Shown: positions 1 through 64,000 of the stretch, in pieces
Numbering within the stretch: the first letter of the stretch is position 1
How the letters are laid out: each line of letters begins with the position of its first letter
NCBI GenBank assembly: GCA_040218735.1
Contig: JAVJQW010000023.1
Span: 1 to 64,000, forward strand
Source of the DNA: Deltaproteobacteria bacterium
Lineage (GTDB): Bacteria > Myxococcota > Kuafuiibacteriia > Kuafuiibacteriales > Kuafuiibacteriaceae
Length of the DNA: 64,000 bases
Direction: 5' to 3'
The notes under the pieces: generated by a model
Told to the model about the DNA's origin: nothing
Seen by the model: the letters and a program-made list of their open reading frames with translations, nothing else
Database searches by the model: none
Program-made: the position numbers and the translations under genes

Positions 1-135
1 GAGACGACGCTACCGAGGGCGCAGGTCCTAGCCAGGTGCTGGCCCTCGCGGGCCGCTCGGGGCAAGGGAGGCGCTCCTCGGCAGCTCCGTCACGACCGGT
101 GCGAGTCTATCCCCCCACCGGCAGGAAAAAGGTAC

Positions 136-272
136 AGGGCACGGGCAAGTTCAAGTTCTTGGCCGAAGCCCGCCGCGAATGCGGCGGGTCTGAGGACTGT
201 GCCAAGCCGTCCCGCGAAGCGGGCCGGCGTTATGGTCAAGGGGCAGGGCTGACTTCGTCAGCGTCCTGCTAG
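136..272. repeat. Right end of a MITE-like inverted-repeat element (same family as 11929-12171), interrupted by a 79-bp insertion
   Basis: gggcaagttcaagttc (143-158) and aaggggcagggctgacttcgtcagcgtcctgctag (238-272) match the element ends at 11929-11995 and 12110-12171. Confidence 0.7.
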
Positions 273-1447
273 AAAAACGCGTTCTCCCCCGTCACCTCGC
301 GACCGATCACCAACGTGTGGATGTCGTGCGTGCCCTCGTAGGTGTACACGCTCTCCAGGTTCGCCATGTGGCGGAACACCGGGTACTCATCGGCGATACC
401 GTTCGCGCCGAGGATGTCGCGGGCGACGCGGGCCGTCTCGAGGGCCATGCGGACGTTGTTGCGCTTCGCGACGCTGACCTGGACGTGGTTGTGTTTGCCG
501 GCGTCCTTCAGGCGGCCGAGCTGAACCACCAAGAGCTGCGCCTTGATGATCTCACTGATCATCTCCGCGAGCTTCGCCTGCACGAGCTGGAACGCCGCGA
601 TCGGCTTGCCGAACTGCTTGCGCTCCTTCGCGTAGTCGAGCGCCGCGCGGTACGTCGCGATGGCGGAGCCGATCGCGCCCCACGCGATGCCGTAGCGCGC
701 CTGGTTCAGGCAGGACAGCGGGCCCTTCATGCCCTGGATGTCGAGCATGTGGTCGGCCGGCACGCGGACCTCGTCGAACACCAAGCCGCTCGTCACCGAA
801 GCGCGCAGCGAGAACTTGCCCTCGACGTCGTACGCCGTGAACCCCGGGAGCCCCTTCTCGACGACGAAGCCCCGCACGTCCTTCGGCGTGTTGCCGTCGA
901 CCTTCGCCCAGACGACCGCGACGTCCGCGACCGAGCCGTTCGTGATCCACAGCTTCTCGCCGGACAGCACGTAGTGATCGCCGTCCTTCTTCGCGCGTGT
1001 GATCATCCCGCCCGGGTCCGAGCCGTGGTCGGGCTCCGTCAGACCGAAACAACCGATGAGCTGCCCCGCCGCCATCTTCGGCAGGTACCGCTCCTTCAGC
1101 ATCTCGCTGCCGTACTTCCAGATCGGGAACATCGCGAGCGAGCCCTGCACCGACGCAAACGAGCGCAGCCCCGAGTCGCCGCGCTCCAGCTCCTGCATCG
1201 CGAGGCCGTACGTCGTCCCGGACAGGCCCGGGCACCCGTACCCCGACAGGCTCGTGCCGAGCAGCCCCATCTCGCCGAGCTCCGTCGCGAGCTCCACGGG
1301 GAACGTCCCCGCACGGTAGTGCTGCGTGACGATCGGCAGCCAGCGCTCGTCCACCCAGCGCGCGACGCTGTCACGCACCATGCGCTCGTCCTCGGAGAGG
1401 AGCGAGTCGACGTTGTACAGATCGGTCCCGTGGAACGGTTCGGCCAT
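269..1447 (-). CDS. gcdH: Acyl-CoA dehydrogenase, glutaryl-CoA dehydrogenase-like
   Basis: Motifs GCFGLTEPDHGSDP, KLWITNG, RKQFGKPIAAFQLVQ, NLESVYTYEGTHDIH, and ELERGDSGLRS typical of the GCDH subfamily. Confidence 0.9.
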   Translation of the reverse strand: MAEPFHGTDLYNVDSLLSEDERMVRDSVARWVDERWLPIVTQHYRAGTFPVELATELGEMGLLGTSLSGYGCPGLSGTTYGLAMQELERGDSGLRSFASVQGSLAMFPIWKYGSEMLKERYLPKMAAGQLIGCFGLTEPDHGSDPGGMITRAKKDGDHYVLSGEKLWITNGSVADVAVVWAKVDGNTPKDVRGFVVEKGLPGFTAYDVEGKFSLRASVTSGLVFDEVRVPADHMLDIQGMKGPLSCLNQARYGIAWGAIGSAIATYRAALDYAKERKQFGKPIAAFQLVQAKLAEMISEIIKAQLLVVQLGRLKDAGKHNHVQVSVAKRNNVRMALETARVARDILGANGIADEYPVFRHMANLESVYTYEGTHDIHTLVIGREVTGENAFF

Positions 1448-1484
1448 GCGGCGAAGTTAGTGCCGGCAGCCCGCCAGTGTCACG

Positions 1485-4400
1485 CTACTTCTTCTTGGTC
1501 AGCGGGATGTCGAGCGACTCCGGGATGGCCATGGCGTCCGGGAACTCGACCTCGTAGGGCTCGTGCCCCGGCGCCACGACGCGCACCGTCACCGGACCCG
1601 ACTCCGGCAGCGCATCCAGCTCGATCTCGGTGCCCGACCCCGACTCACGCCCGTTCACGTAGACCGTCGCGTCGACCGGCACGATGAGCTTGGGGTGCAC
1701 GCGCTGGAGGTCCACCCGGAGCGTGTACGTCCGGCCGCGCGCGATGACCTCCGTGATCTCGTGCTCCAGGTTCCGGTACCCCGCCTTCGAGAACCGAATC
1801 GGGTGCCGCTCACCCGGCGACAGCTTCACCTCGATCGGCGTCACCCCGCGCTCCACCTCGTCCACCATCACCCGCGCGCCGGTCGGCGACGAGTCCAGCT
1901 TGAGCTTGGGCCAGAACATGTCCGTGAGCGCCCACGCGTAACCCAACCCGCCCAACAACAGCACCGCGACCGCGACCAACCCGACCGTTAGTCCGTTGCG
2001 CGCCAAGAACCCCGCCTGAGGTTGCGGCGCCGGCATGCCGTACGGACTGCTCGGGCGCGCGTGCGCGGGCGTCCCCGGCGGAAACGACGCGGACGCAGAA
2101 GGCGGATAGGACGAAGGCGGCGCCGCGTTGGGGTTCGATGCGTAACCCGGGTGACTCGGCGTCGCGGGCGTTCCGCGCGGCGGCGAGTGCTGCCCCGCGT
2201 TGCGGGTCGCGACCGCGCGCCGCGCCGCTGCGTCGTCGTCCCACTCGAGCGCGTTGGCGTCGAGCTCCCCCGCCATCCAGCGACCCGTGGCCGCACCGAC
2301 GTCGTTGTTGACCGGACCGGACTGCGAAGCCGCCGGGGGCTGCGGCGACGCCGGCGGGCGCGGCCCGCTCGGCATCACCGTCGGGAGCTCGCCGCTGCTG
2401 CTGTCGACCAGCGCCGCGTTCTTCGCGAGCGCCTCCGCCGCGTTCTTCGCCTCGGCGAGCGCGGGCTGATCGTCGGTCACGGGGATGCGGATCGGTCCGT
2501 CGAAGAGCGCCGGCCCCGGCGCCTTCACGGCCGTCGGCTCGTAGGACTCCTCGTCGTCGGCCACCGCGTGCATCGCGATCGTCGAATCGATGACCGGATC
2601 ATCGACGTTCGACTCGTCGCGGATGATCGTCGCCCCTCCGCCCTGCTGCTGCGCGCGCAAGGCAGCTTGCACGTCCTCCGCCTGGACGCCGTCCAGCAAC
2701 GTGGCGTCCTGCAGGTCCGTGCTGTCGCCGCCCGCGCCCCACTCACTCGCGAGGAGCGCGGCGATCTCGTCGTTGGGCGCCTGCCCGTCCATCGGGATGA
2801 TCGTCGCGGCGTTTTCGTCGTCGTCGTCGCTGACCGTCGCGTCGAACGCGGACGGCGCACCGGCTGTCGGCGCCGCGGGGTCCCAGTCCGGCACCGCCAT
2901 CCCGGCGACGGTGCGCCCGTCGTCGATGCGATCGTCGTGCACCGGCGGCATCGCCATGGTGGGATCCGCGAAGTCGTCGTCGTCCGGCTCGATCTCGTCG
3001 AGCGACACCCCGACGACGGTCGCGCCGTCGGCGTCGCTGTCCGCGGGGCTCCCCTCGGAGGTCGCGGGCAACGACGGCTCCGCCATCATGTGGTCTCGGA
3101 CGCGGTTGCGGTCGGTGCTCGACTCCGGGAACGCGACGTCCACGGCTTGCTCGAGCGAGTCCGCACGGGACACCGCCTCGTAGCTCATCGTCGGCGAGTT
3201 CGCGACGATCAGATCCCCCGTCGAAAGCGCCTCCGGCGCATCCGTGTCGGCGCGCGACAACGCGCTCTGCACCCGCGCGAGCGACAGCTCTTCGTCCGTC
3301 TCGACGTCGCGGTCCGCCGGCGTCGGTCCCCACTCCTGGGAGTCGTCGATCTTCGGGAGCGCCTCGTGCGTCGGGAGGTCGACGAGGTTCGGCGACGCCC
3401 CCGAGCCGACGTGCACCGGCTGAAGCTGATCCGCCGTGTCCGCGAGCGAAGCATTCGGCGCGACGTCCGCGATGTTGTCCCGCGCCGTCACCGGCCCCGA
3501 GCTGCGGGACACGCCGTTCGCCGGATCCGAAGTCGCCGTCGAGTCGTCGCTCGCGACCCGCGGGTGCGGCGTGAAGCTCGCCGCGCCACGCTGCGCTTCG
3601 AGGAGCCGCTGCAGCTCGTCACGCGGGACCGGCTCGCGGAATGCGTCGGGCGTCACCTTCTGCATCAGCTGGGCGATGAGCTGCGCGCCCTTCTTGGTGT
3701 CGGTGCGCCACGCGGGCGTAGAGAGGACGGCGTCCTGCAGCGCGTCGCCGAGCGCCGCCGCCGACGACCACCGCAGGTCCGGCTTCGGCTCCAACGAGCG
3801 CATCACGATGGTGTCGAGCGCCGGCGTCACCTCGCGGTTGAAGTGCGACGGCGGCGGGACCTGTTTGTCCTCGAACCTCTGGATCGCCTCCATCACCGCC
3901 GCCCCGTGGACGGGGTGCTGACCGGCGAGCATCAGGTAGACGACGACCCCGGCGCAGAACAGATCGGCGCGCGCGTCGATCCGCTCGTAGCGGACCATCT
4001 CCGGCGCCATGTAACCGAACTTGCCCTTGAGGACGCCGGCCTGCGTCTGGTGCACACGACCGCGCGCACGCGCGATGCCGAAGTCCGTCAGCTTCACCTC
4101 CCCCTGCGTGGACAGGAGGATGTTTGCGGGCGTGACGTCGCGGTGGACGATGTTGAGCGGCTCCCCGGCGTGGTTGACGCGGGTGTGGGCATACTTGAGC
4201 GCGCGACAGAGCTCGGTCGCGATGTAGAGCGCCGCGGGGATCGGGACCTTGCCGCCGTCGCTCGCGATCGTCTCGACGAGGCGCTCGACCGTGATCCCCT
4301 GAACGTACTCCATCGCGATGTAGTAGCGACCGTCGTCCTCCGAGAGGTCGAGGACGCTCACGACGTTCTGGTGGTTGAGGAACATCGAGATGTTCGCTTC

Positions 4401-4583
4401 GTCGACGAGCATCTCGACGAACTGGCGGTCCACGGCGAGCTCTTCGCGCAGGACCTTCAGGGCGACGTACGGTCCGAACCCGACCGGGCCGGCCTTGGCC
4501 GCGACGTACACCTCACCCATGCCACCAGACGCGAGTCGTGACAGGAGGGTGTAGCGCCCCAGGTTGTCCCCCACTTCGGGCAC
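1485..4583 (-). CDS. Membrane Ser/Thr protein kinase with a long acidic linker, TM helix and C-terminal PEGA domain
   Basis: GGMGEVY, VALK, HRDVTPAN, DFGIA, GKFGYMAPE; TM segment LTVGLVAVAVLLLGGLGYAW; PEGA-like LDSSPTGARVMVD..GVTP. Confidence 0.93.
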   Translation of the reverse strand: MPEVGDNLGRYTLLSRLASGGMGEVYVAAKAGPVGFGPYVALKVLREELAVDRQFVEMLVDEANISMFLNHQNVVSVLDLSEDDGRYYIAMEYVQGITVERLVETIASDGGKVPIPAALYIATELCRALKYAHTRVNHAGEPLNIVHRDVTPANILLSTQGEVKLTDFGIARARGRVHQTQAGVLKGKFGYMAPEMVRYERIDARADLFCAGVVVYLMLAGQHPVHGAAVMEAIQRFEDKQVPPPSHFNREVTPALDTIVMRSLEPKPDLRWSSAAALGDALQDAVLSTPAWRTDTKKGAQLIAQLMQKVTPDAFREPVPRDELQRLLEAQRGAASFTPHPRVASDDSTATSDPANGVSRSSGPVTARDNIADVAPNASLADTADQLQPVHVGSGASPNLVDLPTHEALPKIDDSQEWGPTPADRDVETDEELSLARVQSALSRADTDAPEALSTGDLIVANSPTMSYEAVSRADSLEQAVDVAFPESSTDRNRVRDHMMAEPSLPATSEGSPADSDADGATVVGVSLDEIEPDDDDFADPTMAMPPVHDDRIDDGRTVAGMAVPDWDPAAPTAGAPSAFDATVSDDDDENAATIIPMDGQAPNDEIAALLASEWGAGGDSTDLQDATLLDGVQAEDVQAALRAQQQGGGATIIRDESNVDDPVIDSTIAMHAVADDEESYEPTAVKAPGPALFDGPIRIPVTDDQPALAEAKNAAEALAKNAALVDSSSGELPTVMPSGPRPPASPQPPAASQSGPVNNDVGAATGRWMAGELDANALEWDDDAAARRAVATRNAGQHSPPRGTPATPSHPGYASNPNAAPPSSYPPSASASFPPGTPAHARPSSPYGMPAPQPQAGFLARNGLTVGLVAVAVLLLGGLGYAWALTDMFWPKLKLDSSPTGARVMVDEVERGVTPIEVKLSPGERHPIRFSKAGYRNLEHEITEVIARGRTYTLRVDLQRVHPKLIVPVDATVYVNGRESGSGTEIELDALPESGPVTVRVVAPGHEPYEVEFPDAMAIPESLDIPLTKKK

Positions 4584-4641
4584 TGGGGCCGAGTATCCAG
4601 CGGGCCGGATCCTAAATCCAGCGCAATCGAGTCACGAATGG

Positions 4642-5250
4642 TTACAGGTGGTTGGGCGTCACACGATCGATCGCCGCGAGCGCGTCCGCGAGCAGATCCG
4701 CGGGGGCGCGGGTGCCGTCCAGGACCGTCGCCGCGTCGAAGGACAGGAAGGTCCGACGCGCCCGCTCCAGGTTGGCGGCCTTCTCGAAGTCGTCGGCGGG
4801 TCCCTCGCGGGTCTTCGTGATCCGCTCCAACGCGACCTCCACCGGGAGGTCGACCACCAACAGAACGTCCGGGCTCGGTGCGATCGCGGTGCTGACTTCG
4901 AGGATGCGCTCGCGCGAGACGCCGCGATCCCCCTGGTACGCGACGGTCGAGAAGTAGCTGCGGTCCTGCACCACGACCTCCCCGCGCTCGAGCGCAGGCC
5001 GGACGCGCTGCTCGACGTGCTCGCGTCGGTCGTCGGTGAACAACGCGAACTCCTCGTCGGGGGACATCTCGGCGCGACGCCCCGAGCGGGTGAGCTCGCG
5101 AATGCGCCGACCGTGCGGGCCGTCGGTCGGCTCCGCGGTGACGACGACAGTGCGACCGCGAGCACGGAACGCATCCGCGATACCGCGCGCGAGCGTCGAC
5201 TTCCCGCTGCCGTCGATGCCTTCGAGGACGATCAGGAGCCCGCGAGTCAT
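4642..5250 (-). CDS. tmk: Thymidylate kinase
   Basis: LIVLEGIDGSGKST P-loop, TAEP, DRREH, QDRSYFSTVAYQG; start set at ATG 5250. Confidence 0.93.
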   Translation of the reverse strand: MTRGLLIVLEGIDGSGKSTLARGIADAFRARGRTVVVTAEPTDGPHGRRIRELTRSGRRAEMSPDEEFALFTDDRREHVEQRVRPALERGEVVVQDRSYFSTVAYQGDRGVSRERILEVSTAIAPSPDVLLVVDLPVEVALERITKTREGPADDFEKAANLERARRTFLSFDAATVLDGTRAPADLLADALAAIDRVTPNHL

Positions 5251-5371
5251 GACGGTCGCACGTCTAACACGGTGCAAACCGAACGCACATCCACGCGTCT
5301 TCTGCCGAACCCCCGCGATCTTTGGGTCCGCAGCCGAGAAATTTGCTCGGCCGCGTCGAGTCCAAGATCAC

Positions 5372-6001
5372 ATGAAGACGAACCCCATCCTCCTCACCCT
5401 CTCCCTGTCCGCGGTCGCGGGCCTCTGTCTCGTCAGCTCTACGGCCGATGCACGCCCCCGACGCGCCCAGAGCGCGGACCGGGACGCGGCCTCCCGACGC
5501 GCCCGCGCCGAGCGTGGTGATCGCGATCGCGTGGCCCCGAAGAACGCCGTGGATCGACGTGCGCGTCCCGCGCCCGCCCCCAAACGCCGGGTCACGGACC
5601 GTCGTGCGCGTCCCGCGTTGGTCTCGGTGCGCAGCCGGCCGGCGCAACCCAACCTGCGACGCGTTCCGTACGTGCGGCCGGGTGCCATTCAGCGGGTCCG
5701 TGACATCGCGCGCGACTGGAACCACGCGGTCGCCGCGCGCGATCTTCGGCGCCTGAGAGCCGTCGACCAACGACTCGCCAGCTTCCTGCGCACGTCGATC
5801 GATCAGGCGGACCGCGCCGCGGCGCACGCCCGTGGCTCGCGCCGCGCGTCCGCGCACGCTCACTCCGTCGCGGTGCGTGAGCTCGCCCGCGACCTCCACC
5901 GGCTCGGCTCGCGCCGCCACCCGTTCACGCCGCGCCACGTGCAGCAGAAGCGCACGAAGCTGTACCAGCTCGTGCAGCTCACTGAGCATGGCAGCCGCTG
6001 A
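5372..6001 (+). CDS. Hypothetical secreted Arg-rich basic protein
   Basis: ATG 5372 followed by signal peptide MKTNPILLTLSLSAVAGLCLVSSTADA; GC-rich third positions. Confidence 0.65.
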   Translation: MKTNPILLTLSLSAVAGLCLVSSTADARPRRAQSADRDAASRRARAERGDRDRVAPKNAVDRRARPAPAPKRRVTDRRARPALVSVRSRPAQPNLRRVPYVRPGAIQRVRDIARDWNHAVAARDLRRLRAVDQRLASFLRTSIDQADRAAAHARGSRRASAHAHSVAVRELARDLHRLGSRRHPFTPRHVQQKRTKLYQLVQLTEHGSR

Positions 6002-6036
6002 TTGCTTTGCGTGCGACGTCGGCGGACGATGCGGGT

Positions 6037-6390
6037 GTGGCTCGTAAGGACGTCGACGCCTACCTCGCGAAGCTCGACGACGCTCCGCGCGCTTCGCTCG
6101 AGAAGTTGCGCGCGACGATCCTGAAGATCGTCCCCGACGCCGAGGAAGGCATCGCGTACGGGATGCCGGCGTTCAAGGTGAACGGCAAAGCGGTGGCCGG
6201 GTTCGGTGCGTTCAAGAAACACCTCAGCTACTTCCCGCACAGCGGCACCGTGCTCGAAGCGGTCGGCGACGCCGTCGCGAAGTACGAGACCTCGAAGGGG
6301 ACGCTGAAGTTCCCCGTCGACAAACCGCTCCCGAAGGCGCTGGTGCAGAAGCTCATCCGCGCGCGGCAGCGGGAGCTATCTACTCAGTAG
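6037..6390 (+). CDS. DUF1801/YdhG-like protein
   Basis: VDAYLA..LEKLRATI..VPDAEEGIAYGMPAF..FGAFKKHLSYFPHS..SKGTLKFP. Confidence 0.88.
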   Translation: MARKDVDAYLAKLDDAPRASLEKLRATILKIVPDAEEGIAYGMPAFKVNGKAVAGFGAFKKHLSYFPHSGTVLEAVGDAVAKYETSKGTLKFPVDKPLPKALVQKLIRARQRELSTQ

Positions 6391-7090
6391 AACGCGCCGC
6401 ACCCACCGCCTCCTGGAGCGCCGCGCCGAGCGCCCGCGCGAAGGCGATGCGGTGCGCGGGGCGCTTCCACCGCTCGTGCTCGGCCTCGATGAGCGCGTGG
6501 TGCGTCTCGACGATCACCGACGGCATCGAGGGACGGCGGAGCATGAACAGGCGACGGCGGTCGATGAAGACGCCGTCGACCGTGTCGTTCAGATAGAGGC
6601 CGCCGTAGTCATACCCGTCGTACGCGACGAACCCGGCGCCCGACATCTTCTTCGCGACGGCCCGCGCGAGCCGACGCCGCGCGTCGACGATCTTCGCGCC
6701 GCCCTCGTCCGACACCAAGATCGCAAAACCGGGCTGCTCGCGACTCACCGGGCAACGCTGCCCCGGCTTCGGCTCGTGCCATTCGAAGTCCCCACGGGTG
6801 TCGACGTGGAGGCTGACGAGGACGTCCGCTCCGAACCGCTCCGCGGCGGCGAGGCGCCGGCGGTAGCTCGGCCCCTTTGCGGTGCGGCGCGAGAGTCGAA
6901 CGTCGAAGCGACCCGTACGTTCCAGAACCTGCTTCACGTCCTTCGCGAGCGCGAGGACGAAGTCGGCTTCGTCGGTGCAGTGCACGGTGCGTGCGCCGGT
7001 GTTCGTGCCGGCGCCGTGTCCGGCGTCGAGGTACACGCGGGTCTTCGCGGGCGCGACCGCGAGGAGCGCGAGGAGGAGGACACCGGGCAT
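6380..7090 (-). CDS. N-acetylmuramoyl-L-alanine amidase (Amidase_3)
   Basis: VYLDAGHG, E of DEADF, LVSLHVD, PSVIVET zinc-amidase motifs; short signal peptide from ATG 7090. Confidence 0.85.
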   Translation of the reverse strand: MPGVLLLALLAVAPAKTRVYLDAGHGAGTNTGARTVHCTDEADFVLALAKDVKQVLERTGRFDVRLSRRTAKGPSYRRRLAAAERFGADVLVSLHVDTRGDFEWHEPKPGQRCPVSREQPGFAILVSDEGGAKIVDARRRLARAVAKKMSGAGFVAYDGYDYGGLYLNDTVDGVFIDRRRLFMLRRPSMPSVIVETHHALIEAEHERWKRPAHRIAFARALGAALQEAVGAARSTE

Positions 7091-7168
7091 CGAACGGGAC
7101 AACGGCGCACTTCCCCTCTGGATTCCCTTGGGGCTCGCCGGATCGATCGGTGGTATGTTGCGCGACCG

Positions 7169-9070
7169 ATGCGTTGGGCCTACGTCCTGGTCGCGTTTGG
7201 ACTGCTTTCGGGCTGCGAACGTGGCCGAACCCGGATCGACCCGCCCGGGCAGCTCGCCCGCGCGCTCGAACGGGTCACCGAGCTCACTGCGACGGCTCAG
7301 CTGCGGCCCGTCGACAGCGCGATGTTCGAGAGCCAGGCGCTCGAGGCCGAGGGGGCGTCCTTCTCCGGCTTCGTGGAGGCGGCCCCCGGCGACTACACGC
7401 TGGAGATCGTGTTCCGCGGTCGCTACGACGGCGCCGGCCCGTACTTCTTGGGGCGGTGGGCGTCGAACCGATTCACCGTCGTGCAGGGCGACGCCGTGAC
7501 CCCGGTCTTCGCCACGCCGCTCGACACGATCGGACGCGACGGCGACGGCGGCGACGACGACGCGGACGGGCTCGGGCTCCTCGACGAGCTGCTCTTCGGC
7601 GCCGACATCGCGGACGACGACACCGACGACGACGGCATCCCGGACGGCGATGACTGTCGACCTACGCAGACCAGCGCCGGCCGCGCCGCGCGCACCGGAC
7701 AACTCGAAGACTGCGACGGCGACGGCGAGTTACGGCCGGACCGCCCCGTGGGCACCGCGGGCCGCGACTGCAACGACGAGGACGCGACGATCAACCCCGC
7801 CGCCGAGGATGTCTGCGGCGACGGCATCGATCAGGACTGCAACCCCGAGACCTGCGCGGACGAGTCGCGACCGGTGATCACGATCCTCGAACCCGACGAC
7901 GGTGAGTCCGTCGGGTGCTCGCGCGACGTCCGCGCTCGGATCCAGTCCGAGCTCCCGATCGCCAACGCCGAGGTGGTGTTCCTCGACGGCGCGAACGTCG
8001 TCGACCGGATGACGATGCAGGCGAACGGAGACGTCTACGCGTCGCCGCCGCTCGCGGACACCTCGGTGTTCCTCGACCTCGGCGCGCAGAGCTACGAGGT
8101 CCGCGCGACGGACATGCGCGGGCGGACGTCGACCGCCGCGCGCACGATGGACCTCGCCTTCGAAGTGCCCGTCGCGACGATGACGCCGAACATGGTCGGG
8201 TACCGCGACGCGCCGTTCGACGTCACGGTCCAGGCGAGCGCGGCGGCGGGGATCACTTCGATCGTCCTGTACCGAGCGCCGGTGATGGACGACGAGGTGA
8301 ACCTCAGCGACGCAACCGAAGTTGCGCGCACGACATCGAGCCCGCTGACGACGACGATCGATCCCACGATGCTGCCGGACGGCGCGTACGCGTTGGTGCC
8401 GGTCGTGACCGACGCGGTGGGGAACGTGCTCGAAGCCGACGGCGACTTCATCCCCGACACCCGCATGGACGGCACACTCGGCTCCGACGCCGTCTACTGG
8501 TGCTTGTTCGACTCCGGCGAGGACAACGTCCCGGTGCGGTTGTTGATCGTCGGCGCCCCTTCCCTCGCGCCGGCGAAGATGCGCGACCACCTCCAAGAGG
8601 CGATCGACCTCGCGGCAGCGCGCGATCCGGTGGCGGACCTCGTCGAGGTACGAGGCTTCGGCTTGCGCTCGGACGGGACCGTCCCGCTCGACGAGCGCAC
8701 CGGCGACGGCGGGAAGTGGTGGCGCTACGTGTTCTTCAACTTCACGGACGACCGTCGCATCGAAGTGACGTGGTTCTCGCTCGCGGACGGCGAGGACAGC
8801 CCGGTCGTCGAGGTGACGGAGAACGATCAATTCGGCTTCGCGTACGCGCCGTTCGGCGACATCTCGGCGCTCGAGGACAGCGACGTCATCGCCGCGGCCT
8901 ACGAGGCCGCGAACGGGTGCGGCATGTTCACGGGCTCGGAAGACGACGACATGCGCTACGAGAACGACGACCCGTTCTCGACGAACGACGTCGTCTACGT
9001 CACCGCCCAGGACCTCACCTGGAAGGCGACGGCGGCGACGCCGATCACCGAGATCTTCATGTGTGAATGA
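7169..9070 (+). CDS. Lipoprotein with Asp-rich TSP3-like and MopE-type metal-binding repeats and Ig-like domains
   Basis: Lipobox LLSGC; DDDADGL, DTDDDGIPDGDD; DCNDEDATINPAAEDVCGDGIDQDC. Confidence 0.75.
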   Translation: MRWAYVLVAFGLLSGCERGRTRIDPPGQLARALERVTELTATAQLRPVDSAMFESQALEAEGASFSGFVEAAPGDYTLEIVFRGRYDGAGPYFLGRWASNRFTVVQGDAVTPVFATPLDTIGRDGDGGDDDADGLGLLDELLFGADIADDDTDDDGIPDGDDCRPTQTSAGRAARTGQLEDCDGDGELRPDRPVGTAGRDCNDEDATINPAAEDVCGDGIDQDCNPETCADESRPVITILEPDDGESVGCSRDVRARIQSELPIANAEVVFLDGANVVDRMTMQANGDVYASPPLADTSVFLDLGAQSYEVRATDMRGRTSTAARTMDLAFEVPVATMTPNMVGYRDAPFDVTVQASAAAGITSIVLYRAPVMDDEVNLSDATEVARTTSSPLTTTIDPTMLPDGAYALVPVVTDAVGNVLEADGDFIPDTRMDGTLGSDAVYWCLFDSGEDNVPVRLLIVGAPSLAPAKMRDHLQEAIDLAAARDPVADLVEVRGFGLRSDGTVPLDERTGDGGKWWRYVFFNFTDDRRIEVTWFSLADGEDSPVVEVTENDQFGFAYAPFGDISALEDSDVIAAAYEAANGCGMFTGSEDDDMRYENDDPFSTNDVVYVTAQDLTWKATAATPITEIFMCE

Positions 9071-9871
9071 TCAGCGCAGGTCGGTGAGCAGGTGCTCCGC
9101 GAGGTTGCCGGACGGCGACAGCGCGTAGACCCGAGCGCCATCGACGAACGTGCGCATCGAGGGTTGGAGCTCGAGGCCGGGCGTGTCTTCGACGTCGAAG
9201 AGGCAGCGCTCCTGGGTGTCGGCGTCCTCGACGCCGAGGTAGTTGCGCATCCCGCCTTCGAACGCGTCGCGCGCGAAGACATGCATCCACCCCTCGTGGT
9301 CGAAGCCGGAGGTGGGGCCCCACGTGAGGGGCTCGAACGGAACCTCTTCGACCTCAGCGTTGTCCGGCGTGATGCGGTAGAGGGCGCCGAGCTCGTAGAG
9401 CCAGAGTCGATCGCCGTCGTGTGCGATGAAGCGCTCCACGTAGGCGTCGCCCTTGCCCGGGGAGGTGAGCTGCGTGACGAGGTCGAGATCGCGATCGAGC
9501 GTTCGCACCTCGAGCTGGTCGCTGCACACGTACAGTCCGAGCCAGGCGGCGTCGGCGTGGGTGATGCTCTGGACTTCGCAGTCGTCGCGGGGGATCGCGA
9601 GGGCGTCGATCCGATCGCGCGTCTGGGCGTCGAAGCGGACGAGCCAGGGCGTGCCTTCGATGTCGGCGAGGACGCCGATGGTCCCGGCGCCGATCGCGCC
9701 GTCGCGGATGCGTGCGCCTTCGGGGAGGTCGAGGTGATAGGTGGCGTCGTAGTCGAGGGCGAACGCCGCGCAGGGGAGCGGTCGGTCGTCGTGATCGTAG
9801 GGCAGCTCCGTCTCGATCGCGCAGGCGGTCAGGCCGATGGCCATCACGCCGATCCATGTCGTGCGGTACAT
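9071..9871 (-). CDS. Hypothetical lipoprotein, possible beta-propeller
   Basis: Lipobox GLTAC; beta-rich mature region; start could be 9901. Confidence 0.6.
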   Translation of the reverse strand: MYRTTWIGVMAIGLTACAIETELPYDHDDRPLPCAAFALDYDATYHLDLPEGARIRDGAIGAGTIGVLADIEGTPWLVRFDAQTRDRIDALAIPRDDCEVQSITHADAAWLGLYVCSDQLEVRTLDRDLDLVTQLTSPGKGDAYVERFIAHDGDRLWLYELGALYRITPDNAEVEEVPFEPLTWGPTSGFDHEGWMHVFARDAFEGGMRNYLGVEDADTQERCLFDVEDTPGLELQPSMRTFVDGARVYALSPSGNLAEHLLTDLR

Positions 9872-9978
9872 GCCGGTGGTCGTTCGCAAGGTGAGTGCCA
9901 AACCCGTCGCGGGTCGCCAATCGCCGCGGGGGCGCGCGGTGCATGTCAGGAAAGTCAGAGCCGCGGTGGTAGGATGAC

Positions 9979-11931
9979 GTGATGGGCGTCGCGTTGCTCG
10001 TGTTGCTCGCCGCCGCGGCGGCGGACGACGCGGACCGTCCGTACGTCGAGATCCTGGAGAGCACCGGCGCCGTGGACGGTCCCGCCGAGAGCGGGGTGGG
10101 CGTCCCGACTTGGGAGCGCGTGCGGATGGAGCTGCGCGTCGAGAACCGGTTGCAGGTGGACGTGACCGGGCTCGAGCTCGACATCGCGCTCGTCTCCGCG
10201 GCGAAGGACGACGCGCCGAACGTCATCCCCGGGTGGTCGTTTCGCGAGGAGCTCACGGACACGATCGTCGACGCACTCGACACCGCGTACGTGCGCATCA
10301 CGCACCAGCTCCCGGCGCGGCGCACTTCGCCCCCTGCGGACGAGATCGCCTACCGCGTTCGTATCATCAGCTACCGCATGTCGGAGCCGGATCTCGGGAC
10401 GGCGCTCGGCATGTTGGGGAGCAGTCGTGCGGCGGATCAGCGCGCGGCGCTGCGGAGCTACGGCGCCGACTTCGAACCGACGGCGCGCGCGCGTCACGCG
10501 GAGGAGCTCGCGATCGCGATCGGTACGATGCCCGCGAAGCCCGCCGCGTCGGACGCGCTCCGCTTGTTGTTCGCCGTGCGGGCGTTGGGGGCGCTCGGCG
10601 CGCGGCGGCACGTCGCGGATCTGCTCTACCTCCCCGAGCGACTCGAACGCGAGGTGTGGGGGCGCGCGGTGCTCGACCTCGCGGAGCGGATGATCGACGC
10701 GTCCGAGAAGGACGAGCCGCGGCTCTCGGTGCTGCCGTCCTGGGCGCGCAACAAGTCGGACTTCCTCACCGTGCGCGCGGAGGACGCGCTGGAGGATGCG
10801 GTGCGGGAAGCGATCCTGCGCATGGGCGACGCCGCGGTGCCCGCGCTGTTGCTCTCCTCGCTCCAGGCGCCCGAGCCGGCCGTGCGTTCGCGCGCGAAGC
10901 GCCTGCTGCACGCGTTGGGGCGCTCGACGGTGCGGTCGCAACTCACCTTGCGAGACCGCGACTCTCGGCTCGCGGTGATCCAGGTGCTCGGTCGTTCGTC
11001 GAGCTCCGAGCCCGTGCCGGCGTTGGTGGAGCTCGCGCGCGGGCGGGACAAGGCGCTCGCGAAGGCGGCGCGCGCAGCGTTGTTGTCGATCGGGCCGGCG
11101 GCGGTGGAGGGGATCGTCGAAGCGCTCGGCGCGCCGGGCGACGAGGACATCGTCGACACCCTCGTACAGATCGGGCGTCAGCACCCGAAGGCGATCCTGG
11201 AGATCGTGCGTCGGTACGGCGTGACGATCGAGCGGAGCGAGGTCGAGCACGTCGTGGAGCGCCTGCATGCCCACTTGCGCGACGCGCGGCGCGCGCGCCT
11301 GCGCGCGGAGATCGAGCTCGCGCTCGACGCGGGCCGAGAGGGGCGCTACGCGGAGTGCTTCGCGCAGCTGGATCGGGTGTTCGCGCAGGACGAGGCGCTC
11401 TACATGAGCTACGCCGAACCGATCGCCGAGCAGTACCTCGCACGCGCCGAACGTCTGCTCGCGCGCGGCGACTACGACGCCGCCGTCGATACGTTGCGCG
11501 CCGGGCTCACGGTTCAGGACACCCCCAAGGCGCGCGCGCTGCTGTCCCGGGCGCGCATCGCGCTCGTGCGAGGCTACGTGGAGCTCGGTGAGCTGTCGCG
11601 CGCCCAGGAGGTCCTGGCCCAGGTCGAGGAGCGCACCGACGAGCGACGCACGGCGGAGGGGCTCCTCCTCGCGGCGAGCGCCAAAGAGGCCGTGCGACGC
11701 GGCGAGCTGTCACGCGCGCGGCAGCTCTTGGATCGCGCGCGCGCGATCGATCCGGACGACCCGGCGCTGACGCTGGTGGACCGGAGGCTGATGCTCTCCG
11801 AGAACATCTCGGTGGTGATCGTGCTGGGGCTGCTGATCCCGGCCGCGATCCTCGCGCTGGTGCTGTGGGTGAGGAAGCGCCTGGAGTCGGCGAGGATGCG
11901 AAGGTTGGAGAGGCAGATTGATGGGGGTTAG
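9979..11931 (+). CDS. Secreted or membrane-anchored HEAT/TPR-repeat protein
   Basis: Signal peptide; HEAT-like MGDAAVPALL, IGPAAVEGIVEAL; TPR-like ARGDYDAAVDTLRAGL; C-terminal TM helix. Confidence 0.75.
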   Translation: MMGVALLVLLAAAAADDADRPYVEILESTGAVDGPAESGVGVPTWERVRMELRVENRLQVDVTGLELDIALVSAAKDDAPNVIPGWSFREELTDTIVDALDTAYVRITHQLPARRTSPPADEIAYRVRIISYRMSEPDLGTALGMLGSSRAADQRAALRSYGADFEPTARARHAEELAIAIGTMPAKPAASDALRLLFAVRALGALGARRHVADLLYLPERLEREVWGRAVLDLAERMIDASEKDEPRLSVLPSWARNKSDFLTVRAEDALEDAVREAILRMGDAAVPALLLSSLQAPEPAVRSRAKRLLHALGRSTVRSQLTLRDRDSRLAVIQVLGRSSSSEPVPALVELARGRDKALAKAARAALLSIGPAAVEGIVEALGAPGDEDIVDTLVQIGRQHPKAILEIVRRYGVTIERSEVEHVVERLHAHLRDARRARLRAEIELALDAGREGRYAECFAQLDRVFAQDEALYMSYAEPIAEQYLARAERLLARGDYDAAVDTLRAGLTVQDTPKARALLSRARIALVRGYVELGELSRAQEVLAQVEERTDERRTAEGLLLAASAKEAVRRGELSRARQLLDRARAIDPDDPALTLVDRRLMLSENISVVIVLGLLIPAAILALVLWVRKRLESARMRRLERQIDGG

Positions 11932-12171
11932 CAGGACCCTGACGAAGTCAGCCGTCCTGCCCCTTGAACTTGAACTTGCCCGTTCCCTTGCCCTCTTGCA
12001 GGGAAAGGGTTCCTGGCGGTTCGGTCACGCGCCCTGGGCTACGACCATCCCTTCCCTTCGCGATTGTTGCCCAGGTTCGCGCCGGACCGCCATGAATTCG
12101 GCTGTGGAGGAGGGCAAGGAGAAGGGCAAGTTCAAGTTCAAGGGGCCCGGCTGACTTCGTCAGCGGGCTGC
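11929..12171. mobile_element. MITE-like element with ~62-bp imperfect terminal inverted repeats
   Basis: 11931-11995 is the reverse complement of 12110-12171, with perfect blocks gggcaagttcaagttcaaggggc (23 bp) and cggctgacttcgtcag (16 bp); no credible coding capacity; second copy of the end at 136-272. Confidence 0.65.
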
Positions 12172-12609
12172 ATCACAATCACTCACCCGCTTAGGATCCA
12201 GCCCCAAACACCGCCGCGCCTCCACCCGCCCGCTCATGTTCCCGTCCGGCCCCGGAAACACGAAGTCGACGTCGACCGAACCGGCCTCCTGGCGGCCGAG
12301 GCTCACCCACCCCTGGCCCGCGAGGTCGCGCTGCGCGAGCTCACACGTCATGTCGTACTGCTCGAGGACCATGGCCGCGGAGCCGGTCCAGCGGCGGTAG
12401 ATCAGCAGCGAGGACTGGCCGGCTTCGAGGCCGGTGCCGTCGCAGAGGTCGGGGGCGTCGGAGAGGACGACGACGACGTTGTCGCCGCTCCCGCCCTCCT
12501 CCCAGGTGGAGAAGACGACGTCGTTCACCGAGAAGGCGATGCCGTCCACCTCCATGGCGCCGCCGCAGGCGCAGAGGAGGAGACCGGGCAAGCAAATCGT
12601 CCACCGCAT
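12160..12609 (-). CDS. Hypothetical lipoprotein
   Basis: MRWTICLPGLLLCAC lipobox; stop codon lies inside the repeat end. Confidence 0.6.
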   Translation of the reverse strand: MRWTICLPGLLLCACGGAMEVDGIAFSVNDVVFSTWEEGGSGDNVVVVLSDAPDLCDGTGLEAGQSSLLIYRRWTGSAAMVLEQYDMTCELAQRDLAGQGWVSLGRQEAGSVDVDFVFPGPDGNMSGRVEARRCLGLDPKRVSDCDAAR

Positions 12610-12688
12610 CACTGGATCGATTCGGCGCACCGGGGTGGGGGTGGACCCAGTTGCCTCGAAACGAAACGCGCGAGGTAAGCTCTGCGCC

Positions 12689-13708
12689 TTGCCGGGCGCG
12701 TGGGTTCAGATCGCGGTGCTGTGCGCATCGGTCGCGGCGCCCGAGGGCACGACGACGTCGAGTGTGAGCACCGGCCGCCGGGCGCTGGCGGTCGGCGCGA
12801 CGGTGGTGCCGGGGCTGTTGCTCCACGGCTCGGGGCACTTCGTGCTCGGGGACGCGGACACCGCGGGATCACTCCTCGCGCTGGAGGGGATCGGATTCGG
12901 GACGATCGTCGCCGGGCTCGCGGCAATCGCGGTGACGGGGGCGTCGCGCAAGACGGTCGCGCCGCTGACGGGCATCACGATCGCGGGCGCCGGTCTGTTC
13001 ACGATGACGTTCGCCGCCGATCTGTACGGCGTGCTCGGGATACCGGTGGCGCGGGCACAGCCGCTCGCGCCGATCGAGACGAGCGTCGGGGTCGCGTACG
13101 TCAGCGATCGGCTCTTCGATTACGGCGCGTTCGCGACGTGGTCCCTCGACCTGCGCTTCGACGATCTTCGGCTGTCGCCGTCGGCGTGGGTCGCGCTCGA
13201 CGACGACAACGCGCGCCTGCGCGGGGAGCTCGCGTACCGACTCGCGGGGGATTCGCGGGCGGCGTTCTTCGATCTGGTGACGGCGCTGACCCACCACCAC
13301 TACGGCTCGGACGGGTTCGCGATCACGACGGGGGAGATCGCCGTCGCGTCGCGGATCGGCACCGACTGGCTGCTCCCCGCGTTGAAGGGATCGTTCGTCG
13401 AGGGTTCGTTCGGCGTCGGGCTCGAAGGCCACCGCTTCTTCGATCGTGCGACGCACCCGGTGTCGCTGCTGGTCGGTGGGTTCGGGTTCGGCTTCTACCT
13501 CCCGCGCGGCGAGGTCGCCGTCTACTACGACCACCGCCACGACGGCTTCGCGGCGGGGCTCAAGATGGGCGGCCTGGGCAGCGGCGTCGCGGGTCACCTC
13601 GGCGCGCGCGGCGAGTGGTTCTTCGGTGACTTGGGTTTGCGCGTTCAGGCGGAGACGGGATCGGCGCACGTAATGTCGGCGGCGCTCGTGTATCGAGGTG
13701 CACCGTGA
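12689..13708 (+). CDS. Hypothetical membrane protein with a probable C-terminal beta-barrel
   Basis: TTG start after GAGGT; hydrophobic helices (PGLLLHGSGH..) then alternating beta-strand pattern, YYDHRHD; 4-bp overlap with next gene. Confidence 0.65.
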   Translation: MPGAWVQIAVLCASVAAPEGTTTSSVSTGRRALAVGATVVPGLLLHGSGHFVLGDADTAGSLLALEGIGFGTIVAGLAAIAVTGASRKTVAPLTGITIAGAGLFTMTFAADLYGVLGIPVARAQPLAPIETSVGVAYVSDRLFDYGAFATWSLDLRFDDLRLSPSAWVALDDDNARLRGELAYRLAGDSRAAFFDLVTALTHHHYGSDGFAITTGEIAVASRIGTDWLLPALKGSFVEGSFGVGLEGHRFFDRATHPVSLLVGGFGFGFYLPRGEVAVYYDHRHDGFAAGLKMGGLGSGVAGHLGARGEWFFGDLGLRVQAETGSAHVMSAALVYRGAP

Positions 13709-14754
13709 AGCGGTTTGCGATCTTGTTGTTGGCGACCGGGTGTCTGGAGGTCGCGGACGGACGCGCGCTGATCGATCTGGAGGTGGGGCGCGGCGGGAAC
13801 GCGGCGACCTCGGTCGAGGTCGCGGAGGGCCTCGCGACGGTGCGCGGCGTCGCCGGCTCGCGGATCGTGCTGTGGGCGAACGCGCCGACGTTGGAGATCA
13901 CGCTGCAGACGACGGCGATGTCTTCGCTGGAGCTGACGATCGAGAACGTGCTCCCCGACGCGCGCCTCGAAGGTGAGGGGATCGAAGCGCTCGAGCGCGA
14001 GGTGCCCACCGAGGGGCGCTGGCGGGTCGCGGTGAACGGGCGCTCCGTCGTGCGGCTCGTGACGGACGATCGCTTCGACCGCGAGCCGTGGCGCTTCGTC
14101 GTGTTCGCCGACGTGCAGGAGGCGATCGACACCGTGCAGGACATCTTCACGTTGATCGATCGCGAGGCGCCGCGCTTCGCGCTCATCGCGGGGGACCTCA
14201 CCGAGCAGGGGACGGACGAAGAGTTCGAGCGCTTTCAGCTGGAGATGAAGCAGCTCGGCGTGCCGGCCTACGCGACGCTCGGCAACCACGAGCTCGGCAC
14301 CGAGGAAGGGCTGTACCAGGCGTACTTCGGGCGCGGGAGTTCGAGCTTCGTCTTCCGCGGCGTGCGGTTCACGTTCATCGACTCCGCGAGCGCAACGCTG
14401 GCGCCGCTCGTCGACACGATGCTCGACGACTGGCTCGACCAACCCGAGCCGCTGCACGTGGTGACGATGCACATCGCGCCGCACGATCCCACGGGCACGC
14501 GCAACGGCGCGTTTGCTTCTCGCGCGGAAGCTTCGCGGCTGTTGCGGCGCCTCTCCGACGGCGGCGTGGACGTGACCTTCTACGGCCACGTGCACTCGTA
14601 CTACGCGTTCGACAACGCCGGCATCCCGGCGTTCATCACGGGCGGGGGCGGCGCGATCCCGGAGCGCCTCGACGGCATCGGGCGGCACTTCCTGACGGTC
14701 GACGTCGACCCGCGGTCCAGCGCGCTGCGGACGGGCTTGGTACGGGTAGACTGA
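13705..14754 (+). CDS. Lipoprotein metallophosphoesterase (calcineurin-like)
   Basis: Lipobox LATGC; FADVQ, AGDLTE, LGNHE, MHIAP, YGHVHS. Confidence 0.88.
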   Translation: MKRFAILLLATGCLEVADGRALIDLEVGRGGNAATSVEVAEGLATVRGVAGSRIVLWANAPTLEITLQTTAMSSLELTIENVLPDARLEGEGIEALEREVPTEGRWRVAVNGRSVVRLVTDDRFDREPWRFVVFADVQEAIDTVQDIFTLIDREAPRFALIAGDLTEQGTDEEFERFQLEMKQLGVPAYATLGNHELGTEEGLYQAYFGRGSSSFVFRGVRFTFIDSASATLAPLVDTMLDDWLDQPEPLHVVTMHIAPHDPTGTRNGAFASRAEASRLLRRLSDGGVDVTFYGHVHSYYAFDNAGIPAFITGGGGAIPERLDGIGRHFLTVDVDPRSSALRTGLVRVD

Positions 14755-14758
14755 GCGC

Positions 14759-16099
14759 GTGCGACTGCATCGCGACGCGGCCTTCCCCACCGGGCGCCTG
14801 ATCGGCTGGAACCTCGGGCGCGGGACGCTCTACGGACCACCCGGCCATCGTTGGCGAACGCCGCTGCGCGAACGAGCCATCGATACACTGAAGAGAATCC
14901 GCGCGCCGCACGTCAGACCGTGGATGCGGTTCTCGGGGCTGCAGATCGACGGGTCCTTCGGGAACGACGGGTACCACTTCGAGCGCGTCGTCGAGAACAT
15001 GGAGCCCGCGGAGTACCTCGGTTTGATGGAGGAGGCGGACGCGGAGCCGATCGTCACGCTGAACTTCGCGACCGGAACCGCGGAAGAGGCCGCGCGCTAC
15101 GCGGCCCACGTCGCGACGCGGGGGGTGACGCAGTTCGAGATCGGCAACGAGTGTTACGGGATCTGGAACACGGGCTACAACGCGGAGGCGCCCGGGTACG
15201 CGGCGACGGATCCGGCGTGGCGCGGGCGGCCTTCTTCTGACGTCGCGGACTTCGGCGCGCGGGCGCTCGCGTACGTGGAGGCGGTGGTCGCCGTCGTGCC
15301 GGCGGCGAAGTTCTTCGTGCCGCTGTCGCAGGCTTCGATGGACGCGTGGGGCGGCGTCGAGAGCTCGGTGCCGGCGTTGGCGCCGCTGCTCGCGCACCCC
15401 GCGGTGAACGGGGTGGTCGTGCACCAGTATCACGTCGACGAGGCGATGATGTTCGGGCTCGCCGACAAGAACGACGCGACGTTCATCCTCGCGGGGAGTG
15501 AACGTTATCGGCGTGAGTACGACCAGCTGCGCGCCGCGCTGCCGGCGGGGATGGGTATCGCGATCACCGAGTACCAGGTCGCGGGGGCGTTCGCGCGCGG
15601 GCAGTACCGGTGGGGGGACGACGCGCTGTCGGGGTTGGGGATCGCCGACATGTTGATCGCGTACGCGCAGCTCGGGATCGAAGACGTGTGTCAGCACCTG
15701 TCGCTGGGTTTCGAGGAAGGGGCCGACGCGGAGCGCGACATCCTCGTGGAGCCTTGGTACCTCCCGCTGTTCGCGGACGGCACGCCGCGGCCTTCGGTGT
15801 TGGTGACGTCGTTGATCGCGGATCACCTACGCGCGAAGACCGTGCCGGTGGAGCTCGACGGGCCATCGATGTCGCTGACGATCGGCGATGAGACACTGAC
15901 GGTGCCGCGGCTCCACGCGGTGGCTTTTGCTTCGGAGGAAGACACCACGATCGTCGTGCTGAACCGCGGGGACGAAGCAAGGATCGCCGCGCCCGCCCGT
16001 GCGGTCCGTAGCTACGGCGCGGACGCGATGGTCGAAGGGGGCGCGCAGGATCGGATCACGCTCGGCGCGCGCACCGTCACCGGCATCACGCTGGCGTGA
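14759..16099 (+). CDS. Clan GH-A glycoside hydrolase, GH51/GH79-like
   Basis: PIVTLNF, FEIGNECYG (acid/base), IAITEY (nucleophile), C-terminal beta-sandwich with IVVLNR. Confidence 0.7.
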   Translation: MRLHRDAAFPTGRLIGWNLGRGTLYGPPGHRWRTPLRERAIDTLKRIRAPHVRPWMRFSGLQIDGSFGNDGYHFERVVENMEPAEYLGLMEEADAEPIVTLNFATGTAEEAARYAAHVATRGVTQFEIGNECYGIWNTGYNAEAPGYAATDPAWRGRPSSDVADFGARALAYVEAVVAVVPAAKFFVPLSQASMDAWGGVESSVPALAPLLAHPAVNGVVVHQYHVDEAMMFGLADKNDATFILAGSERYRREYDQLRAALPAGMGIAITEYQVAGAFARGQYRWGDDALSGLGIADMLIAYAQLGIEDVCQHLSLGFEEGADAERDILVEPWYLPLFADGTPRPSVLVTSLIADHLRAKTVPVELDGPSMSLTIGDETLTVPRLHAVAFASEEDTTIVVLNRGDEARIAAPARAVRSYGADAMVEGGAQDRITLGARTVTGITLA

Positions 16100-16116
16100 C
16101 GAAGTGCGCCAGACGA

Positions 16117-16545
16117 TCAGTTGTTGACTGCGCCCGCGCCGATCCACGCTTCCACCAGCGCCAGCTGGTCTGCGGACAGCGAACCGCCGCCCATCGGCAT
16201 CGCGCTGCCGCAGAGGTTGGTGCCGGAGAGCTTGCGGTACAGGACGCTGCCTTGGGCGTCGCCGCTGATGACGCGTGTCTCGCCGTCGCAGGGCCCGCCG
16301 GTCGTCGCGGGGATGTCGACGAGCGCGGTGAACGCGGCGTTGGCGTCGGGCATCGCGAGCCCGCCCGCGCCGGTGGTGTGGCAGCTGCAGTTCGGAGTGA
16401 TCACCTCGGCGTAGACGTTGGCGAAGGTGGGATCGATCTGCTGCTGTTGCTGGTTGGCGTTCGGGTCGGGGTCGGGCTCGGTGCCTCCTCCGCACGCGGC
16501 GAGCGAGAGGGTGAAGAGGGCAGCGAGGAAGCGTTTCGTGTTCAT
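16117..16545 (-). CDS. Lipoprotein with a c-type cytochrome-like domain (CxCH)
   Basis: Lipobox LAAC; PTFANVY..NCSCH..SVLYRKL..MPMGG..LVEAWIGAGA resembles planctomycete-type cytochrome c domains. Confidence 0.65.
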   Translation of the reverse strand: MNTKRFLAALFTLSLAACGGGTEPDPDPNANQQQQQIDPTFANVYAEVITPNCSCHTTGAGGLAMPDANAAFTALVDIPATTGGPCDGETRVISGDAQGSVLYRKLSGTNLCGSAMPMGGGSLSADQLALVEAWIGAGAVNN

Positions 16546-16700
16546 GTAACCGTATGTGAAATCCGCGGCCCGATTGGCTCTAGGGGTTCGCGATGGGAGC
16601 CATAGCCGATGGCTATGGGGGGCGCGGGGACTTTCGTCCCAGTCGCGTGGGGCCCTGTCCCACAACCTGGAGTGCGCGCACGCCGATAACGGAGGTCGTC

Positions 16701-17024
16701 ATGGCGAACGCGATCTCACAGCGACCTCCTCGAAGCTGGGAGCCCGGCGTCGGCAACGCCAACTGGCGTTGGGCGGCGGCGGCGGCCTCCGCGTTCATGG
16801 CGGGCACGGTAGCGCCCGACGTCGCCGTGGACTTCGTGAACTACGCCCAGAACGTCCTCGCGCCCAATCCGCCGTTGGCGCAAGCTCACTTGCCGGCCGA
16901 CTTCACACCGAAGGCGATCGCGGCGGGCGCGTTTTCGTTCACGACGGCGTGGTTCACGTACTTCGCGGTCCAGGCCGGGAAACAGCCGCGCCACGGCGCG
17001 CCGGTGGAAGCGGCGGAGAGCTAA
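16701..17024 (+). CDS. Small hypothetical protein with two hydrophobic segments
   Basis: Strong SD GGAGGT just upstream of ATG 16701; GC3-biased codons; 107 aa. Confidence 0.55.
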   Translation: MANAISQRPPRSWEPGVGNANWRWAAAAASAFMAGTVAPDVAVDFVNYAQNVLAPNPPLAQAHLPADFTPKAIAAGAFSFTTAWFTYFAVQAGKQPRHGAPVEAAES

Positions 17025-17350
17025 CGCCACCGCAGCGCGTGGAAGGCGGCCATCGCGACGAACAGGAGCGAGAAGACGCCAAACCCCGTCATGCCGGCGA
17101 CGAACACGACGCCGGACGCAAACACAAACGTCGGCACCATGATCCACGCGCCGATCTTCGTGGCGCGGTTCGGGACGAGCAGCACGGCGCCGGCGAGCTG
17201 CGCGACGCCGAGCGCGATGGTCACCGCGTCGGGGACCCCGGCGGTGCGGAACAGCTCCATCTCGAAGTCCATCGTCAGCAGCTTCACGACGCTGGTGTTG
17301 AACGCGAGGAGCGTGAGGAGCACGCGGTTGATCCACAGGAGCGCCTTCAT
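17021..17350 (-). CDS. DoxX-like small membrane protein
   Basis: Four hydrophobic helices; GVAQLAGAVLLVP..TKIGA; ATGA overlap with the upstream gene. Confidence 0.7.
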   Translation of the reverse strand: MKALLWINRVLLTLLAFNTSVVKLLTMDFEMELFRTAGVPDAVTIALGVAQLAGAVLLVPNRATKIGAWIMVPTFVFASGVVFVAGMTGFGVFSLLFVAMAAFHALRWR

Positions 17351-17697
17351 TCGAACGTGACCTCCAGGCGGCGGATCCGGCCGCCGTCGACGACGCAGCG
17401 GTCGTGGCCCTTCACGGGCGCGTCGAACGCGGGGGAGCGGCACGTCCAGCGGCTGTGCACGGTGTCGCCGTCGACGTCGACGCGGTTCACTTCGAGCGTC
17501 ATGTCCGGCGGCGCGTTCTTCCAACTCTCGCGGAAGCAGTGCTCGATCGCGGCGCGCCCTTCGTGGGTGCGCGTCTCGCCGGTGAAGGGCTCGACGTAGA
17601 CGGCGTCGTCGGCGAACAGCGCGAAGAGCTCTTCGGCGGCCTCGGGCCCGCGCTGCATGGCTTCGAAGTAGCGGTCCACGGTGTCGATCGCGGGCAT
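17347..17697 (-). CDS. SnoaL/NTF2-like protein
   Basis: VDRYFEAM..LFADDAVYVEP..HEGRAAI..GGRIRRL. Confidence 0.85.
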   Translation of the reverse strand: MPAIDTVDRYFEAMQRGPEAAEELFALFADDAVYVEPFTGETRTHEGRAAIEHCFRESWKNAPPDMTLEVNRVDVDGDTVHSRWTCRSPAFDAPVKGHDRCVVDGGRIRRLEVTFE

Positions 17698-17736
17698 GAT
17701 GGTCCGCGACGGTAGTGGACCGCGGTGGGCCCCTCA

Positions 17737-17754
17737 ATCCATCCTTGGATGGAT
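17737..17754. promoter_or_regulatory. Candidate operator for the LuxR-type regulator (8-2-8 palindrome)
   Basis: ATCCATCC-TT-GGATGGAT, perfect inverted repeat overlapping the regulator start codon in a divergent intergenic region. Confidence 0.5.
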
Positions 17755-18145
17755 GCGGCTCGACGACGAAGCGCTCGCCCGCCTCCGCGAAGCGCTCGCG
17801 GCGGTGAAGCAGACGCAGGGCCGCCGCGTCCCGCGCGAGGTGTTGGCTTCGTTATCGGAGGCGCTGCCGTCGGGCGTGGGCATGACGATCGACTTCGACG
17901 CCGCGGAGGCGCTCGGTCAGCCGGTAGTGATCCTCCGCCCCGCCGAAGCGATGGCCCCGTGCTTCGCCACGCTCACCCCCCGCGAGCGCGAGGTCGCGGG
18001 GCTCGTCGCGACGGGGCTGAGGAACCGCGACATCGCGGTGGCCCTGGCGATCTCGGTCGCGACGGTGAAGGATCACGTCCACCGGATCCTGACGAAGTCG
18101 GGCCTGGACAGCCGCGCCGCGATCGCGGCGGTGTGGACGGGGTGA
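17753..18145 (+). CDS. LuxR/GerE-family HTH transcriptional regulator
   Basis: LTPREREVAGLVATGLRNRDIAVALAISVATVKDHVHRILTKSG. Confidence 0.9.
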   Translation: MRLDDEALARLREALAAVKQTQGRRVPREVLASLSEALPSGVGMTIDFDAAEALGQPVVILRPAEAMAPCFATLTPREREVAGLVATGLRNRDIAVALAISVATVKDHVHRILTKSGLDSRAAIAAVWTG

Positions 18146-18234
18146 TCGGCTTCGCGGTCGTCGGATGAGTCATTCGAAGGCGGGGACAATCCAGCCGTGC
18201 CCGCAGTCCGAAGCACATGCCGCTCTACCGAGGC

Positions 18235-19647
18235 TCAATCCACCTCGAAGTCCACGAAGCCCGCGGGCGCGTTCTCGTCGTCCTCCGACGTCTTCTTCTC
18301 CCCGCCACCGCTCGTCGACTTCGTCTTTCGGCGGCGCTTCTTCCGCTTCTTCTTCACCGTAGGCTCGGGCTTCGGGGCCTCCGCCTTCACGGCGTCCGGC
18401 TCCGGTGCGTCCGCGTCTGCGTCCCCGTCCGCGTCGAGCGAGGGGGCCGCCAGGGGTATCGGGGGCGGGTCCTCGATGATCGCCTCGACCGTGGTGTCGT
18501 CGTCCGGCTCCTGCGAGAAGAAGGCGCCCGCGGCGATCGCGACGGCGAGGGACAAGAGCAGCACGCCGAGGAAGCGCACCGTCGTCGAGGACTTGAAGGC
18601 GCCCGTGTTCGTGGACGGGGCGAACGCGATGACCGGCTCCGATATCTCGGAGGTCGGCGGGCCGACCGCCGGGACCTGACTCGGCGTGAGCGGACGCAGG
18701 CGCGTCGGGTTCGGCGTGAAGTTGAGGAGCTGGTCGATTCGCATCCGGACTTCGATCGCGCTCGTCGGGCGCTGATCCGGATCCTTCGCGATCAGGCTCA
18801 TCAAGAACGCCTCGATCGCCGGCGGCACCGTGTTCGGCGGGCACGCGCGCGACAGCGGCGCGGGCGGCTCGTTTACGTGCATCAACAACAACGCGAGCGG
18901 CTCGTCGGAGACGAACGGCGTGCGCCCCGCGATGCACTTGTAGGCGATCGTCCCGAGGCTGTAGAGGTCGCTGCGCGCGTCGGCGCCACGACCCTGCGCC
19001 TGCTCGGGGGACATGTACGCGGGCGTCCCGAACACCGTGCCGGTCGCGGTCTGCGAGCCCTTGCCGAGCTTCGCGATACCGAAGTCGAGGACACGCACGA
19101 TGGCGTCACCGCCGACCTCCTCGATGAAGATGTTCTCGGGCTTCAGGTCGCGGTGGATGATGCCCTTCTCGTGCGCCTCCGCGAGCGAGTCGCAGACCTG
19201 CCGCATCACGCCGAGCGTCCACTGCGGGGACTTGCGCTCCCGCATGAGGACCGTCTCGAGCGACACGCCGGTCAGGAACTCCGTGACGAGGTACGGGCGG
19301 CCGTCGCCGAGCTTGCCGAAGTCGATGAGCTTCAGCGTGTTCGGGTGACGCAGCTGCGAGATGATGTGCGCCTCGTTCTCGAAACGGCGAACCATCTCCG
19401 GGTTCTGAAGCGCCATCGCGTTGACGATCTTCACCGCGACGTCGCGGCCGATGTTCGTCTGGACCGCGCGGTAGACCGTGCCCATCCCGCCGGCCCCGAC
19501 GCGCTCCTCGATGCGGTAGCGGCCGTCGATGACGGTGCCCAGCATCGGGTCCACCCCCTCGCCGCTCAGCTCCAACGTGCTCCCGTCGTGCGGGCATCGC
19601 CGGACCCCCGCCGCGAAGGCACGTGAACATTTGGGACAGACGAGCAT
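18235..19647 (-). CDS. Ser/Thr protein kinase with N-terminal Zn-ribbon and TM helix
   Basis: CPKC..CPHD; GAGGMGTVY, VAVK, HRDLKPEN, DFGIAK, GTPAYMSPE; start could be TTG 19722. Confidence 0.92.
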   Translation of the reverse strand: MLVCPKCSRAFAAGVRRCPHDGSTLELSGEGVDPMLGTVIDGRYRIEERVGAGGMGTVYRAVQTNIGRDVAVKIVNAMALQNPEMVRRFENEAHIISQLRHPNTLKLIDFGKLGDGRPYLVTEFLTGVSLETVLMRERKSPQWTLGVMRQVCDSLAEAHEKGIIHRDLKPENIFIEEVGGDAIVRVLDFGIAKLGKGSQTATGTVFGTPAYMSPEQAQGRGADARSDLYSLGTIAYKCIAGRTPFVSDEPLALLLMHVNEPPAPLSRACPPNTVPPAIEAFLMSLIAKDPDQRPTSAIEVRMRIDQLLNFTPNPTRLRPLTPSQVPAVGPPTSEISEPVIAFAPSTNTGAFKSSTTVRFLGVLLLSLAVAIAAGAFFSQEPDDDTTVEAIIEDPPPIPLAAPSLDADGDADADAPEPDAVKAEAPKPEPTVKKKRKKRRRKTKSTSGGGEKKTSEDDENAPAGFVDFEVD

Positions 19648-19790
19648 GCCAGGCGGACGACGGACCTCGAGGTCCGTCGGGTGTTCCGCGCGATCCTCAC
19701 TGATGGCTCCCCCGTAGGACAAGACTGCACCTGGTTCCTACGCGCGAATGACCACGATCTTCCTCACGCTCCGCCGTTCGTCGGAGCTGA

Positions 19791-20822
19791 ATGAAGTTCG
19801 AAACCAATCGGATGCAGAACAGCTCGGTCGCGCGTATAAACGCCCCAGTGGGACGCTTGGGGCGCGGATTGGGCTTAGCCGTGATCGCGATCATGATCGC
19901 CGCGGCACCGGTCCACGCGAAGAAGCGCCGGAGGCTGTCGCCTCAGAAGAAGGCACAGAAGGAGAAGCGCCGGGCCTTCAAGCTGTTCAAGAAGGGGGAA
20001 TACGAAGCGGGTATCGAGGCCATGGAGAGCGCCTACCGCCTGGTCCCCCACCCCGGATTCCTCCTGAACATCGCCGTGGCGTACGATCAGTGGGGGGACC
20101 ACTGCAAAGACAGCCTCGTCGCCTTCGACCGCTTCTTCGAGGTGTGCGGCGACGACTGCAAGATGCTCCAGGCCGCGAAGAAGCGCCACGGGCAGGTCGA
20201 GGCCGCATGTCGCGGCGAGCTCGCGGTGTTCACGGAGCCCGCGGGCGCCGCCGTCAGTATCGACGGCGACCCCGTCGGGAAGTCTCCGCTCACCGCGTCG
20301 CTCGCGCCCGGACGCCACGTGATCACCGCTCGGATGCAGGGGCACGCGCCGGACCAGAACACCATTGAAATTCGTCCGGGTGAAACGACGCGCGTGAGTC
20401 TGTCCCTCGTCGCTGATGCACCCCCTCCGCCGCCGCCACCGCCCCCTCCGCCGCCGCCGAACCTCGTCGTCACCACGCCGCAGCCGGACGACGAACCGCT
20501 CTATCCGTGGCCTTGGATTTCATTCGGCGTGGGCGCCGCCGGCCTCGGAGTCGGCATCATCTACACGTTCGCGACGTTCGCCGCGCTCGACGCCGAGGAG
20601 GCCGCGCGCGTCGAACGGAACACCAAGGCCGAGGTGGATCGCCTCCAGCGCGACGCCACGAGCAAGGCCGTCCTCGCCAACGTAGGCTACGGAATCGCCG
20701 CCGTCGGGCTCACCGCCGGCGTGCTGTTCCTGGTGCTCGAAGGCGACGACGAAGATCCGGAGTCACCGGTCGTGCGGTGGGGCGTCGGGCCCAACGGCGT
20801 CGGGATCGCGGGGACCTTCTAA
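19791..20822 (+). CDS. TPR plus PEGA domain membrane protein
   Basis: Signal peptide; AYRLVPHPGFLLNIA TPR; TEPAGAAVSIDG..GKSP PEGA; poly-Pro linker; two C-terminal hydrophobic helices; start uncertain. Confidence 0.8.
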   Translation: MKFETNRMQNSSVARINAPVGRLGRGLGLAVIAIMIAAAPVHAKKRRRLSPQKKAQKEKRRAFKLFKKGEYEAGIEAMESAYRLVPHPGFLLNIAVAYDQWGDHCKDSLVAFDRFFEVCGDDCKMLQAAKKRHGQVEAACRGELAVFTEPAGAAVSIDGDPVGKSPLTASLAPGRHVITARMQGHAPDQNTIEIRPGETTRVSLSLVADAPPPPPPPPPPPPPNLVVTTPQPDDEPLYPWPWISFGVGAAGLGVGIIYTFATFAALDAEEAARVERNTKAEVDRLQRDATSKAVLANVGYGIAAVGLTAGVLFLVLEGDDEDPESPVVRWGVGPNGVGIAGTF

Positions 20823-20823
20823 C

Positions 20824-22287
20824 GTGCGTGTTTGGATTTCATTCGTGTTGCTCGCCGCGACCGCGTGTCTGCCGAGTTTCCCGGACGACGAGTGTTACGC
20901 GGACGTCGACTGCCCCTCCGACCTCGTGTGCAGCGCCGAGAACCGGTGCATCCAGCTCATGATGCGGCGGGACGGCGGCGTGCTCGACGGCAGCACGCGA
21001 GACGCCGGGCGACGTGACTCCGGCGTCATCCGCGACGCGGGCCCCGACCGCGACGGCGGGCCGCGCGACGCAGGTGTCGACCGCGACGGCGGACCGCGGG
21101 ACGCCGGCTTCGATCTTCGGATCTCCGACGCGATGCTCGACTTCGGGCTCCGCACCACCGCGTGCCCGGGCGCCACGCAACGACTCACCCTCGAAAACCG
21201 CGGCGCGATGACCGCGCGCGTGGACGGCATCCAACTCACCAACGGGACCTCGACCGAGTACACGTTCATGGCGCCCGCGCCGCCGTTCAACCTCCCCTCG
21301 CAGCAGGCGCGAACGATCGACGTGACCTACGCACCGACCAACGTCGGGCTCGACGAAGGCGGGCTTCAGATCCGCTACGCCAACTCGATGGGGACGATCG
21401 AAGTCGCCCTGTCCGGCGAGGGTCAGAACGCCGCGCAGATCACCGAGACGTTCACCGCGTCGGCGGGCCCGCTCGACGTCCTGTTCGCGGTCGACTCCGC
21501 GGCGATGATGGGGATGTCGCAGGCCTACCTCGCGGGCCGGATGGTGTTCACGCTCTCGCTGCTCGACATCGCCGGCTGGAACTACAACATCGCGGTCACC
21601 ACGCTCGACACCACCGCCAGCGGCGCGGCCGGCACCTTCGTCAGCAGCCCGACGGTGATCACGCCGACCACGCCGAACCGCCAGAACCAGCTCGAGGCGT
21701 CTCTGCTGGTCGGCGAGACCGGGCCGGCGGAGCGGCGCGGCTTCGAAGCCGTCGAGCTCGCGCTGACCAGCCCGCTGATCGACGGCCCCAACGCGGGCTT
21801 CCTCCGCGCCGAAGCGCCGCTCCTCGTCATCTTCGTTTCGGCGGACGACGACGAGTCGACACAGTCGCCCGCGGCGCACCTCACGTTCCTCGAAAACCTC
21901 AAGGCGGCGACGATGCAGCCGGTGCTCGTCAACACGATCACGCCGACGTCGTTCGCGTGCACGCTGGACGGGAACGCGACGGGATTCGAGGGCGTCGACT
22001 ACATCGACATCGCCACCATGAGCGGCGGCGTGGTCTCCAACATGTGCGGCAACGACTGGGACGACGCGGTCACGACCTTCCCGCCCCCGACGGCGCGCCT
22101 CACCTACCCCCTCGCGGACACGCCGGTCGGCGGCGTGGTGACGGTGGAGGTCGACATGACGCCGGTGCCGTCCAACGGTGGCGCGAACTGGACCTACGAC
22201 GCGGTCGACAACGAGGTCGTGTTCACGGAGGCCGCGGCCCCGGCCACCGGCGCCAGCGTGACGATCTCCTACGAACCCGACTGCTGA
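20824..22287 (+). CDS. Lipoprotein with Cys-rich module, RDGG/RDAG linker, Ig-like (ASH-type) domain and vWA-like domain
   Basis: Lipobox ATAC; LDFG..LTLENRG; LDVLFAVD, IAVTT, NAGFLRAEAPLLVIFVS. Confidence 0.75.
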   Translation: MRVWISFVLLAATACLPSFPDDECYADVDCPSDLVCSAENRCIQLMMRRDGGVLDGSTRDAGRRDSGVIRDAGPDRDGGPRDAGVDRDGGPRDAGFDLRISDAMLDFGLRTTACPGATQRLTLENRGAMTARVDGIQLTNGTSTEYTFMAPAPPFNLPSQQARTIDVTYAPTNVGLDEGGLQIRYANSMGTIEVALSGEGQNAAQITETFTASAGPLDVLFAVDSAAMMGMSQAYLAGRMVFTLSLLDIAGWNYNIAVTTLDTTASGAAGTFVSSPTVITPTTPNRQNQLEASLLVGETGPAERRGFEAVELALTSPLIDGPNAGFLRAEAPLLVIFVSADDDESTQSPAAHLTFLENLKAATMQPVLVNTITPTSFACTLDGNATGFEGVDYIDIATMSGGVVSNMCGNDWDDAVTTFPPPTARLTYPLADTPVGGVVTVEVDMTPVPSNGGANWTYDAVDNEVVFTEAAAPATGASVTISYEPDC

Positions 22288-22328
22288 GCCCGTGACTTGG
22301 GGGCCGCGCGGACCTAGACTGCGGGACC

Positions 22329-23912
22329 GTGGCGGCCAAGCCGTTCGAACCGGATCCGTTGAGCGAGGTGGAGCTCGACAAGGACGCGCGGCTCGTCATC
22401 AACGCGGACGGCGAGCTGGTCCTCGCGCCCTCGATGCGCCCCGGTCCGGCGGACGACCTCGCGCTCGACGAAGCCCCCGAGGACACCGGCGGCCTCCTCC
22501 CGGACGAAGGCGAGCTGGGACCGATGGAGGCGGGCCTCGTCATCGCCCCCGCCAGCCCGACCCCGAACCCCGCCAGCCCGACCCCGAACCCCGCGACGGC
22601 CAGCCCGGCCCCGAGCCCCGCGACCGCCGACCTCCTCCCACCCGCGCCGCCCAGCGCGAAGGGCGGACCGAGGCAAGGAGGATCGCTCGCCGCGAGGCCG
22701 CAACCCCCATCGGCCGCCCAGTCCGGCGAAGGGTCCCAGGTCCGCCCCGACGCAGTGCCGCTGGGCGACCCCGACACGGCGCCCAGCGGGCAACGGCAGG
22801 GCGGTTCCCTCGCCGCGCCGACACCCCCGTCGGGCGCGGAGCGGCAGAGCGGTTCCCTCGCCGCGCAGCCCACCCCGGCCAGCGCGCAGCGCCAAGGAGG
22901 TTCTCTCGCCGCGCCGCCCGAACCCCCACCGCCGGCCCGCGCTCCGTTCGCGGATCTCGTGCCGCCGAAGTCGGCGTGGGACGACCTCGCGGACACCGTG
23001 AAGCGCGAGAGCGCTCCGCCGCCGCTCGATCCGGCCGACGACTCCGCCTGGGCGGACCTCGCGGAGCCCCCGGCGCCGAGTGACGCCGCGCCGCTCCCGG
23101 ACTCGGCGTTCCTCGAGCCGCCCAGCGCGGCGCTCCCGGAGTCTGCCTTCGCCGAGCCGCCCACCGAGCGCCCCGGCCTCCCGCCGGCCAGCCCCGCCGA
23201 GGACCTCGCGCCGCCGTCTCGACTCCCGTCGGCGGTGACGGACGACCTCCTCCCGCCGCCCTCGCCTTCGGAGGACGACGCCGACGAGGAGCTGCTGCTC
23301 ACCGAGGACGACGTCGTCTCCAGCCAGTCCACGCCCGTGCCGGACGATGCGCCGTTCGCCGCGCTCCTCGACGGCGCACGCGGGAAGCTCCCTCCGTTCC
23401 CGCCGCCGGCCGGGACGCCGGCGCACGGGACCGCGTTGCCGGACCTGTCCCGCACTGAGGAGCCGAAGGTCGAGTACCCCACGGTGCGACCGCGCGCCGA
23501 GGCGTGGACCGACGCCGAAGACGAGACCCCCGCCGTCCAGACGCCGGACCTGCGACGCTCCGCCGTGACGCTCGCGCCAGACCTGACCCACAGCCCGTCG
23601 AAGGTCGAAGCGACCATCTCCCCGCTCGGCGGCGCCGCAGCGGACCCCGCGCCGAAGCGGCCGACGACGCGCCGCCCGGCGTCGTTCGCCGGTCGCAAGA
23701 TTCGGGAGACGTCACGCGCTCCGAAGAGCCGGCCCGCGAGCAACGCGACCAACCCGCGCGCGGAGCCGTATTTCACCCGCGGGCTCGCGGCGTTGGAGGC
23801 GGGAGATCTGGTGAGTGCGGAGCGCGATCTCGCGATCGCGATGACCTACGCTCCGAGCATCGAGCGCTACCGCGCGGCCTTCGCGGAGCTCAAGCGCCGC
23901 AAGGGGCGTTGA
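22329..23912 (+). CDS. Pro/Ala-rich low-complexity protein with a C-terminal TPR-like motif
   Basis: AEPYFTRGLAALEAGDLVSAERDLAIAMTYAP; internal RQGGSLAA repeats. Confidence 0.65.
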   Translation: MAAKPFEPDPLSEVELDKDARLVINADGELVLAPSMRPGPADDLALDEAPEDTGGLLPDEGELGPMEAGLVIAPASPTPNPASPTPNPATASPAPSPATADLLPPAPPSAKGGPRQGGSLAARPQPPSAAQSGEGSQVRPDAVPLGDPDTAPSGQRQGGSLAAPTPPSGAERQSGSLAAQPTPASAQRQGGSLAAPPEPPPPARAPFADLVPPKSAWDDLADTVKRESAPPPLDPADDSAWADLAEPPAPSDAAPLPDSAFLEPPSAALPESAFAEPPTERPGLPPASPAEDLAPPSRLPSAVTDDLLPPPSPSEDDADEELLLTEDDVVSSQSTPVPDDAPFAALLDGARGKLPPFPPPAGTPAHGTALPDLSRTEEPKVEYPTVRPRAEAWTDAEDETPAVQTPDLRRSAVTLAPDLTHSPSKVEATISPLGGAAADPAPKRPTTRRPASFAGRKIRETSRAPKSRPASNATNPRAEPYFTRGLAALEAGDLVSAERDLAIAMTYAPSIERYRAAFAELKRRKGR

Positions 23913-23922
23913 CGCGTTCCAT

Positions 23923-24780
23923 TCAGAAGATCGAAGCGAAGAACGACTTCATCTTCTCCCAGGACTTCTTGTCGGCCTCCGCGTCGTACGCGAGCGGGAG
24001 CTCGAACTTCTTCCCCTTCTCGGTCGCGCCCGGGTTCGTGAAGGCGTGCTTCGCGCCTTCGTACTCCACGAACTCGTAGCTCACGCCAGCGGCCTGCATC
24101 TCTTCCTTGAACGCCGTCACCTGCTCCGGAGGGACGAACGGATCCGCGCCGCCGTGGAGGACGAGGAGCTTGCCCTTCACGTCGCCGGCCTTCGCCTTCA
24201 TCGGGCCGGCCAACGCACCCGCGTGGAACGCCGCGACACCGTCGAGCGACACCCCCGCGCGCGCCATGTTCAACACCACGGCTCCGCCGAAGCAGTAGCC
24301 GATCGCGCCGATCTTGCCCGGGTCCGTGGAGTCGTGCTGCGCGAGGAGATCGTACGCCGCGCGGAAACGCGCCGACATCGCCTCGGCGTCGTTCATGACC
24401 TCCATCATGAACTTCTGCGCGTCCTTGGGGTGGTCGGCCTGCTTGCCGTCGCCGTACATGTCGAGCGCGAAGCCGGTGTAGCCGAGCTCGGCGAGCATCT
24501 CGGCGCGCTTGCGCGCGTAGTCGTTGTGTCCCCACCACTCGTGCACGACGAGGATGCCGGGGCGCGGTCCTTCCTTCGACGCGTCGTAGGCGACGAAGCC
24601 GGTGAGCTTCACGCCGTTGACGTCGTACTGGACCTCTTCGGTCATGATCTTGGACGACATGGCGTCGCCCTTCTTCTCCTCCGTCGCGGGCTGCGACGAG
24701 GCGCCCGATTCCGAGCTCTTGGAGGAGGCGCACGCGGCGAACAGGAGGGCGCCGGATACGGCGCAGAGCAGCTTCTTCAT
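23923..24780 (-). CDS. Dienelactone hydrolase family lipoprotein
   Basis: HEWWG, IGYCFGG, HGGADP, AKHAFTNP; lipobox FAAC. Confidence 0.92.
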   Translation of the reverse strand: MKKLLCAVSGALLFAACASSKSSESGASSQPATEEKKGDAMSSKIMTEEVQYDVNGVKLTGFVAYDASKEGPRPGILVVHEWWGHNDYARKRAEMLAELGYTGFALDMYGDGKQADHPKDAQKFMMEVMNDAEAMSARFRAAYDLLAQHDSTDPGKIGAIGYCFGGAVVLNMARAGVSLDGVAAFHAGALAGPMKAKAGDVKGKLLVLHGGADPFVPPEQVTAFKEEMQAAGVSYEFVEYEGAKHAFTNPGATEKGKKFELPLAYDAEADKKSWEKMKSFFASIF

Positions 24781-24801
24781 CGGGCGCCGTGCTAACACGG
24801 A

Positions 24802-25278
24802 TCAGTCGTCGCGCCGATAGTCGCCCCGCTGGCCCCCGGACTTCTCGAGGAGCCGAACGCGCTCGATCGTCGCGCCGCGTTCGTAGCGTTTGATCATGTC
24901 GTAGAGCGACAGCGCCGCAACCGATGCCGACGTCAGCGCTTCCATCTCGACGCCGGTCCGTCCGCGGGTCTCGACGCGCGCGACGATATGGACGCCTTCG
25001 TCCTCCACCTCGACGTCGACCGCGACGCGCGTGATCGACAACGGGTGCGCCAGCGGGATGAGGTCGGAGGTCTTCTTGCTCGCGGCGATGCCGGCGATGC
25101 GCGCGACGGCGAGCGCGTCGCCTTTCTTCACGCGGCCCTCGCGCAGCAGCGCGACCGTCTCGGGAGCGAGGCGCACGAACGACTCCGCGACGGCGACGCG
25201 GTGGGTCTCGTCCTTCGCGCCCACGTCGACCATGTGGGCAGCGCCCTTTTCGTCCAGGTGCGGTAGCTCGTCGCTCAT
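24802..25278 (-). CDS. moaC: Cyclic pyranopterin monophosphate synthase
   Basis: AHMVDVG, KKGD..ARIAGI, LIPLAHP, TGVEMEALT, LYDMIK, LLEKSGG. Confidence 0.95.
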   Translation of the reverse strand: MSDELPHLDEKGAAHMVDVGAKDETHRVAVAESFVRLAPETVALLREGRVKKGDALAVARIAGIAASKKTSDLIPLAHPLSITRVAVDVEVEDEGVHIVARVETRGRTGVEMEALTSASVAALSLYDMIKRYERGATIERVRLLEKSGGQRGDYRRDD

Positions 25279-26675
25279 GGTGTGTAGGGCTCGAAGCGCG
25301 CCTTGGAGGCGCGGCGTTCGTTCAACGCGACGAGCTCGTCTCGCGTGTACGCAAACGGGCTCCCGGCCGGAAGGGCTTTCTTCACGAACTCGATGATGGT
25401 GATGCGCGCCATCTTGCCGTGGTCGACGATGGACGGGTCACCGTCTTCCGCGCAGTCGTCCCAGAGCTGAAAGATCATGCGGCGCTTCGCTTCGGTGGTG
25501 AGCTTGGGGTCGATCCAGATCCCTTCGAGGTCCGACTTCAGCGCGTAGAGGGTCTCGTCGAGGCGCTGCTCGCACGCTTCGGCCGCCATCGCGACGCGGA
25601 GGTCGCGGGTGTCCTCGAGGACGCGACGCTTCGCCGCCGCGTAGGCGTCGTCGCCGCCGATCGCCATGACGGTGTCGGTGACGTCGAACCAGAACCCGAG
25701 CCCCGTGTAGCCTGCGATGTGGTCTTCGAACTCGATCGTCCCGTCGTGCTCGATGCGCGCGGTGAACGAACGGTGCTTCGACACGTACCCGCCCCCCGCC
25801 TGCGGACGCAGCTCCGTGTACGGCGCAGCCGGCGGCGGCGCCGGCGGGAGGATCGGCGCGTCCTCCACGCGCGGCGGCGCGAGGCCCGGCGCGAGCTCCG
25901 CGACCGAACCGGGCGCCGCCGGCCCGACGGCCCCCCCGGGCTCACCGTAGCCGGGCGCGACCGTGACGGCGCCGTCCGGGGTCGTGGGGATCGCGGGGCC
26001 GCGTCCGTCGGGGGTGGCGTTGGCGCGGGCGCGATCGTCGGCCGGCGATCGATCGGCGCGGGTGCGATCGTCGGCCCGCGATCGGCCGGAGCGAGCGCGT
26101 TCGTCGGCGCGTTCCTGATCGGCGCGCGCTCGATCGACGCGGGACGCATCGGCGCGGGCGTCCTCCTCGGCGCGGGACGCATCGCCGCGGGCCTCCTCCT
26201 CAGCGCGCTCCGGATCGGCGCGGGCCTCCTCCTCGGCGCGGGCCTCCTCCTCGGCGCGCGCGCGCTCGGCGCGGGCCGCATCGGCGCGGGCCGCATCGGC
26301 GCGGGCCTCCTCCTCGGCGCGGGCCTCCTCCTCGGCGCGCGCGCGCTCGGCGCGGGCCGCATCGGCGCGGGCCGCATCGGCGCGGGCCTCCTCCTCGGCG
26401 CGGACCTCCTCCTCCGCGCGCTCTCGCTCGGCGGCGCGCGCTTGGTCGGCGCGGCGCTCCCGATCTGCGCGCGCGTTGTCCGCGCGCTCCCGATCCGCGC
26501 GGGCTCGCGCTTCGGCCCGGCGCTCACGCTCCGCACGCGGCGGGACGTCCTGCACCGTGAACCGAATCAGCTCTCGCTCGACGGGGGGCGCGGGCGGGTC
26601 GGACGTCACCGCGAGCGCGAACAGCGCCAGGTGCGCGGCGACCGAGACGGCCGCACCGGTCCACCAGCCCTTCAT
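25275..26675 (-). CDS. Membrane-anchored protein with a TolA-like charged repeat helix and conserved-looking C-terminal domain
   Basis: N-terminal anchor SVAAHLALF (TonB/TolA-like S..H); long A/R/E/D repeats; C-terminal IFQLWDDCAE. Confidence 0.7.
   Translation of the reverse strand: MKGWWTGAAVSVAAHLALFALAVTSDPPAPPVERELIRFTVQDVPPRAERERRAEARARADRERADNARADRERRADQARAAERERAEEEVRAEEEARADAARADAARAERARAEEEARAEEEARADAARADAARAERARAEEEARAEEEARADPERAEEEARGDASRAEEDARADASRVDRARADQERADERARSGRSRADDRTRADRSPADDRARANATPDGRGPAIPTTPDGAVTVAPGYGEPGGAVGPAAPGSVAELAPGLAPPRVEDAPILPPAPPPAAPYTELRPQAGGGYVSKHRSFTARIEHDGTIEFEDHIAGYTGLGFWFDVTDTVMAIGGDDAYAAAKRRVLEDTRDLRVAMAAEACEQRLDETLYALKSDLEGIWIDPKLTTEAKRRMIFQLWDDCAEDGDPSIVDHGKMARITIIEFVKKALPAGSPFAYTRDELVALNERRASKARFEPYTP
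26215..26415 (-). repeat. Coding tandem repeat, 81-bp unit built from 15- and 18-bp subunits
   Basis: ARAEEE-ARAEEE-ARADA-ARADA-ARAER repeated about twice with identical DNA. Confidence 0.85.
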
Positions 26676-26701
26676 CGGACTCTAGAATAAGGGATCGAAG
26701 G

Positions 26702-27106
26702 CTAAGACGCTTCCGGAACGTGGCTCGGGCAGCGGAGGATGAACCACGCGCCCCACAGGATGACCGCGGCCACACCGGCGAGGAGCAGCGGGTGCCGGTC
26801 CCCGGTCGCGCCGAGGAACACGAAGCTCGCGGACATGCAGCTGATCGCGATGACCTTCACGTACGGCGGGATCACGCGGTGCTCGCGCCAGCGCTGCAGC
26901 GTCGGGCCGAAGCGCGGGTGGTAGTAGAGCCAGTCGTGAAGGCGCGGCGAGCTGCGGGCGAAGGCCCACGTGGCGAGGATCAGGAAGACCGTCGTCGGCA
27001 TCCCCGGCACGACCGCGCCGACCGCCCCGAGGCCCACGAAACCGAGCCCGAGCACCAGGTAGGCCCACCGGACGACGCCGGTGGCGGGCTGGACCTCTCC
27101 ACTCAC
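26702..27106 (-). CDS. YbaN/DUF454 inner membrane protein
   Basis: GAVVPGMPTTVFLILATWAFARSSPRLHDWL..HPRFGP. Confidence 0.9.
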   Translation of the reverse strand: MSGEVQPATGVVRWAYLVLGLGFVGLGAVGAVVPGMPTTVFLILATWAFARSSPRLHDWLYYHPRFGPTLQRWREHRVIPPYVKVIAISCMSASFVFLGATGDRHPLLLAGVAAVILWGAWFILRCPSHVPEAS

Positions 27107-27231
27107 GCAATCCCTCTTCGTCCAAGGTAGCGGAGGGATCAAGCGATTGCGTCGTTTTCAGACACGTTTTTGGTAGCCAAGAATTGGGTATCCCGCGAGG
27201 GCGGAGGTGGGTCTTGGGGGTGAGGGATACG

Positions 27232-28920
27232 ATGAGTGACGTTCAAGCCGCCCAAAACGGTGACTCCGCCGCCTTCCGGCGCCTCGTGGATCGCTACCAG
27301 AACATGGTGCGCGCCTACGCGGCCGGCTGGGTCGGGGACGCCGCGGACGACGTCGCGCAGGAGGTGTTCGTCAACGCCTTCCTGAAGCTGGGCCAGCTCG
27401 ACGACCCCGCGAAGTTCGGGGGGTGGCTGCGACGGATCGCGCACAAACACTGCGACCGCCGCACCCGCCGCCCGCGACGCGAGGCGCTCGTCGAGGTCGA
27501 GGAGATCGCGCCACCGGTCGAGCCGGCCGACGGCGCCTGGCTCCTCGACGCGATCGAGCGATTGCCGGCGCACGAACGCATCGTCGTCGCCCTCCACTAC
27601 CTCGGCGACGAACCGCAGAAGGACGTCGCCGACTTTTTGGGGCTGCCGCTCACCACCGTGAAGAAACGCCTTCACACGGCGCGCGGTCGCCTCGCGAAAC
27701 GGAGGACCCCCATGCAAGTCACCACCACCACCCAACTCGAAGATCGTGTCGCGCTGTTCGTCGCGTTGCGGCAGAGCGACCGCGACGCCGTGCGCGCGAT
27801 CCTCACGCAGCACCCCGCGCTCGTCGAAGCCGCGGAGCACTACTCCGACGAGGAGGCCTTCGCCGCCGGTCTCCCGCTCGCGCACCGTCTCACGCCGTTG
27901 ATCCTCGCCGCCGGCCGCGGCGACGACGCGATGGTGCGCCTGCTCCTCGAGCTCGGCGCCGACCCCGACACCACCTGCGGCTGCGACGCCGAGGAGACCG
28001 CGCTGTTCGCCGCGGCGCTCCGCGGACGCGCGACGGTCGTCGAGCGACTCCTCGCCGCTGGCGCGGATCCGAAGCGGACGAACCACGTCGGCTTCACGCC
28101 CGTCGACGTCGCACGGATGCGGCGACACCACGACGTCCTCTTGTGCTTCGGCGCCACGCCCGACGACGCCGAGCCCGACGCCGCCGCCACCCCCGAACAG
28201 CGCATCGTCACCGGCATCCGAGCGCTCGATCTGCTCGCGCCGCTGGAGCGCGGGACGATCGTACGCGTGCACGGCGCCGCCGAGACGGGCTTGACCGTGT
28301 TGCTCGCCGAGCTCGCCGCGCGCTTCGCGGCGATGGGCGGACACAGCGTGTGGACGTCGGGCGGCGCGGGGACGTGGCAAGGGCCGTCACTCGCGGACGT
28401 CGTCGTGGACCTCGGCATCGAGCGACACACGACCGCCGTCGCGACCGGCGCGCTCGAGGTCGTCCAGTCGATGCAGGACGCGCGCGATCCGGTCGCGCTG
28501 TTCGTCTTCCTCGGCGACGCGCCGGAGGCGGAGGTCGAAGCGGCGCTCGCCGCGTTCCGACGCACAGCGACGATCACCTTCGTGATCGATCCGTGGGTCG
28601 CGGTGACGAAGGGCGCCCAGGACGCCCCCGCCCTCGCCGCGCCATACGACGCGGTGATCCACACGTCGCGCGCGCTCGCCGAAGCGGGGGTGTACCCGGC
28701 GCTCGACGCCGTCGGCACCGACAGCACCGCGCAGGTGACGCCGCGCCACGCCCAGATCCGCGAGGCGGTGCGTGCACGTCGGGACGATCCGAGTGTCGCG
28801 CGTCACTTCGCGCAGTGGTTCTCCGTGGCCGAGACCGACACCGGCCACCCCGGAGAAGTGTTCGGGCTCGATGAGACGCTCGACGGGTTCGCGGGCGTCG
28901 TCGCGCGCGAATTGGGTTAA
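27232..28920 (+). CDS. ECF sigma-70 factor fused to ankyrin repeats and a degenerate F1-ATPase beta-like domain
   Basis: Region 2 ADDVAQEVF..FGGWLRRIA; region 4 IERLP..TVKKRLHTAR; ankyrins LTPLILAA, ETALFAAA, GFTPVDVA; beta-like TGIRALDLLAP, GVYPALD, QWFSVAE..TG.PG. Confidence 0.85.
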   Translation: MSDVQAAQNGDSAAFRRLVDRYQNMVRAYAAGWVGDAADDVAQEVFVNAFLKLGQLDDPAKFGGWLRRIAHKHCDRRTRRPRREALVEVEEIAPPVEPADGAWLLDAIERLPAHERIVVALHYLGDEPQKDVADFLGLPLTTVKKRLHTARGRLAKRRTPMQVTTTTQLEDRVALFVALRQSDRDAVRAILTQHPALVEAAEHYSDEEAFAAGLPLAHRLTPLILAAGRGDDAMVRLLLELGADPDTTCGCDAEETALFAAALRGRATVVERLLAAGADPKRTNHVGFTPVDVARMRRHHDVLLCFGATPDDAEPDAAATPEQRIVTGIRALDLLAPLERGTIVRVHGAAETGLTVLLAELAARFAAMGGHSVWTSGGAGTWQGPSLADVVVDLGIERHTTAVATGALEVVQSMQDARDPVALFVFLGDAPEAEVEAALAAFRRTATITFVIDPWVAVTKGAQDAPALAAPYDAVIHTSRALAEAGVYPALDAVGTDSTAQVTPRHAQIREAVRARRDDPSVARHFAQWFSVAETDTGHPGEVFGLDETLDGFAGVVARELG

Positions 28921-28929
28921 CCTTTCGAG

Positions 28930-29799
28930 GTGAACCTTCGCGTCCTCGGCGTCGCCGTCGCCTTCGCCCTCTTCCCCGCTCGCGCGATGGCTTACACGTG
29001 CACGCCGGTGCCGAACTCGAGCCCGGCCCTGTCGCAGGTCTGGCAGCAGCGCTGCATCCCGTACTGGCTCAACCCGAACAGCGCGATGATGCAGCGCTCG
29101 GACATCCAACAGATCGTGTCGCAGAGCTTCGCGGTGTGGTCGTCGAACGAGTGCACGGACCTGGAGTTCATGGACGCCGGGGAGACGGATCAGCTCGCGG
29201 GGTTCGATCCGGATCGCTGCGACAACAAAAACGTCATCGGCGCGGTCGAAAACGACGACGACCTCGCGGACTTCTTCGACTCACCGGACCTGCTGGCGGT
29301 GACGCTCACTTCGTTCTCGCGCGCGACGGGCGAGATCTTCGACGCGGACATCCTGTTCAACACCGTGAACTTCCCGTTCGACGACGTGACCGCCGCGGGC
29401 CTCTGCCAAGCGCGCAACCCGAGGCCCTACGACATCCGCAACACCCTCGTGCACGAGATCGGGCACTTCATCGGCTTCGACCACGTGAACGTCGAGGGCG
29501 CGACGATGTTCCCGTCCGCCGTGAACTGCGAGACCGAAAAACGCACGCTGGAGCCGGACGACCTCGACGCCGTCTGCACCACGTACCCGAAAGACGCGCC
29601 CGCCAACACGTGCGCGCCGCCCGCGGACTACGAGGCGGGCGGGGATCCTTCGATCTTCAGGGACCAGTGCATCAACAGCGACGTGGAGCTGTGTGAGGAC
29701 CGCGCGGGGAACACGTGCTCGTGTGGAACGACCGGGGGTCGCGGCGGGTTGTGGGGGTTGTTGATCTTGGCGCCGGTCCTGTTGCGGCGGCGTCGATGA
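28930..29799 (+). CDS. Matrixin-like zinc metalloprotease with a MYXO-CTERM-like tail
   Basis: HEIGHFIGFDH, Met-turn ATMF, C-terminal CSC..LWGLLILAPVLLRRRR. Confidence 0.88.
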   Translation: MNLRVLGVAVAFALFPARAMAYTCTPVPNSSPALSQVWQQRCIPYWLNPNSAMMQRSDIQQIVSQSFAVWSSNECTDLEFMDAGETDQLAGFDPDRCDNKNVIGAVENDDDLADFFDSPDLLAVTLTSFSRATGEIFDADILFNTVNFPFDDVTAAGLCQARNPRPYDIRNTLVHEIGHFIGFDHVNVEGATMFPSAVNCETEKRTLEPDDLDAVCTTYPKDAPANTCAPPADYEAGGDPSIFRDQCINSDVELCEDRAGNTCSCGTTGGRGGLWGLLILAPVLLRRRR

Positions 29800-29854
29800 G
29801 TTGCGCTCCCGGGACCCGGACCGGTACCGGGGCCGGGGAGCTTGCTCCGCTCGC

Positions 29855-30415
29855 TCAGCGGTAGATGAACTTGAGCACTTCCTCGGAGATCATGAACTCG
29901 TCGCCGTCCTTGATCTTCTCTTTTTGGATCTTCACGCCGTCCTTCCAGACGCCGTTCGCCGAGCCCAGATCTTCGATGTAGTGCTCGCCGTTTTCGCGGC
30001 AGATGCCGGAGTGCTGGCGGGACACCTTCGAAGACGGGATGACCAGGTCGCAGGTGCGCGAGCGGCCGATGATGAAGGTGTCCTTGTCGATCTTGTGCAT
30101 GTCGCCCGCGCTGTTGACCACGTACAGCGCCTTGCGCGGTTTCTCCGCGGGCTTCGGCGGCTTCGGCCGCGTGCGCGGCGGTTCCGGAGCAGCCTGCGGG
30201 GACGGGGCCGGTGCGCCACGCCCCGGGCCGACCTGCGGCTCCATGGCGGGCACCTCCTTGGCCATCGGCGTCAGGAAGTTGAAGCGACGCGCGAACTCAT
30301 AGATCGCCTGGTTGACGACCGCGTGTCGGTCCGTGCCACAGTCTTCGGCGATCCGCGTCAAGCAGTCCCAGAGGTGGTCGGCAATATCGAGCTCCCGGCG
30401 CGTACGTCTTGCCAT
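29855..30415 (-). CDS. FHA domain protein with an N-terminal ribbon-helix-helix-like segment
   Basis: IIGRS, KVSRQHS, EDLGSANG FHA motifs; N-terminal RELDIADHLW..VVNQAIYEFAR. Confidence 0.85.
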   Translation of the reverse strand: MARRTRRELDIADHLWDCLTRIAEDCGTDRHAVVNQAIYEFARRFNFLTPMAKEVPAMEPQVGPGRGAPAPSPQAAPEPPRTRPKPPKPAEKPRKALYVVNSAGDMHKIDKDTFIIGRSRTCDLVIPSSKVSRQHSGICRENGEHYIEDLGSANGVWKDGVKIQKEKIKDGDEFMISEEVLKFIYR

Positions 30416-30446
30416 TCAGCGCGCGAGGTTAGCCTAAACGAGGTCC

Positions 30447-30923
30447 ATGTCAATGTTCCGTCCCACCCTGGCGCTCGGCCTCCTGATTGTCACCGGATGC
30501 TTCCCCGGTGAGATCCGCGATCGCCACGCCTCCGTGGTCGAGGACTACCTCATGACGCCCTTCGTGGAGCCGGATCAGCCCTACCTCGACCCGGCGCGAG
30601 CCCTCGGGCCCCCGGACGGCCGCACCGTCGCCCTCGGGCGCGGGGCCTACGTGATCCTTCGGTTTTTCCGCCAGATCCGCGACGGACCAGGCCCCGATCT
30701 CCGCATCTACGAGGTCGGTGAGGACGGCGCCGAGGCCTTCGTCGCCGTGAGCACGGACGGCGACGAATACGTCGAGCTCACGAATCGCGCCCGAGGCGCC
30801 AGCACCGCGCTCGATCTCGCGGAGACCGGGCTCGACGGCATCCGCTTCGTCCGCATCCGCGGCGCCGACGACGCCGGCGACGAACCGGGCTTCGACCTCG
30901 ACGCCGCCGAGGCCCTCCATTGA
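30447..30923 (+). CDS. Hypothetical cell-surface lipoprotein
   Basis: Lipobox VTGC; ALGPPDG, DGPGPDLRIYE, GFDLDA. Confidence 0.7.
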   Translation: MSMFRPTLALGLLIVTGCFPGEIRDRHASVVEDYLMTPFVEPDQPYLDPARALGPPDGRTVALGRGAYVILRFFRQIRDGPGPDLRIYEVGEDGAEAFVAVSTDGDEYVELTNRARGASTALDLAETGLDGIRFVRIRGADDAGDEPGFDLDAAEALH

Positions 30924-32074
30924 AGCCCGGCGTCTACGTCCACTTCCCCTACTGCGCCAAGAAGTGCCCGTACTGTGACTTCAACAGCCACACGATCGAG
31001 CACGACGACGCGCAGTACGCCGACGTGATCCTCGCCGAACTCGAGCACCGCGCGGGCGCCATCGAGGGCCCCGCCGTCTCGCTCTACTTCGGGGGCGGCA
31101 CGCCGAGCCGCTGGGACCCCGTGCAGGTGGGTCGGGTGATCCGCGCGGTGCGCGAGCGCGTGCGGCTCGAACCCGACGCCGAGATCACCCTGGAGGCGAA
31201 CCCGGGCACCGTCGCCGAGGACCGCCTCCACGCGTACGTCGAGCAGGGCGTGAACCGCTTCTCGATCGGCACCCAGAGCTTCATCGACGCCGAGCTCGAA
31301 GCCCTCGGCCGCATCCACGACGCCGCCGCCGGGCTCCGAGCCGTCCGCGCCGCGAAGGCGACCGGCGCCCGCGTCTCGCTCGACCTCATCTACGCTCAAC
31401 CCGGCCAGTCCCGCGCCGACGTCGACCGCTCCCTCGACGCCGCGCTGGCGCTGGAGCCCGAACACGTCTCCGCGTACACGCTCACCGTCGAGCCCGACAC
31501 GATCCTCGGCCGGCAGAAGCGCCTCGGCCTCTTCGAAGAGATGCCCGACGACGACCAGGCCGCGCTGATCGAGCACGTCACGAACCGCCTCGCGGAGGGG
31601 GGCTACGAGCGGTACGAGGTGTCGAGCTACGCGCGCCCCGGCCACCGCGCCGTGCACAACAGCCTCTACTGGACGGGCGCGCCGTACCTCGGCCTCGGCG
31701 CGGGCGCGCACGGCTTCACCTACGCCGCGGACCGCTCCACCGGACGCCGCTACGGCAACGTCAAAGCCCCCGAGCGCTACCTGACCGGGGCCTTCGAGAC
31801 CTCCTTCGACGAGGCGCAGGACAAGTCGGAGCTGCTGATCGACCGCCTGTGGGTCGGCCTGCGCCCGGCCTGGGGCGTGGACCTCGCCGCGCTCTCCGAG
31901 GAGTTCGGGCTGGACGTCGAAGGCCGCTTCGCGCCGGTCCTCGCGCGGTTCGTGGACGGCGGGATCCTCGCGCAGGACGGACCGCGTTTCGCACCGACCT
32001 CGCGCGGCTTCCTCTTCACCGACGCGGTCGCCCGCGCGATCCTCTCCGCGGCCCGCGACCTGCCCGGCGCTTGA
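30920..32074 (+). CDS. hemW: Radical SAM heme chaperone
   Basis: YVHFPYCAKKCPYCDFN, YFGGGTPS, EITLEANP, HNSLYW. Confidence 0.92.
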   Translation: MKPGVYVHFPYCAKKCPYCDFNSHTIEHDDAQYADVILAELEHRAGAIEGPAVSLYFGGGTPSRWDPVQVGRVIRAVRERVRLEPDAEITLEANPGTVAEDRLHAYVEQGVNRFSIGTQSFIDAELEALGRIHDAAAGLRAVRAAKATGARVSLDLIYAQPGQSRADVDRSLDAALALEPEHVSAYTLTVEPDTILGRQKRLGLFEEMPDDDQAALIEHVTNRLAEGGYERYEVSSYARPGHRAVHNSLYWTGAPYLGLGAGAHGFTYAADRSTGRRYGNVKAPERYLTGAFETSFDEAQDKSELLIDRLWVGLRPAWGVDLAALSEEFGLDVEGRFAPVLARFVDGGILAQDGPRFAPTSRGFLFTDAVARAILSAARDLPGA

Positions 32075-32101
32075 CAGCGGGCGAGTTTCGCCACGTAAAT
32101 C

Positions 32102-33220
32102 GTGGTGTTGGCCGCTTCGAGCCCGTCTGACGTCGAACTCAACGACCGGCAGCGCGACATCCTCATCGCTTGCATCGAGGAGTACATCGCGACCGCCGAG
32201 CCGGTCGGCTCGCGCACGCTCACCAAGCGCAAGGCCCTCGACGTCTCCCCCGCCACCGTCCGCAACGTCATGGCGGACCTCGACGAGCTGGGGTTGCTCT
32301 CCGCGCCGCACGCCTCGGCGGGGCGCGTTCCCACACCGCGCGCGTTTCGGCTCTACGTCGAGCGGCTCGCGCAGCGCGGGCGCATCTCCCCCAAGGAGCG
32401 CGAGCTGATCTCCGCGATCACCGTCCGCGCCAACAACGAATCCAACGACATCCAGGGTGTCCTCGAGGAGGCCGGGCGCGTGCTCTCGACGGTCTCCAAA
32501 CACGCGACGCTCGTGTTGATGCCGTCGCTGGACGACGTGGTGTTCCAGCGGATCGAGTTCGTCCCGATCCGCGAGGACGCGGTCCTCGCCGTCTTCGTCG
32601 CCAAGTCCGGGTTGATCCAGCAACGCCTCGTGGAGGTCACGTTCCGCACGGACCGGGACGAGCTCACCACGATGTCGAACTACCTGAACTCCCTGCTGGG
32701 CGGGAAACCGCTCGCGGAGGTCCGGCGGGAAGTCCTCACCGCGATGCACGACGCCCGGACGGCGGCGGACAAGATCATGCGCCACGCCCTCTTCCTCGGG
32801 GAGCGGGCGCTTTCGGCCCCCCCGGTCGGCCGCGTCGTGGTCGAGGGCGAGCGGACCCTCCTCGACCAGCCGGAGTTCGCGGACATCGAGCGGATGCGGA
32901 AGCTCCTGCGGGCCTTCGAGGAGAAGACCATGATCCTCCGCCTCCTCGACGCCGCCACGACGACCCCCATCGAGTCCCAGGCCGCCGTGTCGGAGCTGAC
33001 CACCGTGGTCCTCGGCAGCGAGACCTCGATGAAGGACATCAGGGACCTCGCTGCGGTCACCGCCACCTACGCCTCGGAGGACGGCCCGGCCGGGCGCGTC
33101 AGCGTGGTAGGCCCCACGCGCATGAACTACGCCCGCGTCATCCCCCTCGTGGAGATGACCGCCGACGCCCTCTCCCAGAGCCTCGGCACCGAGGGCCCCT
33201 CGGACCCTGAACCGGACTGA
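32102..33220 (+). CDS. hrcA: Heat-inducible transcription repressor
   Basis: YIATAEPVGS, SPATVRNVMADL, PHASAGRVPT, VVGPTRMNY. Confidence 0.95.
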   Translation: MVLAASSPSDVELNDRQRDILIACIEEYIATAEPVGSRTLTKRKALDVSPATVRNVMADLDELGLLSAPHASAGRVPTPRAFRLYVERLAQRGRISPKERELISAITVRANNESNDIQGVLEEAGRVLSTVSKHATLVLMPSLDDVVFQRIEFVPIREDAVLAVFVAKSGLIQQRLVEVTFRTDRDELTTMSNYLNSLLGGKPLAEVRREVLTAMHDARTAADKIMRHALFLGERALSAPPVGRVVVEGERTLLDQPEFADIERMRKLLRAFEEKTMILRLLDAATTTPIESQAAVSELTTVVLGSETSMKDIRDLAAVTATYASEDGPAGRVSVVGPTRMNYARVIPLVEMTADALSQSLGTEGPSDPEPD

Positions 33221-33274
33221 TCCAAGTCCACGACCTTATTGAAGTGTGGGTAAAGGCGTGACAGCTTACGCGCC

Positions 33275-33946
33275 GTGTCTGACGAGAAGGATCCGGCCGG
33301 CGAGGCTGCCGACGACGCCATCCAGGATGCCATGGCCGAGGCGGTCGCTTCCATGGAGGCCCGTGAAGACGGCGACGAAAAGCCCACGGACGGAAAACCG
33401 AGCGCGGCCGACGCCGTGACGGAGGCGCTCATCGACGCCAAGAAAGAGCTCGAAGAGGTCCTCGAGCAGACCCAAAAAGAAGCCGGCAGCTTCCGAGAGA
33501 AGTGGCTCCGCGCCGCGGCGGATCTCGAAAACTACCGCAAGCGCGCCGCGCGCGAGCGTGACGATGTCGCAAAGTTCGGTAACGAGAAGCTCCTCAAGGA
33601 CTTCCTGCCGATCGTCGACGACCTCGAACGCTCGATCGATGTGGTCGCGCAGTCCGAGGTCGGCGACACCGGACAGCAGCTCCTCGACGGCGTGAAGCTC
33701 GTCCTCAAGAAGTTCCTCAGCCAGCTCGAGAAGAACGGCGTCACGACGTTCGACTCCGTCGGTGAGACGTTCGATCCCTCCCAGCACGAGGCCGTGCAGC
33801 AGATCCACGCGGATCGCCCGCAGGGACAAGTGCACACGCAGCTTCAGCGCGGGTTCATGATCAACGATCGCCTGCTGCGCCCCGCGATGGTCGTCGTGTC
33901 GCTCGGACCGGAGGGCGGGAGCAAGGGTGACGGGGGCGAAGGATGA
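33275..33946 (+). CDS. grpE: Nucleotide exchange factor GrpE
   Basis: [38 protein letters not shown]. Confidence 0.96.
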
Positions 33947-35772
33947 GCAAGATCATCGGCATCGACCTCGGGACGACGAACTCGTGTGTCGCGGTGATGG
34001 ACGGCGGCGAGGCCGTCGTCATCCCGAACTCCGAGGGGAGCCGCACCACCCCGTCGATGGTCGCGTTCACCGATTCGGGTGAGCGCCTCGTCGGCCAGAT
34101 CGCGAAGCGCCAGGCGGTGACGAACAGCGAGAACACGGTGTTCTCGGTGAAGCGTTTCATCGGGCGCCCGTTCGACTCCGACGAGGTCCGGCAGGACCAG
34201 AGCAAGTCGCCGTACACGGTCGTGTCCGCGGACAACGGCGAAGCGTGGGTGCAGATCCGCGACAAGTCGTACTCACCGCAGGAAATCTCCGCGATGATCC
34301 TCATGAAGATGAAGGAGACCGCGGAGGACTACCTCGGCGAGGAGGTCACGGAAGCGGTCATCACGGTCCCCGCGTACTTCAACGACGCCCAGCGTCAGGC
34401 AACCAAGGACGCCGGGAAGGTCGCCGGGCTGAACGTCCCGCGCATCATCAACGAGCCGACGGCGGCGGCGCTCGCGTACGGCCTCGACAAGAAGGAGAGC
34501 GTGCGGGTCGCGGTCTACGACCTCGGCGGCGGCACGTTCGATATCTCGATCCTCGAGCTCGGTGACGGCGTCTTCGAGGTGAAGTCGACGAACGGCGACA
34601 CGCACCTCGGCGGTGACGACTTCGACCTGTCGATCATCAACTTCCTCGCGGACCGGTTCTCGGAGGAGAACGCGGGGGCGGACCTTCGCAAGGACAAGAT
34701 GGCGCTGCAGCGCCTGAAGGAAGCCGCGGAGAAGGCGAAGCACGAGCTGTCGTCGTCGACGGAGACGGACGTCAACCTGCCCTTCATCATGGCGGACGCC
34801 ACCGGGCCGAAGCACCTGAACACCACGGTCACGCGCCAGGAGCTCGAGCAGCTCGTGGAGCCGTTGATCCAGCGCTCGCTGGAGCCGTGCGGTCAGGCGC
34901 TGAAGGACGCGGGGCTCGCGAAGGGGGACATCGACGAGGTGTTGCTCGTCGGCGGTCAGACGCGGATGCCGCGCATCCAGCAGGTGGTGCGCGACTTCTT
35001 CGACAAGGACCCGAACAAGAAGGTCAACCCGGACGAGGTGGTCGCGATCGGCGCGGCGATTCAGGGCGGCGTCCTCAAGGGCGACGTCAAGGATGTGCTG
35101 CTGCTCGACGTGAACCCGCTGTCGCTCGGTGTCGAGACGGCGGGCGGTGTCTTCACGGCGATCATCCAGCGCAACACGACCATCCCGGCGAAGAAGTCGA
35201 TGGTGTTCTCGACGGCGATGGACAACCAGCCGATCGTGGACGTGCACGTGCTGCAGGGCGAGCGCCCGATGGCCGAGGACAACAAAACGCTCGGGCGGTT
35301 CCAACTGGTGGGCATTCCGCCGGCGCCCCGCGGTGTTCCTCAGATCGAAGTGACCTTCGACATCGACGCCAACGGTATCGTGCACGTGTCGGCGCGCGAC
35401 CTCGGCACGGGGAAGAAGCAGCAGATCAAGATCATCGCGTCGTCGGGTCTGACCGAGGACGAGATCGAGCGGATGGTGAAGGAGGCGGAGTCCAGCAAGA
35501 CGGACGACGCCAAGAAGAAGGAGCTGGCCGACCTGAGGAACATGGCGGACGGCCTGCTCTACACGACCGAGAAGTCGCTCGAGGAGTACTCGTCGATGCT
35601 CACGGAGGACGACATCGAGGACATCAAGGAAGACCTCGAATCCGTGAAGAGCGTCTACGAATCGAACGACGTCGAGAAGATCAAGGCCGCGATCCAGCGG
35701 CTGGAAGGTTCGTCACACCGCATCGCCGAGGCCATGTACCAAGAGGCGCTGCAGGACGACGACGAGGGCTAA
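33943..35772 (+). CDS. dnaK: Hsp70 chaperone DnaK
   Basis: [53 protein letters not shown]. Confidence 0.98.
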
Positions 35773-35778
35773 TTCATC

Positions 35779-36855
35779 ATGACCATGCGATGCGCCGTCG
35801 TTGGCGCGACCGGGCTCGCGGGACAGCAGTTCCTCGCGGCGCTCGTCGACCACCCGTTCCTCGAAGTCACTCGGCTCGCGGCCTCGTCGCGCTCGGCCGG
35901 CAAGAAGTACCGCGAAGCCATCACGCAGGAGAATGGCCTCGTCGGTTGGTACGTCGCCGAGTCGGCGTTCGCGAAGTACGCGGACATGGACGTCGTCAAC
36001 GGGACCGACATGTCGCTCGACGACATCGACCTCGTCTTCTCGGCGGTGGAGTCGGACGCTGCGCGTGTGCTCGAGACGGAGTACGCGAAGCGCCGGCCGG
36101 TGATCTCCACCGCGAGCGCGTACCGGTACGAGGACGACTGCCCGATCATCATCCCCGCCGTGAACGGCGACCACGCGAACCTGATCCACGCGATGCGGAA
36201 GAACCGCGGCTGGGAAGGGTTCGTCGTGCCGATCCCCAACTGCACGACCTGCGGCCTCGCGATCGCGCTCGCGCCGTTGGTGCAGTTCGGTCTGGAGAAG
36301 GTCGTCGTGACCTCGATGCAGGCGACGAGCGGCGCGGGCCGTTCACCCGGCGTCATCTCCCTCGACATCGTCGACAACATCGTCCCCTACATCAAGAAGG
36401 AGGAGGAGAAGGTCGCGCTCGAGACGAAGAAGATCCTCGGCACGCTGAACGGCGAGACGATCGCGCCGCTCGATGTGAAGGTCTCGGCGACGTGCACGCG
36501 GGTGAACGTGATCGACGGGCACACCGAAGCCGTCACGGCTTCCTTGTCGCGCGACGTGTCGATCGACGAGGTCCGCTCGGCGATGGAGCGGTTCGGTGCG
36601 GAGCTCAACCCGAACACCCACCCCTCGGCGCCGGAGCGTTGGATCACCGTGCACAGCGATCCTTTCCGCCCGCAGCCGCGTCGCGACCGCGACGCCGACG
36701 GCGGCATGACCACGAGCGTCGGGCGTCTTCGTCCGGACGACGTGCTCGGCGACCACGGCGTGAAGTTCGTGCTCGTCTCCCACAACACGAAGATGGGCGC
36801 CGCCAAGGGCGCGGTCCTCGTGGCGGAAGACCTCAAGAGCCGGGGCCTTCTGTAG
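35779..36855 (+). CDS. asd: Aspartate-semialdehyde dehydrogenase, archaeal/eukaryote-like subtype
   Basis: VVGATGLAGQ, PNCTT, MQATSGAG, EEEKV, CTRVNVIDGH, HNTKMGAA. Confidence 0.92.
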   Translation: MTMRCAVVGATGLAGQQFLAALVDHPFLEVTRLAASSRSAGKKYREAITQENGLVGWYVAESAFAKYADMDVVNGTDMSLDDIDLVFSAVESDAARVLETEYAKRRPVISTASAYRYEDDCPIIIPAVNGDHANLIHAMRKNRGWEGFVVPIPNCTTCGLAIALAPLVQFGLEKVVVTSMQATSGAGRSPGVISLDIVDNIVPYIKKEEEKVALETKKILGTLNGETIAPLDVKVSATCTRVNVIDGHTEAVTASLSRDVSIDEVRSAMERFGAELNPNTHPSAPERWITVHSDPFRPQPRRDRDADGGMTTSVGRLRPDDVLGDHGVKFVLVSHNTKMGAAKGAVLVAEDLKSRGLL

Positions 36856-36868
36856 GCGCGCGGTCGTC

Positions 36869-37543
36869 TTACTGCTCGTCCACGCAGAGGCGCGCGATGC
36901 GCTCACGGACGTGCTCCGTCTCGTCGTCGAACGTGAACTGAATCCCGAGCCAGCGTGTGTCGTGCTGGGAGCGGCTCGCCGCTTTCGCTCGACGCACGGT
37001 GCCGTCGACCTTCGTGAAACGCGGCTCGCCCGGGAGCTGGAGCATGAGCTCCACTTGGTCACCGACCGCGAAGTCGCGGCCGGGTGACTTCACGACGAAG
37101 GCACAGCCACCGCGCGACAGGTCGCGGACGGTGCCCTGCAAGCGTTGCTCGCCGATCTTCAGCGCGCCGCGAACGCAAACCCGAAGTCGCTCGTCCTTTC
37201 GTCGCGCGTACTCCTGAAGGATGTCCGGATAACCGACGAAGATCAGCGTCGCCGGTGACTCGTAGACCAGCTGGATCCGCGTGACGAACCCGAGCTCCCC
37301 CATGCCCGGCGAGTAGCGCGCAACGCACCGCGCCCCCGGGTAGAGCGGCGCGTCCGTGTCGTCCGGGATCTCGAGGAGCAGGTACTCCGACACCTTGTAG
37401 CCCCGGAGCGTCGCAGTGACCTGCGCCGACTCGCCGTGGTCCTCGATCAGGAGCTGCAGCTGGGCGTCCACGACGAGGTGCACCGGACCGCGGTCCTGCA
37501 CCAACGTCACGTCGGACGGCAAACGAGCGGCAGGCAACACCAC
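36869..37543 (-). CDS. YcgR-like PilZ domain c-di-GMP receptor
   Basis: RRKDERL (RxxxR) and DLSRGG (DxSxxG), with an N-terminal PilZN-like region. Confidence 0.85.
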   Translation of the reverse strand: MVLPAARLPSDVTLVQDRGPVHLVVDAQLQLLIEDHGESAQVTATLRGYKVSEYLLLEIPDDTDAPLYPGARCVARYSPGMGELGFVTRIQLVYESPATLIFVGYPDILQEYARRKDERLRVCVRGALKIGEQRLQGTVRDLSRGGCAFVVKSPGRDFAVGDQVELMLQLPGEPRFTKVDGTVRRAKAASRSQHDTRWLGIQFTFDDETEHVRERIARLCVDEQ

Positions 37544-37610
37544 GAGACCAAGAATCGGCGAACCCGGGTCTGACCTTGAGAGGGGGTCTCTGGGTTAGGA
37601 TGGAGCGGTC

Positions 37611-38884
37611 GTGCGTGCGGCCCGAGTCGCCTCGTTCTGGATCGTCGTCACGGCCGCGTGCGGGTCCGAGTCCGATCTGTTCGTGAAACGCGTCTGGGGC
37701 GAATCCGAGGCCGCCATCCTCGTCGCCGTCGCCGAGTCCGGCGAGCGGACGCCGATCGTCGTCGCCGCTTCGGCGGGCGTCCGCGAGGCGACGTTCGAAG
37801 CGGAGGGTGACGTCACCTACTACGCGCAGACCTTCGAAGAGCTCGAAGGTCGGGACGTCTCGCAGTGCACGGTCACGTTCGGCCCCAACGACGACCTCGC
37901 GTTGGGCACCGCGCACCGATCTTGGATCGGCCAGCGCGACGGCGACGCGATTCAGTGGTCCCTCGAAGACGTGCCGCGCGCCTTCGACCTCCGCATTCGC
38001 GGCTGCGAGCGGCCCCGCGGGAGCTGCGACGTGGGGATCGAGCTGTTGGACGGCGGCCCCAGCGTCAGTGGGCTGTTCGCGACCGCGGTGCTCGACGACG
38101 ACACCGCCCTCTTCGCCGGCGCGCGTCGCGGCGACGGCGATATGAGCACCCTCACCATGCGCTACGACCGCGGAACGGTGTCGACGCTCCCTCCCGATCC
38201 GAACCTCATCGGAAAGATCCAAGCCGTCGAGTACGACGGTGACCGCATCATCGCCGCGCAGGGTGATCACCTCCTCCAGCTCGACCGACGGGGGGTCGTC
38301 ACTGCGTCGGTCGCGGTCGGCTTTGCGATCGAAGCCATGGAGATCGGGAGCGACGGTGCGGCGTTCCTGATGTCGTCGGACGGCGAGCTCGCGTTTGTCG
38401 CGCCGGGCACGCTCAGGCCGACCGCCTTCGCACCGCCACGCTACGGCGAGTTGACCGGCGGCGAGGTGAACCTCGACGTCGTCGACGCCGACACCCTCGT
38501 CCTGCTCGGGCCGGACGGGAGTGTGTGGCACTACACCGAAGAGAAGTGGACCTTGCTCCTCGAACGCGTCGAGGCGCGGGTGATCGCCACGGACGGCCGC
38601 GACGTGCTCCTCGCGCGCAACCACGCGTCCGTGCTCATCCACCGCATCGGGGGGTCGGACTGGGAGGGGATCAGCGTCGCGTTCAACCAACAGAACGCCA
38701 TCCACGCCGAAGCGATCGGGGGCGGACGGTTCATCATCACCGGGCAGACCGGCACCGTCATGTACTACGATGGCGCGATGGCCTGCACCGTACCGTCCGC
38801 GACCGATCGGAACATCGAGGACTTCGACCTGAGCCCGAGCGGCGACGTCGCGTTCGCGGTGGGCGAGCACTTCAGCGCGACTGA
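37611..38884 (+). CDS. Lipoprotein with beta-propeller repeats; stop codon apparently out of frame (open frame runs to 39656)
   Basis: Lipobox TAAC; propeller-like motifs end near AFAVGE; downstream translation is antisense shadow of the kinase; TGA at 38882 is one base out of frame. Confidence 0.6.
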
Positions 38885-40682
38885 CCGAGGTCGACGACTC
38901 CGCCGCCGGCGCGAGCCAACGACGCACCGACTCTTCGAGGCGCGGGCGTGCGACGGGTTTCGACAGGAAGTCACACATGCCGGCGTTCTCGCAGCGCACA
39001 CGATCGGCGTCGGTGACATACGCGGTCACCGCGATGACGGGGACCGGCGTCTGGGCAGTGCTCGTGATGCGCTCCGTCGCCTCCCACCCGTTCATCACCG
39101 GCATCTCGCAGTCCATGAAGATCGCGTCGTAGTCCGCGGCGGCCGCGCGCTCGACGGCCTCCTGTCCGTTGGTCGCTTCGTCGACCTCCAGGCCGAGCTT
39201 CTTCAACATCCGCGACAGGACCATGCGGTTGACGCGGTTGTCGTCGACCACGAGCACGCGGCGCCCACCGACGGCGCTGACCGGCGGCGGCGGTGGCGCT
39301 TCGACGATGCGCGCGGGCACGCGGACGGTGATCGTCGTCCCGAGGCCGAGCTTCGACTGGATCTCGATCGTACCCCCCATTCGACGGAGGACCCGATCCA
39401 CCATCGCGAGGCCGAGCCCCGCCCCGCCGAACGACCGCGTCGCCGCGTCGTTGACCTGGTAGAAGAGGTCGAAGATTCGCTCGAGGTATTCGTCCGGGAT
39501 CCCGATCCCGGTGTCACGCACCGTCAGCAGCATGCCTCCGCCGTCCGCGCTCAAGCGCACGTGCACGTGACCCTCCGGCGTGAACTTGACGGCGTTCTCG
39601 ATGAGTCGCTCCGCGACGATGAGCAACCCGTCGGCATCACAACGCACCCGATGTGACAGCTCGGGTGCGACGTCGAAGCAAAACTCCAGGTTGCACCGCT
39701 GCGCAGCCCGGCGTGTCCGGTCGATGACCGGCGCGAGGTGTTTCTCGACGCTCACCTCGCCAATAGGAACGACGAGGTCCTCGGTTCCGCCGTCGGCAAG
39801 CGCGAGAACGTCTTCGATCAGGCGGGTGAGGTTGGCGGCCGAGTCCTCGAGCGCGACGCGGAAGTCTTCGCGAGAGATGGAGTCCGCTTCATCGAGCACG
39901 CCGCTCATCGAGCCTACGATTCCATTGAGTGGAGTCCGGAGCTCATGGCTCATGATCGAGAGGAAACGACGCTTCACCTCCAGGGCGCGCTGCATCTCCT
40001 CGTGGGCGACCTCGAGGCGACGGTATTGTGCGTTGAGCTCTTCTTGCTGACGGTTGAGCTCCTCGAGCGCCGCCTGGCCTGCGAACAGCGCTCGGAAGGC
40101 GCGACGGATGCGCGCCGGTAGCGTTTGTGACTGCGGCGGACGAACGAGGTACGTGCCGCGTCGGTCGTCGAGCTCGAAGTGCACCTCGGCGTCGGGGAGG
40201 CCCAGCAAACGTGGGAGCGCCTGCAGGATGCCGCGTGTGATGAGAAAGAATCCGACCGACGTTCGGTAGGGCTCCGGGATCTCGACGACGATGCGGATCT
40301 CGCCGTTCGGGAGCTCCGTCTGTTCGGAGCGAAGGTTGCTGAACGTGCGCTTGAACCCGAAGCCGTGGCCCACCGTGTAGAGCACCTTCGGGCTCGCCAC
40401 GACGGAGAGCACGCGGAGCATCCCGCCGAACTTCGGCAGCTTGAGCGCGGAGCGCCCGCACTCTTCGAGGGAGATCTTCCCCGCGGCTGCGACCGCCATA
40501 CGGTCGTAGAGCACACAGGCTTCCTCCCAGCTGAATCGCTTCGGGCGGTCGAGGAGGTGCTCATAGCCCTCGAGGATGGCGGCCTCGGAGCCGAGCAGCA
40601 GCTCCCCGCACACGAGGAACGGTTCGAGCGCCTCGCCGGCGACCTCCTCGCCTCCGTGGTGGACCGTGACCTCAGACCCCAT
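38872..40682 (-). CDS. Hybrid sensor histidine kinase (N-terminal sensor, HisKA, HATPase, REC); stop apparently out of frame (open frame runs to 37059)
   Basis: MSHELRTPLNGI, ENAVKFT, DTGIGI, GAGLGL, LVVDDN, FMDCEMP, FLSKP. Confidence 0.88.
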
Positions 40683-40731
40683 CTCGTATCTGATGTCGGA
40701 CGCCCTGCGACGAAATTCAGTGGCCGGGCGA

Positions 40732-42360
40732 TCAGGCGCGCATCGCCGACACCCGCCCGTTGGCGTTGTGGAGCCGACCGCGGTGTGGCGCAGTGACCAC
40801 CCACTCGTACCAGGCGCGCCGGGTGCGGGAGCGCCGGAAGAGCTCGACGCGGAGCGTAGACGCCTCGCGAATCCCGAAGGGTTGCGCAAACGGCAGGTAC
40901 ATCGGACTCCAGCTGCGCATCCCGGGCGTCGCGTCTTGGGGGACGATCGACAACCGAACGCCGTCGGCGAGCTCCATATCGAAGAACGCGCCGAGACCGT
41001 GGGCGACGCCGTCTGCCTCGATTTGAAACGCTACGGCCGCGTGCTGATCGAGCGGCTCCTCGCCGGGGTGTGTGAAATGAAAGACCGGCTGCGGCGGAGC
41101 GAGGAGACACGCGCGGTCCAGGGTGATCGTGTAGAGCTTTTCGGGCTCCGCCACCGCCATCGCGAGGGACTCGGCGTGCAGCGGAGCGACGTAGCTCGTG
41201 TATGCGCGCGGGATCGAAACGCCGTCCCCCGCGAGGTGTCGTTCGATCGGTCGCAGGCACTCCGGCGACAGCTCGTTGTCACCAAAGCCACCGAGGAGCT
41301 CGCTGACGAGGACGTCGATCGGAGCGTCGGGTACCCAGCTCCGCATGTCCGCGTCGACGACCTTCGCTGCGTTTCTCCACTCGCGTTCGTTGCGCGCGTG
41401 GAGCGTCGCGCGCGCACCGGGGTTCTTCTCGAGCAGGACGAGTCGAATCCTTCGGTTCAGGAACTGCGCGGCGCGAAGGACCTGGTCCACCAACCCACCG
41501 CGCCCCGCCCCCGCGACGACGACGTGTGTGTCGTCCGGGCGATCACGAAGCACGGCGAGGGCGGCCTCGTGGTACGCGCGGTACTTCACCGGGTCACTCT
41601 CGATCACCTCGTACGTCGCGCTCGGGATGTCGTCGCCGAGGGGCTCGACCGGGATGATCGGGGCGTTGGCAAATGCCGCCGCGTGGTGGTGCTGCGCAGA
41701 CACCCCCGCCCACGCCGCGCGATAGGCTTCGTCGAGGTCGTTGCGCTGCTCGGGGTCCGTGAGCAGCACACGTTCGCCGAAGCTCCGGAACAACCGCTCG
41801 AACGCCGGCCACGCCTTCGACGCGACCACGAGCTCCACCGGCTCGGCGCACCATCGTTCGACGACGCCCTTGGACGGAGGGCGCTTCGTCGCGTCGAGCG
41901 CCACGTGTACGCGCGAGTGATGTGCAAAGAACCACCGCGCGTCGTCGTAGAGCGACCAGCCGGCCTCCGACCACGGGACGAGCAACCAGGCGTGCGCCGG
42001 TCCGCGCTCGATCAGCGACGCGATCGCCGCGAGCTGCGCGGTGGTCGTCTTCTTCGACAGCGGTAGCATCACCGCGGGGAGGCCGAGGTACACCGCGCGC
42101 TCCACCTGCGCTTCGATCGACTGCCCGGGCGCGATCGCACCGACGATGCGCCGACGCCAGGTCGCCGCGTCGAGCTCTCGGTCGTGATAGGCGGTCGAGG
42201 CGAGGTCGATGAGCGCGAGCTCCCCCCCGAGGCGCGCGACCTGGTTCAGCCCTACCTGCAGGCCGTGGTCGAGGCCGACCTGGACGACGTAGGTGAGGCG
42301 ACGGAGATCGGGCTGGGTGAGGCGCGCGTAGAGACGCGCCATGTCCTCGGAGCTGGTCAT
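40732..42360 (-). CDS. PRMT5/Skb1/Hsl7-like protein arginine N-methyltransferase
   Basis: AVYLGLPAVMLPL, ERWCAEP, TYEVIESDPVKY, VAGAGRGGLV, LEKNP, ADMRSW, VSELLGGFGDNELSPECL, GVSIPRAYTSY, PGMRSWSP, WYEW, HNANGR, collinear with eukaryotic PRMT5. Confidence 0.9.
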   Translation of the reverse strand: MTSSEDMARLYARLTQPDLRRLTYVVQVGLDHGLQVGLNQVARLGGELALIDLASTAYHDRELDAATWRRRIVGAIAPGQSIEAQVERAVYLGLPAVMLPLSKKTTTAQLAAIASLIERGPAHAWLLVPWSEAGWSLYDDARWFFAHHSRVHVALDATKRPPSKGVVERWCAEPVELVVASKAWPAFERLFRSFGERVLLTDPEQRNDLDEAYRAAWAGVSAQHHHAAAFANAPIIPVEPLGDDIPSATYEVIESDPVKYRAYHEAALAVLRDRPDDTHVVVAGAGRGGLVDQVLRAAQFLNRRIRLVLLEKNPGARATLHARNEREWRNAAKVVDADMRSWVPDAPIDVLVSELLGGFGDNELSPECLRPIERHLAGDGVSIPRAYTSYVAPLHAESLAMAVAEPEKLYTITLDRACLLAPPQPVFHFTHPGEEPLDQHAAVAFQIEADGVAHGLGAFFDMELADGVRLSIVPQDATPGMRSWSPMYLPFAQPFGIREASTLRVELFRRSRTRRAWYEWVVTAPHRGRLHNANGRVSAMRA

Positions 42361-42376
42361 GCGCGGCGAGCGTAGC

Positions 42377-43057
42377 TCAGCGAACGCGAATCGGAGACTT
42401 TTCGTAGCGGGTCAGAACGACCTTCACGTAGCGGCGCGTCTCGGCGAACGGCGGGACGCCGCGGTGTCGGGCGACAGCGGCGGGTCCGGCGTTGTACGCG
42501 GCGACGGCGAGCTTCAGGGAACCGAAGCGGTCGAACATCTTCCGCAGGTACCGCGCGCCGCCCATGATGTTCTGGCGCGGGTCGAAGGCATCGCGCACGC
42601 CGACCTCGGCGGCGGTCGCGGGCATGAGCTGCATCAACCCCCGCGCGCCTGCGCTCGAGACGGCGTTGGGCCGATAACCGGACTCGGTGCGAATGACGGC
42701 GTCGATCAGCGCGGCCGGGAGCCCCGTGGCCCGTGACGCTTCTTCGATGAACGGAGCGAGCGCCGAGTAGTTGGAGCGTGAGGGACCGAGCGTCGCGAAG
42801 TGCGGCTTCTTGCCGGGCGGCTCCATGACGTCCGGCTCGAAGTAGGAGTCCGGCGGCGCACCCGGGCGGACATCGCGTGCGAGCAGGATGCCGAGCGCCT
42901 CGGTCTCGTCCCAGTCCATGAACTCTTCGTAGCCGACGACGATGTCGTCACCCATGACGTCGGCCGCGAAGTTGAGCGCCTCCGCGAGGTCGTTCGCGTG
43001 CGCGACCACGGGGACCGCGGCGAACGTGAAGACCAGCACCGAACGCAGGACGTGCAT
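42377..43057 (-). CDS. Lytic transglycosylase (SLT domain)
   Basis: AVIRTESG, AVSSAGARGLMQLMPAT, AAYNAGP, PPFAETRRYV; signal peptide from ATG 43057. Confidence 0.93.
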   Translation of the reverse strand: MHVLRSVLVFTFAAVPVVAHANDLAEALNFAADVMGDDIVVGYEEFMDWDETEALGILLARDVRPGAPPDSYFEPDVMEPPGKKPHFATLGPSRSNYSALAPFIEEASRATGLPAALIDAVIRTESGYRPNAVSSAGARGLMQLMPATAAEVGVRDAFDPRQNIMGGARYLRKMFDRFGSLKLAVAAYNAGPAAVARHRGVPPFAETRRYVKVVLTRYEKSPIRVR

Positions 43058-43153
43058 CGTCTCGATAGGGTTGTCGGCAACCCGTCCTTCGAGGTTGCGC
43101 CAAAAAGATCGGTTGCGCCAGGGGGCGCCGTGGGGGTGTATGGGGGCGTTCTC

Positions 43154-44005
43154 GTGGGCACGCACCACCTCGTACAGCTCGGGCCCGATCATGCAGAGAT
43201 CGCGCTCGCTTACTGCCAACGGCGCCCGCATCGCACGACGTTCCTGGCGGGGTGGATTCAGGACGGAGGTTTGTCCGAAGACCCGCGTGCGCCGCGCGCG
43301 TGGCTGTTCGCCGACATCGACGACGAGGGCGCCATTCAGGGCCTCGTCTACATCTCCGACACGGGCATCGTGCTCCCGGTCTCCTCCCAGGCGGACGGGT
43401 TGGACGGCCTCGTGGAGATCGCGCGCCGAAACCCGACGGCGGTGCGGGTGATCGTCGGCGAGCGCACGTTGGTCGCTTCGCTGTGGCGACGCATTCAGCC
43501 GTTCGGCTTCACGGCGCGGATCGACCGCAACCAGCTCGGCTACTCCGTGAGCGCCGGGAGCTTCGCCGACACCACTTCACACACCCTCGTCCGCGCGAGC
43601 GACACACACCTCGATCAGCTCGTCGAAGCCTCCGCCGCGATGGCACGCGAAGAGGCGCGCGACGATCCGCAGTCGCGGAACCCGGCGCTGTTCCGCTCGC
43701 GCATTCACGATCGTGTGAAGCGCGGGCGTGACTTCCTCTTCGAGGAGGGCGGGCGCGTCACGTTCAAGTGCAACGTGTCGGCGCTGTCCAAGGTCGGCGG
43801 ACAGATCGAGGGCATCTACACCGTCCCGACGCGGCGCCGCACGGGCCTCGGTCGCGCGGGGACCATCGCGGTGACCGCTTGGGTCCTCGAGCGGAGCCCG
43901 CGCGCGTTCCTCCTCGTCAACGACGACAACGAAGCGGCGCTTCGGCTCTACGAGAGCCTCGGTTACGAGAAGCGGTTGGAGAGCCGGACGATCTTCGTCA
44001 AGTGA
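43154..44005 (+). CDS. GNAT family N-acetyltransferase
   Basis: QIEGIYTVPTRRRTGLG, LLVNDDNEAALRLYESLGY; start uncertain. Confidence 0.85.
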   Translation: MGTHHLVQLGPDHAEIALAYCQRRPHRTTFLAGWIQDGGLSEDPRAPRAWLFADIDDEGAIQGLVYISDTGIVLPVSSQADGLDGLVEIARRNPTAVRVIVGERTLVASLWRRIQPFGFTARIDRNQLGYSVSAGSFADTTSHTLVRASDTHLDQLVEASAAMAREEARDDPQSRNPALFRSRIHDRVKRGRDFLFEEGGRVTFKCNVSALSKVGGQIEGIYTVPTRRRTGLGRAGTIAVTAWVLERSPRAFLLVNDDNEAALRLYESLGYEKRLESRTIFVK

Positions 44006-47000
44006 CCGGCGGCGTGAGCCGTCGGATGAGCGCGGCGAGGTGCTCGTCGTCGAAACGCCCCGCCTCGAGCAGCGCCGCGGCGAGCGCGCGCATGACGACG
44101 ATCGTGTCCTCGTCGTCCAGGGCAGCGCCGGCGGCGAACTGTTCGACGAGCGCGCGCACGTGCTCCCCGGTCGGCGGCCCCTCCGCGACCTCCGCGAGCT
44201 CGATGTCCTCCGACGCGTCGGGGAGGTCGTCCGCGTCGGACGGCGCCTCGACCAGCGCTTCGGCGGGCAGCGGCACGGGTGCGTCGGGATCCAGCACGCG
44301 CTCGGCGTGCGCGAAGGCGTCCGCCCCGAGCGGGAGCGGCGCGTCGCCCGCGTTCGGCTCCGCGTTGATGAAGGCGTCTTCGCCGAGCGGGCGCGGCGCG
44401 TCCGGCGACGCGGCGGCGGCGTCCGGCTCCGCGTGCACGAAGGCGTCCGCGCCGAGCGGGCGCGGCGCGTCCGTCGAAGCAGCGGCGGCGTCCGGCTCCG
44501 CGTGCACGACGGCGTCCGCGCCGAGCGGGCGCGGCGCGTCCGTCGACGCGGCGTTTTCGTTCGGCTCCCCGCGACCGAGCGCGGGCGACGCAGCGGCGGC
44601 CACGTCCGGCTCCGCTTGAACGAAGTTGTCCGCGCCGAGCGGGCGCGGCGCGTCCGCGTCGTGCGGGAGCGAAGCGGCGCCCTTGGAGGGCGGGTCCGGA
44701 AGCGTCGCCACGTCGGCGGGCGGCGGCACGTCCCGGCGCGGGGCGTCCTCGTCCGCGGCGTCGTGGGACGCTGCCTCGAGCGCCGAGGTGTCGTGGGCAT
44801 CGGCCGACTCGCTTGCGATCGGCGCCGAGGCGTCGAGGGACGCCGCTTCGGGCGCCGAGGTGTCGTGGGCCTCGGCCGGCGCGTGGGCGTTCGCCGCCGA
44901 GGCGTCTAGGGACGCTGCTTCGGGCGCCGAGGTGTCGTGGGCCTCGACCGGCGCGTGGGCGCTCGGCGCCGAGGCGTCGTGGGACGCTGCCTCGGGCGCC
45001 GAGGTGTCGTGGGCATCGGCCCGCGCGTGGGCGCTCGGCGCCGAGGCGTCGTGGGCCTCGGCCGACTCGCTCGCGATCGGTTCGGGGGGATCCGAGCGCG
45101 GCCCCTCGCCGTCGGCAGCGACTTCGGCCGCGACCGGCGCGAGCGCCTCCGGCGTGCCGTCATGACCACCCGGGGGCTCGTTGTGCAACGCGAGGGAGGC
45201 CCCGTCATCCGCCGAATCATCGTCGGCCCCCGCAGCCGCGGCCGACTCTGCGCCGACGTCGAGTGGGCTCGGCTCGGCGCCCGCGCCGCCGCGCGACGGT
45301 TCCGCGCCGACGTCGGCGAGCGCGCGAACGACCGCCGCGTCGACGTCCCCGGGCGCGGCGATCTCTGCCTCGTTGGACGCTGGCGCCCCGGCCGAAGGCC
45401 GCTGCACGCGGTCGACCGTCACCGTGTTCGCCAAGTCTGGCGTAACGCGTTCTGCAGACACGGTGCTCGCCAGGTCCGCCGGCACCTCGGGCACCGCGTC
45501 CGCGGGCGGGACCTCCGCCGAGCCACCGAACTGCGGCGAGCTCGTCGCGCCGCCATCGTCGCCCGGCGCGCCGATCATCTCGCCCGGCGCACCGAACAGG
45601 CCTTCGGGCACCTCGGCGTCGACCGTCTGCGTTCCGACCTCGGGCGAAGCGTCGACGGTGTCGACGCCCTGCGGCTCCGGCTCTGCGATCATCGTCGGCA
45701 GCGCGCTGTCCGCGGGCTCGGGGATCTCGAAGTCTTCGGTCGGGGCTCCGGTCGGCGCCGACGTCGGCGTCGAGCTCGAGCCCCAGGACAACGCGGGATC
45801 GAGGAGGTCACCCCAGCTCGGCCCCGTATCGACGTCCTGGGCCGCCGGCTCGGGCGCCGTCGGCTCGGGGATGCTCGTCGGCGCCTCATCGACGGTGCCG
45901 TTCGTCGCGCCGCGCGGCTCGTCGACCCCGGCGAACGCGCCCAGCGGCTCCGGCGGTGGGAACGCGTCGTCGTCGCCCGGCGCCTCGGGCGCGACGCCCG
46001 GGTCGGTCGAGATTCCGGCGAGCGCCGCGTCGACCGCCGCGTTGGACGACTCCGCCTCGGACGTCAGGCCCGCGAAGGCCTCGTCGATCGCGACGTCCGC
46101 GGGATCCCGCGACGACGCATCACCGACGAACGGGGAGGACGCAGACAGACCGGACTGCTGCGTCGCCTGTTCGGCGAGGGGCGGCGGCGCCGATCGGACC
46201 TCTTCGTCGAACGCGGCGGCGAGCGCGTCGTCGAGGTTCACCTCCGGCGGACGATGCACGGCGTCGACGAGCTCGTTGACCGCCGGGAACGCGCCGGACT
46301 CGACGACGTCCTCCGCGATGAGGATGTCGTCCGACGTCTCGCCGGAGGACAGCGGGAGGAGGTCCTTCGACCCCATCGACTGCATCCGCGACGCCGGCAG
46401 CGGCGTCTCGCCCATCGCAACGGAGAGCGCAGCGGCGATGTCGGCGGTCGACTGCCCCATCGATGGCGACACGCCGCGCGGCGGCGTGGAAAACGCCGAT
46501 GCCCGTTCGACGGGCCCCGAGACCGGGCGCCCCTGGATGACGGGGATGTCGCTCGAAGGCTTGGGCGCCTCACCGTAGTGACGCGCGAGCGCGAGCTCCA
46601 TCTCCGTCTCGCCCGCGAGCATCCACCGCACGCGGGTGTTCGTTCCCACGACGGCCCGCAGCGCTTGCAGCGCCGTCTTGTCGAGCGGATCGGAGGTGGC
46701 GACATAGAGACAGTCGCGGCTGTCTTCGCGCTGGCGCGCGATCGGGAGCACGTGATGTTTGAACGCGAGCGCGGCCGGCACGAGCGCGAGCACGCGCTCG
46801 TGGATCGGCGTCATGATCGGATCACAAGGCTCGATCCCCAGCTGACGAGACAGCGCGTGGACGAGGCGCTCCTCGGTGATGACCCCCGCACGAACGAGGA
46901 TCTTGCCCAGGCGCATGCCGGATCGCTGTTGCTCTTCGAGCGCGGACTCGAGCTGAGCCGCGTCGATGAAACCCATGTCGATCAGGAGCGAACCGAGCTG

Positions 47001-47015
47001 TTGCCCCGCAGTCAT
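43998..47015 (-). CDS. MshEN/GspE-N domain protein with a very long acidic low-complexity region and no ATPase domain
   Basis: QLGSLLIDMGFI..LESALEEQ..RLGKILVRAGVI..LVHALSRQ; LYVATSDPLD; no Walker motifs downstream. Confidence 0.82.
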   Translation of the reverse strand: MTAGQQLGSLLIDMGFIDAAQLESALEEQQRSGMRLGKILVRAGVITEERLVHALSRQLGIEPCDPIMTPIHERVLALVPAALAFKHHVLPIARQREDSRDCLYVATSDPLDKTALQALRAVVGTNTRVRWMLAGETEMELALARHYGEAPKPSSDIPVIQGRPVSGPVERASAFSTPPRGVSPSMGQSTADIAAALSVAMGETPLPASRMQSMGSKDLLPLSSGETSDDILIAEDVVESGAFPAVNELVDAVHRPPEVNLDDALAAAFDEEVRSAPPPLAEQATQQSGLSASSPFVGDASSRDPADVAIDEAFAGLTSEAESSNAAVDAALAGISTDPGVAPEAPGDDDAFPPPEPLGAFAGVDEPRGATNGTVDEAPTSIPEPTAPEPAAQDVDTGPSWGDLLDPALSWGSSSTPTSAPTGAPTEDFEIPEPADSALPTMIAEPEPQGVDTVDASPEVGTQTVDAEVPEGLFGAPGEMIGAPGDDGGATSSPQFGGSAEVPPADAVPEVPADLASTVSAERVTPDLANTVTVDRVQRPSAGAPASNEAEIAAPGDVDAAVVRALADVGAEPSRGGAGAEPSPLDVGAESAAAAGADDDSADDGASLALHNEPPGGHDGTPEALAPVAAEVAADGEGPRSDPPEPIASESAEAHDASAPSAHARADAHDTSAPEAASHDASAPSAHAPVEAHDTSAPEAASLDASAANAHAPAEAHDTSAPEAASLDASAPIASESADAHDTSALEAASHDAADEDAPRRDVPPPADVATLPDPPSKGAASLPHDADAPRPLGADNFVQAEPDVAAAASPALGRGEPNENAASTDAPRPLGADAVVHAEPDAAAASTDAPRPLGADAFVHAEPDAAAASPDAPRPLGEDAFINAEPNAGDAPLPLGADAFAHAERVLDPDAPVPLPAEALVEAPSDADDLPDASEDIELAEVAEGPPTGEHVRALVEQFAAGAALDDEDTIVVMRALAAALLEAGRFDDEHLAALIRRLTPPVT
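44320..44660 (-). repeat. Coding tandem repeat, 69-bp unit
   Basis: gccgagcgggcgcggcgcg recurs at 44382, 44451 and 44520 (DAPRPLGADAFVHAEPDAAAAST). Confidence 0.8.
44760..45060 (-). repeat. Coding tandem repeat, 72-bp unit
   Basis: About four copies of a 24-aa unit containing AHDTSAPEAAS(H/L)DASA. Confidence 0.8.
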
Positions 47016-47083
47016 CGGCGTCCGGCAGCCTAATCCATAACGAGCCAGCGCTCCACGAAACGACCGCCGCCGCCGAGTCTTCT

Positions 47084-49372
47084 CTAGGATACGGCCACGA
47101 TCGCGCGCAGGACCGCCTCGGGTGTGCACGGTATGGCTAGCTCGACCTCGCGAGAACCGAACGCACCGACCGCGTGACGCAACGCCGTGACCACCCCGAT
47201 CGCGAGCATGAACGGTGGTTCTCCGACCGCCTTGCTCCCGTGCACGACGTCGGACTGCGGTGCCCCCTGCAGGAGCTGGACGTCGAACGCCAACGGCGCC
47301 TCGGACATCGCGGGGATCTTGTACGTGTCCGGGGAGTGCGTCTTCAGGTCCCCAGCGGGGCCCCAGACGAGCTCCTCACACGTGAGCCAACCGAGCCCCT
47401 GGATGAACCCACCTTCGATCTGTCCGCGGTCGATGGTCGGCACGAGTGAATCACCCACGTCGTGCAGGATGTCGACCCGCCGAACCTTGTGCTCGCCCGT
47501 GAGCCCGCTGACCTCCACCTCGATCACGGCGCCGCCGTACGCGAAGTAGTGAAACGGTTTCCCCTTGCCGACGCTCGGGTCGTACTCGATGTCGGGCGTC
47601 CGGTAGTAACCCGTCGCGGACAACGAGACCTGATCCGCGTACGCCCGCGCGACGACGTCTTCGAACGACACCGCGCGCTCACCCGACGAGACACGCCCGT
47701 CCTCGAAGCGGAGCGGCTCCAGCTCCGAGCACCCGATGAGCTTCGCCGCCACGGGTCCGAGCCGCGAGCGCAACCGCTCACACGCCTGTTTGATCGCCGC
47801 GCCGTTGAGGTCCGAGCCACTCGACGCCGCCGTCGCCGAAGTGTTCGGCACCTTGTCCGTCGAGGTGTTCATCAACCGGATGCGCTCGGGCTTCACACCG
47901 AGCTCGTGCGCCGCCACCGCGATCATCTTGGTATGCAGGCCCTGCCCCATCTCGGTACCGCCGTGGTTCACCTGCACGCTCCCGTCCGCGTAGACGAGGA
48001 CGAGCGCACCCGCCTGGTTGAGCATCGCGTTCGTGAACGAGATGCCGAACTTCACCGGCTGGTACGCGATGCCGCGCTTCACGAACCGCGACGACGTGTT
48101 GAACCGCGCGATGTCCTGACGGCGCTCGTGGTACCGCGCGTCGTCGAGGAGCTGATCGTGGATGCGCTCGAGGCGGCACTCCGAGACCTCCTGGTCGTAG
48201 GGCGTTCGGTTCCGCGGCGCGTCGCCGTAGTAGTTGCGCTTGCGGACGTCCGCCGGGTCCAGGCCCAACCGCTCCGCCGCGCGGTTGAGTATCTCTTCGA
48301 CGACCGCCATCCCCTGCGGCCCACCGAACCCGCGGAACGCGGTGTTCGACGGTTTGTTCGTACGCGCGACGCGCCCTTGGAAGTACAGCGCCGGCACGTA
48401 GTACGCGTTGTCGAGGTGGAAGAGGCAGCGGTCGAGGATCGCCTGCGAGAGATCCGCGCTCCAACCACCGTCGGAGTACGTGTAGACCTCGAGCGCGAGG
48501 AGGTCCCCCTCGTTCGAGAACCCCGCACGATATTTTGAATGGAACGGATGACGCTTCCCGGTCTGCGTCATGTCCTGGTCGCGGTTGAGCCAGACCTTCA
48601 CGGGCCGGCCCGTCGCACGCACCCCCAGCGCCGCGAGCGCGGCGAAGTGGGCCCCTTGGGTCTCCTTGCCGCCGAAGCCTCCGCCCATACGGGGGGTCTC
48701 GACCACCACGTGGTGACGCGCGAGCCCGAGCACCTCGGCGACCTTCGCTTGCACCTCGGACGGGTGCTGCGTCGACGCGTACACCTGGTAGGTGTCGTCC
48801 TCGCCGGGGATCACCAGCGACACGTGCGACTCGAGGTAGAAGTGGTCCTGCCCACCGGTGTCGATCTCCCCTTCGATCTTCACCGGCGCCTCGGCGAGCG
48901 CCGTCTTCACGTCGCCGCGACGCATCTCGTGCGGCTTGGTGATGAACGCCTCCTTGGCGATCGCGTCCTTCAGGTCGAGCAACGCGGGCTTCGGCTCCAC
49001 GATCAGCTCGATCGCAGCCGCTGCCTCGCGGCACTTCTCGTAGGACTCCGCGACGATCAGCGCGACCGCCTGGCCGACGCAGTAGACCTCCTCCTTCGCG
49101 AGCAGCTCCTCGTCGTGGGTGAACGGCGCGATGTCGTTCTCACCCGGGATGTCCTTCGCGGTGATCACCGCGAAGACGCCGTCGATCGCGAGCGCGTCGT
49201 CGACGTCGAGCGAACGGATCGTCCCGCGCGCGACGGGCGACGGGAGCACCTGTCCGACCAACATCCCGCGCGGCGGCGGGAGGTCGTCGACGTACATCGC
49301 GGCGCCGCTCGCGTGGCGATGCCCGCTCTCGTGGATCGCCGGGCGATGCAGAGGGCTCTTTGCGTCGCTCAT
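47084..49372 (-). CDS. xdhB: Xanthine dehydrogenase molybdopterin-binding subunit
   Basis: GGQDHFYLE, STQHPSEVQ, RMGGGFGGKETQ, AFRGFGGPQG, GGTEMGQG, SKAVGEPP. Confidence 0.96.
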   Translation of the reverse strand: MSDAKSPLHRPAIHESGHRHASGAAMYVDDLPPPRGMLVGQVLPSPVARGTIRSLDVDDALAIDGVFAVITAKDIPGENDIAPFTHDEELLAKEEVYCVGQAVALIVAESYEKCREAAAAIELIVEPKPALLDLKDAIAKEAFITKPHEMRRGDVKTALAEAPVKIEGEIDTGGQDHFYLESHVSLVIPGEDDTYQVYASTQHPSEVQAKVAEVLGLARHHVVVETPRMGGGFGGKETQGAHFAALAALGVRATGRPVKVWLNRDQDMTQTGKRHPFHSKYRAGFSNEGDLLALEVYTYSDGGWSADLSQAILDRCLFHLDNAYYVPALYFQGRVARTNKPSNTAFRGFGGPQGMAVVEEILNRAAERLGLDPADVRKRNYYGDAPRNRTPYDQEVSECRLERIHDQLLDDARYHERRQDIARFNTSSRFVKRGIAYQPVKFGISFTNAMLNQAGALVLVYADGSVQVNHGGTEMGQGLHTKMIAVAAHELGVKPERIRLMNTSTDKVPNTSATAASSGSDLNGAAIKQACERLRSRLGPVAAKLIGCSELEPLRFEDGRVSSGERAVSFEDVVARAYADQVSLSATGYYRTPDIEYDPSVGKGKPFHYFAYGGAVIEVEVSGLTGEHKVRRVDILHDVGDSLVPTIDRGQIEGGFIQGLGWLTCEELVWGPAGDLKTHSPDTYKIPAMSEAPLAFDVQLLQGAPQSDVVHGSKAVGEPPFMLAIGVVTALRHAVGAFGSREVELAIPCTPEAVLRAIVAVS

Positions 49373-50814
49373 CACAGCACCACCGTAGCCGCGGGCCGGT
49401 GCACCAGGCGCGGGCGCGCCTGGGAGAGGGTCTCGAAGTAGAAACCGCGCACGAGGTTCTTCGCGACGGTGCTGCGGTACCACGCCGAGCCGCGGTGATC
49501 GTCGAGCGGCGTGAGCTCCGCGTCGATCGCCTTCACGGCGGTGTCGACGTTCTCCTCCGTCCAGGCCTCCCCGACGAGCGCCGCCTCCGCCTTCGCGGCG
49601 CGCACGGGCGTCGCCGCCATCCCGCCGAATGCGAGGCGCACCTCCTCGACGGTGTTCGCGTCGTCGAGCCGAACGTACGCGCCGAGCGAGACGGTGCTGA
49701 TGTCGAGCTCCTGGCGCTTCGACACCTTGTACGCGCCGACACGCGCGTCGTCCTCGATCGCGGGTATCAGGACCGCCTCCAGGATCTCGTTCTTCTGAAG
49801 CGCGGTCTGGCGATAACCGAGGAAGAACGCGCTGAGCGGGACCGTGCGTCGACCCGCGCGTGAGACCAGCGCGACGGTCGCGTTCAGCGCGAGGAGCACG
49901 GGGGCGAGGTCACCGATCGGCGAGGCCGTGCAGAGGTTGCCGCCGATCGTGCCGCGGTTCTTGATCTGCCGCGCGCCGAAGAAACGCAGCATGCGCTCGA
50001 TCGGTTCGAGGCCGTCGCGCGCCGCGTCTTCCAGATCCGCGAGAGGGGTGGTCGCGCCGATGCGCCACACGTCGGCGGTCCGTTCGATACCGCGCAGGGT
50101 CTCGACGCCCTCCAGCGAGACGACCGTCCCGAGGCGCTCGAACTTCTTCGTGACGCGGAGCGAGAGATCCGTCCCACCGCAAACGATTTCGCGGTCGGGG
50201 TGCGCGTCGAGGACGTCGAACAGCTCGTCGAACGTCGCGGGCGCAAAGAATTTCTGATCGCCGTGTTCGTAGCTCGGGACGCCGCGTTTGTTCTGCGCGG
50301 CTTCGAGCGCGGCGGCGAACCGATCGGAGGGTGCGAGCGAGGCGATCGCTTCGGTCGCGTCGCGGATCGGTCGGTACCCCGTGCAGCGACAGAGGTTGCC
50401 GCACATCTGATCGTCGAGCTTCCACGGTTCGTCGAGGTCCTTGCGGTAGCAAGCCTCGAACATCGACATGATCACGCCAGGCGTGCAGTAGCCGCACTGC
50501 GAGCCGAGCTTCTCGACCAGGCTCGCCTGTACCGGGTGCGGCGCACCGTCGGCGAGCCCTTCCACGGTGACGACGTCCTTGCCGTGCACCATGGGGAGGA
50601 GGACGAGGCAGCTGTTGACCGCGCGGAACGTCGCGCCCTGCGGCGCGTCCGGATCCACGATCGCCACGGTGCATGCGCCGCAGTCGCCCTCCGCGCAGCC
50701 CTCCTTCGTGCCGGTCTCCCCGAGGGGACCGCGCAGGTACTGAAGGAGCGTCATCGTCGGCGAGACGTCCGACGCCGATATTCGCTGCCCGTTCAGCGTG
50801 AATTCGATCGCCAT
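49372..50814 (-). CDS. xdhA: Xanthine dehydrogenase 2Fe-2S/FAD subunit
   Basis: GTKEGCAEGDCGACTV, SQCGYCTPG, GNLCRCTGY, GGNLCTASPIGD, YKVSKR. Confidence 0.96.
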   Translation of the reverse strand: MAIEFTLNGQRISASDVSPTMTLLQYLRGPLGETGTKEGCAEGDCGACTVAIVDPDAPQGATFRAVNSCLVLLPMVHGKDVVTVEGLADGAPHPVQASLVEKLGSQCGYCTPGVIMSMFEACYRKDLDEPWKLDDQMCGNLCRCTGYRPIRDATEAIASLAPSDRFAAALEAAQNKRGVPSYEHGDQKFFAPATFDELFDVLDAHPDREIVCGGTDLSLRVTKKFERLGTVVSLEGVETLRGIERTADVWRIGATTPLADLEDAARDGLEPIERMLRFFGARQIKNRGTIGGNLCTASPIGDLAPVLLALNATVALVSRAGRRTVPLSAFFLGYRQTALQKNEILEAVLIPAIEDDARVGAYKVSKRQELDISTVSLGAYVRLDDANTVEEVRLAFGGMAATPVRAAKAEAALVGEAWTEENVDTAVKAIDAELTPLDDHRGSAWYRSTVAKNLVRGFYFETLSQARPRLVHRPAATVVL

Positions 50815-50882
50815 CGTGCCCTCTGGCGCTACCAGCCGAAGCCCGGACTCGCAAGTCGACGGCCCGCGCGTTATGGGCAGGT

Positions 50883-51533
50883 GTGCCGAACCGCGAAGTC
50901 GAGCTGAAGTGGGAAGTGGACGACGAGCGTGGCCTCGAGCAGCTGGAGGCGGCGTTGGGCGGGACACCTGCGAAGGTCGTGCGGCAGCGAAACGTCTACT
51001 TCGACGCGGAGCACCGTCTGGCCGCCGCGGGCTGGAGCGTCCGACTGCGGGTCGAGGACGACAGGAACCGGCTCGCGATCAAGGGCCCGCGCGACGACAC
51101 CGCGGGGTACGTCGCGCGCCCCGAGACGCCGGACGTCGAGGTCGACGACGACGCGCGCGAAGCCATCCTGGACGGCGAGGATCCGTTGCCCTACCTGCTC
51201 GCGGCGCTCGACGAGACCCCGGAGGGTGTCTTCGCCCAGACGGTGCAGGACATCTGCGCGGGCCTCCCGCTGAAGCGCACCGGCGAGACGAACAACGAGC
51301 GGCGAAAGTACCCGGTCTCGGTGGCCGGGCTGGAGCTGACGGTGGAGATCGATCGCACGGACTACGCCGAGCACGGCGTGTTCTACGAAACGGAGCTGGA
51401 GATCCCGGGCACCGCGGACGAGGCGACGCGCGACGCGGTGCAAGCCTGGTTGCGCGAGATCTTCGAGCGCCTCGGCCTCCCGATCCGCGAGGCCCCCGGC
51501 AAACTCGCCCGCCTCCGCGCCCTCACGGCCTGA
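50883..51533 (+). CDS. CYTH domain protein
   Basis: REVELKW (ExExK), QRNVYFD, VRLR, EIDRT, YETELE. Confidence 0.85.
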   Translation: MPNREVELKWEVDDERGLEQLEAALGGTPAKVVRQRNVYFDAEHRLAAAGWSVRLRVEDDRNRLAIKGPRDDTAGYVARPETPDVEVDDDAREAILDGEDPLPYLLAALDETPEGVFAQTVQDICAGLPLKRTGETNNERRKYPVSVAGLELTVEIDRTDYAEHGVFYETELEIPGTADEATRDAVQAWLREIFERLGLPIREAPGKLARLRALTA

Positions 51534-51603
51534 CAATCGTCAGGCGACCACGCGGCGCCGCCTGCGATGGGAGGCACCGCGGACTTGCTCTGCCGACAAC
51601 GGC

Positions 51604-52056
51604 TCAAGGCCGTCGTATCTCCTCACGACGTCGCTGCTTCGTGAACGATCGAGAGAGCGACGACAGCGTGGAGAGCATCCACGACACGACGTCGTCGTAG
51701 GTCACGATGCCCTCCAGCTCGCCGCGGTCGTTCACCACCGGCAGGCGACGCACGCCGTGGAGCTGCATGATGTCGATCGCGTTTTCGATGCGGTCATCGC
51801 GCCCGATGACGTGGCACGGCGACGGGGCGAGGTCGCCGACGTGAACCTTGGCGAGGTCGTCGATGCCCTGCGCGATCGCGCCGAGGACGATGTCGCGGTC
51901 GGTGACGATCCCGACCGGGAGCTGAGCGGCCCCGCGCTGCTCGATGACGACGACGTCCCCGACGTGCCGCTCGCGCATCAGCTTGGCGGCCGCGAGCAGG
52001 CTCATCTCACGCGGCGCGGTGGTCACGTCCGAATTGGACAGGTGATGGATACGCAT
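51604..52056 (-). CDS. CBS domain pair protein
   Basis: AAKLMRERHVG..GIVTDRDI; GVRRLPVV..GIVTYDD. Confidence 0.92.
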   Translation of the reverse strand: MRIHHLSNSDVTTAPREMSLLAAAKLMRERHVGDVVVIEQRGAAQLPVGIVTDRDIVLGAIAQGIDDLAKVHVGDLAPSPCHVIGRDDRIENAIDIMQLHGVRRLPVVNDRGELEGIVTYDDVVSWMLSTLSSLSRSFTKQRRREEIRRP

Positions 52057-52153
52057 ACCGACCTACGAATCAAAGGGGATGCCACGCCGCGATCGCAGCA
52101 CGGACGGGCGCGCCGTTACCCGCGAGAAACGGACGCGAGGGCGCGGTAACGGT

Positions 52154-53179
52154 TCAGAGGCGCCCGCGGAGCTGGGCGACGATCCACCGCGAGTAGCGCT
52201 CGGCCCCCTTCGCGTTGAGGTGGTCGGCCGTGTCGTAGAACTCGTCGGCCTTCGCGGCGAAGGGGTCCGGGGCGAGCAGCTCGAAGGTCGGGTGTTGGGC
52301 GTTCAGCCCCTTCGCCCAGTCCCGCACCGGCTGCCCGACGCGCTCCGGCCACTTTTGGTGCGCGAGGATCTTCTCCATGCGCGGCGTGAGCGCGAAGAAC
52401 ACCTTGATGCCGTGCCGGTCCGTGATTTCGAGGAGGCGCTCGTTCCACTCGTCGACGTCCGGGTGGTTCTCGAACTTCCACGGCTGCTGCAACACGACCT
52501 GGATGAAGTAGTTGAAGTCACCCATGCCCGGGCCGTTCTTGCCGACGCCGCGTGAGTGCCCGCGATTCGCGAAGTGATCGATCCGCTGCTGCGCGCTCGC
52601 CGTGTAGCGCGTTTGCAGCTGCTGCATCGACGTCTTGCGCAGGTCGAGGACGAAGGCTTCGATGCCCTTGCCGTCGCGATACGACGGCGACGCGAGCGCC
52701 CACGTCCACTCCAGCGCGGTCGACGCGTCGATGAGGTCGTGCCCGTACCAGAAGCGCACCGCGTACGGCGTGAGGAAGTACGCGAGTGTGATCTCCGGGC
52801 CTTCGTGATCGATGTACTTCGCCTGGCCGTTCTCGGTGTGCACGATCAGCACCGACTTCAGAGCCGTGCCGCGCTCGATCGCGCGCTCGATCAGCGTGAC
52901 CTGGCTGGGGAACGCGCCGTGGAAGGTCGCGATGTTCCACGCGGGCACGCCGAGCTCTTCGGTGAGGATGTTCGTGTTGACGCCCCACCGGCCCGAGCTG
53001 TCGCCGATCACGAGCAGCTCGATCTCCGGGTGCAGGTCGAGCGCGTCGAGCGAGGCTTCACCGCGCACGACGGCGTCGTTCGGCGTGCACCGCATGTAGA
53101 AGTGGTGCAGCGCGCGATCGAACAGGACGAACGTCACGAGCGCCAACACGAGCCACCACCACTGCTTCACCCACTTCAT
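52154..53179 (-). CDS. Membrane-anchored SGNH-like protein, probable O-acetyltransferase partner
   Basis: N-terminal TM; LVIGDSS and YDTADHLN motifs; directly downstream of the MBOAT gene. Confidence 0.7.
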   Translation of the reverse strand: MKWVKQWWWLVLALVTFVLFDRALHHFYMRCTPNDAVVRGEASLDALDLHPEIELLVIGDSSGRWGVNTNILTEELGVPAWNIATFHGAFPSQVTLIERAIERGTALKSVLIVHTENGQAKYIDHEGPEITLAYFLTPYAVRFWYGHDLIDASTALEWTWALASPSYRDGKGIEAFVLDLRKTSMQQLQTRYTASAQQRIDHFANRGHSRGVGKNGPGMGDFNYFIQVVLQQPWKFENHPDVDEWNERLLEITDRHGIKVFFALTPRMEKILAHQKWPERVGQPVRDWAKGLNAQHPTFELLAPDPFAAKADEFYDTADHLNAKGAERYSRWIVAQLRGRL

Positions 53180-53189
53180 CGCGCGCCCT

Positions 53190-54593
53190 TCAGAACTGGA
53201 AGTAGATGAACTGCACACGCGTGCGCAGGAAGAAGGTGAGCAGGCAGACGAGCATCGTCGTGGCGAGGACGTAGGCGGTGGCGGGGCGGCGGTTCGCGAA
53301 CACCTCCATCGAGTCGGTGCGGAGCTGGACGACGTGCATGATCACCATGGGGATCACGAGCGGGATCAGCGCGAGCGCGCTCTCGCCGGCCTTGGCGCTC
53401 GGCGCCTTGCCGAAGCTGCCGAAGATGTCGCCGAGCAACGTGAGCGACGGAATGCGGAAGAGCACCCAACCGAACACCGTCAGCTGGAGCATCACGAACA
53501 CCCGCGCGACGCGAACACCGAGGCGCGGCTCCTCCGTCTTGGCGATCCCCAGCGCTCGTTCGATGCCGAGCAGCACGCCGTGGTAGACGCCCCACGCGAC
53601 GAAGTGCCACGCGGCGCCGTGCCAGAGGCCGCCGAGCAACATCGTGAGGAAGAGGTTGAGCCGCGTTCGCCACGCGCCGCCGCGGTTCCCGCCGAGGGAA
53701 ACGTAGAGATAGTCGCGCAGCCAACGCGACAGCGAGATGTGCCAGCGCCGCCAGAAGTCGCGCGGGCCGATCGCGAGGTACGGGTGTCGGAAGTTGAGCG
53801 TGAGCTCCACCCCGAACAGCCGTGACGTGCCGCGCGCGATGTCGGTGTAGCCGGAGAAGTCACCGTAGATCTGAATCGCGAAGGCGAGCGCCGCGATGTA
53901 CCAGTCGATGGCGCCGTACGTGCCGGCCGGAGCGTCGAAGACCCGGTCGACGATCACCGCCGCACGATCCGCGAGGAGCATCTTCTTGGTGAGGCCCCAC
54001 AGGATCAGGAGCACGCCGTCCGCGGCGAGCTTCGGGTCGAAGCGCCGCTCGCCGTCGAGCTGCGGGAGGAGCCGGCTCGCGCGTTCGATCGGACCGGCGA
54101 CGAGCTGCGGGAACCACGCCACGAACAACGCGAACCGGAGCGGATCGCGCTCGGCGGGCTGCGCGCGCCGGTAGACGTCGATCGTGTAGCTCATCGTCTG
54201 GAACGTGTAGAAGCTGATGCCGACCGGGAGCACGATCGACAGGTGCAGCGGCTCGGTCGCGACGCCGAGCATCTGCAAGCCCTCTTGCATGCTCGAGACG
54301 AAGAAGCCGGCGTACTTGAAGTAACCGAGGATCAACAGCTGGCTGACGACGGAGAAGACGACGTACCCGCGCCCGGACGTGTCGTCCTCGTGCGCGGCTT
54401 CGATGCGGCGCGCGCAGACGTAGTCGATCACCGTCGACAGCGCGATGAGGGCGAGGAAGCGCCAGTCCCACCAGCCGTAGAACAGGTAACTCGCGGCGAG
54501 CAGGAGGAGCTGTCGCGGCCGACCGCGCACGAGCCAGCTCGCCGGCAACACCAGCGCGAGGAAGAACAGGTACGGAACCGCGTCGAAGAGCAT
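53190..54593 (-). CDS. MBOAT family O-acyltransferase (AlgI/PatA-like)
   Basis: LPVGISFYTFQ, FPQLVAGPIER, DFSGYTDIA, FWRRWHISLS, GGLWHGA. Confidence 0.94.
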   Translation of the reverse strand: MLFDAVPYLFFLALVLPASWLVRGRPRQLLLLAASYLFYGWWDWRFLALIALSTVIDYVCARRIEAAHEDDTSGRGYVVFSVVSQLLILGYFKYAGFFVSSMQEGLQMLGVATEPLHLSIVLPVGISFYTFQTMSYTIDVYRRAQPAERDPLRFALFVAWFPQLVAGPIERASRLLPQLDGERRFDPKLAADGVLLILWGLTKKMLLADRAAVIVDRVFDAPAGTYGAIDWYIAALAFAIQIYGDFSGYTDIARGTSRLFGVELTLNFRHPYLAIGPRDFWRRWHISLSRWLRDYLYVSLGGNRGGAWRTRLNLFLTMLLGGLWHGAAWHFVAWGVYHGVLLGIERALGIAKTEEPRLGVRVARVFVMLQLTVFGWVLFRIPSLTLLGDIFGSFGKAPSAKAGESALALIPLVIPMVIMHVVQLRTDSMEVFANRRPATAYVLATTMLVCLLTFFLRTRVQFIYFQF

Positions 54594-54640
54594 CGCTGGA
54601 CGGCACCCAAAAAGTTGCGCGGCGCCTACGTTGCCCGATA

Positions 54641-55087
54641 ATGCCCTACGTGCGGTCGCTCCTTCGATATTTTGTCTTCACCGCCGCGATCCTCGGTCTG
54701 GCGTACGCCTCCGTGACGGTCCAGGTCGACGGGCGCTCGGTGGCGGCCCACCTGAGGGATCACGGCAAAGTCTGGCTGGCGGAGCTGATGGAGGCCGCGA
54801 AGCCGGATCCCAAGCCCGCCGAGAAGAAGGCCAACCCCAAGAAGGCCAAGCCCGCGCCGAAGAAGGCGGTGGCCAAGAAGAAGAAGGACGAGCGCCCCGT
54901 GCGCGAGGTTCCCCCGGCCGAGCTGCAGTCCGAGCCCGAAGCCGAGGCGCGGGTGAACCTCCTCGCCAACGCCGCGAAGCAGGCCAACACGCGTCTTCGG
55001 GCCGAATCGAAGCCCGAACCGACGCGAATCACGCCCGAACAGAAGAAGGCGCTCGACGCACTGCTCACGAATCGCCAATCTCCCTGA
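54641..55087 (+). CDS. Hypothetical membrane-anchored protein with a Lys/Pro-rich linker
   Basis: N-terminal TM, VQVDGRSV..H, K/P-rich tail; GC3-biased frame. Confidence 0.65.
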   Translation: MPYVRSLLRYFVFTAAILGLAYASVTVQVDGRSVAAHLRDHGKVWLAELMEAAKPDPKPAEKKANPKKAKPAPKKAVAKKKKDERPVREVPPAELQSEPEAEARVNLLANAAKQANTRLRAESKPEPTRITPEQKKALDALLTNRQSP

Positions 55088-55089
55088 CG

Positions 55090-55515
55090 ATGGGGCGCGC
55101 GCCAGTCCGAGGGGCCGTCGACACCTACCGCGTGTTGGTCGCGGTGGTGATGCTGGGGGTCCTCGTCGCGACGATGTCGTGGCTGCAGTCGCGGTTCGAT
55201 TCGAGTGACCACGACAAGGCGGTGGAGCTCGTGAAGGGCTACAAACCGCAGGGCGGGCAGCAGACGCTCCTCGACGCGCTCCTCGCGCGACACCCCGGGC
55301 GCAAGCGGCACGAGTTCTCGTGGCGAAGTGAAATCATGAGCAGTTGCCTCGGGCACGTGCGCGTGCACGCGCGGCTCCCCGAGAAGGGGGACGAGCCGGA
55401 GGTTGCCTACGCGTTCGACGTCGACCTCACTGCGCCGAGCATCCACCCCACCGATCCCGTCACGATCGAAGTGCTGAAGTCGCTCACCACGGCGACGTCG
55501 ACGAAGGCGAGCTGA
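55090..55515 (+). CDS. Hypothetical membrane-anchored protein
   Basis: Single TM near the N-terminus; TGATG coupling to the next gene. Confidence 0.65.
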   Translation: MGRAPVRGAVDTYRVLVAVVMLGVLVATMSWLQSRFDSSDHDKAVELVKGYKPQGGQQTLLDALLARHPGRKRHEFSWRSEIMSSCLGHVRVHARLPEKGDEPEVAYAFDVDLTAPSIHPTDPVTIEVLKSLTTATSTKAS

Positions 55516-56654
55516 TGGCGGTCGACACCTGTCCGAAGTGCGGCGCGCTGATCACGCCGAACCTCGCGCGCTGCCGGCAGTGCAAGGCGTACCTGCACGG
55601 GACGAAGCTGGAGGGGTTCATCTTCGAGAGCCTCCTCCCCAAGAACCTCGCGGGGTCGCCGGGGACGGGGATCATCTTCCTGATCGTCGTCCTCTACTAC
55701 CTGATGATGGGGCTGCTCGCGGGGCCGACTTCGTTGATCGCGATGTCGGGTTACAGCCTCGACCAGTTCGGCAACACGAGCCCAGCGGGGATCTTCCTCG
55801 GTGAGTACTGGCGGTTCGTGACGTCGATGTTCGGGCACCACGACCTGATGCACATCGCGTTCAACATGTACGCGCTGACGATCGTCGGGCCGCTGGTTGA
55901 GGAGGCGTTCGACCGCAAGAAGATGATGGTCATCTACTTCATCGGCGGCATCGCCTCGATGATCATCAGCTACATCGTCCACACCGAGTGGATGGGCGGC
56001 CGCGGCGGCGGGAGCATGGGCGCGTCGGGCGCGGTGAGCGCGCTGATCGGCGCGACGCTGTTCGCCGCGATCCGCAAGGGCCCCGAGGGCCGCGTCGTGA
56101 AGGCGGTGATGATCCGCTGGACGATCTACATGGCGGCGTTCGGTCTCCTCGTCAGCGGCATCGACAACGCCGCGCACGGCGGCGGCTTCCTCACCGGCGC
56201 GGCGCTCGCGTACGTCATGCCGCTCGGCGGCAGCAAGACGGTCACCGCGCAGAAGCTGATGTCCGTGCTGATGCTCGGGCTCGTCGCGCTGACGATCGGC
56301 AGCACCGCGCTGATGCTCGACAACCTCCGCGGCTTCCCCGCCGCGCTCGACAAGGACGGCTACGGGCGCCGCATCTTCATGTTCGAAGTGCAGGACCCCT
56401 ACGAGTGGTCGTACTCGGACCAGGTCGAGTCGTACCAGCGCTGCGTCGAGGGCGTCCGCACCGGGGAGACCGGGGAAAAGGCGATCCACGCCTGTGAGCT
56501 CGCGGTGCGCGCCCTCCCCTACGCCGCGGGTGCGCCCGGGGCGGAGGCCGCGTGGCACTTCCGGTTGCTGTCGGTGCTGCTGGCGAAGGACGGGCAGATG
56601 GATCGCGCGCGCCGCATGAAGTACGCGGCGCTGCGGCTCGAGAACCGGCTGTAG
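55515..56654 (+). CDS. Rhomboid intramembrane serine protease with N-terminal Zn-ribbon
   Basis: CPKC..CRQC; EYWRFVT, HIAFNM, MGASGAV, NAAHGGG. Confidence 0.92.
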   Translation: MAVDTCPKCGALITPNLARCRQCKAYLHGTKLEGFIFESLLPKNLAGSPGTGIIFLIVVLYYLMMGLLAGPTSLIAMSGYSLDQFGNTSPAGIFLGEYWRFVTSMFGHHDLMHIAFNMYALTIVGPLVEEAFDRKKMMVIYFIGGIASMIISYIVHTEWMGGRGGGSMGASGAVSALIGATLFAAIRKGPEGRVVKAVMIRWTIYMAAFGLLVSGIDNAAHGGGFLTGAALAYVMPLGGSKTVTAQKLMSVLMLGLVALTIGSTALMLDNLRGFPAALDKDGYGRRIFMFEVQDPYEWSYSDQVESYQRCVEGVRTGETGEKAIHACELAVRALPYAAGAPGAEAAWHFRLLSVLLAKDGQMDRARRMKYAALRLENRL

Positions 56655-56666
56655 CGCGGGCGCCCG

Positions 56667-57098
56667 TCAGAGCGCCGCCTTGATCTGCTCGTCGAGCTCC
56701 TGGGTGGAGGTCGTGCCCTTGATGACGTAGCCCTTCACGAAGTCATACGCCAACGCGCGTTCACGGTCCGCCGGGTGCTCGGACGAGCTGAACATCATGA
56801 TGACGCACGTTCGAAGCTCCTCCTGCTCCCTGCGAAGCGCACTGAAGCGCTCCAGGAACGTGAAGCCGTCGACGCGCGGCATGTTGACGTCGAGGAAGAT
56901 GAGATCCGGGGGGAACTCGTGTTGAAGCTTCGACTTGTTGCGCGTGTGCTCCACGAGGAAGTCGAGCGCTTCCTGACCGTCCGCGGACTCCTGCACGGAC
57001 ACTTCGAGGCTCGTACGAGAGAGATCACGTCGCAGGAGGTACCGGTCCGGGCGGCTGTCGTCGACGATGAGAACGTTGATTCCAGGTGCCGAAGTCAT
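56667..57098 (-). CDS. Single-domain response regulator
   Basis: LIVDDS, FLDVNMPRVDGF, MFSSS, YVIK. Confidence 0.92.
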   Translation of the reverse strand: MTSAPGINVLIVDDSRPDRYLLRRDLSRTSLEVSVQESADGQEALDFLVEHTRNKSKLQHEFPPDLIFLDVNMPRVDGFTFLERFSALRREQEELRTCVIMMFSSSEHPADRERALAYDFVKGYVIKGTTSTQELDEQIKAAL

Positions 57099-58933
57099 CG
57101 CGATTCCCTGGCGAAGAACTCTACTTCGAAACGGGTGCCGGTGGGACTGGACTCGACGCGAATTTCCCCCCCCAGCCGCTCGACCTGACGCTTGACGATG
57201 TACAGCCCCAACCCGTCACCGGACGTCCCTTTCGGGTGCAGCGTGCGGAACATCGCGTAGATCTCGTCGACGTTGTCGGTCGGGATGCCCGCCCCGTTGT
57301 CTTCGACCGCCATGACGATGTTCTCACTCCGCCGCTGGACACCGATCCGTACGAGCGAGGGCTCCCGACTCGGGTCACGATACTTGATCGCGTTGGTCAC
57401 GAGGTTCGACAGGATTTGCACGACGCGAGACCTCGGCACGAGGTAGGCGTCCCTCGTCTCCACGCTGCGTTCGACGGTCACCTCGTTCTGTTCGGCCAGG
57501 GCCCCCAAACTGCTGACGACCTGGTCGACGAGCTGGGAGAGGTCGACCGCCTCCAGCGCGACATCATGGACGTCCGCCGTCGCCGCGCGGAGGCACCCGA
57601 TCACCATGGACTCCAGGACCGCCGCCTGCCGGCCGACCTCCTCCACGTTCTGCGTGGCCTCGTCCAAGGCCCCGGCGCCGATGTCCTCGAGGACGTACGC
57701 GGCGAGACGACGAATCGTCGTCAGAGGCGCCTTGAGATCATGAGAGGTCCGATGTGCGAGCTCGGCGAGCTCCTGGTTGGACCGCTCGAGCTCGGCCCGG
57801 GTGCGCACGATGTCCGAAACGTCCCAGTTCGCGCCGACCATCGTCTCGACCTCGCCGTCGGGACCGCGGTGAAGACTCCCCATCGCGCGGAGGGTTCGGA
57901 CCTCGCTGGTGTCCGGCCAGATGACGCGAAACTGTGTGTCGAACTTCTCGCCGCCTTCGACGGCGCTCTGCAGCTCGGCCACGGTCCGCTCCTTGTCTGC
58001 GGGGTGGAGGCCGTTTTCCCAGGCCTCGTAGGCGCCGGAGAAGTCGGCCGCGGAGCGACCGTAGAGCGCGTACATCTGCGCATCCCAGATCAGTCCCCCC
58101 GTCTTGACGTTCCACTCCCAGACGCCGATGCCCGACGCCTCGAGCGCGACCAACAAACGTGTGTTGAGTCGATCGATCTCGAGCTTGGATTCGACGGCCT
58201 CGGTCACGTCGCTGACCACCCCCGCGACCGCGCGTGGTCCACGGCCACCAGGCACCGGGAACGCGACCATCTGGTACCAGTTCTCGCGACCGTCGAGCTC
58301 GACGCGGAACTCGACGGTGCCGCGGTCTCCCTCACCGGCGGCGCGGAGCGCGGCCTTCACACCTTCGACGTCCTCGGCGCTGACCTTCGACAGGTCGACG
58401 GGTTCGGTTCGCGGCGTCCCGGTGGGTGCGGCGAAGAGCGCGAACATTCCGGGCGACCACTCGATCTCGTCCGGCTCGAAGGTCTGCTTCCAGTGCCCCA
58501 TCCGTGCGAGGCGCTCGGCCTCCAGCATCCGAACGAGGAGCGCCTCTCGTTCGAGCTCGAGGATCTTGCGCTCGTGGATGTCCTCGAACATGCCATGGAG
58601 CGCGACGACCTCGTCCCCTTCGACGATCGCTTCGCCGATCGCACGTACCCAGCGGACGTTGCCCTTGGCCGTTCGGATCCGCAGCTCCACGTCCCAAGGC
58701 TGCCGGTTGGCGATCCCCTCCTCGACGCAGCGCTCGATCGTCGGACGATCGTCCGGCACGTAGTATTGAATACCGTCTTCGAGCGCGATTCGCTTGGAAG
58801 GGTCCTCCTCGTGGATCTGGTAGGTCGTGGCGCTCCAATGACACTCGGCCTTGGCGACATCGACGACCCAGGTCCCGATCCGGCGGGTGCGTTCGAGCAG
58901 GTCGATGAGGCTCCTATTCTGCGCTCCCGTCAC
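57095..58933 (-). CDS. Multi-PAS sensor histidine kinase
   Basis: Three PAS_3-like repeats (IGTW, MGHW, IGVWEW..HPAD); SHDLKAPL, NLVTNAIKY, DNGAGI, GLGL. Confidence 0.92.
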   Translation of the reverse strand: MTGAQNRSLIDLLERTRRIGTWVVDVAKAECHWSATTYQIHEEDPSKRIALEDGIQYYVPDDRPTIERCVEEGIANRQPWDVELRIRTAKGNVRWVRAIGEAIVEGDEVVALHGMFEDIHERKILELEREALLVRMLEAERLARMGHWKQTFEPDEIEWSPGMFALFAAPTGTPRTEPVDLSKVSAEDVEGVKAALRAAGEGDRGTVEFRVELDGRENWYQMVAFPVPGGRGPRAVAGVVSDVTEAVESKLEIDRLNTRLLVALEASGIGVWEWNVKTGGLIWDAQMYALYGRSAADFSGAYEAWENGLHPADKERTVAELQSAVEGGEKFDTQFRVIWPDTSEVRTLRAMGSLHRGPDGEVETMVGANWDVSDIVRTRAELERSNQELAELAHRTSHDLKAPLTTIRRLAAYVLEDIGAGALDEATQNVEEVGRQAAVLESMVIGCLRAATADVHDVALEAVDLSQLVDQVVSSLGALAEQNEVTVERSVETRDAYLVPRSRVVQILSNLVTNAIKYRDPSREPSLVRIGVQRRSENIVMAVEDNGAGIPTDNVDEIYAMFRTLHPKGTSGDGLGLYIVKRQVERLGGEIRVESSPTGTRFEVEFFARESR

Positions 58934-59044
58934 GTTCGCCCTCCCCTACGTCGTCGGACTCCGGCCGAAGACCTGAAGCCGAGTGGGCTCGCACGGGGGA
59001 CGACGTGGCCCATAAACATCCAGCGGCTGCGGTCCGATGCACGC

Positions 59045-60139
59045 CTACTTCCCCTGCAGCAGATAGACGATGATCCCGATGACGATCAGCCCCGCGATCA
59101 CCGCGAGCGCGATCTTCACCGCCGAGTACGGTCGCTCCCCCGCGGGCTCGCCCGTGCGAGCGTTGACGAGGAACCGGTACACCTTGTCGTTGTAGCGGAA
59201 GCTCGAGATCCACAGCGGCAGGAGGAAGTGTTTGAAGCGCACGTCGGAGTGCTGGATTCGCGTGGTGTGGATCCGCTGATCGTCGCCGCCGATGTCGCGG
59301 CGGATCTGGTTGCGGATCACCGGCTCCATGCGATCCTCCGCGACGTCGAAGCCCGCTTCGAGGCCCACGTCGTAGCGGTTCGCGAGGAAGCCGGAGAGGT
59401 AACCCGGCGCGTAGGCGACCAGCGCTTCGAGGTCCCACGGCTCGAGCGCTTCCAACAGCTTCCGCGGCAACGCCGAGGTCGCCGACACCAACACGTCGTC
59501 GAACGAGCAGTACACGGTGCCGAACGCCGGGTACCAGCGCGTCTTCCGTACGCGCCGCGTCTGCCGATCACCGTTGGCGTCCTCGTACTCCTCGGTGACG
59601 TAGTAGTGCTCGCCGCGCTGCCCGGTGTACGAGGTGCGCGTCTCGGAGTCGTAGGTCCAGTACGGGAGGAAGACGCCGTCCATGCCTTCACGGCGCGCGC
59701 GCATCGAGAGATCGTTCGGCGCGAACCACCGCGATGACACCCAGCTCTTGAACGCCTCGCGCGCCTGCTTCTCCTCGACCTGGAACGGCAGCAGGTTCTC
59801 CGGCGTGAAGATCTCCTCGGTGTCCTGCACCATCACCACCGGCGAATCGCAGAACGGACACCGCCCGGCCTCCGACGCCAGCACCGTCCGCGCGCCGCAC
59901 CCGTCGCACCGAACCTCGTGGCCCCCTTCCACCAGGTCCCGCGCGGGGCGTCGCTGCGCCTGCGCGACGGCTTGCGCGAAGTCGTACTCGACGACCGGTT
60001 GGTCGTCCTCGGAGCCGAGTGACTGCTCGTGTCCGCAGTACTCACACTTCAGCCCGCCCTCTCCGGGTGAGAAAACGAGGTTGGCGCCGCACTGCTGACA
60101 GGGGAACTCGTGCTTGGCATCGGGCTGCTCGGGCGTCAT
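59045..60139 (-). CDS. Multi Zn-ribbon membrane protein
   Basis: CQQC, CEYC, CDGC, CPFC; FLPYWTYD; VNARTGE; C-terminal TM. Confidence 0.8.
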   Translation of the reverse strand: MTPEQPDAKHEFPCQQCGANLVFSPGEGGLKCEYCGHEQSLGSEDDQPVVEYDFAQAVAQAQRRPARDLVEGGHEVRCDGCGARTVLASEAGRCPFCDSPVVMVQDTEEIFTPENLLPFQVEEKQAREAFKSWVSSRWFAPNDLSMRARREGMDGVFLPYWTYDSETRTSYTGQRGEHYYVTEEYEDANGDRQTRRVRKTRWYPAFGTVYCSFDDVLVSATSALPRKLLEALEPWDLEALVAYAPGYLSGFLANRYDVGLEAGFDVAEDRMEPVIRNQIRRDIGGDDQRIHTTRIQHSDVRFKHFLLPLWISSFRYNDKVYRFLVNARTGEPAGERPYSAVKIALAVIAGLIVIGIIVYLLQGK

Positions 60140-60244
60140 CGGCGCGCGATGCTAGCGTGACGACGCGCGCGGTGCGACCGGTCGCGCGACATCCCGCGAC
60201 GAGACGTTTCGTCCGCAGCGCCGACGCGGCCTATCCTCACCCGC

Positions 60245-61213
60245 ATGCGCTCCTGGGTGGCTGGGCTGTTCGTCTTCGTCGTGGCGTGCGGCGACAACGA
60301 ACCCGCGTCCGTTCGCGACGCGGGCCCCTCGGTCCGCAACGTCCGCGACGGCGGCCCCGGCGCTCCGCTGCGCGTCGCCTGGCGACGCCTCGAAATCGCG
60401 GGCCCTCCGCCTCGCGGCCAGCCCGCGATCGCGGTGCTCGGCGATCGTGTGGTGCTGTTCGGCGGCGGCGGCTTTCGGCGCGGCACGTTCATGCGCGACA
60501 CGTGGATCTTCGAAGACGACGCCTGGCGCGAAGTCACCACCGCGACGACACCCCCGGCGCGCACCGGCGGCATGATGGCGGCGAACGGCGGACGACTGAT
60601 CCTCTGGGGCGGCCTCGGCGAAGACACCTCCGGACTTACGGTGCACACCGACACCTGGGCCTTCGACGGCGCGAGCTGGTCGCGCGTCGCCGCGACCTCC
60701 GCCCCACAGATCCGACGCGGCGGCGCGGCGATCGTCGGCGACACGATCGTCTCCTACTCGGGACTCGACGACGACCTCGCGCGGAGCACCACCACGTTTG
60801 TGTTCGAAGACGACGACTGGGACGCCCGCGACGTCTCGCCGCGCCCACCCGGCCTCCGCAACAGCGCGATGACCACACTCGACGGGTTCGCGTACCTGCA
60901 CGGCGGCTCTTCGCCCGCCGCCATCGCCGCGGTCTGGCGCTGGGACGGCACGCAGTGGGACGAGGCCGGCGCCTTCGCGACCGGCCGGGCCTACAACGCG
61001 CTCGGCGCCCTCGATGGGCACCTCGTTACGTTCGGCGGCGTCCGCTCCAGCACCTCCACGATCGCGGAGACGGACGCTTGGCCGGGCCCGATCGAGGTCG
61101 TCGGCGCCGAGCCCCCGGGCGACGACGACTACGCGATGGTGAACCGCGGCGACCACGTCCTCATGTGGGGCGGCAATGCGGGCGAGACGTGGCTCCTCGA
61201 GCGCGCGCCCTGA
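60245..61213 (+). CDS. Kelch-repeat lipoprotein
   Basis: Lipobox VVAC; VVLFGG..DTW, ILWGG..DTW, VTFGG repeats. Confidence 0.82.
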   Translation: MRSWVAGLFVFVVACGDNEPASVRDAGPSVRNVRDGGPGAPLRVAWRRLEIAGPPPRGQPAIAVLGDRVVLFGGGGFRRGTFMRDTWIFEDDAWREVTTATTPPARTGGMMAANGGRLILWGGLGEDTSGLTVHTDTWAFDGASWSRVAATSAPQIRRGGAAIVGDTIVSYSGLDDDLARSTTTFVFEDDDWDARDVSPRPPGLRNSAMTTLDGFAYLHGGSSPAAIAAVWRWDGTQWDEAGAFATGRAYNALGALDGHLVTFGGVRSSTSTIAETDAWPGPIEVVGAEPPGDDDYAMVNRGDHVLMWGGNAGETWLLERAP

Positions 61214-61309
61214 ACGACGCCATCTCGCCGCCCATTCCGACGCGCCGGTCGTGCGTGCGCTCGATCATGAGCGTGACAAACCCGCGGGTCTTCGGCACAC
61301 GAAGGAGCC

Positions 61310-62272
61310 ATGAGCCTCGTCGTCAGCCTGATGATCGCCTCCGCCGCATCGGGCCCCTGGTACGAACGCTCGACCTGCGTGGACGCCGCGCAGGCGGTGA
61401 TGTCGGTCGACTTCGAAGGCGCGAGAGCGAAGCTCGCCAAGCTCGACCGCGGCGACGTCGAGGACAAGGCCTGCGCCGTGTGGACGCGCGCGATGCTCGC
61501 CGAGACGGCGCTCGCCGTCGGTGGTCGCCAGCCGCAGCTCCTCGAAGCGCGCCGCAAGAGCCTGTACGCGATGTTCAGCTTCGCGAAGCGCTACCGGAAG
61601 ACGCCGCACCTCGCCGACCTCGCGATCGAAGCGCGCGTCCGCCGCGTGCGTGTCCTCCTCGACGACGGTGAGCGCAAACGCGCGCTCGATGAGACCCGCG
61701 GCGCCGTGAAGATGCTCGAACGCCGCGAAGGCGCGAACAACGCCACGCTCGACTACACCCGCGGCGTCGTGAACATGGCGCTGTCGCAGTCCGGGTGGGG
61801 GATGCGGCTCCTGCTCCAGGTCGCCGGCTTCTCCGGCGACGCGAACCTCGGACGCACTTCCCTCGAACGACTCGCCCAGGGCAAATCGGTTTACTGGTCG
61901 GACGCCCAATACGTTCGTCACTTCTTCACCGTCGAGTCGGACGCGAAGGACACCAACGCCGCGGCGATGATGAAGCGCCTCGTCGACGCCTTCCCCGACA
62001 ACCCGCAGCTCACCTACGAGTACGCGACGGACCTGTTCGTCGCCGGCGACTGCCCCGCGACGCTCGCGACGGTCACGAATCTGAACGCCCGCATCGATTC
62101 GGACCCCGGCCTGTGGTCCAACGACATGCGCGCCAAGCTCTACTGGCTCGGAGGGCGATGCGCCGCCGACGTCGGTCAGCGCGAGCTCGCGATGCGCTGG
62201 GCCAAACGCGCCGACGCGCAGGGCTCGAAGATGATGTCGGACCGCATCGAGGATCTCCTCGACCAGCTCTGA
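61310..62272 (+). CDS. Secreted all-helical, TPR-like hypothetical protein
   Basis: SD GGAG before ATG 61310; short signal-like N-terminus; LVDAFPDNP helical repeat. Confidence 0.65.
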   Translation: MSLVVSLMIASAASGPWYERSTCVDAAQAVMSVDFEGARAKLAKLDRGDVEDKACAVWTRAMLAETALAVGGRQPQLLEARRKSLYAMFSFAKRYRKTPHLADLAIEARVRRVRVLLDDGERKRALDETRGAVKMLERREGANNATLDYTRGVVNMALSQSGWGMRLLLQVAGFSGDANLGRTSLERLAQGKSVYWSDAQYVRHFFTVESDAKDTNAAAMMKRLVDAFPDNPQLTYEYATDLFVAGDCPATLATVTNLNARIDSDPGLWSNDMRAKLYWLGGRCAADVGQRELAMRWAKRADAQGSKMMSDRIEDLLDQL

Positions 62273-62279
62273 TTCGAAT

Positions 62280-63320
62280 TCAGCCGCGGCACTGGCAGAT
62301 GATGTCGAAGCGCGTCGCCAGCGAAGGCGGCACCTCCGCGCACGTCTCGAGGCGGCCGATGTCGTCCTCCGTCTCGAAGCACCCGGCGACCACGTCGGTC
62401 GCGGCGCGACAGTGGAAGCGGTGCGGCTCGCAGGTGAGCGCGACGCTCGCGCAGAACTGCTGGCACGAGACCTCGGAGTTGTGGAAGACGCTGTAGCGGC
62501 AGACGCCGACCTCACATGCGCCTTCCGAGCGCGGCGGTTGGCGGGCGGAGCACGTGACACCGCAGCCGCCGCAGTTCGCTTCGTCCGTAGTGAGTGAGAC
62601 ACACCGGCCGCCGCACGCCGCGAGCGCCGGGTCGTGACATTGGAGTTGGATCGCCAGGTCGCGCGAGGTCCGTTGACCTGCGACGTCGAAGAACTGCGCG
62701 GTGAACACCCGCGGCGCCCCGCCGGGCGCGAGCTCGATCGTGCGCACCGCGTCCATCTGGTTCCACGTGAGCGAGATCGTGTAGGCGCCTTCCGACGCCG
62801 ACGTCGCGAAGGTCCCGTAGGTCGCGCCGTCCGAGATGAGCTGTCCTCCGATGACGTCGTCGATGCCGTCGGGGTCGGTCACTATCGCGGAGAACACCAC
62901 GGCGCCTCCGGGGCGCACCGTGGTGACGTCCGAGGAGAAGTCGAGGATCCTCGGCGGCGACATCCCTTCGACGACGACACACGCCCCGGCCGCGTCGCAG
63001 CTCCCTTCGGTGCACGCGCCACACGACGTCCCGCACACCGGATCCGGCCCACAGACACGCGCGCCACACTCCGGCGTGCAGGGCGCCGCGCCGCACGCCG
63101 TGACGTCGTGCTCTCGACACCCGAACGCACACGACAACGTCCCCGGTCCGAAGCCGAGCGCCTCGCAGGTGCCGCCGCCCAGGTCGTCGCCGTCGCACAC
63201 CTCCGAAGGGTCGAGGACACCGTTGCCACAGAGACCGGGGACGATCGTCCCGGGGTCTCGGCGCTCGGATCCGCAGGCGACGAGGAGCAAACAGACCAAG
63301 AGGCGTCGAAGCGATCGCAT
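62280..63320 (-). CDS. Cys-rich myxobacterial-type lipoprotein
   Basis: Lipobox LVAC; CGNGVLD..EVCDG, CGPDPVCGTSCG, CVSLTTDEANCGGCG; VTDPDGIDD Ig-like module. Confidence 0.78.
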   Translation of the reverse strand: MRSLRRLLVCLLLVACGSERRDPGTIVPGLCGNGVLDPSEVCDGDDLGGGTCEALGFGPGTLSCAFGCREHDVTACGAAPCTPECGARVCGPDPVCGTSCGACTEGSCDAAGACVVVEGMSPPRILDFSSDVTTVRPGGAVVFSAIVTDPDGIDDVIGGQLISDGATYGTFATSASEGAYTISLTWNQMDAVRTIELAPGGAPRVFTAQFFDVAGQRTSRDLAIQLQCHDPALAACGGRCVSLTTDEANCGGCGVTCSARQPPRSEGACEVGVCRYSVFHNSEVSCQQFCASVALTCEPHRFHCRAATDVVAGCFETEDDIGRLETCAEVPPSLATRFDIICQCRG

Positions 63321-63401
63321 CGCTGTCGGGGTACGTCGCGCGAGCCCAACCGGACGTTGCGCCGGGATCCCCGTTCGGGACATTCGTCGTAGACTCTGCG
63401 G

Positions 63402-64000
63402 ATGGCCAAGTCCGACGCCAAGAAGATCGCGGGTCACCTCGCAGGCCTGACCAGTCGCAGCGAGAACAAACGGCTCCGCGATCTGAGCGCGCTCCGTGAG
63501 CTGCTATTCGCCCCCGGCGTCTGGACCGACGCGGGCGTCGACGCCCTCCCCCGCCTCGTCGAGATCGCGGCGAGCGCCGCCCCGAAAGCCCAACGCGGCG
63601 CCGTCCTGTTACTCGCCGCGGACACGTACACCGCCGGGCACTTCAACGACGTCGGCGCCGGCCTCGACGGCGCGATCGGCGAAGCGTTCGAGAGCGGCCT
63701 CGGCCTACGGGCGGCGCAGATCGGGGCGTCGCTGCGCGCAGACATCGCCGCGTTGGTCGGCGACGACGACGCACGTGTCCGCGCGGCCGCGGCGTTGATG
63801 CTCGCGTTCGTTTCGAGCGAACGTGAAGCCTCCCTCGCCGCGATCGCCGACCAGCTCGCGACCGAGTCGAGCGCCCCGGCGGCCGCCTCGCTCGCGATCG
63901 CGTACGGCCTCCTCGCCCGCACCACGGAGTCGCCGGACTGGGCGCCACTGGAACGACGACTCGAAGACGACGACGACCTCGTGCGCGCAGCGACGCGGAT
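63402..64000 (+). CDS. HEAT-repeat protein, truncated by the window end
   Basis: Open frame from ATG 63402 (MAKSDAKK..) to the end; LVGDDDARVRAAAALML, LEDDDDLVRAA. Confidence 0.7.
   Translation, partial: MAKSDAKKIAGHLAGLTSRSENKRLRDLSALRELLFAPGVWTDAGVDALPRLVEIAASAAPKAQRGAVLLLAADTYTAGHFNDVGAGLDGAIGEAFESGLGLRAAQIGASLRADIAALVGDDDARVRAAAALMLAFVSSEREASLAAIADQLATESSAPAAASLAIAYGLLARTTESPDWAPLERRLEDDDDLVRAATR

Follow-up and report, generated by a model that had tools for sequence, protein, structure and literature searches.

Bacterial signal transduction has one of its main routes in ECF sigma factors; when fused to an extension, these factors are self-contained switches, attractive for synthetic circuits. 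The 64,000-nucleotide stretch of DNA analysed here (the window) holds a gene in which an ECF-type sigma factor runs on into ankyrin repeats and a domain resembling the beta subunit of ATP synthase. An earlier note on this sequence read the product as a one-component sigma factor whose C-terminal part may bind adenine nucleotide, or a partner ATPase, and so couple transcription to the energy state of the cell. What, then, does a sigma factor do with part of a rotary motor? We address this through the layout of the gene, the descent of its last domain, its relatives and its surroundings.

Layout of the gene

The gene and its parts are listed in Table 1. Its open frame extends over 27184-28920, and the chosen start codon agrees with the N-termini of homologues, giving 562 amino acids plus a stop. 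The sigma core is made up of the sigma2 and sigma4 domains only and ends near residue 156. Both Sigma70_r2 and Sigma70_r4_2 exceed their Pfam cut-offs, and the NCBIfam model for ECF sigma-70 factors (TIGR02937) also passes (65.9 bits, cut-off 42.9); the earlier reading of one ORF with sigma regions 2 and 4 therefore holds. By domain content and this curated superfamily model, the protein classes as an ECF (group 4) sigma-70 factor, and it is predicted to bind core RNA polymerase and to initiate at a cognate -35/-10 promoter. Sigma region 2 closes with a clade signature, KHCDRRTRR, which contains Cys74 (nt 27451-27453).

Table 1. Features of the fusion gene and its immediate surroundings in the window.
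Feature	Position	Strand	Details
DUF454 membrane protein, divergent upstream gene	26702..27142	-	Pfam DUF454 E 2.2e-35
ECF-type promoter-like site GGTATCC-N15-GGGTC	27187..27213	+	ends 18 nt before ATG
Whole gene: ECF sigma + ankyrin repeats + F1-beta-like pseudo-ATPase	27232..28920	+	562 aa
Sigma region 2, residues 18-83	27283..27480	+	Pfam Sigma70_r2 E 2.3e-10
Sigma region 4, residues 103-154	27538..27693	+	Pfam Sigma70_r4_2 E 2.1e-12
Ankyrin-repeat domain, residues 168-305	27733..28146	+	Pfam Ank_2 E 3.8e-22, local HMM
Shortened F1-ATPase-beta-like domain, residues 323-560	28198..28911	+	sequence, profile, AF2/Foldseek
Degenerate Walker A GAAETGLT (residues 348-355) replacing GGAGVGKT	28273..28296	+
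M10 (matrixin-like) metalloprotease, MYXO-CTERM-like tail	28930..29799	+	Peptidase_M10 E 1.9e-14

Everything after sigma4 (residues about 160-562) forms a C-terminal extension of some 400 aa, where the criterion for extension-bearing groups is more than 50 aa. Its first part contains about four ankyrin repeats, one more than the three or so counted earlier. Ank_2 scores 79.1 bits (cut-off 27.3) in three stretches, Ank, Ank_3, Ank_4 and Ank_5 also pass their Pfam cut-offs, and the region forms helix pairs in the AF2 model, as tandem 33-residue helix-turn-helix repeats do. A conserved CGC (residues 249-251, nt 27976-27984) sits between the helices of repeats 2 and 3, probably at the tip of a loop between them, judging from the secondary structure. 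Relatives differ in the length of the linker from the ankyrin repeats to the beta-like domain (alignment columns about 336-395). The AF2 model of the whole protein reaches a pTM of 0.72, and its compactness is suggestive only as support for a built-in regulator. PADLOC matched the protein with ankyrin-type models alone, and neither the protein nor a homologue was found in the Protein Atlas.

The F1-beta-like domain

Searching PDB sequences with the last 251 aa gave 59 matches at E≤0.01 (best E 1.6e-17), which by title comprise 57 F-type beta subunits, one G1-ATPase beta and one T3SS ATPase. Three stretches are collinear: query residues 10-98 with beta residues 132-221, 136-191 with 306-360, and 210-249 with 412-451. 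Profile comparison found the relation to be specific to beta, and not to alpha, V-type or T3SS subunits (4e-29 for F1 beta vs 5e-7 for T3SS ATPases), and hhalign aligned the domain with F1 beta at 99.5% over 247 columns. An AF2 model of the domain (pLDDT 90.9, pTM 0.90) retrieved F1 chains in Foldseek with a best E of 8.4e-15, a probability of 1.00 and TMq of 0.63-0.73; all 37 matches listed are F1, ATP-synthase or G1-ATPase entries. Curated family models recognise the domain only in part: Pfam ATP-synt_ab covers residues 328-366 only, at 22.1 bits (cut-off 29.5), and the NCBIfam atpD model TIGR01039 matches in three stretches (E 1.4e-14) at 53.8 bits, far under its equivalog cut-off of 462.85. 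Sequence, profile and predicted fold agree, and on these grounds the C-terminal domain (240 aa) is confirmed as a shortened homologue of F1-ATPase beta. The collinearity described in the earlier note is borne out, and the three peptide strings quoted in its support are all present in the protein.

The domain shares with AtpD a collinear nucleotide-binding core and C-terminal helical domain, as well as the predicted fold. However, it has no N-terminal beta-barrel, as homology begins only at about beta residue 132, and the alignment has gaps in place of the DELSEED hairpin and of some 23 aa that follow Walker B. In F1, the crown beta-barrel and DELSEED keep beta in place and make contact with gamma. 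Walker A, GxxxxGK[TS] in AtpD, has become GAAETGLT, with Leu in place of the Lys and Glu in place of a P-loop Gly, just as the earlier note had spotted for the Lys. GERTRE aligns with GAGTWQ, with loss of the catalytic Glu and Arg, and LLFID aligns with ALFV-, with loss of the Walker B Asp; the absence of GERTRE and DELSEED had likewise been read correctly. The loss of all catalytic motifs shows the domain to be catalytically dead, as far as sequence can predict. The gene also differs from atpD in lying outside any atp operon. When the 49 genes called in the window were searched with Pfam, no ATP-synthase family matched except the sub-threshold ATP-synt_ab in the sigma ORF itself, and the genome's atpD sits on a different contig, in line with the earlier statement that no atp genes are nearby.

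Relatives, promoter and neighbours

Could the fusion be a chimeric assembly, or a functionless pseudogene in decay? We consider this extremely improbable. Contigs from two independent metagenome runs of different studies (X2 and X6) cover 26900-29900 and 26900-29793 with 0 gaps, and both carry the ORF without indels. Among 149 domain rows, 65 representative proteins show the same sigma-ankyrin-beta layout, and 15/16 clusters keep it. Strain differences listed inside the ORF fall at third codon positions in 20 of 21 cases, and dN/dS is 0.23 for the sigma part, 0.37 for the ankyrin part and 0.28 for the beta-like part (0.30 for the whole gene against the same-genus locus L001). Purifying selection acts on all three parts. 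What speaks for decay is that 3/8 copies in the class look disrupted, by a frameshift (G068), a split in two (G112) or an internal TAG (G063), which could mean either that the gene is dispensable or that these assemblies are imperfect. Its distribution in the phylum sample is also patchy, with copies in 8/20 genomes of one class and in 0/381 others.

Genome contigs were also scanned for other forms. A scan with a stand-alone short form (P0125) gave AtpD-level matches only, while a Lys-keeping relative (P0140) gave sigma-level matches only, plus one sigma-ankyrin protein without the beta domain. The output of a protein search for shorter forms was dominated by generic ankyrin proteins.

A second kind of fusion joins a sigma factor to a near-complete beta-like domain without ankyrin repeats (P0102, P0146, P0151, L035-L041 and L044). 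These barrel-type fusions occur in Chloroflexota, Thermomicrobiales, Armatimonadota and one Myxococcota MAG; broadly, the barrel type belongs to Chloroflexota and Armatimonadota and the ankyrin type to Myxococcota. They resemble the window's family in their sigma core (144-155 bits to the family's sigma HMM), in a Cys at the end of sigma2 (11/11), in a beta-like domain without GERTRE and in a conserved promoter-like motif upstream. Unlike the window's protein, they retain the beta-barrel and, in most cases, a G.GK P-loop, and have no ankyrin repeats. In a FastTree phylogeny, their beta-like domains branch beside true AtpD (support 96); the window's clade has diverged furthest.

Several known ECF groups also have C-terminal extensions. 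Like them, the window's factor has a core reduced to sigma2 and sigma4, followed by a long extension, with no adjoining anti-sigma gene recognisable by Pfam and an ECF-type promoter before its own gene; it differs in the much greater length of its extension (about 400 aa), whose action on the core is a prediction. An extension of ankyrin repeats and a dead F1 beta is not among the types named in the main texts of PMC7826278 and PMC8999054, and our literature searches found no description of an ECF sigma factor carrying ankyrin repeats or an ATP-synthase domain. The sigma-ankyrin-dead-beta design thus appears, from the sequences compared, to be conserved and undescribed in the literature searched. 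The group ECF220 invites comparison, by description only: in Table 2 of PMC7826278 it is given a C-terminal extension and transmembrane proteins at +1 and -1, and Table 2 of PMC8999054 lists a model protein from Sorangium cellulosum. The window's factor has an extension, with a DUF454 membrane protein at -1 and a secreted, anchored protease at +1, but its neighbours are conserved within the genus only.

The family's promoter consensus, GGTAACC-N16-GGTC, lies 8-20 nt ahead of the start codon in 14/15 homologous loci. In the 64-kb window the motif has one match against 0.01 expected; this site is weak, with a PWM score of 16.7 vs 24-30 for the sites of homologues. The presence of a conserved ECF-type promoter before the sigma gene points to autoregulation of the putative factor. 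No wider regulon emerged. The exact motif GGTAACC-N15-17-GGGTC has 0 sites in the window's own genome, and a PWM scan of that genome gave 28 matches at ≥13 with no convincing targets, the best of them (C42:122086, score 24.5) being without an ORF downstream. Five related genomes contain six exact matches, three of which are the sigma genes' own promoters (in 3/5 genomes), while none of the other three precedes an ORF.

The M10 metalloprotease gene begins only 10 nt past the sigma stop codon, making the pair a candidate for co-transcription. Its product matches NF041905 with E 1.5e-42 (under the cut-off) and MYXO-CTERM with E 0.0023. Both this gene and the DUF454 gene are kept only in the same-genus locus, L001. 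Anti-sigma Pfam families are absent among the window's neighbours and among 21 proteins encoded around the gene at 9 homologous loci, where the neighbours are not conserved. Several neighbour ORFs have no Pfam match at all, so one of them may be an unrecognised anti-sigma factor. Separately, RNA run X21 contains short contigs 90-95% alike to this region, one crossing the junction between the sigma and protease genes; as these belong to a relative in a metatranscriptome, they are no evidence of transcription here.

What the extension may do

We favour, with a probability of about 0.6, a functional ECF sigma factor with a built-in regulator. The extension of ankyrin repeats and an exapted, shortened and dead F1-beta domain would serve as that regulator, substituting for a separate anti-sigma factor and gating the sigma2/sigma4 core in cis. 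Once the extension frees the core or switches it on, the factor would transcribe its own gene from the GGTAACC-N16-GGTC site just upstream, and in the window's genus the same transcript would probably also include the adjacent protease gene. We infer both the control of sigma activity by the extension and its direction. There is precedent in ECF groups without anti-sigma factors, where C-terminal extensions are described as acting as regulators (PMC7826278, PMC8999054). The one-component reading proposed earlier fits the lack of a neighbouring anti-sigma family, purifying selection on the parts and the conserved promoter.

The second half of that proposal fares worse. In an energy-state sensor, the beta-like domain would bind ATP or ADP without hydrolysis, or dock an ATPase partner, and so couple the sigma factor to adenylate charge. 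The domain does descend from a nucleotide-binding subunit, and the residues we take, after the bovine literature, to line the adenine pocket are partly conserved: the stacking Tyr is Y/F/W in 62/64 relatives and the first pocket Phe is conserved in 92%. The more beta-like relatives also retain GxxxxGK, namely 4/64 of the full-length sigma-ankyrin proteins, the only ones to keep the P-loop Lys, and several barrel-type fusions with G.GK[MLV]. In the window's protein, however, only two of the pocket residues that had been said to remain are there, the Tyr (in YPALD) and the first Phe (in QWF), while the second Phe is Asp (VAETDTG vs VAEVFTG). In the P-loop, the anion hole contains an acidic residue and the Lys has become Leu, and AETGL is invariant in 16/16 aligned relatives. 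Three invariant Trp (W374, W382 and W455) occupy catalytic-cleft positions in the alignment of relatives, and the lost Glu, Arg and Walker B Asp, the deleted barrel and DELSEED and the distance from any atp genes all count against a sensor of this kind. With P-loop, catalytic, Walker B and pocket residues altered, adenine-nucleotide binding and energy-state reporting are unsupported by the sequences of the window's clade. Nucleotide sensing is unlikely in that clade, and we judge the energy-state sensor as a whole very unlikely.

Two further mechanisms concern how the core might be held and freed. A thiol or metal switch, which we think unlikely, would have Cys74 (with His73) and the ankyrin CGC share a zinc or redox site that clamps the ankyrin domain onto sigma2, until oxidation or a change in metal frees the core. 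It draws on the conservation of Cys74 in 50/64 relatives and of Cys249 with Cys251 in 55/64 (all together in 49/64), on the invariant sigma2 Cys of the barrel-type fusions, and on linker Cys and Cys-rich extensions in CorE and ECF238 and Cys pairs in ECF57, as presented in PMC8999054. However, CxC occurs without Cys74 in six proteins, and the barrel-type fusions have the sigma2 Cys without the ankyrin CGC. On the tree, CxC changes once and Cys74 seven times, and CxC never differs in five independent pairs that differ in Cys74. The 2x2 table of the two features (49 / 8 / 6 / 1) had looked striking, but a tree-aware test gives no support for covariation, and their co-occurrence is explained by shared ancestry. 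A docking platform acting in trans is quite unlikely, a shade more so than the switch: here the ankyrin and beta-like domains would bind a partner, such as an F1 alpha-like or envelope-signalling protein, and this contact, in place of a ligand, would switch the sigma factor. Ankyrin repeats are established protein-binding modules, and the variable linker would suit such a role. The TPR extension of ECF42 is a precedent proposed to act in this way (PMC8999054). Yet no conserved neighbour gene could encode the partner, and the domain has lost part of the surfaces by which beta is held in the alpha3beta3 ring.

If the domain does gate the sigma core, as in the built-in regulator that we prefer, it would be a rotary-motor subunit that lost catalysis and took on a regulatory role. 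A bolder version, which we put forward as a long shot, takes the dead F1 beta to be the sensory or anti-sigma module of an ECF clade spanning at least three phyla. The more beta-like, Lys-keeping members would have retained adenine-nucleotide binding and with it a link between transcription and energy charge, while in the window's clade the ligand would be replaced by the P-loop Glu and the three Trp, and another cue would arrive through the ankyrin repeats and Cys. If true, it would define a new class of one-component regulators of sigma factors, and would also be a rare case of a rotary-ATPase subunit exapted to another role. The conserved promoter provides a ready-made reporter for such a factor. 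The proteins themselves form a graded series, with true AtpD at one end, then the barrel-type fusions, then the ankyrin fusions that keep the Lys, and the AETGL clade at the other end. They offer natural intermediates for dating the loss of nucleotide binding.

Domain architecture and origin of the C-terminal domain

The open frame covers 27184-28920 (+) and encodes, from the ATG at 27232, the window gene product P0001 of 562 aa. This start is consistent with homologue N-termini in the alignment and lies immediately 3' of a purine-rich stretch, with a promoter-like site 18 nt upstream. On its sigma core, the NCBIfam model TIGR02937 scores 65.9 bits (cut-off 42.9), indicating the ECF superfamily, and the atpD model matches three stretches of the protein at a score far under that model's cut-off. 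P0001 is a member of the ECF sigma family and falls into the functional class defined by a C-terminal extension. The full-length model has low-confidence linkers at residues 80-101, 158-166 and about 311-320, and its pTM of 0.72 hints at a defined domain arrangement.

The last 251 aa matched 59 PDB sequences at E<=0.01, 57 of them titled F-type beta subunits, and the best match (E 1.6e-17) comprised three collinear blocks. A profile of 16 family members reached 4e-29 against beta and only 5e-7 against T3SS ATPases, while profile-profile alignment to 16 sequences of AtpD, the true F1-ATPase beta subunit, covered 247 columns at 99.5% probability. For this domain the AF2 model reaches a mean pLDDT of 90.9 and a pTM of 0.90, and all 37 Foldseek matches listed were F1, ATP-synthase or G1-ATPase entries (best listed: E 8.4e-15, probability 1.00, TMq 0.63-0.73). 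Chain E was the best-matching chain in several bovine entries; by convention we take this to be the empty beta subunit, and treat it as a lead. Sequence, profile and predicted fold all identify the C-terminal domain as a derivative of F1 beta. The earlier note's architecture of sigma factor, ankyrin repeats and F1-beta-derived pseudo-ATPase is thus borne out by agreement among Pfam, NCBIfam, PDB and profile matches, and the predicted fold.

The altered Walker A and missing GERTRE and DELSEED that the note described are all visible in the alignments. Its claim of a retained adenine pocket holds for the stacking Tyr and first Phe, but the second Phe is Asp. The domain has lost catalysis. P0001 is ruled out as an AtpD, since it lacks five defining features of that subunit.

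Domains of P0001 and changes in its beta-like domain relative to AtpD
Feature	Position	Basis
Sigma70_r2	residues 18-83	Pfam, above threshold
Sigma70_r4_2	residues 103-154	Pfam, above threshold
Ankyrin models	residues about 212-303	Pfam, above threshold
ATP-synt_ab	residues 328-366	Pfam, sub-threshold
N-terminal beta-barrel wholly missing	beta-like domain	alignments
Walker A GGAGVGKT to GAAETGLT	nt 28273-28296	alignments
GERTRE to GAGTWQ	beta-like domain	alignments
Walker B Asp lost	beta-like domain	alignments
Deletion of about 23 residues after Walker B	beta-like domain	alignments
DELSEED hairpin deleted	beta-like domain	alignments

Integrity, distribution and relatives

The fusion gene is real and conserved, and under purifying selection. 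The possibility of an assembly artefact, raised earlier, is answered by contigs from two metagenome runs that cross the fusion without a gap: one of 8,021 nt from X2 (26900-29900, 34 differences) and one of 8,282 nt from X6 (26900-29793, 74 differences). The differences listed include no indels, and 20 of the 21 listed within the ORF fall at third codon positions (91 further differences lie beyond the list). In comparison with the same-genus homologue L001, the sigma part has a dN/dS of 0.23, the ankyrin domain 0.37 and the beta-like domain 0.28.

The window's own genome holds a single copy of the fusion gene, a true atpD on contig C70 and 34 ECF-like sigma matches, of which the closest is 38% identical. 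Searching species-representative genomes for the degenerate AETGL P-loop gave 13 family loci, mostly in MAGs titled Myxococcota, Polyangia, Sandaracinaceae or Polyangiaceae. With a single-protein query at E<=1e-12, the domain occurs in only 8 of 401 sampled genomes of the window's phylum, all in the window's own family; in a profile search, family matches reach E<=1.8e-57 and AtpD follows at about 2e-16. Among the 20 genomes available for the window's class it occurs in 8, and in 5 of 12 genera. These tallies include G195, a genome flagged unpublished, with an AtpD-level match only, on which none of the other results depends. Three of the eight copies look disrupted: the sigma ORF in G068:C66 (L021/L171) breaks off after just 153 aa at a frame change, the copy in G112:C13 (L006/L166) is split into overlapping frames of 399 and 255 aa, and that in G063:C11 (L005/L022) has an internal TAG. 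Either pseudogene formation or errors in MAG assembly could account for them.

A word-indexed search returned 16 clusters down to 36% identity, 15 of them with sigma and ankyrin Pfam domains, and exhaustive phmmer against 1.84 billion representatives gave 269 matches at E<=1e-3 (45 at <=1e-10, 14 at <=1e-30). Local HMMs built from alignment A1 were applied to 149 rows with at least 190 aa of the beta-like domain, after removal of seven near-identical or very short rows. Sigma, ankyrin and beta-like parts are combined in 65 rows and sigma and beta-like parts without ankyrin in 11; 14 have ankyrin and beta-like parts (probably fragments), 32 are beta-like alone or fragments, and 27 are true AtpD. 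The P-loop Lys position in 64 full-length proteins is occupied by L (39), M (10), R (7), K (4), Q (2), V (1) or another residue (1), and AETGL is unvarying in the window's clade (16/16).

In a tree built with FastTree (SH-like support values; rooted at the midpoint solely for display), the 27 AtpD rows cluster together (98) and adjoin (96) the barrel-type fusions, which lack ankyrin repeats. Outward from these come short stand-alone forms, Lys-keeping ankyrin fusions and, outermost, the main ankyrin clade (77 rows), in which the AETGL clade (46 rows, 99), including the window, is nested. The stand-alone proteins (P0081, P0111, P0113, P0125, P0131, P0141 and P0165; 317-372 aa), placed between AtpD and the sigma fusions, have the barrel end and a C-terminus typical of beta, and their P-loop reads GxxGxGK[LMT], but GERTRE is absent; P0125 as query against genome contigs found AtpD-level relatives only. 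The Caldilineaceae MAG locus L172 encodes 484 aa (ORF from 2438) with a sigma core scoring 155 bits to the family sigma HMM, followed by ankyrin repeats only, without a beta-like domain.

Promoter and neighbouring genes

The motif GGTAACC-N16-GGTC stands immediately 5' of the sigma gene in 14 of 15 homologous loci (L001-L012, L020 and L021; absent in L024), reading GGGTC in 13 of the 14, with its 3' end 8-20 nt from the ATG. It is a strong phylogenetic footprint, because the encoded proteins are only 39-77% identical to P0001. The window site, GGTATCC-N15-GGGTC (27187-27213), is the one match in 64 kb (0.01 expected), with a matrix score of 16.7 versus 24-30 for the 11 matrix-building sites. 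Positive autoregulation is common among ECF sigma factors, and the motif before the protein's own gene fits it.

Motif and matrix scans of the own genome and five related genomes found no other convincing targets. The best genome-wide match (24.5, as high as true sites), on C42 of the own genome near 122086 (+), has no ORF start downstream and is probably a chance intragenic match. Since these scans failed, one plausible member of the regulon is left: the metalloprotease gene of M10, MYXO-CTERM type, which starts 10 nt downstream of the sigma gene and adjoins it within the genus only.

The neighbours of nine distant homologues are mutually unrelated (among them cobW, a hybrid kinase, cytochrome c, a further ECF sigma, ABC exporter, SDR, OEP, NUDIX protein, MCP, MopE-like protein, beta-lactamase and FtsX), with no recognised anti-sigma factor or atp gene among them. 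In the window, an FHA-domain protein (29855-30415, -) lies immediately downstream of the protease gene. The 466 aa product of 25275-26675 (-), without Pfam or NCBIfam match, combines a hydrophobic helix at its N-terminus with an extended low-complexity stretch of RADRERA-like repeats, in which Arg, Ala, Asp and Glu are abundant. Further away are a bacterial PRMT5-like arginine methyltransferase (40735-42360, -; PRMT5 E 1.4e-47, PRMT5_C 3.3e-37, PRMT5_TIM 5.6e-10) and, at 1488-4583 (-), 18238-19722 (-) and 19791-20819 (+), two Ser/Thr protein kinases, one of which includes a PEGA domain, and another protein with a PEGA domain.

Proposed mode of action and sister fusions

The evidence best supports reading P0001 as a one-component ECF sigma factor in which the extension takes the place of an anti-sigma factor. 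This reading follows the logic of ECF41, ECF42 and ECF238, whose extensions act as regulators according to two papers (PMC7826278, PMC8999054). In P0001 the extension would contact and gate the sigma core; we infer this contact and gating, the direction of the effect and the mechanism overall. A full-text literature search found no paper on an ECF sigma fused to ankyrin repeats or an ATP-synthase domain.

Gating might instead work through a Cys-based switch that pairs Cys74 of the KHCDR sequence with the CGC lying between ankyrin repeats 2 and 3. These residues are conserved, but tree-aware covariation gives the coupled site no support. The earlier note had proposed that the beta-like domain may sense adenine nucleotides or energy state; judged from its residues, this seems unlikely in the AETGL clade because the P-loop is acidic and lacks Lys, while nucleotide sensing is possible in the Lys-keeping relatives.

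The barrel-type fusions (L035-L041, L044, P0102, P0146 and P0151) join an ECF sigma directly to a near-complete F1-beta-like protein. Unlike the window protein, they keep the beta-barrel and mostly a G.GK P-loop and have no ankyrin repeats; GERTRE is absent. Their hosts are Chloroflexia, Thermomicrobiales, Chloroflexales and Chthonomonadaceae MAGs and one 'Deltaproteobacteria' MAG. A motif of their own, roughly (A/T)ACAGC ... GGCAC, is conserved upstream of these fusions. In the Ktedonosporobacter locus L043, the sigma and beta-like parts are separate ORFs, with the upstream motif GGTAACC ... GGGAC.

Follow-up and report, generated by a model that had tools for sequence, protein, structure and literature searches.

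An intact, compact PRMT5, from a small bacterial branch of this protein arginine methyltransferase family that had not been described before, is encoded in the 64,000-nucleotide stretch of a Myxococcota genome analyzed here (the window: positions 1 to 64,000 of contig JAVJQW010000023.1). PRMT5 is usually regarded as an enzyme of eukaryotes, with links to spliceosome assembly, to histones and to a WD40 partner; a literature search for bacterial PRMT5 returned no description of one. The reading we favor, with reasonable rather than high confidence, is that of a chromosomal bacterial PRMT5 whose product, P0001, is probably an active, partner-free arginine methyltransferase, acquired or donated in an old inter-domain transfer and then inherited mainly vertically, with loss. 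The analysis itself establishes the family identity and fold of P0001, its conserved residues, the bacterial location of the gene, the structure of the clade and the presence of purifying selection.

The open reading frame lies on the minus strand, from 42360 to 40732 (the first-pass annotation had not given the strand); its features are reported in Table 1. PRMT5 was defined by PF05185, PF17285 and PF17286, as a type II protein arginine methyltransferase. The three Pfam models proposed as a check, PRMT5, PRMT5_TIM and PRMT5_C, all match P0001 above their curated cut-offs: the match to PRMT5_TIM (5.6e-10) is limited to residues 82-181, while those to the other two are indicated in the table. 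Lack of a match to the TIM or the C-terminal barrel had been named as grounds for rejection; both are found. Human PRMT5 (chain 4gqb_A) aligns with P0001 by phmmer at E=2.8e-78, far beyond chance; a scan of NCBIfam assigned P0001 to 0 families. All the motifs quoted in the first-pass annotation (AVYLGLPAVMLPL, ERWCAEPV, TYEVIESDPVKY, GAGRG, EKNP, DMRSW, VSELLGGFGDNELSPECL, PGMRSW, WYEW, HNANGR) are present in the translation, and pair in the phmmer alignment with the human residues named there. Together with the full-length structural match described below, these results bear out the original proposal that a bacterial chromosome carries a PRMT5 homologue of nearly full length.

Table 1. Location of the PRMT5-type gene, of its domains and key residues, and of the adjacent genes, in window coordinates
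Feature	Position	Strand	Basis or remark
PRMT5-type gene, protein P0001	40732..42360	(-)	542 codons + stop; ORF list and translation
Compact (beta/alpha)8 TIM barrel, N-terminal, residues 1-222	41695..42360	(-)	Model strands and PRMT5_TIM 82-181
Rossmann-fold SAM-dependent catalytic domain, residues 223-383	41212..41694	(-)	Pfam PRMT5 1.4e-47; PF05185 placed there by genome search
Codon of Ile253 (human Phe327 position)	41602..41604	(-)	Alignment A1
Double-E loop VSELLGGFGDNELSPECL, residues 352-369	41254..41307	(-)	E354/E363 align to human E435/E444
C-terminal beta-barrel (PRMT5_C), residues 387-539, with S483-W484	40744..41202	(-)	Pfam 3.3e-37; W484 invariant
Context: upstream gene with SLT lytic transglycosylase domain	42377..43231	(-)	Pfam SLT 2.1e-28; true start probably downstream of 43231
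Context: downstream hybrid histidine kinase / response-regulator gene	37059..40682	(-)	Pfam HisKA, HATPase_c, Response_reg; ATG at 40682

The order of the three domains, TIM barrel, Rossmann fold and beta-barrel, is the same in the Pfam matches, in the AF2 model and in the Foldseek comparison. The model is confident (pLDDT 93.0, pTM 0.90) and, in the superposition that had been suggested as a further check, overlays human PRMT5 over its full length (TMq 0.87-0.88, E=4e-57). On one point the first-pass annotation has to be corrected: the N-terminal region, described there as TIM-barrel remnants, is modeled as a complete minimal barrel of 8 strands (23-27, 48-52, 72-75, 96-100, 123-129, 151-156, 175-180 and 197-200) and 8 helices, one after each strand. 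In an alignment of 16 sequences (A1: 10 bacterial and 6 eukaryotic rows), the loops of the eukaryotic TIM barrel, including the FLTNKKGFPVLSK stretch, are absent from P0001.

Residue conservation was evaluated in A1 and in a larger alignment of 93 sequences (A2). The catalytic glutamates E354 and E363, nine residues apart as had been noticed, are paired with their human counterparts in the phmmer alignment; in both A1 and A2, E354 is invariant and E363 is invariant or nearly so. The SAM-binding motifs, GAGRG (284-288), E311-K312-N313 and D338-M339-R340, are also invariant or nearly so in both. The same phmmer alignment pairs D338/M339 with human D419/M420, E311 with the ribose-binding acidic residue E392, K259 with K333 and W484 with W579. 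Seven residues (G284, G286, G288, K312, N313, E354, W484) are invariant in the 93 sequences, and A285, R287, E311, D338-R340, S353 and E363 are conserved in at least 90% of them. The Ser-Trp pair of the loop closing the arginine pocket (S483/W484) and the equivalent of Lys333 (K259) are present, W484 and K259 being invariant, and the catalytic residues do not vary in any of the nine full-length bacterial rows.

The exception is the position of human Phe327, occupied by Ile in P0001, P0003 and P0004, and by Phe in the other 7 bacterial rows and in 6 out of 6 eukaryotic rows of A1. The consulted sections of PMC11650783 describe the roles of E435/E444, K333, W579 and F327, and present Phe327 as unique to PRMT5, with Met in the other PRMTs. 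As the substitution occurs in an otherwise complete member of the family, it does not call homology into question but concerns product specificity; because of it, the type of product, mono- or symmetric di-methyl, is uncertain.

Compared with human and vertebrate PRMT5 (PDB 4gqb, 8g1u), P0001 features the same domain order and 29% identity over about 612-625 aligned columns. Equivalents of human Y324, K333, G365-G369, E392, D419/M420, E435, E444 and S578/W579 are all present, while Phe327 is replaced by Ile and F580 by Ser. P0001 is about 95 residues shorter (542 vs 637 aa) and lacks the acidic loop, the N-terminal loop and the FLTNKKGFPVLSK stretch of the TIM barrel. The human enzyme works in the methylosome, a PRMT5:MEP50 hetero-octamer served by the adaptors pICln, RIOK1 and COPR5; in P0001, the stretch aligned with FLTNKKGFPVLSK and other TIM loops are deleted. 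[quoted passage not shown] For P0001, no equivalents of the human partners MEP50/WDR77, pICln and Sm are known, and a search of the window's genome for the LSM family (LSM/Sm) found none.

PRMT5 from Caenorhabditis elegans (3ua3/3ua4), reportedly crystallized without MEP50, is a member of this family with all three domains (E=1.7e-42). Its rigid superposition with the model is much poorer (TMq 0.50-0.54, rmsd about 20), which indicates a different domain arrangement, the P0001 model being nearer to the human one. Type I PRMTs (PRMT1/3/6) and their bacterial look-alikes share with P0001 the Rossmann and beta-barrel module with the double-E loop. They differ in lacking the TIM barrel, in having a THW loop and, again following the consulted sections of PMC11650783, in carrying Met where PRMT5 has Phe327. 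Their match to the model is confined to its two C-terminal domains (TMq about 0.42-0.45), and in the tree they form a very distant outgroup. Closer in build are two compact PRMT5-like groups from metagenomes (P0230/P0192 and P0195/P0214), 532-613 aa long and devoid of the eukaryotic TIM loops; they are separate clades, 29-33% identical to P0001, placed, together with the bacterial clade, outside 23 named eukaryotes (support 79/76).

The gene is truly bacterial and chromosomal. It lies 40 kb into a contig of 781,042 nt, in a genome of 11.6 Mb (GC 0.688, 70 contigs, 4.65% estimated contamination). GC across the gene (0.67-0.70) is similar to that of the flanks, and its GC3 (0.86) compares with 0.82-0.95 in the neighbors. 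The spacing reported at first is correct: the upstream ORF is 16 nt away and the next ATG 49 nt. Pfam identifies SLT, histidine kinase, DnaK and XDH among the adjoining genes. Two contigs assembled in separate studies, one of 9261 nt from run X3 (covering 38878-44487) and one of 2858 nt from run X2 (39867-42724), bridge both gene junctions, so that the flanking break or chimera named beforehand as grounds for rejection is not seen. Nearly identical DNA was found in metagenomes of sponges, aquaculture, biofloc and biofilm (contigs of X2, X3, X5 and X10); the datasets listed as containing the stretch include none of RNA. No Shine-Dalgarno-like sequence precedes the ATG, and a scan of 40400-43500 returned 0 promoters and 0 terminators, a result uninformative in a GC-rich genome.

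Five genomes of the family, which here equals the whole order and class, hold the gene: that of the window (G000), G001 from the same genus, G004, G006 and G010. Other copies also lie amid ordinary bacterial genes, in contigs of 131 kb, 609 kb and 3.28 Mb. When 30001-52000 was compared by tblastx with the loci of the four other holders, conserved neighbors, namely the SLT and histidine kinase genes, were shared only with G001. In G010, G004 and G006, Pfam scans of 10 neighbor ORFs revealed no gene common to the loci: those encountered are HSP20 and NlpC/P60; TetR, beta-lactamase-like, ThiM and ThiC; and a Ser/Thr kinase. As no neighbor is kept across genera, the context yields no functional clue.

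With G000 included, the gene was seen in 5 of the family's 20 genomes; the remaining 381 of the 401 genomes sampled in the phylum gave no full-length match. Searching genome contigs with P0001 produced 1 locus only, in a same-genus MAG contig. A metagenome search (query A3) found 516 relatives: 30 of the best 80 were placed in a FastTree phylogeny, and none of the 30 joins the bacterial clade. In viral contigs, 63 stretches fit the search pattern and 0 are relatives.

Eleven bacterial sequences group in a monophyletic clade (support 96/96; 100/98 in the tree with the 9 full-length rows), which falls outside the 23 named eukaryotes (98/92). All PRMT5 rows are set apart from three type-I-like outgroups at 100/99, which places the clade inside the PRMT5 family; the outgroup, with branches of 3.5-6.3, left the PRMT5 root as a polytomy. 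A FastTree topology in which the bacterial clade is sister to all the rest was set aside as possible long-branch attraction. Two origins had been suggested at first: an unrecognized bacterial PRMT5 lineage, which the monophyletic clade supports, and transfer from a eukaryote, which, if recent and from a sampled eukaryote, is not supported because of the exclusion from the 23 named ones. An ancient inter-domain transfer, in either direction, is possible. In the RpoB tree, G000 lies on one side and G006 with G010 on the other, in agreement with the basal split of the PRMT5 clade. From this we infer mainly vertical descent with repeated loss, a history based on the only three holders in the RpoB tree and requiring many losses, 15 of the 20 genomes being without the gene.

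P0001 is pictured as a single 542-aa chain, in which a minimal TIM barrel is followed by the SAM-binding Rossmann domain and the C-terminal beta-barrel, and predicted most likely to be an active SAM-dependent protein arginine methyltransferase. SAM would be bound through GAGRG, E311 and D338-M339, and the guanidinium of the substrate would be clamped between E354 and E363, against W484. The arginines then methylated would probably be in Gly/Arg-rich stretches of cytoplasmic RNA-associated proteins. The enzyme probably acts without eukaryotic partners, since the TIM-barrel loops carrying the eukaryotic adaptor groove are missing. Its gene would be an accessory one of a single class-level Myxococcota lineage, derived from an old transfer between domains, one way or the other, and since then passed on mainly vertically and repeatedly lost. 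Activity, substrates, independence from partners and evolutionary history are what we infer.

As context for arginine methylation, a type-I PRMT-like gene is present in G000 (C45:100354-101298; PRMT3 core, E=5.1e-45) and in 20 out of 20 genomes of the family; in the consulted part of an orthologue screening, PRMT3 is reported 'only in eukaryotes' (PMC7835222). G000 also encodes RG/RGG-rich RNA-related proteins and a RIO-domain kinase with an RG-rich (RGG) tail. The RG-rich set includes an R3H protein, an FtsJ-like methyltransferase with such a tail and a 186-aa (RG)8 protein. RIO kinases occur in 4 of the 5 PRMT5 holders vs 3 of the 15 non-holders (Fisher p=0.031, for kin that are not independent and large genomes that are richer in accessory genes). 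The RGG tail is absent from same-genus G001, which makes this kinase a weak candidate substrate.

A different role, that of a eukaryote-like effector, captured from a eukaryote and delivered into a eukaryotic host or prey organism (a sponge or protist, for example), or acting on its proteins instead of those of the bacterium, is unlikely. The sponge and other metagenomes in which near-identical DNA is found would suit it, as would the patchy distribution, 5 out of 20 genomes, and the fast divergence: PRMT5 identity between genera is 33-40%, vs 79-87% for RpoB, as is typical of interaction genes. Yet inspection of the P0001 N-terminus shows no signal peptide, none of the four gene contexts examined has flanking secretion-system genes, the position of the clade outside the 23 named eukaryotes (98/92) leaves no identifiable donor, and P0001 lacks the adaptor-groove loops by which eukaryotic substrates would be recruited.

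We regard it as rather improbable that the fold has been repurposed, either to methylate a target that is not protein arginine (for example a small guanidino compound or a natural product of peptide type) or to serve as a non-catalytic binding protein. Large genomes of the phylum are rich in secondary metabolism, and that of the window, at 11.6 Mb, is large; the replacement of Phe327 by Ile in the P0001 subclade and the absence of the eukaryotic partner-binding loops point the same way. Phe is, however, kept in the other bacterial subclades, the double-E loop, K259, W484 and the SAM motifs are invariant or nearly so across bacteria and eukaryotes, and no biosynthetic cluster genes are adjacent.

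Comparison with the same-genus genome gave dN/dS values of 0.257 over 309 codons and 0.296 over 244 codons, indicating a functional gene under purifying selection. A dN/dS near 0.3 corresponds to only moderate constraint. These values, obtained over both halves of the G001 copy, make it very doubtful that the gene is a decaying relic of horizontal transfer, its ORF still open in G000 but functionless. Such decay might be read from the G006 copy, split over three reading frames, from the 15 of 20 genomes in which the gene was not found and from the high divergence between genera. However, the two frameshifts in G006 may be assembly indel errors; all 9 full-length bacterial sequences and both halves of the G001 copy have an intact frame, the catalytic residues are invariant in all nine, and GC3 is fully ameliorated. 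Finally, an assembly chimera or eukaryotic contamination of the bin, for which the 70 contigs and the estimated contamination might speak, is effectively refuted by the 781-kb contig, the close bacterial flanking genes, the uniform GC and GC3, the bridging contigs of two other studies and the relatives in three other bacterial chromosomal contexts.

For the favored reading of an active, chromosomal bacterial PRMT5, a broader extension may be considered, although it is unlikely: PRMT-type arginine methylation would be pre-eukaryotic, the compact PRMT5 and the type-I PRMT-like gene of this class would represent, or descend from, the ancestral form, passed by a myxobacterium-like donor to a proto-eukaryote, MEP50 and the adaptor loops would be later eukaryotic additions, and the compact metagenome groups would be further prokaryotic lineages. 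This type-I PRMT-like gene belongs to the core of the class and is common in the phylum. As a natural, minimal, single-chain PRMT5, P0001 offers a tractable model of the core enzyme without MEP50 and adaptors, and, as a natural Phe327-to-Ile variant, it is useful for studies of product specificity. The finding bears on the origin of the eukaryotic PRMT toolkit, in connection with the proposed myxobacterial contributions to eukaryogenesis, and suggests protein arginine methylation as a means of regulation in a bacterial lineage with a core type-I PRMT-like gene.

The PRMT5-type reading frame of the window, encoding protein P0001, lies on the minus strand: no frame is open on the plus strand over the same interval, and all the motifs quoted by the first-pass annotation are found in its translation. 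P0001 exceeds the curated cut-off for each of the three Pfam PRMT5 models, as had been anticipated; no NCBIfam model matches it. The catalytic-domain model, PF05185, by itself also exceeds its cut-off in the control genomes of Bacteroides thetaiotaomicron and Methanocaldococcus jannaschii: a single model is therefore not PRMT5-specific, and the three-domain match is decisive. Among PDB sequences, phmmer matches P0001 to PRMT5 from human (E=2.8e-78), Xenopus (5.8e-71) and C. elegans (1.7e-42).

Position of the PRMT5-type gene, of the domains and active-site positions of its product, and of further genes of the same genome (G000). Residue equivalences were counted along the printed phmmer alignment of P0001 to 4gqb_A.
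Feature	Location	Strand	Support or equivalent
PRMT5-type ORF, 542 codons	40732..42360	minus	ORF list and translation
Pfam PRMT5_TIM	P0001 residues 82-181		5.6e-10, above curated cut-off; profile positions 71-192 of 252
Pfam PRMT5	P0001 residues 223-383		1.4e-47, above curated cut-off
Pfam PRMT5_C	P0001 residues 387-539		3.3e-37, above curated cut-off
Aligned position	P0001 Y250		human PRMT5 Y324
Active-site position	P0001 I253		human PRMT5 F327
Active-site position	P0001 K259		human PRMT5 K333
Active-site position	P0001 E311		human PRMT5 E392
Active-site positions	P0001 D338/M339		human PRMT5 D419/M420
Active-site position	P0001 E354		human PRMT5 E435
Active-site position	P0001 E363		human PRMT5 E444
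Active-site positions	P0001 S483/W484		human PRMT5 S578/W579
Type-I PRMT-like gene, 315 aa, outside window	C45:100354-101298 (L116:2355-3299)	minus	
RG-rich candidate	C39:256233-256916	minus	
RG-rich candidate	C55:3738-5027	plus	
RG-rich candidate	C35:48181-48738	plus	
RIO-domain kinase	C18:230409-232379 (L117:910-2880)		RIO1 9.5e-41; ~170-aa ERGGGRERQ-type repeat tail

The AlphaFold2 model of P0001, obtained from a 93-sequence alignment (mean pLDDT 93.0, pTM 0.90), superposes on PRMT5 as expected: human PRMT5 chains rank first in the PDB by Foldseek (8g1u_E: E=4e-57, TMq 0.87, TMt 0.78, 612 columns; 4gqb_A: TMq 0.87). C. elegans PRMT5, in contrast, gives a poor rigid-body alignment (TMq 0.50–0.54), and type I PRMTs match the last two domains only (TMq about 0.42–0.45). 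In the model, residues 23-216 form eight strand-helix units, indicating a TIM barrel predicted to be complete, though small; the first reading was right that the domain is present, but "remnants" is too weak a term. Compared with eukaryotic PRMT5, P0001 lacks about 95 residues, corresponding to TIM-barrel loops in an alignment of 16 sequences (10 bacterial and 6 eukaryotic rows), and including the stretch aligned to FLTNKKGFPVLSK. PMC11650783 places the adaptor "PBM groove" in the PRMT5 TIM barrel. The missing loops argue for an enzyme that probably works without partners, as does a search of G000 in which no LSM-family protein was found.

For PRMT5, the double-E pair Glu435/Glu444, Lys333 and Trp579 are described in the same source, where Phe327 is presented as a residue found in PRMT5 alone, other PRMTs having Met at this position. 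The residues for SAM binding and arginine catalysis are all conserved in P0001, which points to protein arginine methylation as its most likely activity. At the Phe327 position, Ile is found in P0001 and in the two other members of its subclade, P0003 and P0004; Phe is kept in the other seven bacterial rows of the 16-sequence alignment and in all six eukaryotic ones. Because of the Ile at position 253, the product type is uncertain. No hydrophobic signal-like stretch is seen on inspection of the N-terminus, in agreement with the earlier view, making a cytoplasmic role likely.

The window opens a contig of 781,042 nt in a genome of 11.6 Mb and 70 contigs (96.5% complete, 4.65% contamination, GC 0.688). 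GC is flat over the PRMT5 gene (0.67–0.70), and its GC3 of 0.86 compares with 0.82–0.95 for the neighbours; flanking genes feature SLT, HisKA/HATPase/REC, Hsp70 and molybdopterin-oxidoreductase Pfam domains. The stretch is present in sequencing runs from eight studies, and contigs were compared for four of these runs. One contig of 9261 nt (run X3) spans 38878-44487 with 62 differences, another of 2858 nt (run X2) spans 39867-42724 with 10, while X5 and X10 provide short pieces only. Contigs from two independent studies, other than the possible source, thus span the junctions on either side of the gene, which answers the concern about a chimera. Around 38879, inside a minus-strand histidine-kinase ORF (37059-40682), the X2/X3 contigs carry about 44–46 letters more than the window. 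A length difference of this size would shift the reading frame over the long C-terminal portion of the 1276-aa ORF, which has no Pfam match; this may reflect a deletion in the window or an artificially fused ORF. Between 44000 and 46000, GC rises to 0.76–0.78 inside a 1043-aa minus-strand ORF whose sole Pfam match is MshEN; this may be a low-complexity region.

In a FastTree of 262 rows, 12 bacterial rows form a clade with 100% support; they are 11 distinct sequences, since the copy from genome G010 and NCBI MAG protein P0005 share one and the same sequence. The clade is recovered (96/96) in an IQ-TREE analysis (LG+C20 PMSF) of catalytic and barrel columns (41 rows, 323 columns, three bacterial type-I-like outgroups), which leaves its position relative to eukaryotes unresolved. 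A full-length tree without outgroup (42 rows, 598 columns), omitting the partial rows L003_G001C, P0136 and P0235, groups nine bacterial rows (100/98) and has a branch (98/92) that keeps the 23 named eukaryotes together on a single side. These are animals, a choanoflagellate, fungi, a plant, a green alga, stramenopiles, a cryptophyte and an amoebozoan, with Discoba, Metamonada, Alveolata and Rhizaria not knowingly included. Recent capture from a sampled eukaryotic group, one of the two origins first envisaged, is therefore not supported; the other, a bacterial lineage, is upheld by the clade. An older inter-domain transfer may have run in either direction. The clade joins unnamed compact PRMT5-like sequences weakly (79/76). 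Such metagenome groups (532–613 aa: P0230, P0222, P0387-P0399, P0192; P0195, P0214; P0243) lack the eukaryotic TIM loops and fall outside the 23 named eukaryotes, adjoining the bacterial clade; some members lie on contigs of 49–110 kb.

In a collection of 5.8 billion proteins, the sequences nearest to P0001 are unnamed (75% and 51% identity), followed by a pair of proteins from NCBI MAGs, both annotated "Deltaproteobacteria bacterium, hypothetical protein" (38% and 37%) and then by eukaryotic PRMT5s (about 30–37%). An exhaustive search of representatives yields 2094 matches at E<=1e-3. By whole-genome searches, the gene is present in 5 of the 20 genomes of the family, G000 included, a family which is the only one of its order and class within the collection. 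Across 401 sampled genomes of the phylum, only those five give a full-length match, three extra weak hits being type-I-like genes. The metagenome scan yields 516 relatives; tree placement of 30 among the best 80 adds no member to the clade. The species-genome scan gives one contig, of the same genus, and adds no members; the viral contig scan gives no PRMT5 relative. No description of a bacterial PRMT5 was found in full-text literature, and the few database labels of clade members read "hypothetical protein", but for one JGI record, "protein arginine N-methyltransferase 5".

RpoB is 79–87% identical across the family, PRMT5 33–40% between genera. The RpoB tree (17 genomes) includes three PRMT5 holders, RpoB not having been found in G001, of the same genus as G000, and G004: the midpoint root separates G000 from G006 and G010, mirroring the deepest division within the PRMT5 clade, and G010 is sister to a PRMT5-less genome. 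This fits, for three holders only, a gene present in the common ancestor and then lost many times; transfers within the family may also have occurred. Synteny around PRMT5 is limited to the genus, where neighbours are about equally conserved (64–74% by tblastx, G000 versus G001); elsewhere the gene lies beside unrelated bacterial genes. Purifying selection is indicated by the dN/dS between these two genomes in both parts compared (residues 234-542, 0.257; residues 1-244, 0.296). The G006 copy (L014, G006:C1:2365000-2384000, ~8758-10349) occupies frames -1, -2 and -3, implying two frameshifts: either a pseudogene or indel errors of the 20-contig assembly.

G000 also has a type-I PRMT-like gene (Pfam PRMT_C 7.6e-15; rat PRMT3 core 5.1e-45), with a double-E loop and THW. 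It is found in all 20 family genomes (47–88% identity) and in 85 of 401 phylum genomes at E<=1e-20, where some low scorers match the methyltransferase half only. Homologues in Myxococcota and Pirellulaceae NCBI MAG records carry the name "50S ribosomal protein L11 methyltransferase", apparently a misannotation.

A crude open-frame scan reveals RG/RGG-rich regions in several G000 proteins. Besides the RIO-domain kinase, these are an R3H-domain protein, whose linker is of the (GRGRD)n type, an FtsJ-like methyltransferase that ends in an RGG tail, and a protein of 186 aa in which RG is repeated eight times. RIO homologues occur in 7 of the 20 family genomes (4 of the 5 PRMT5 holders and 3 of the 15 others); the RGG tail of the RIO kinase is absent in G001. 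Judged from their sequences, these four proteins are possible PRMT substrates, to be taken as leads only. P0001 itself shows every PRMT5 feature tested except Phe327, yet it is bacterial, compact and apparently partner-free.
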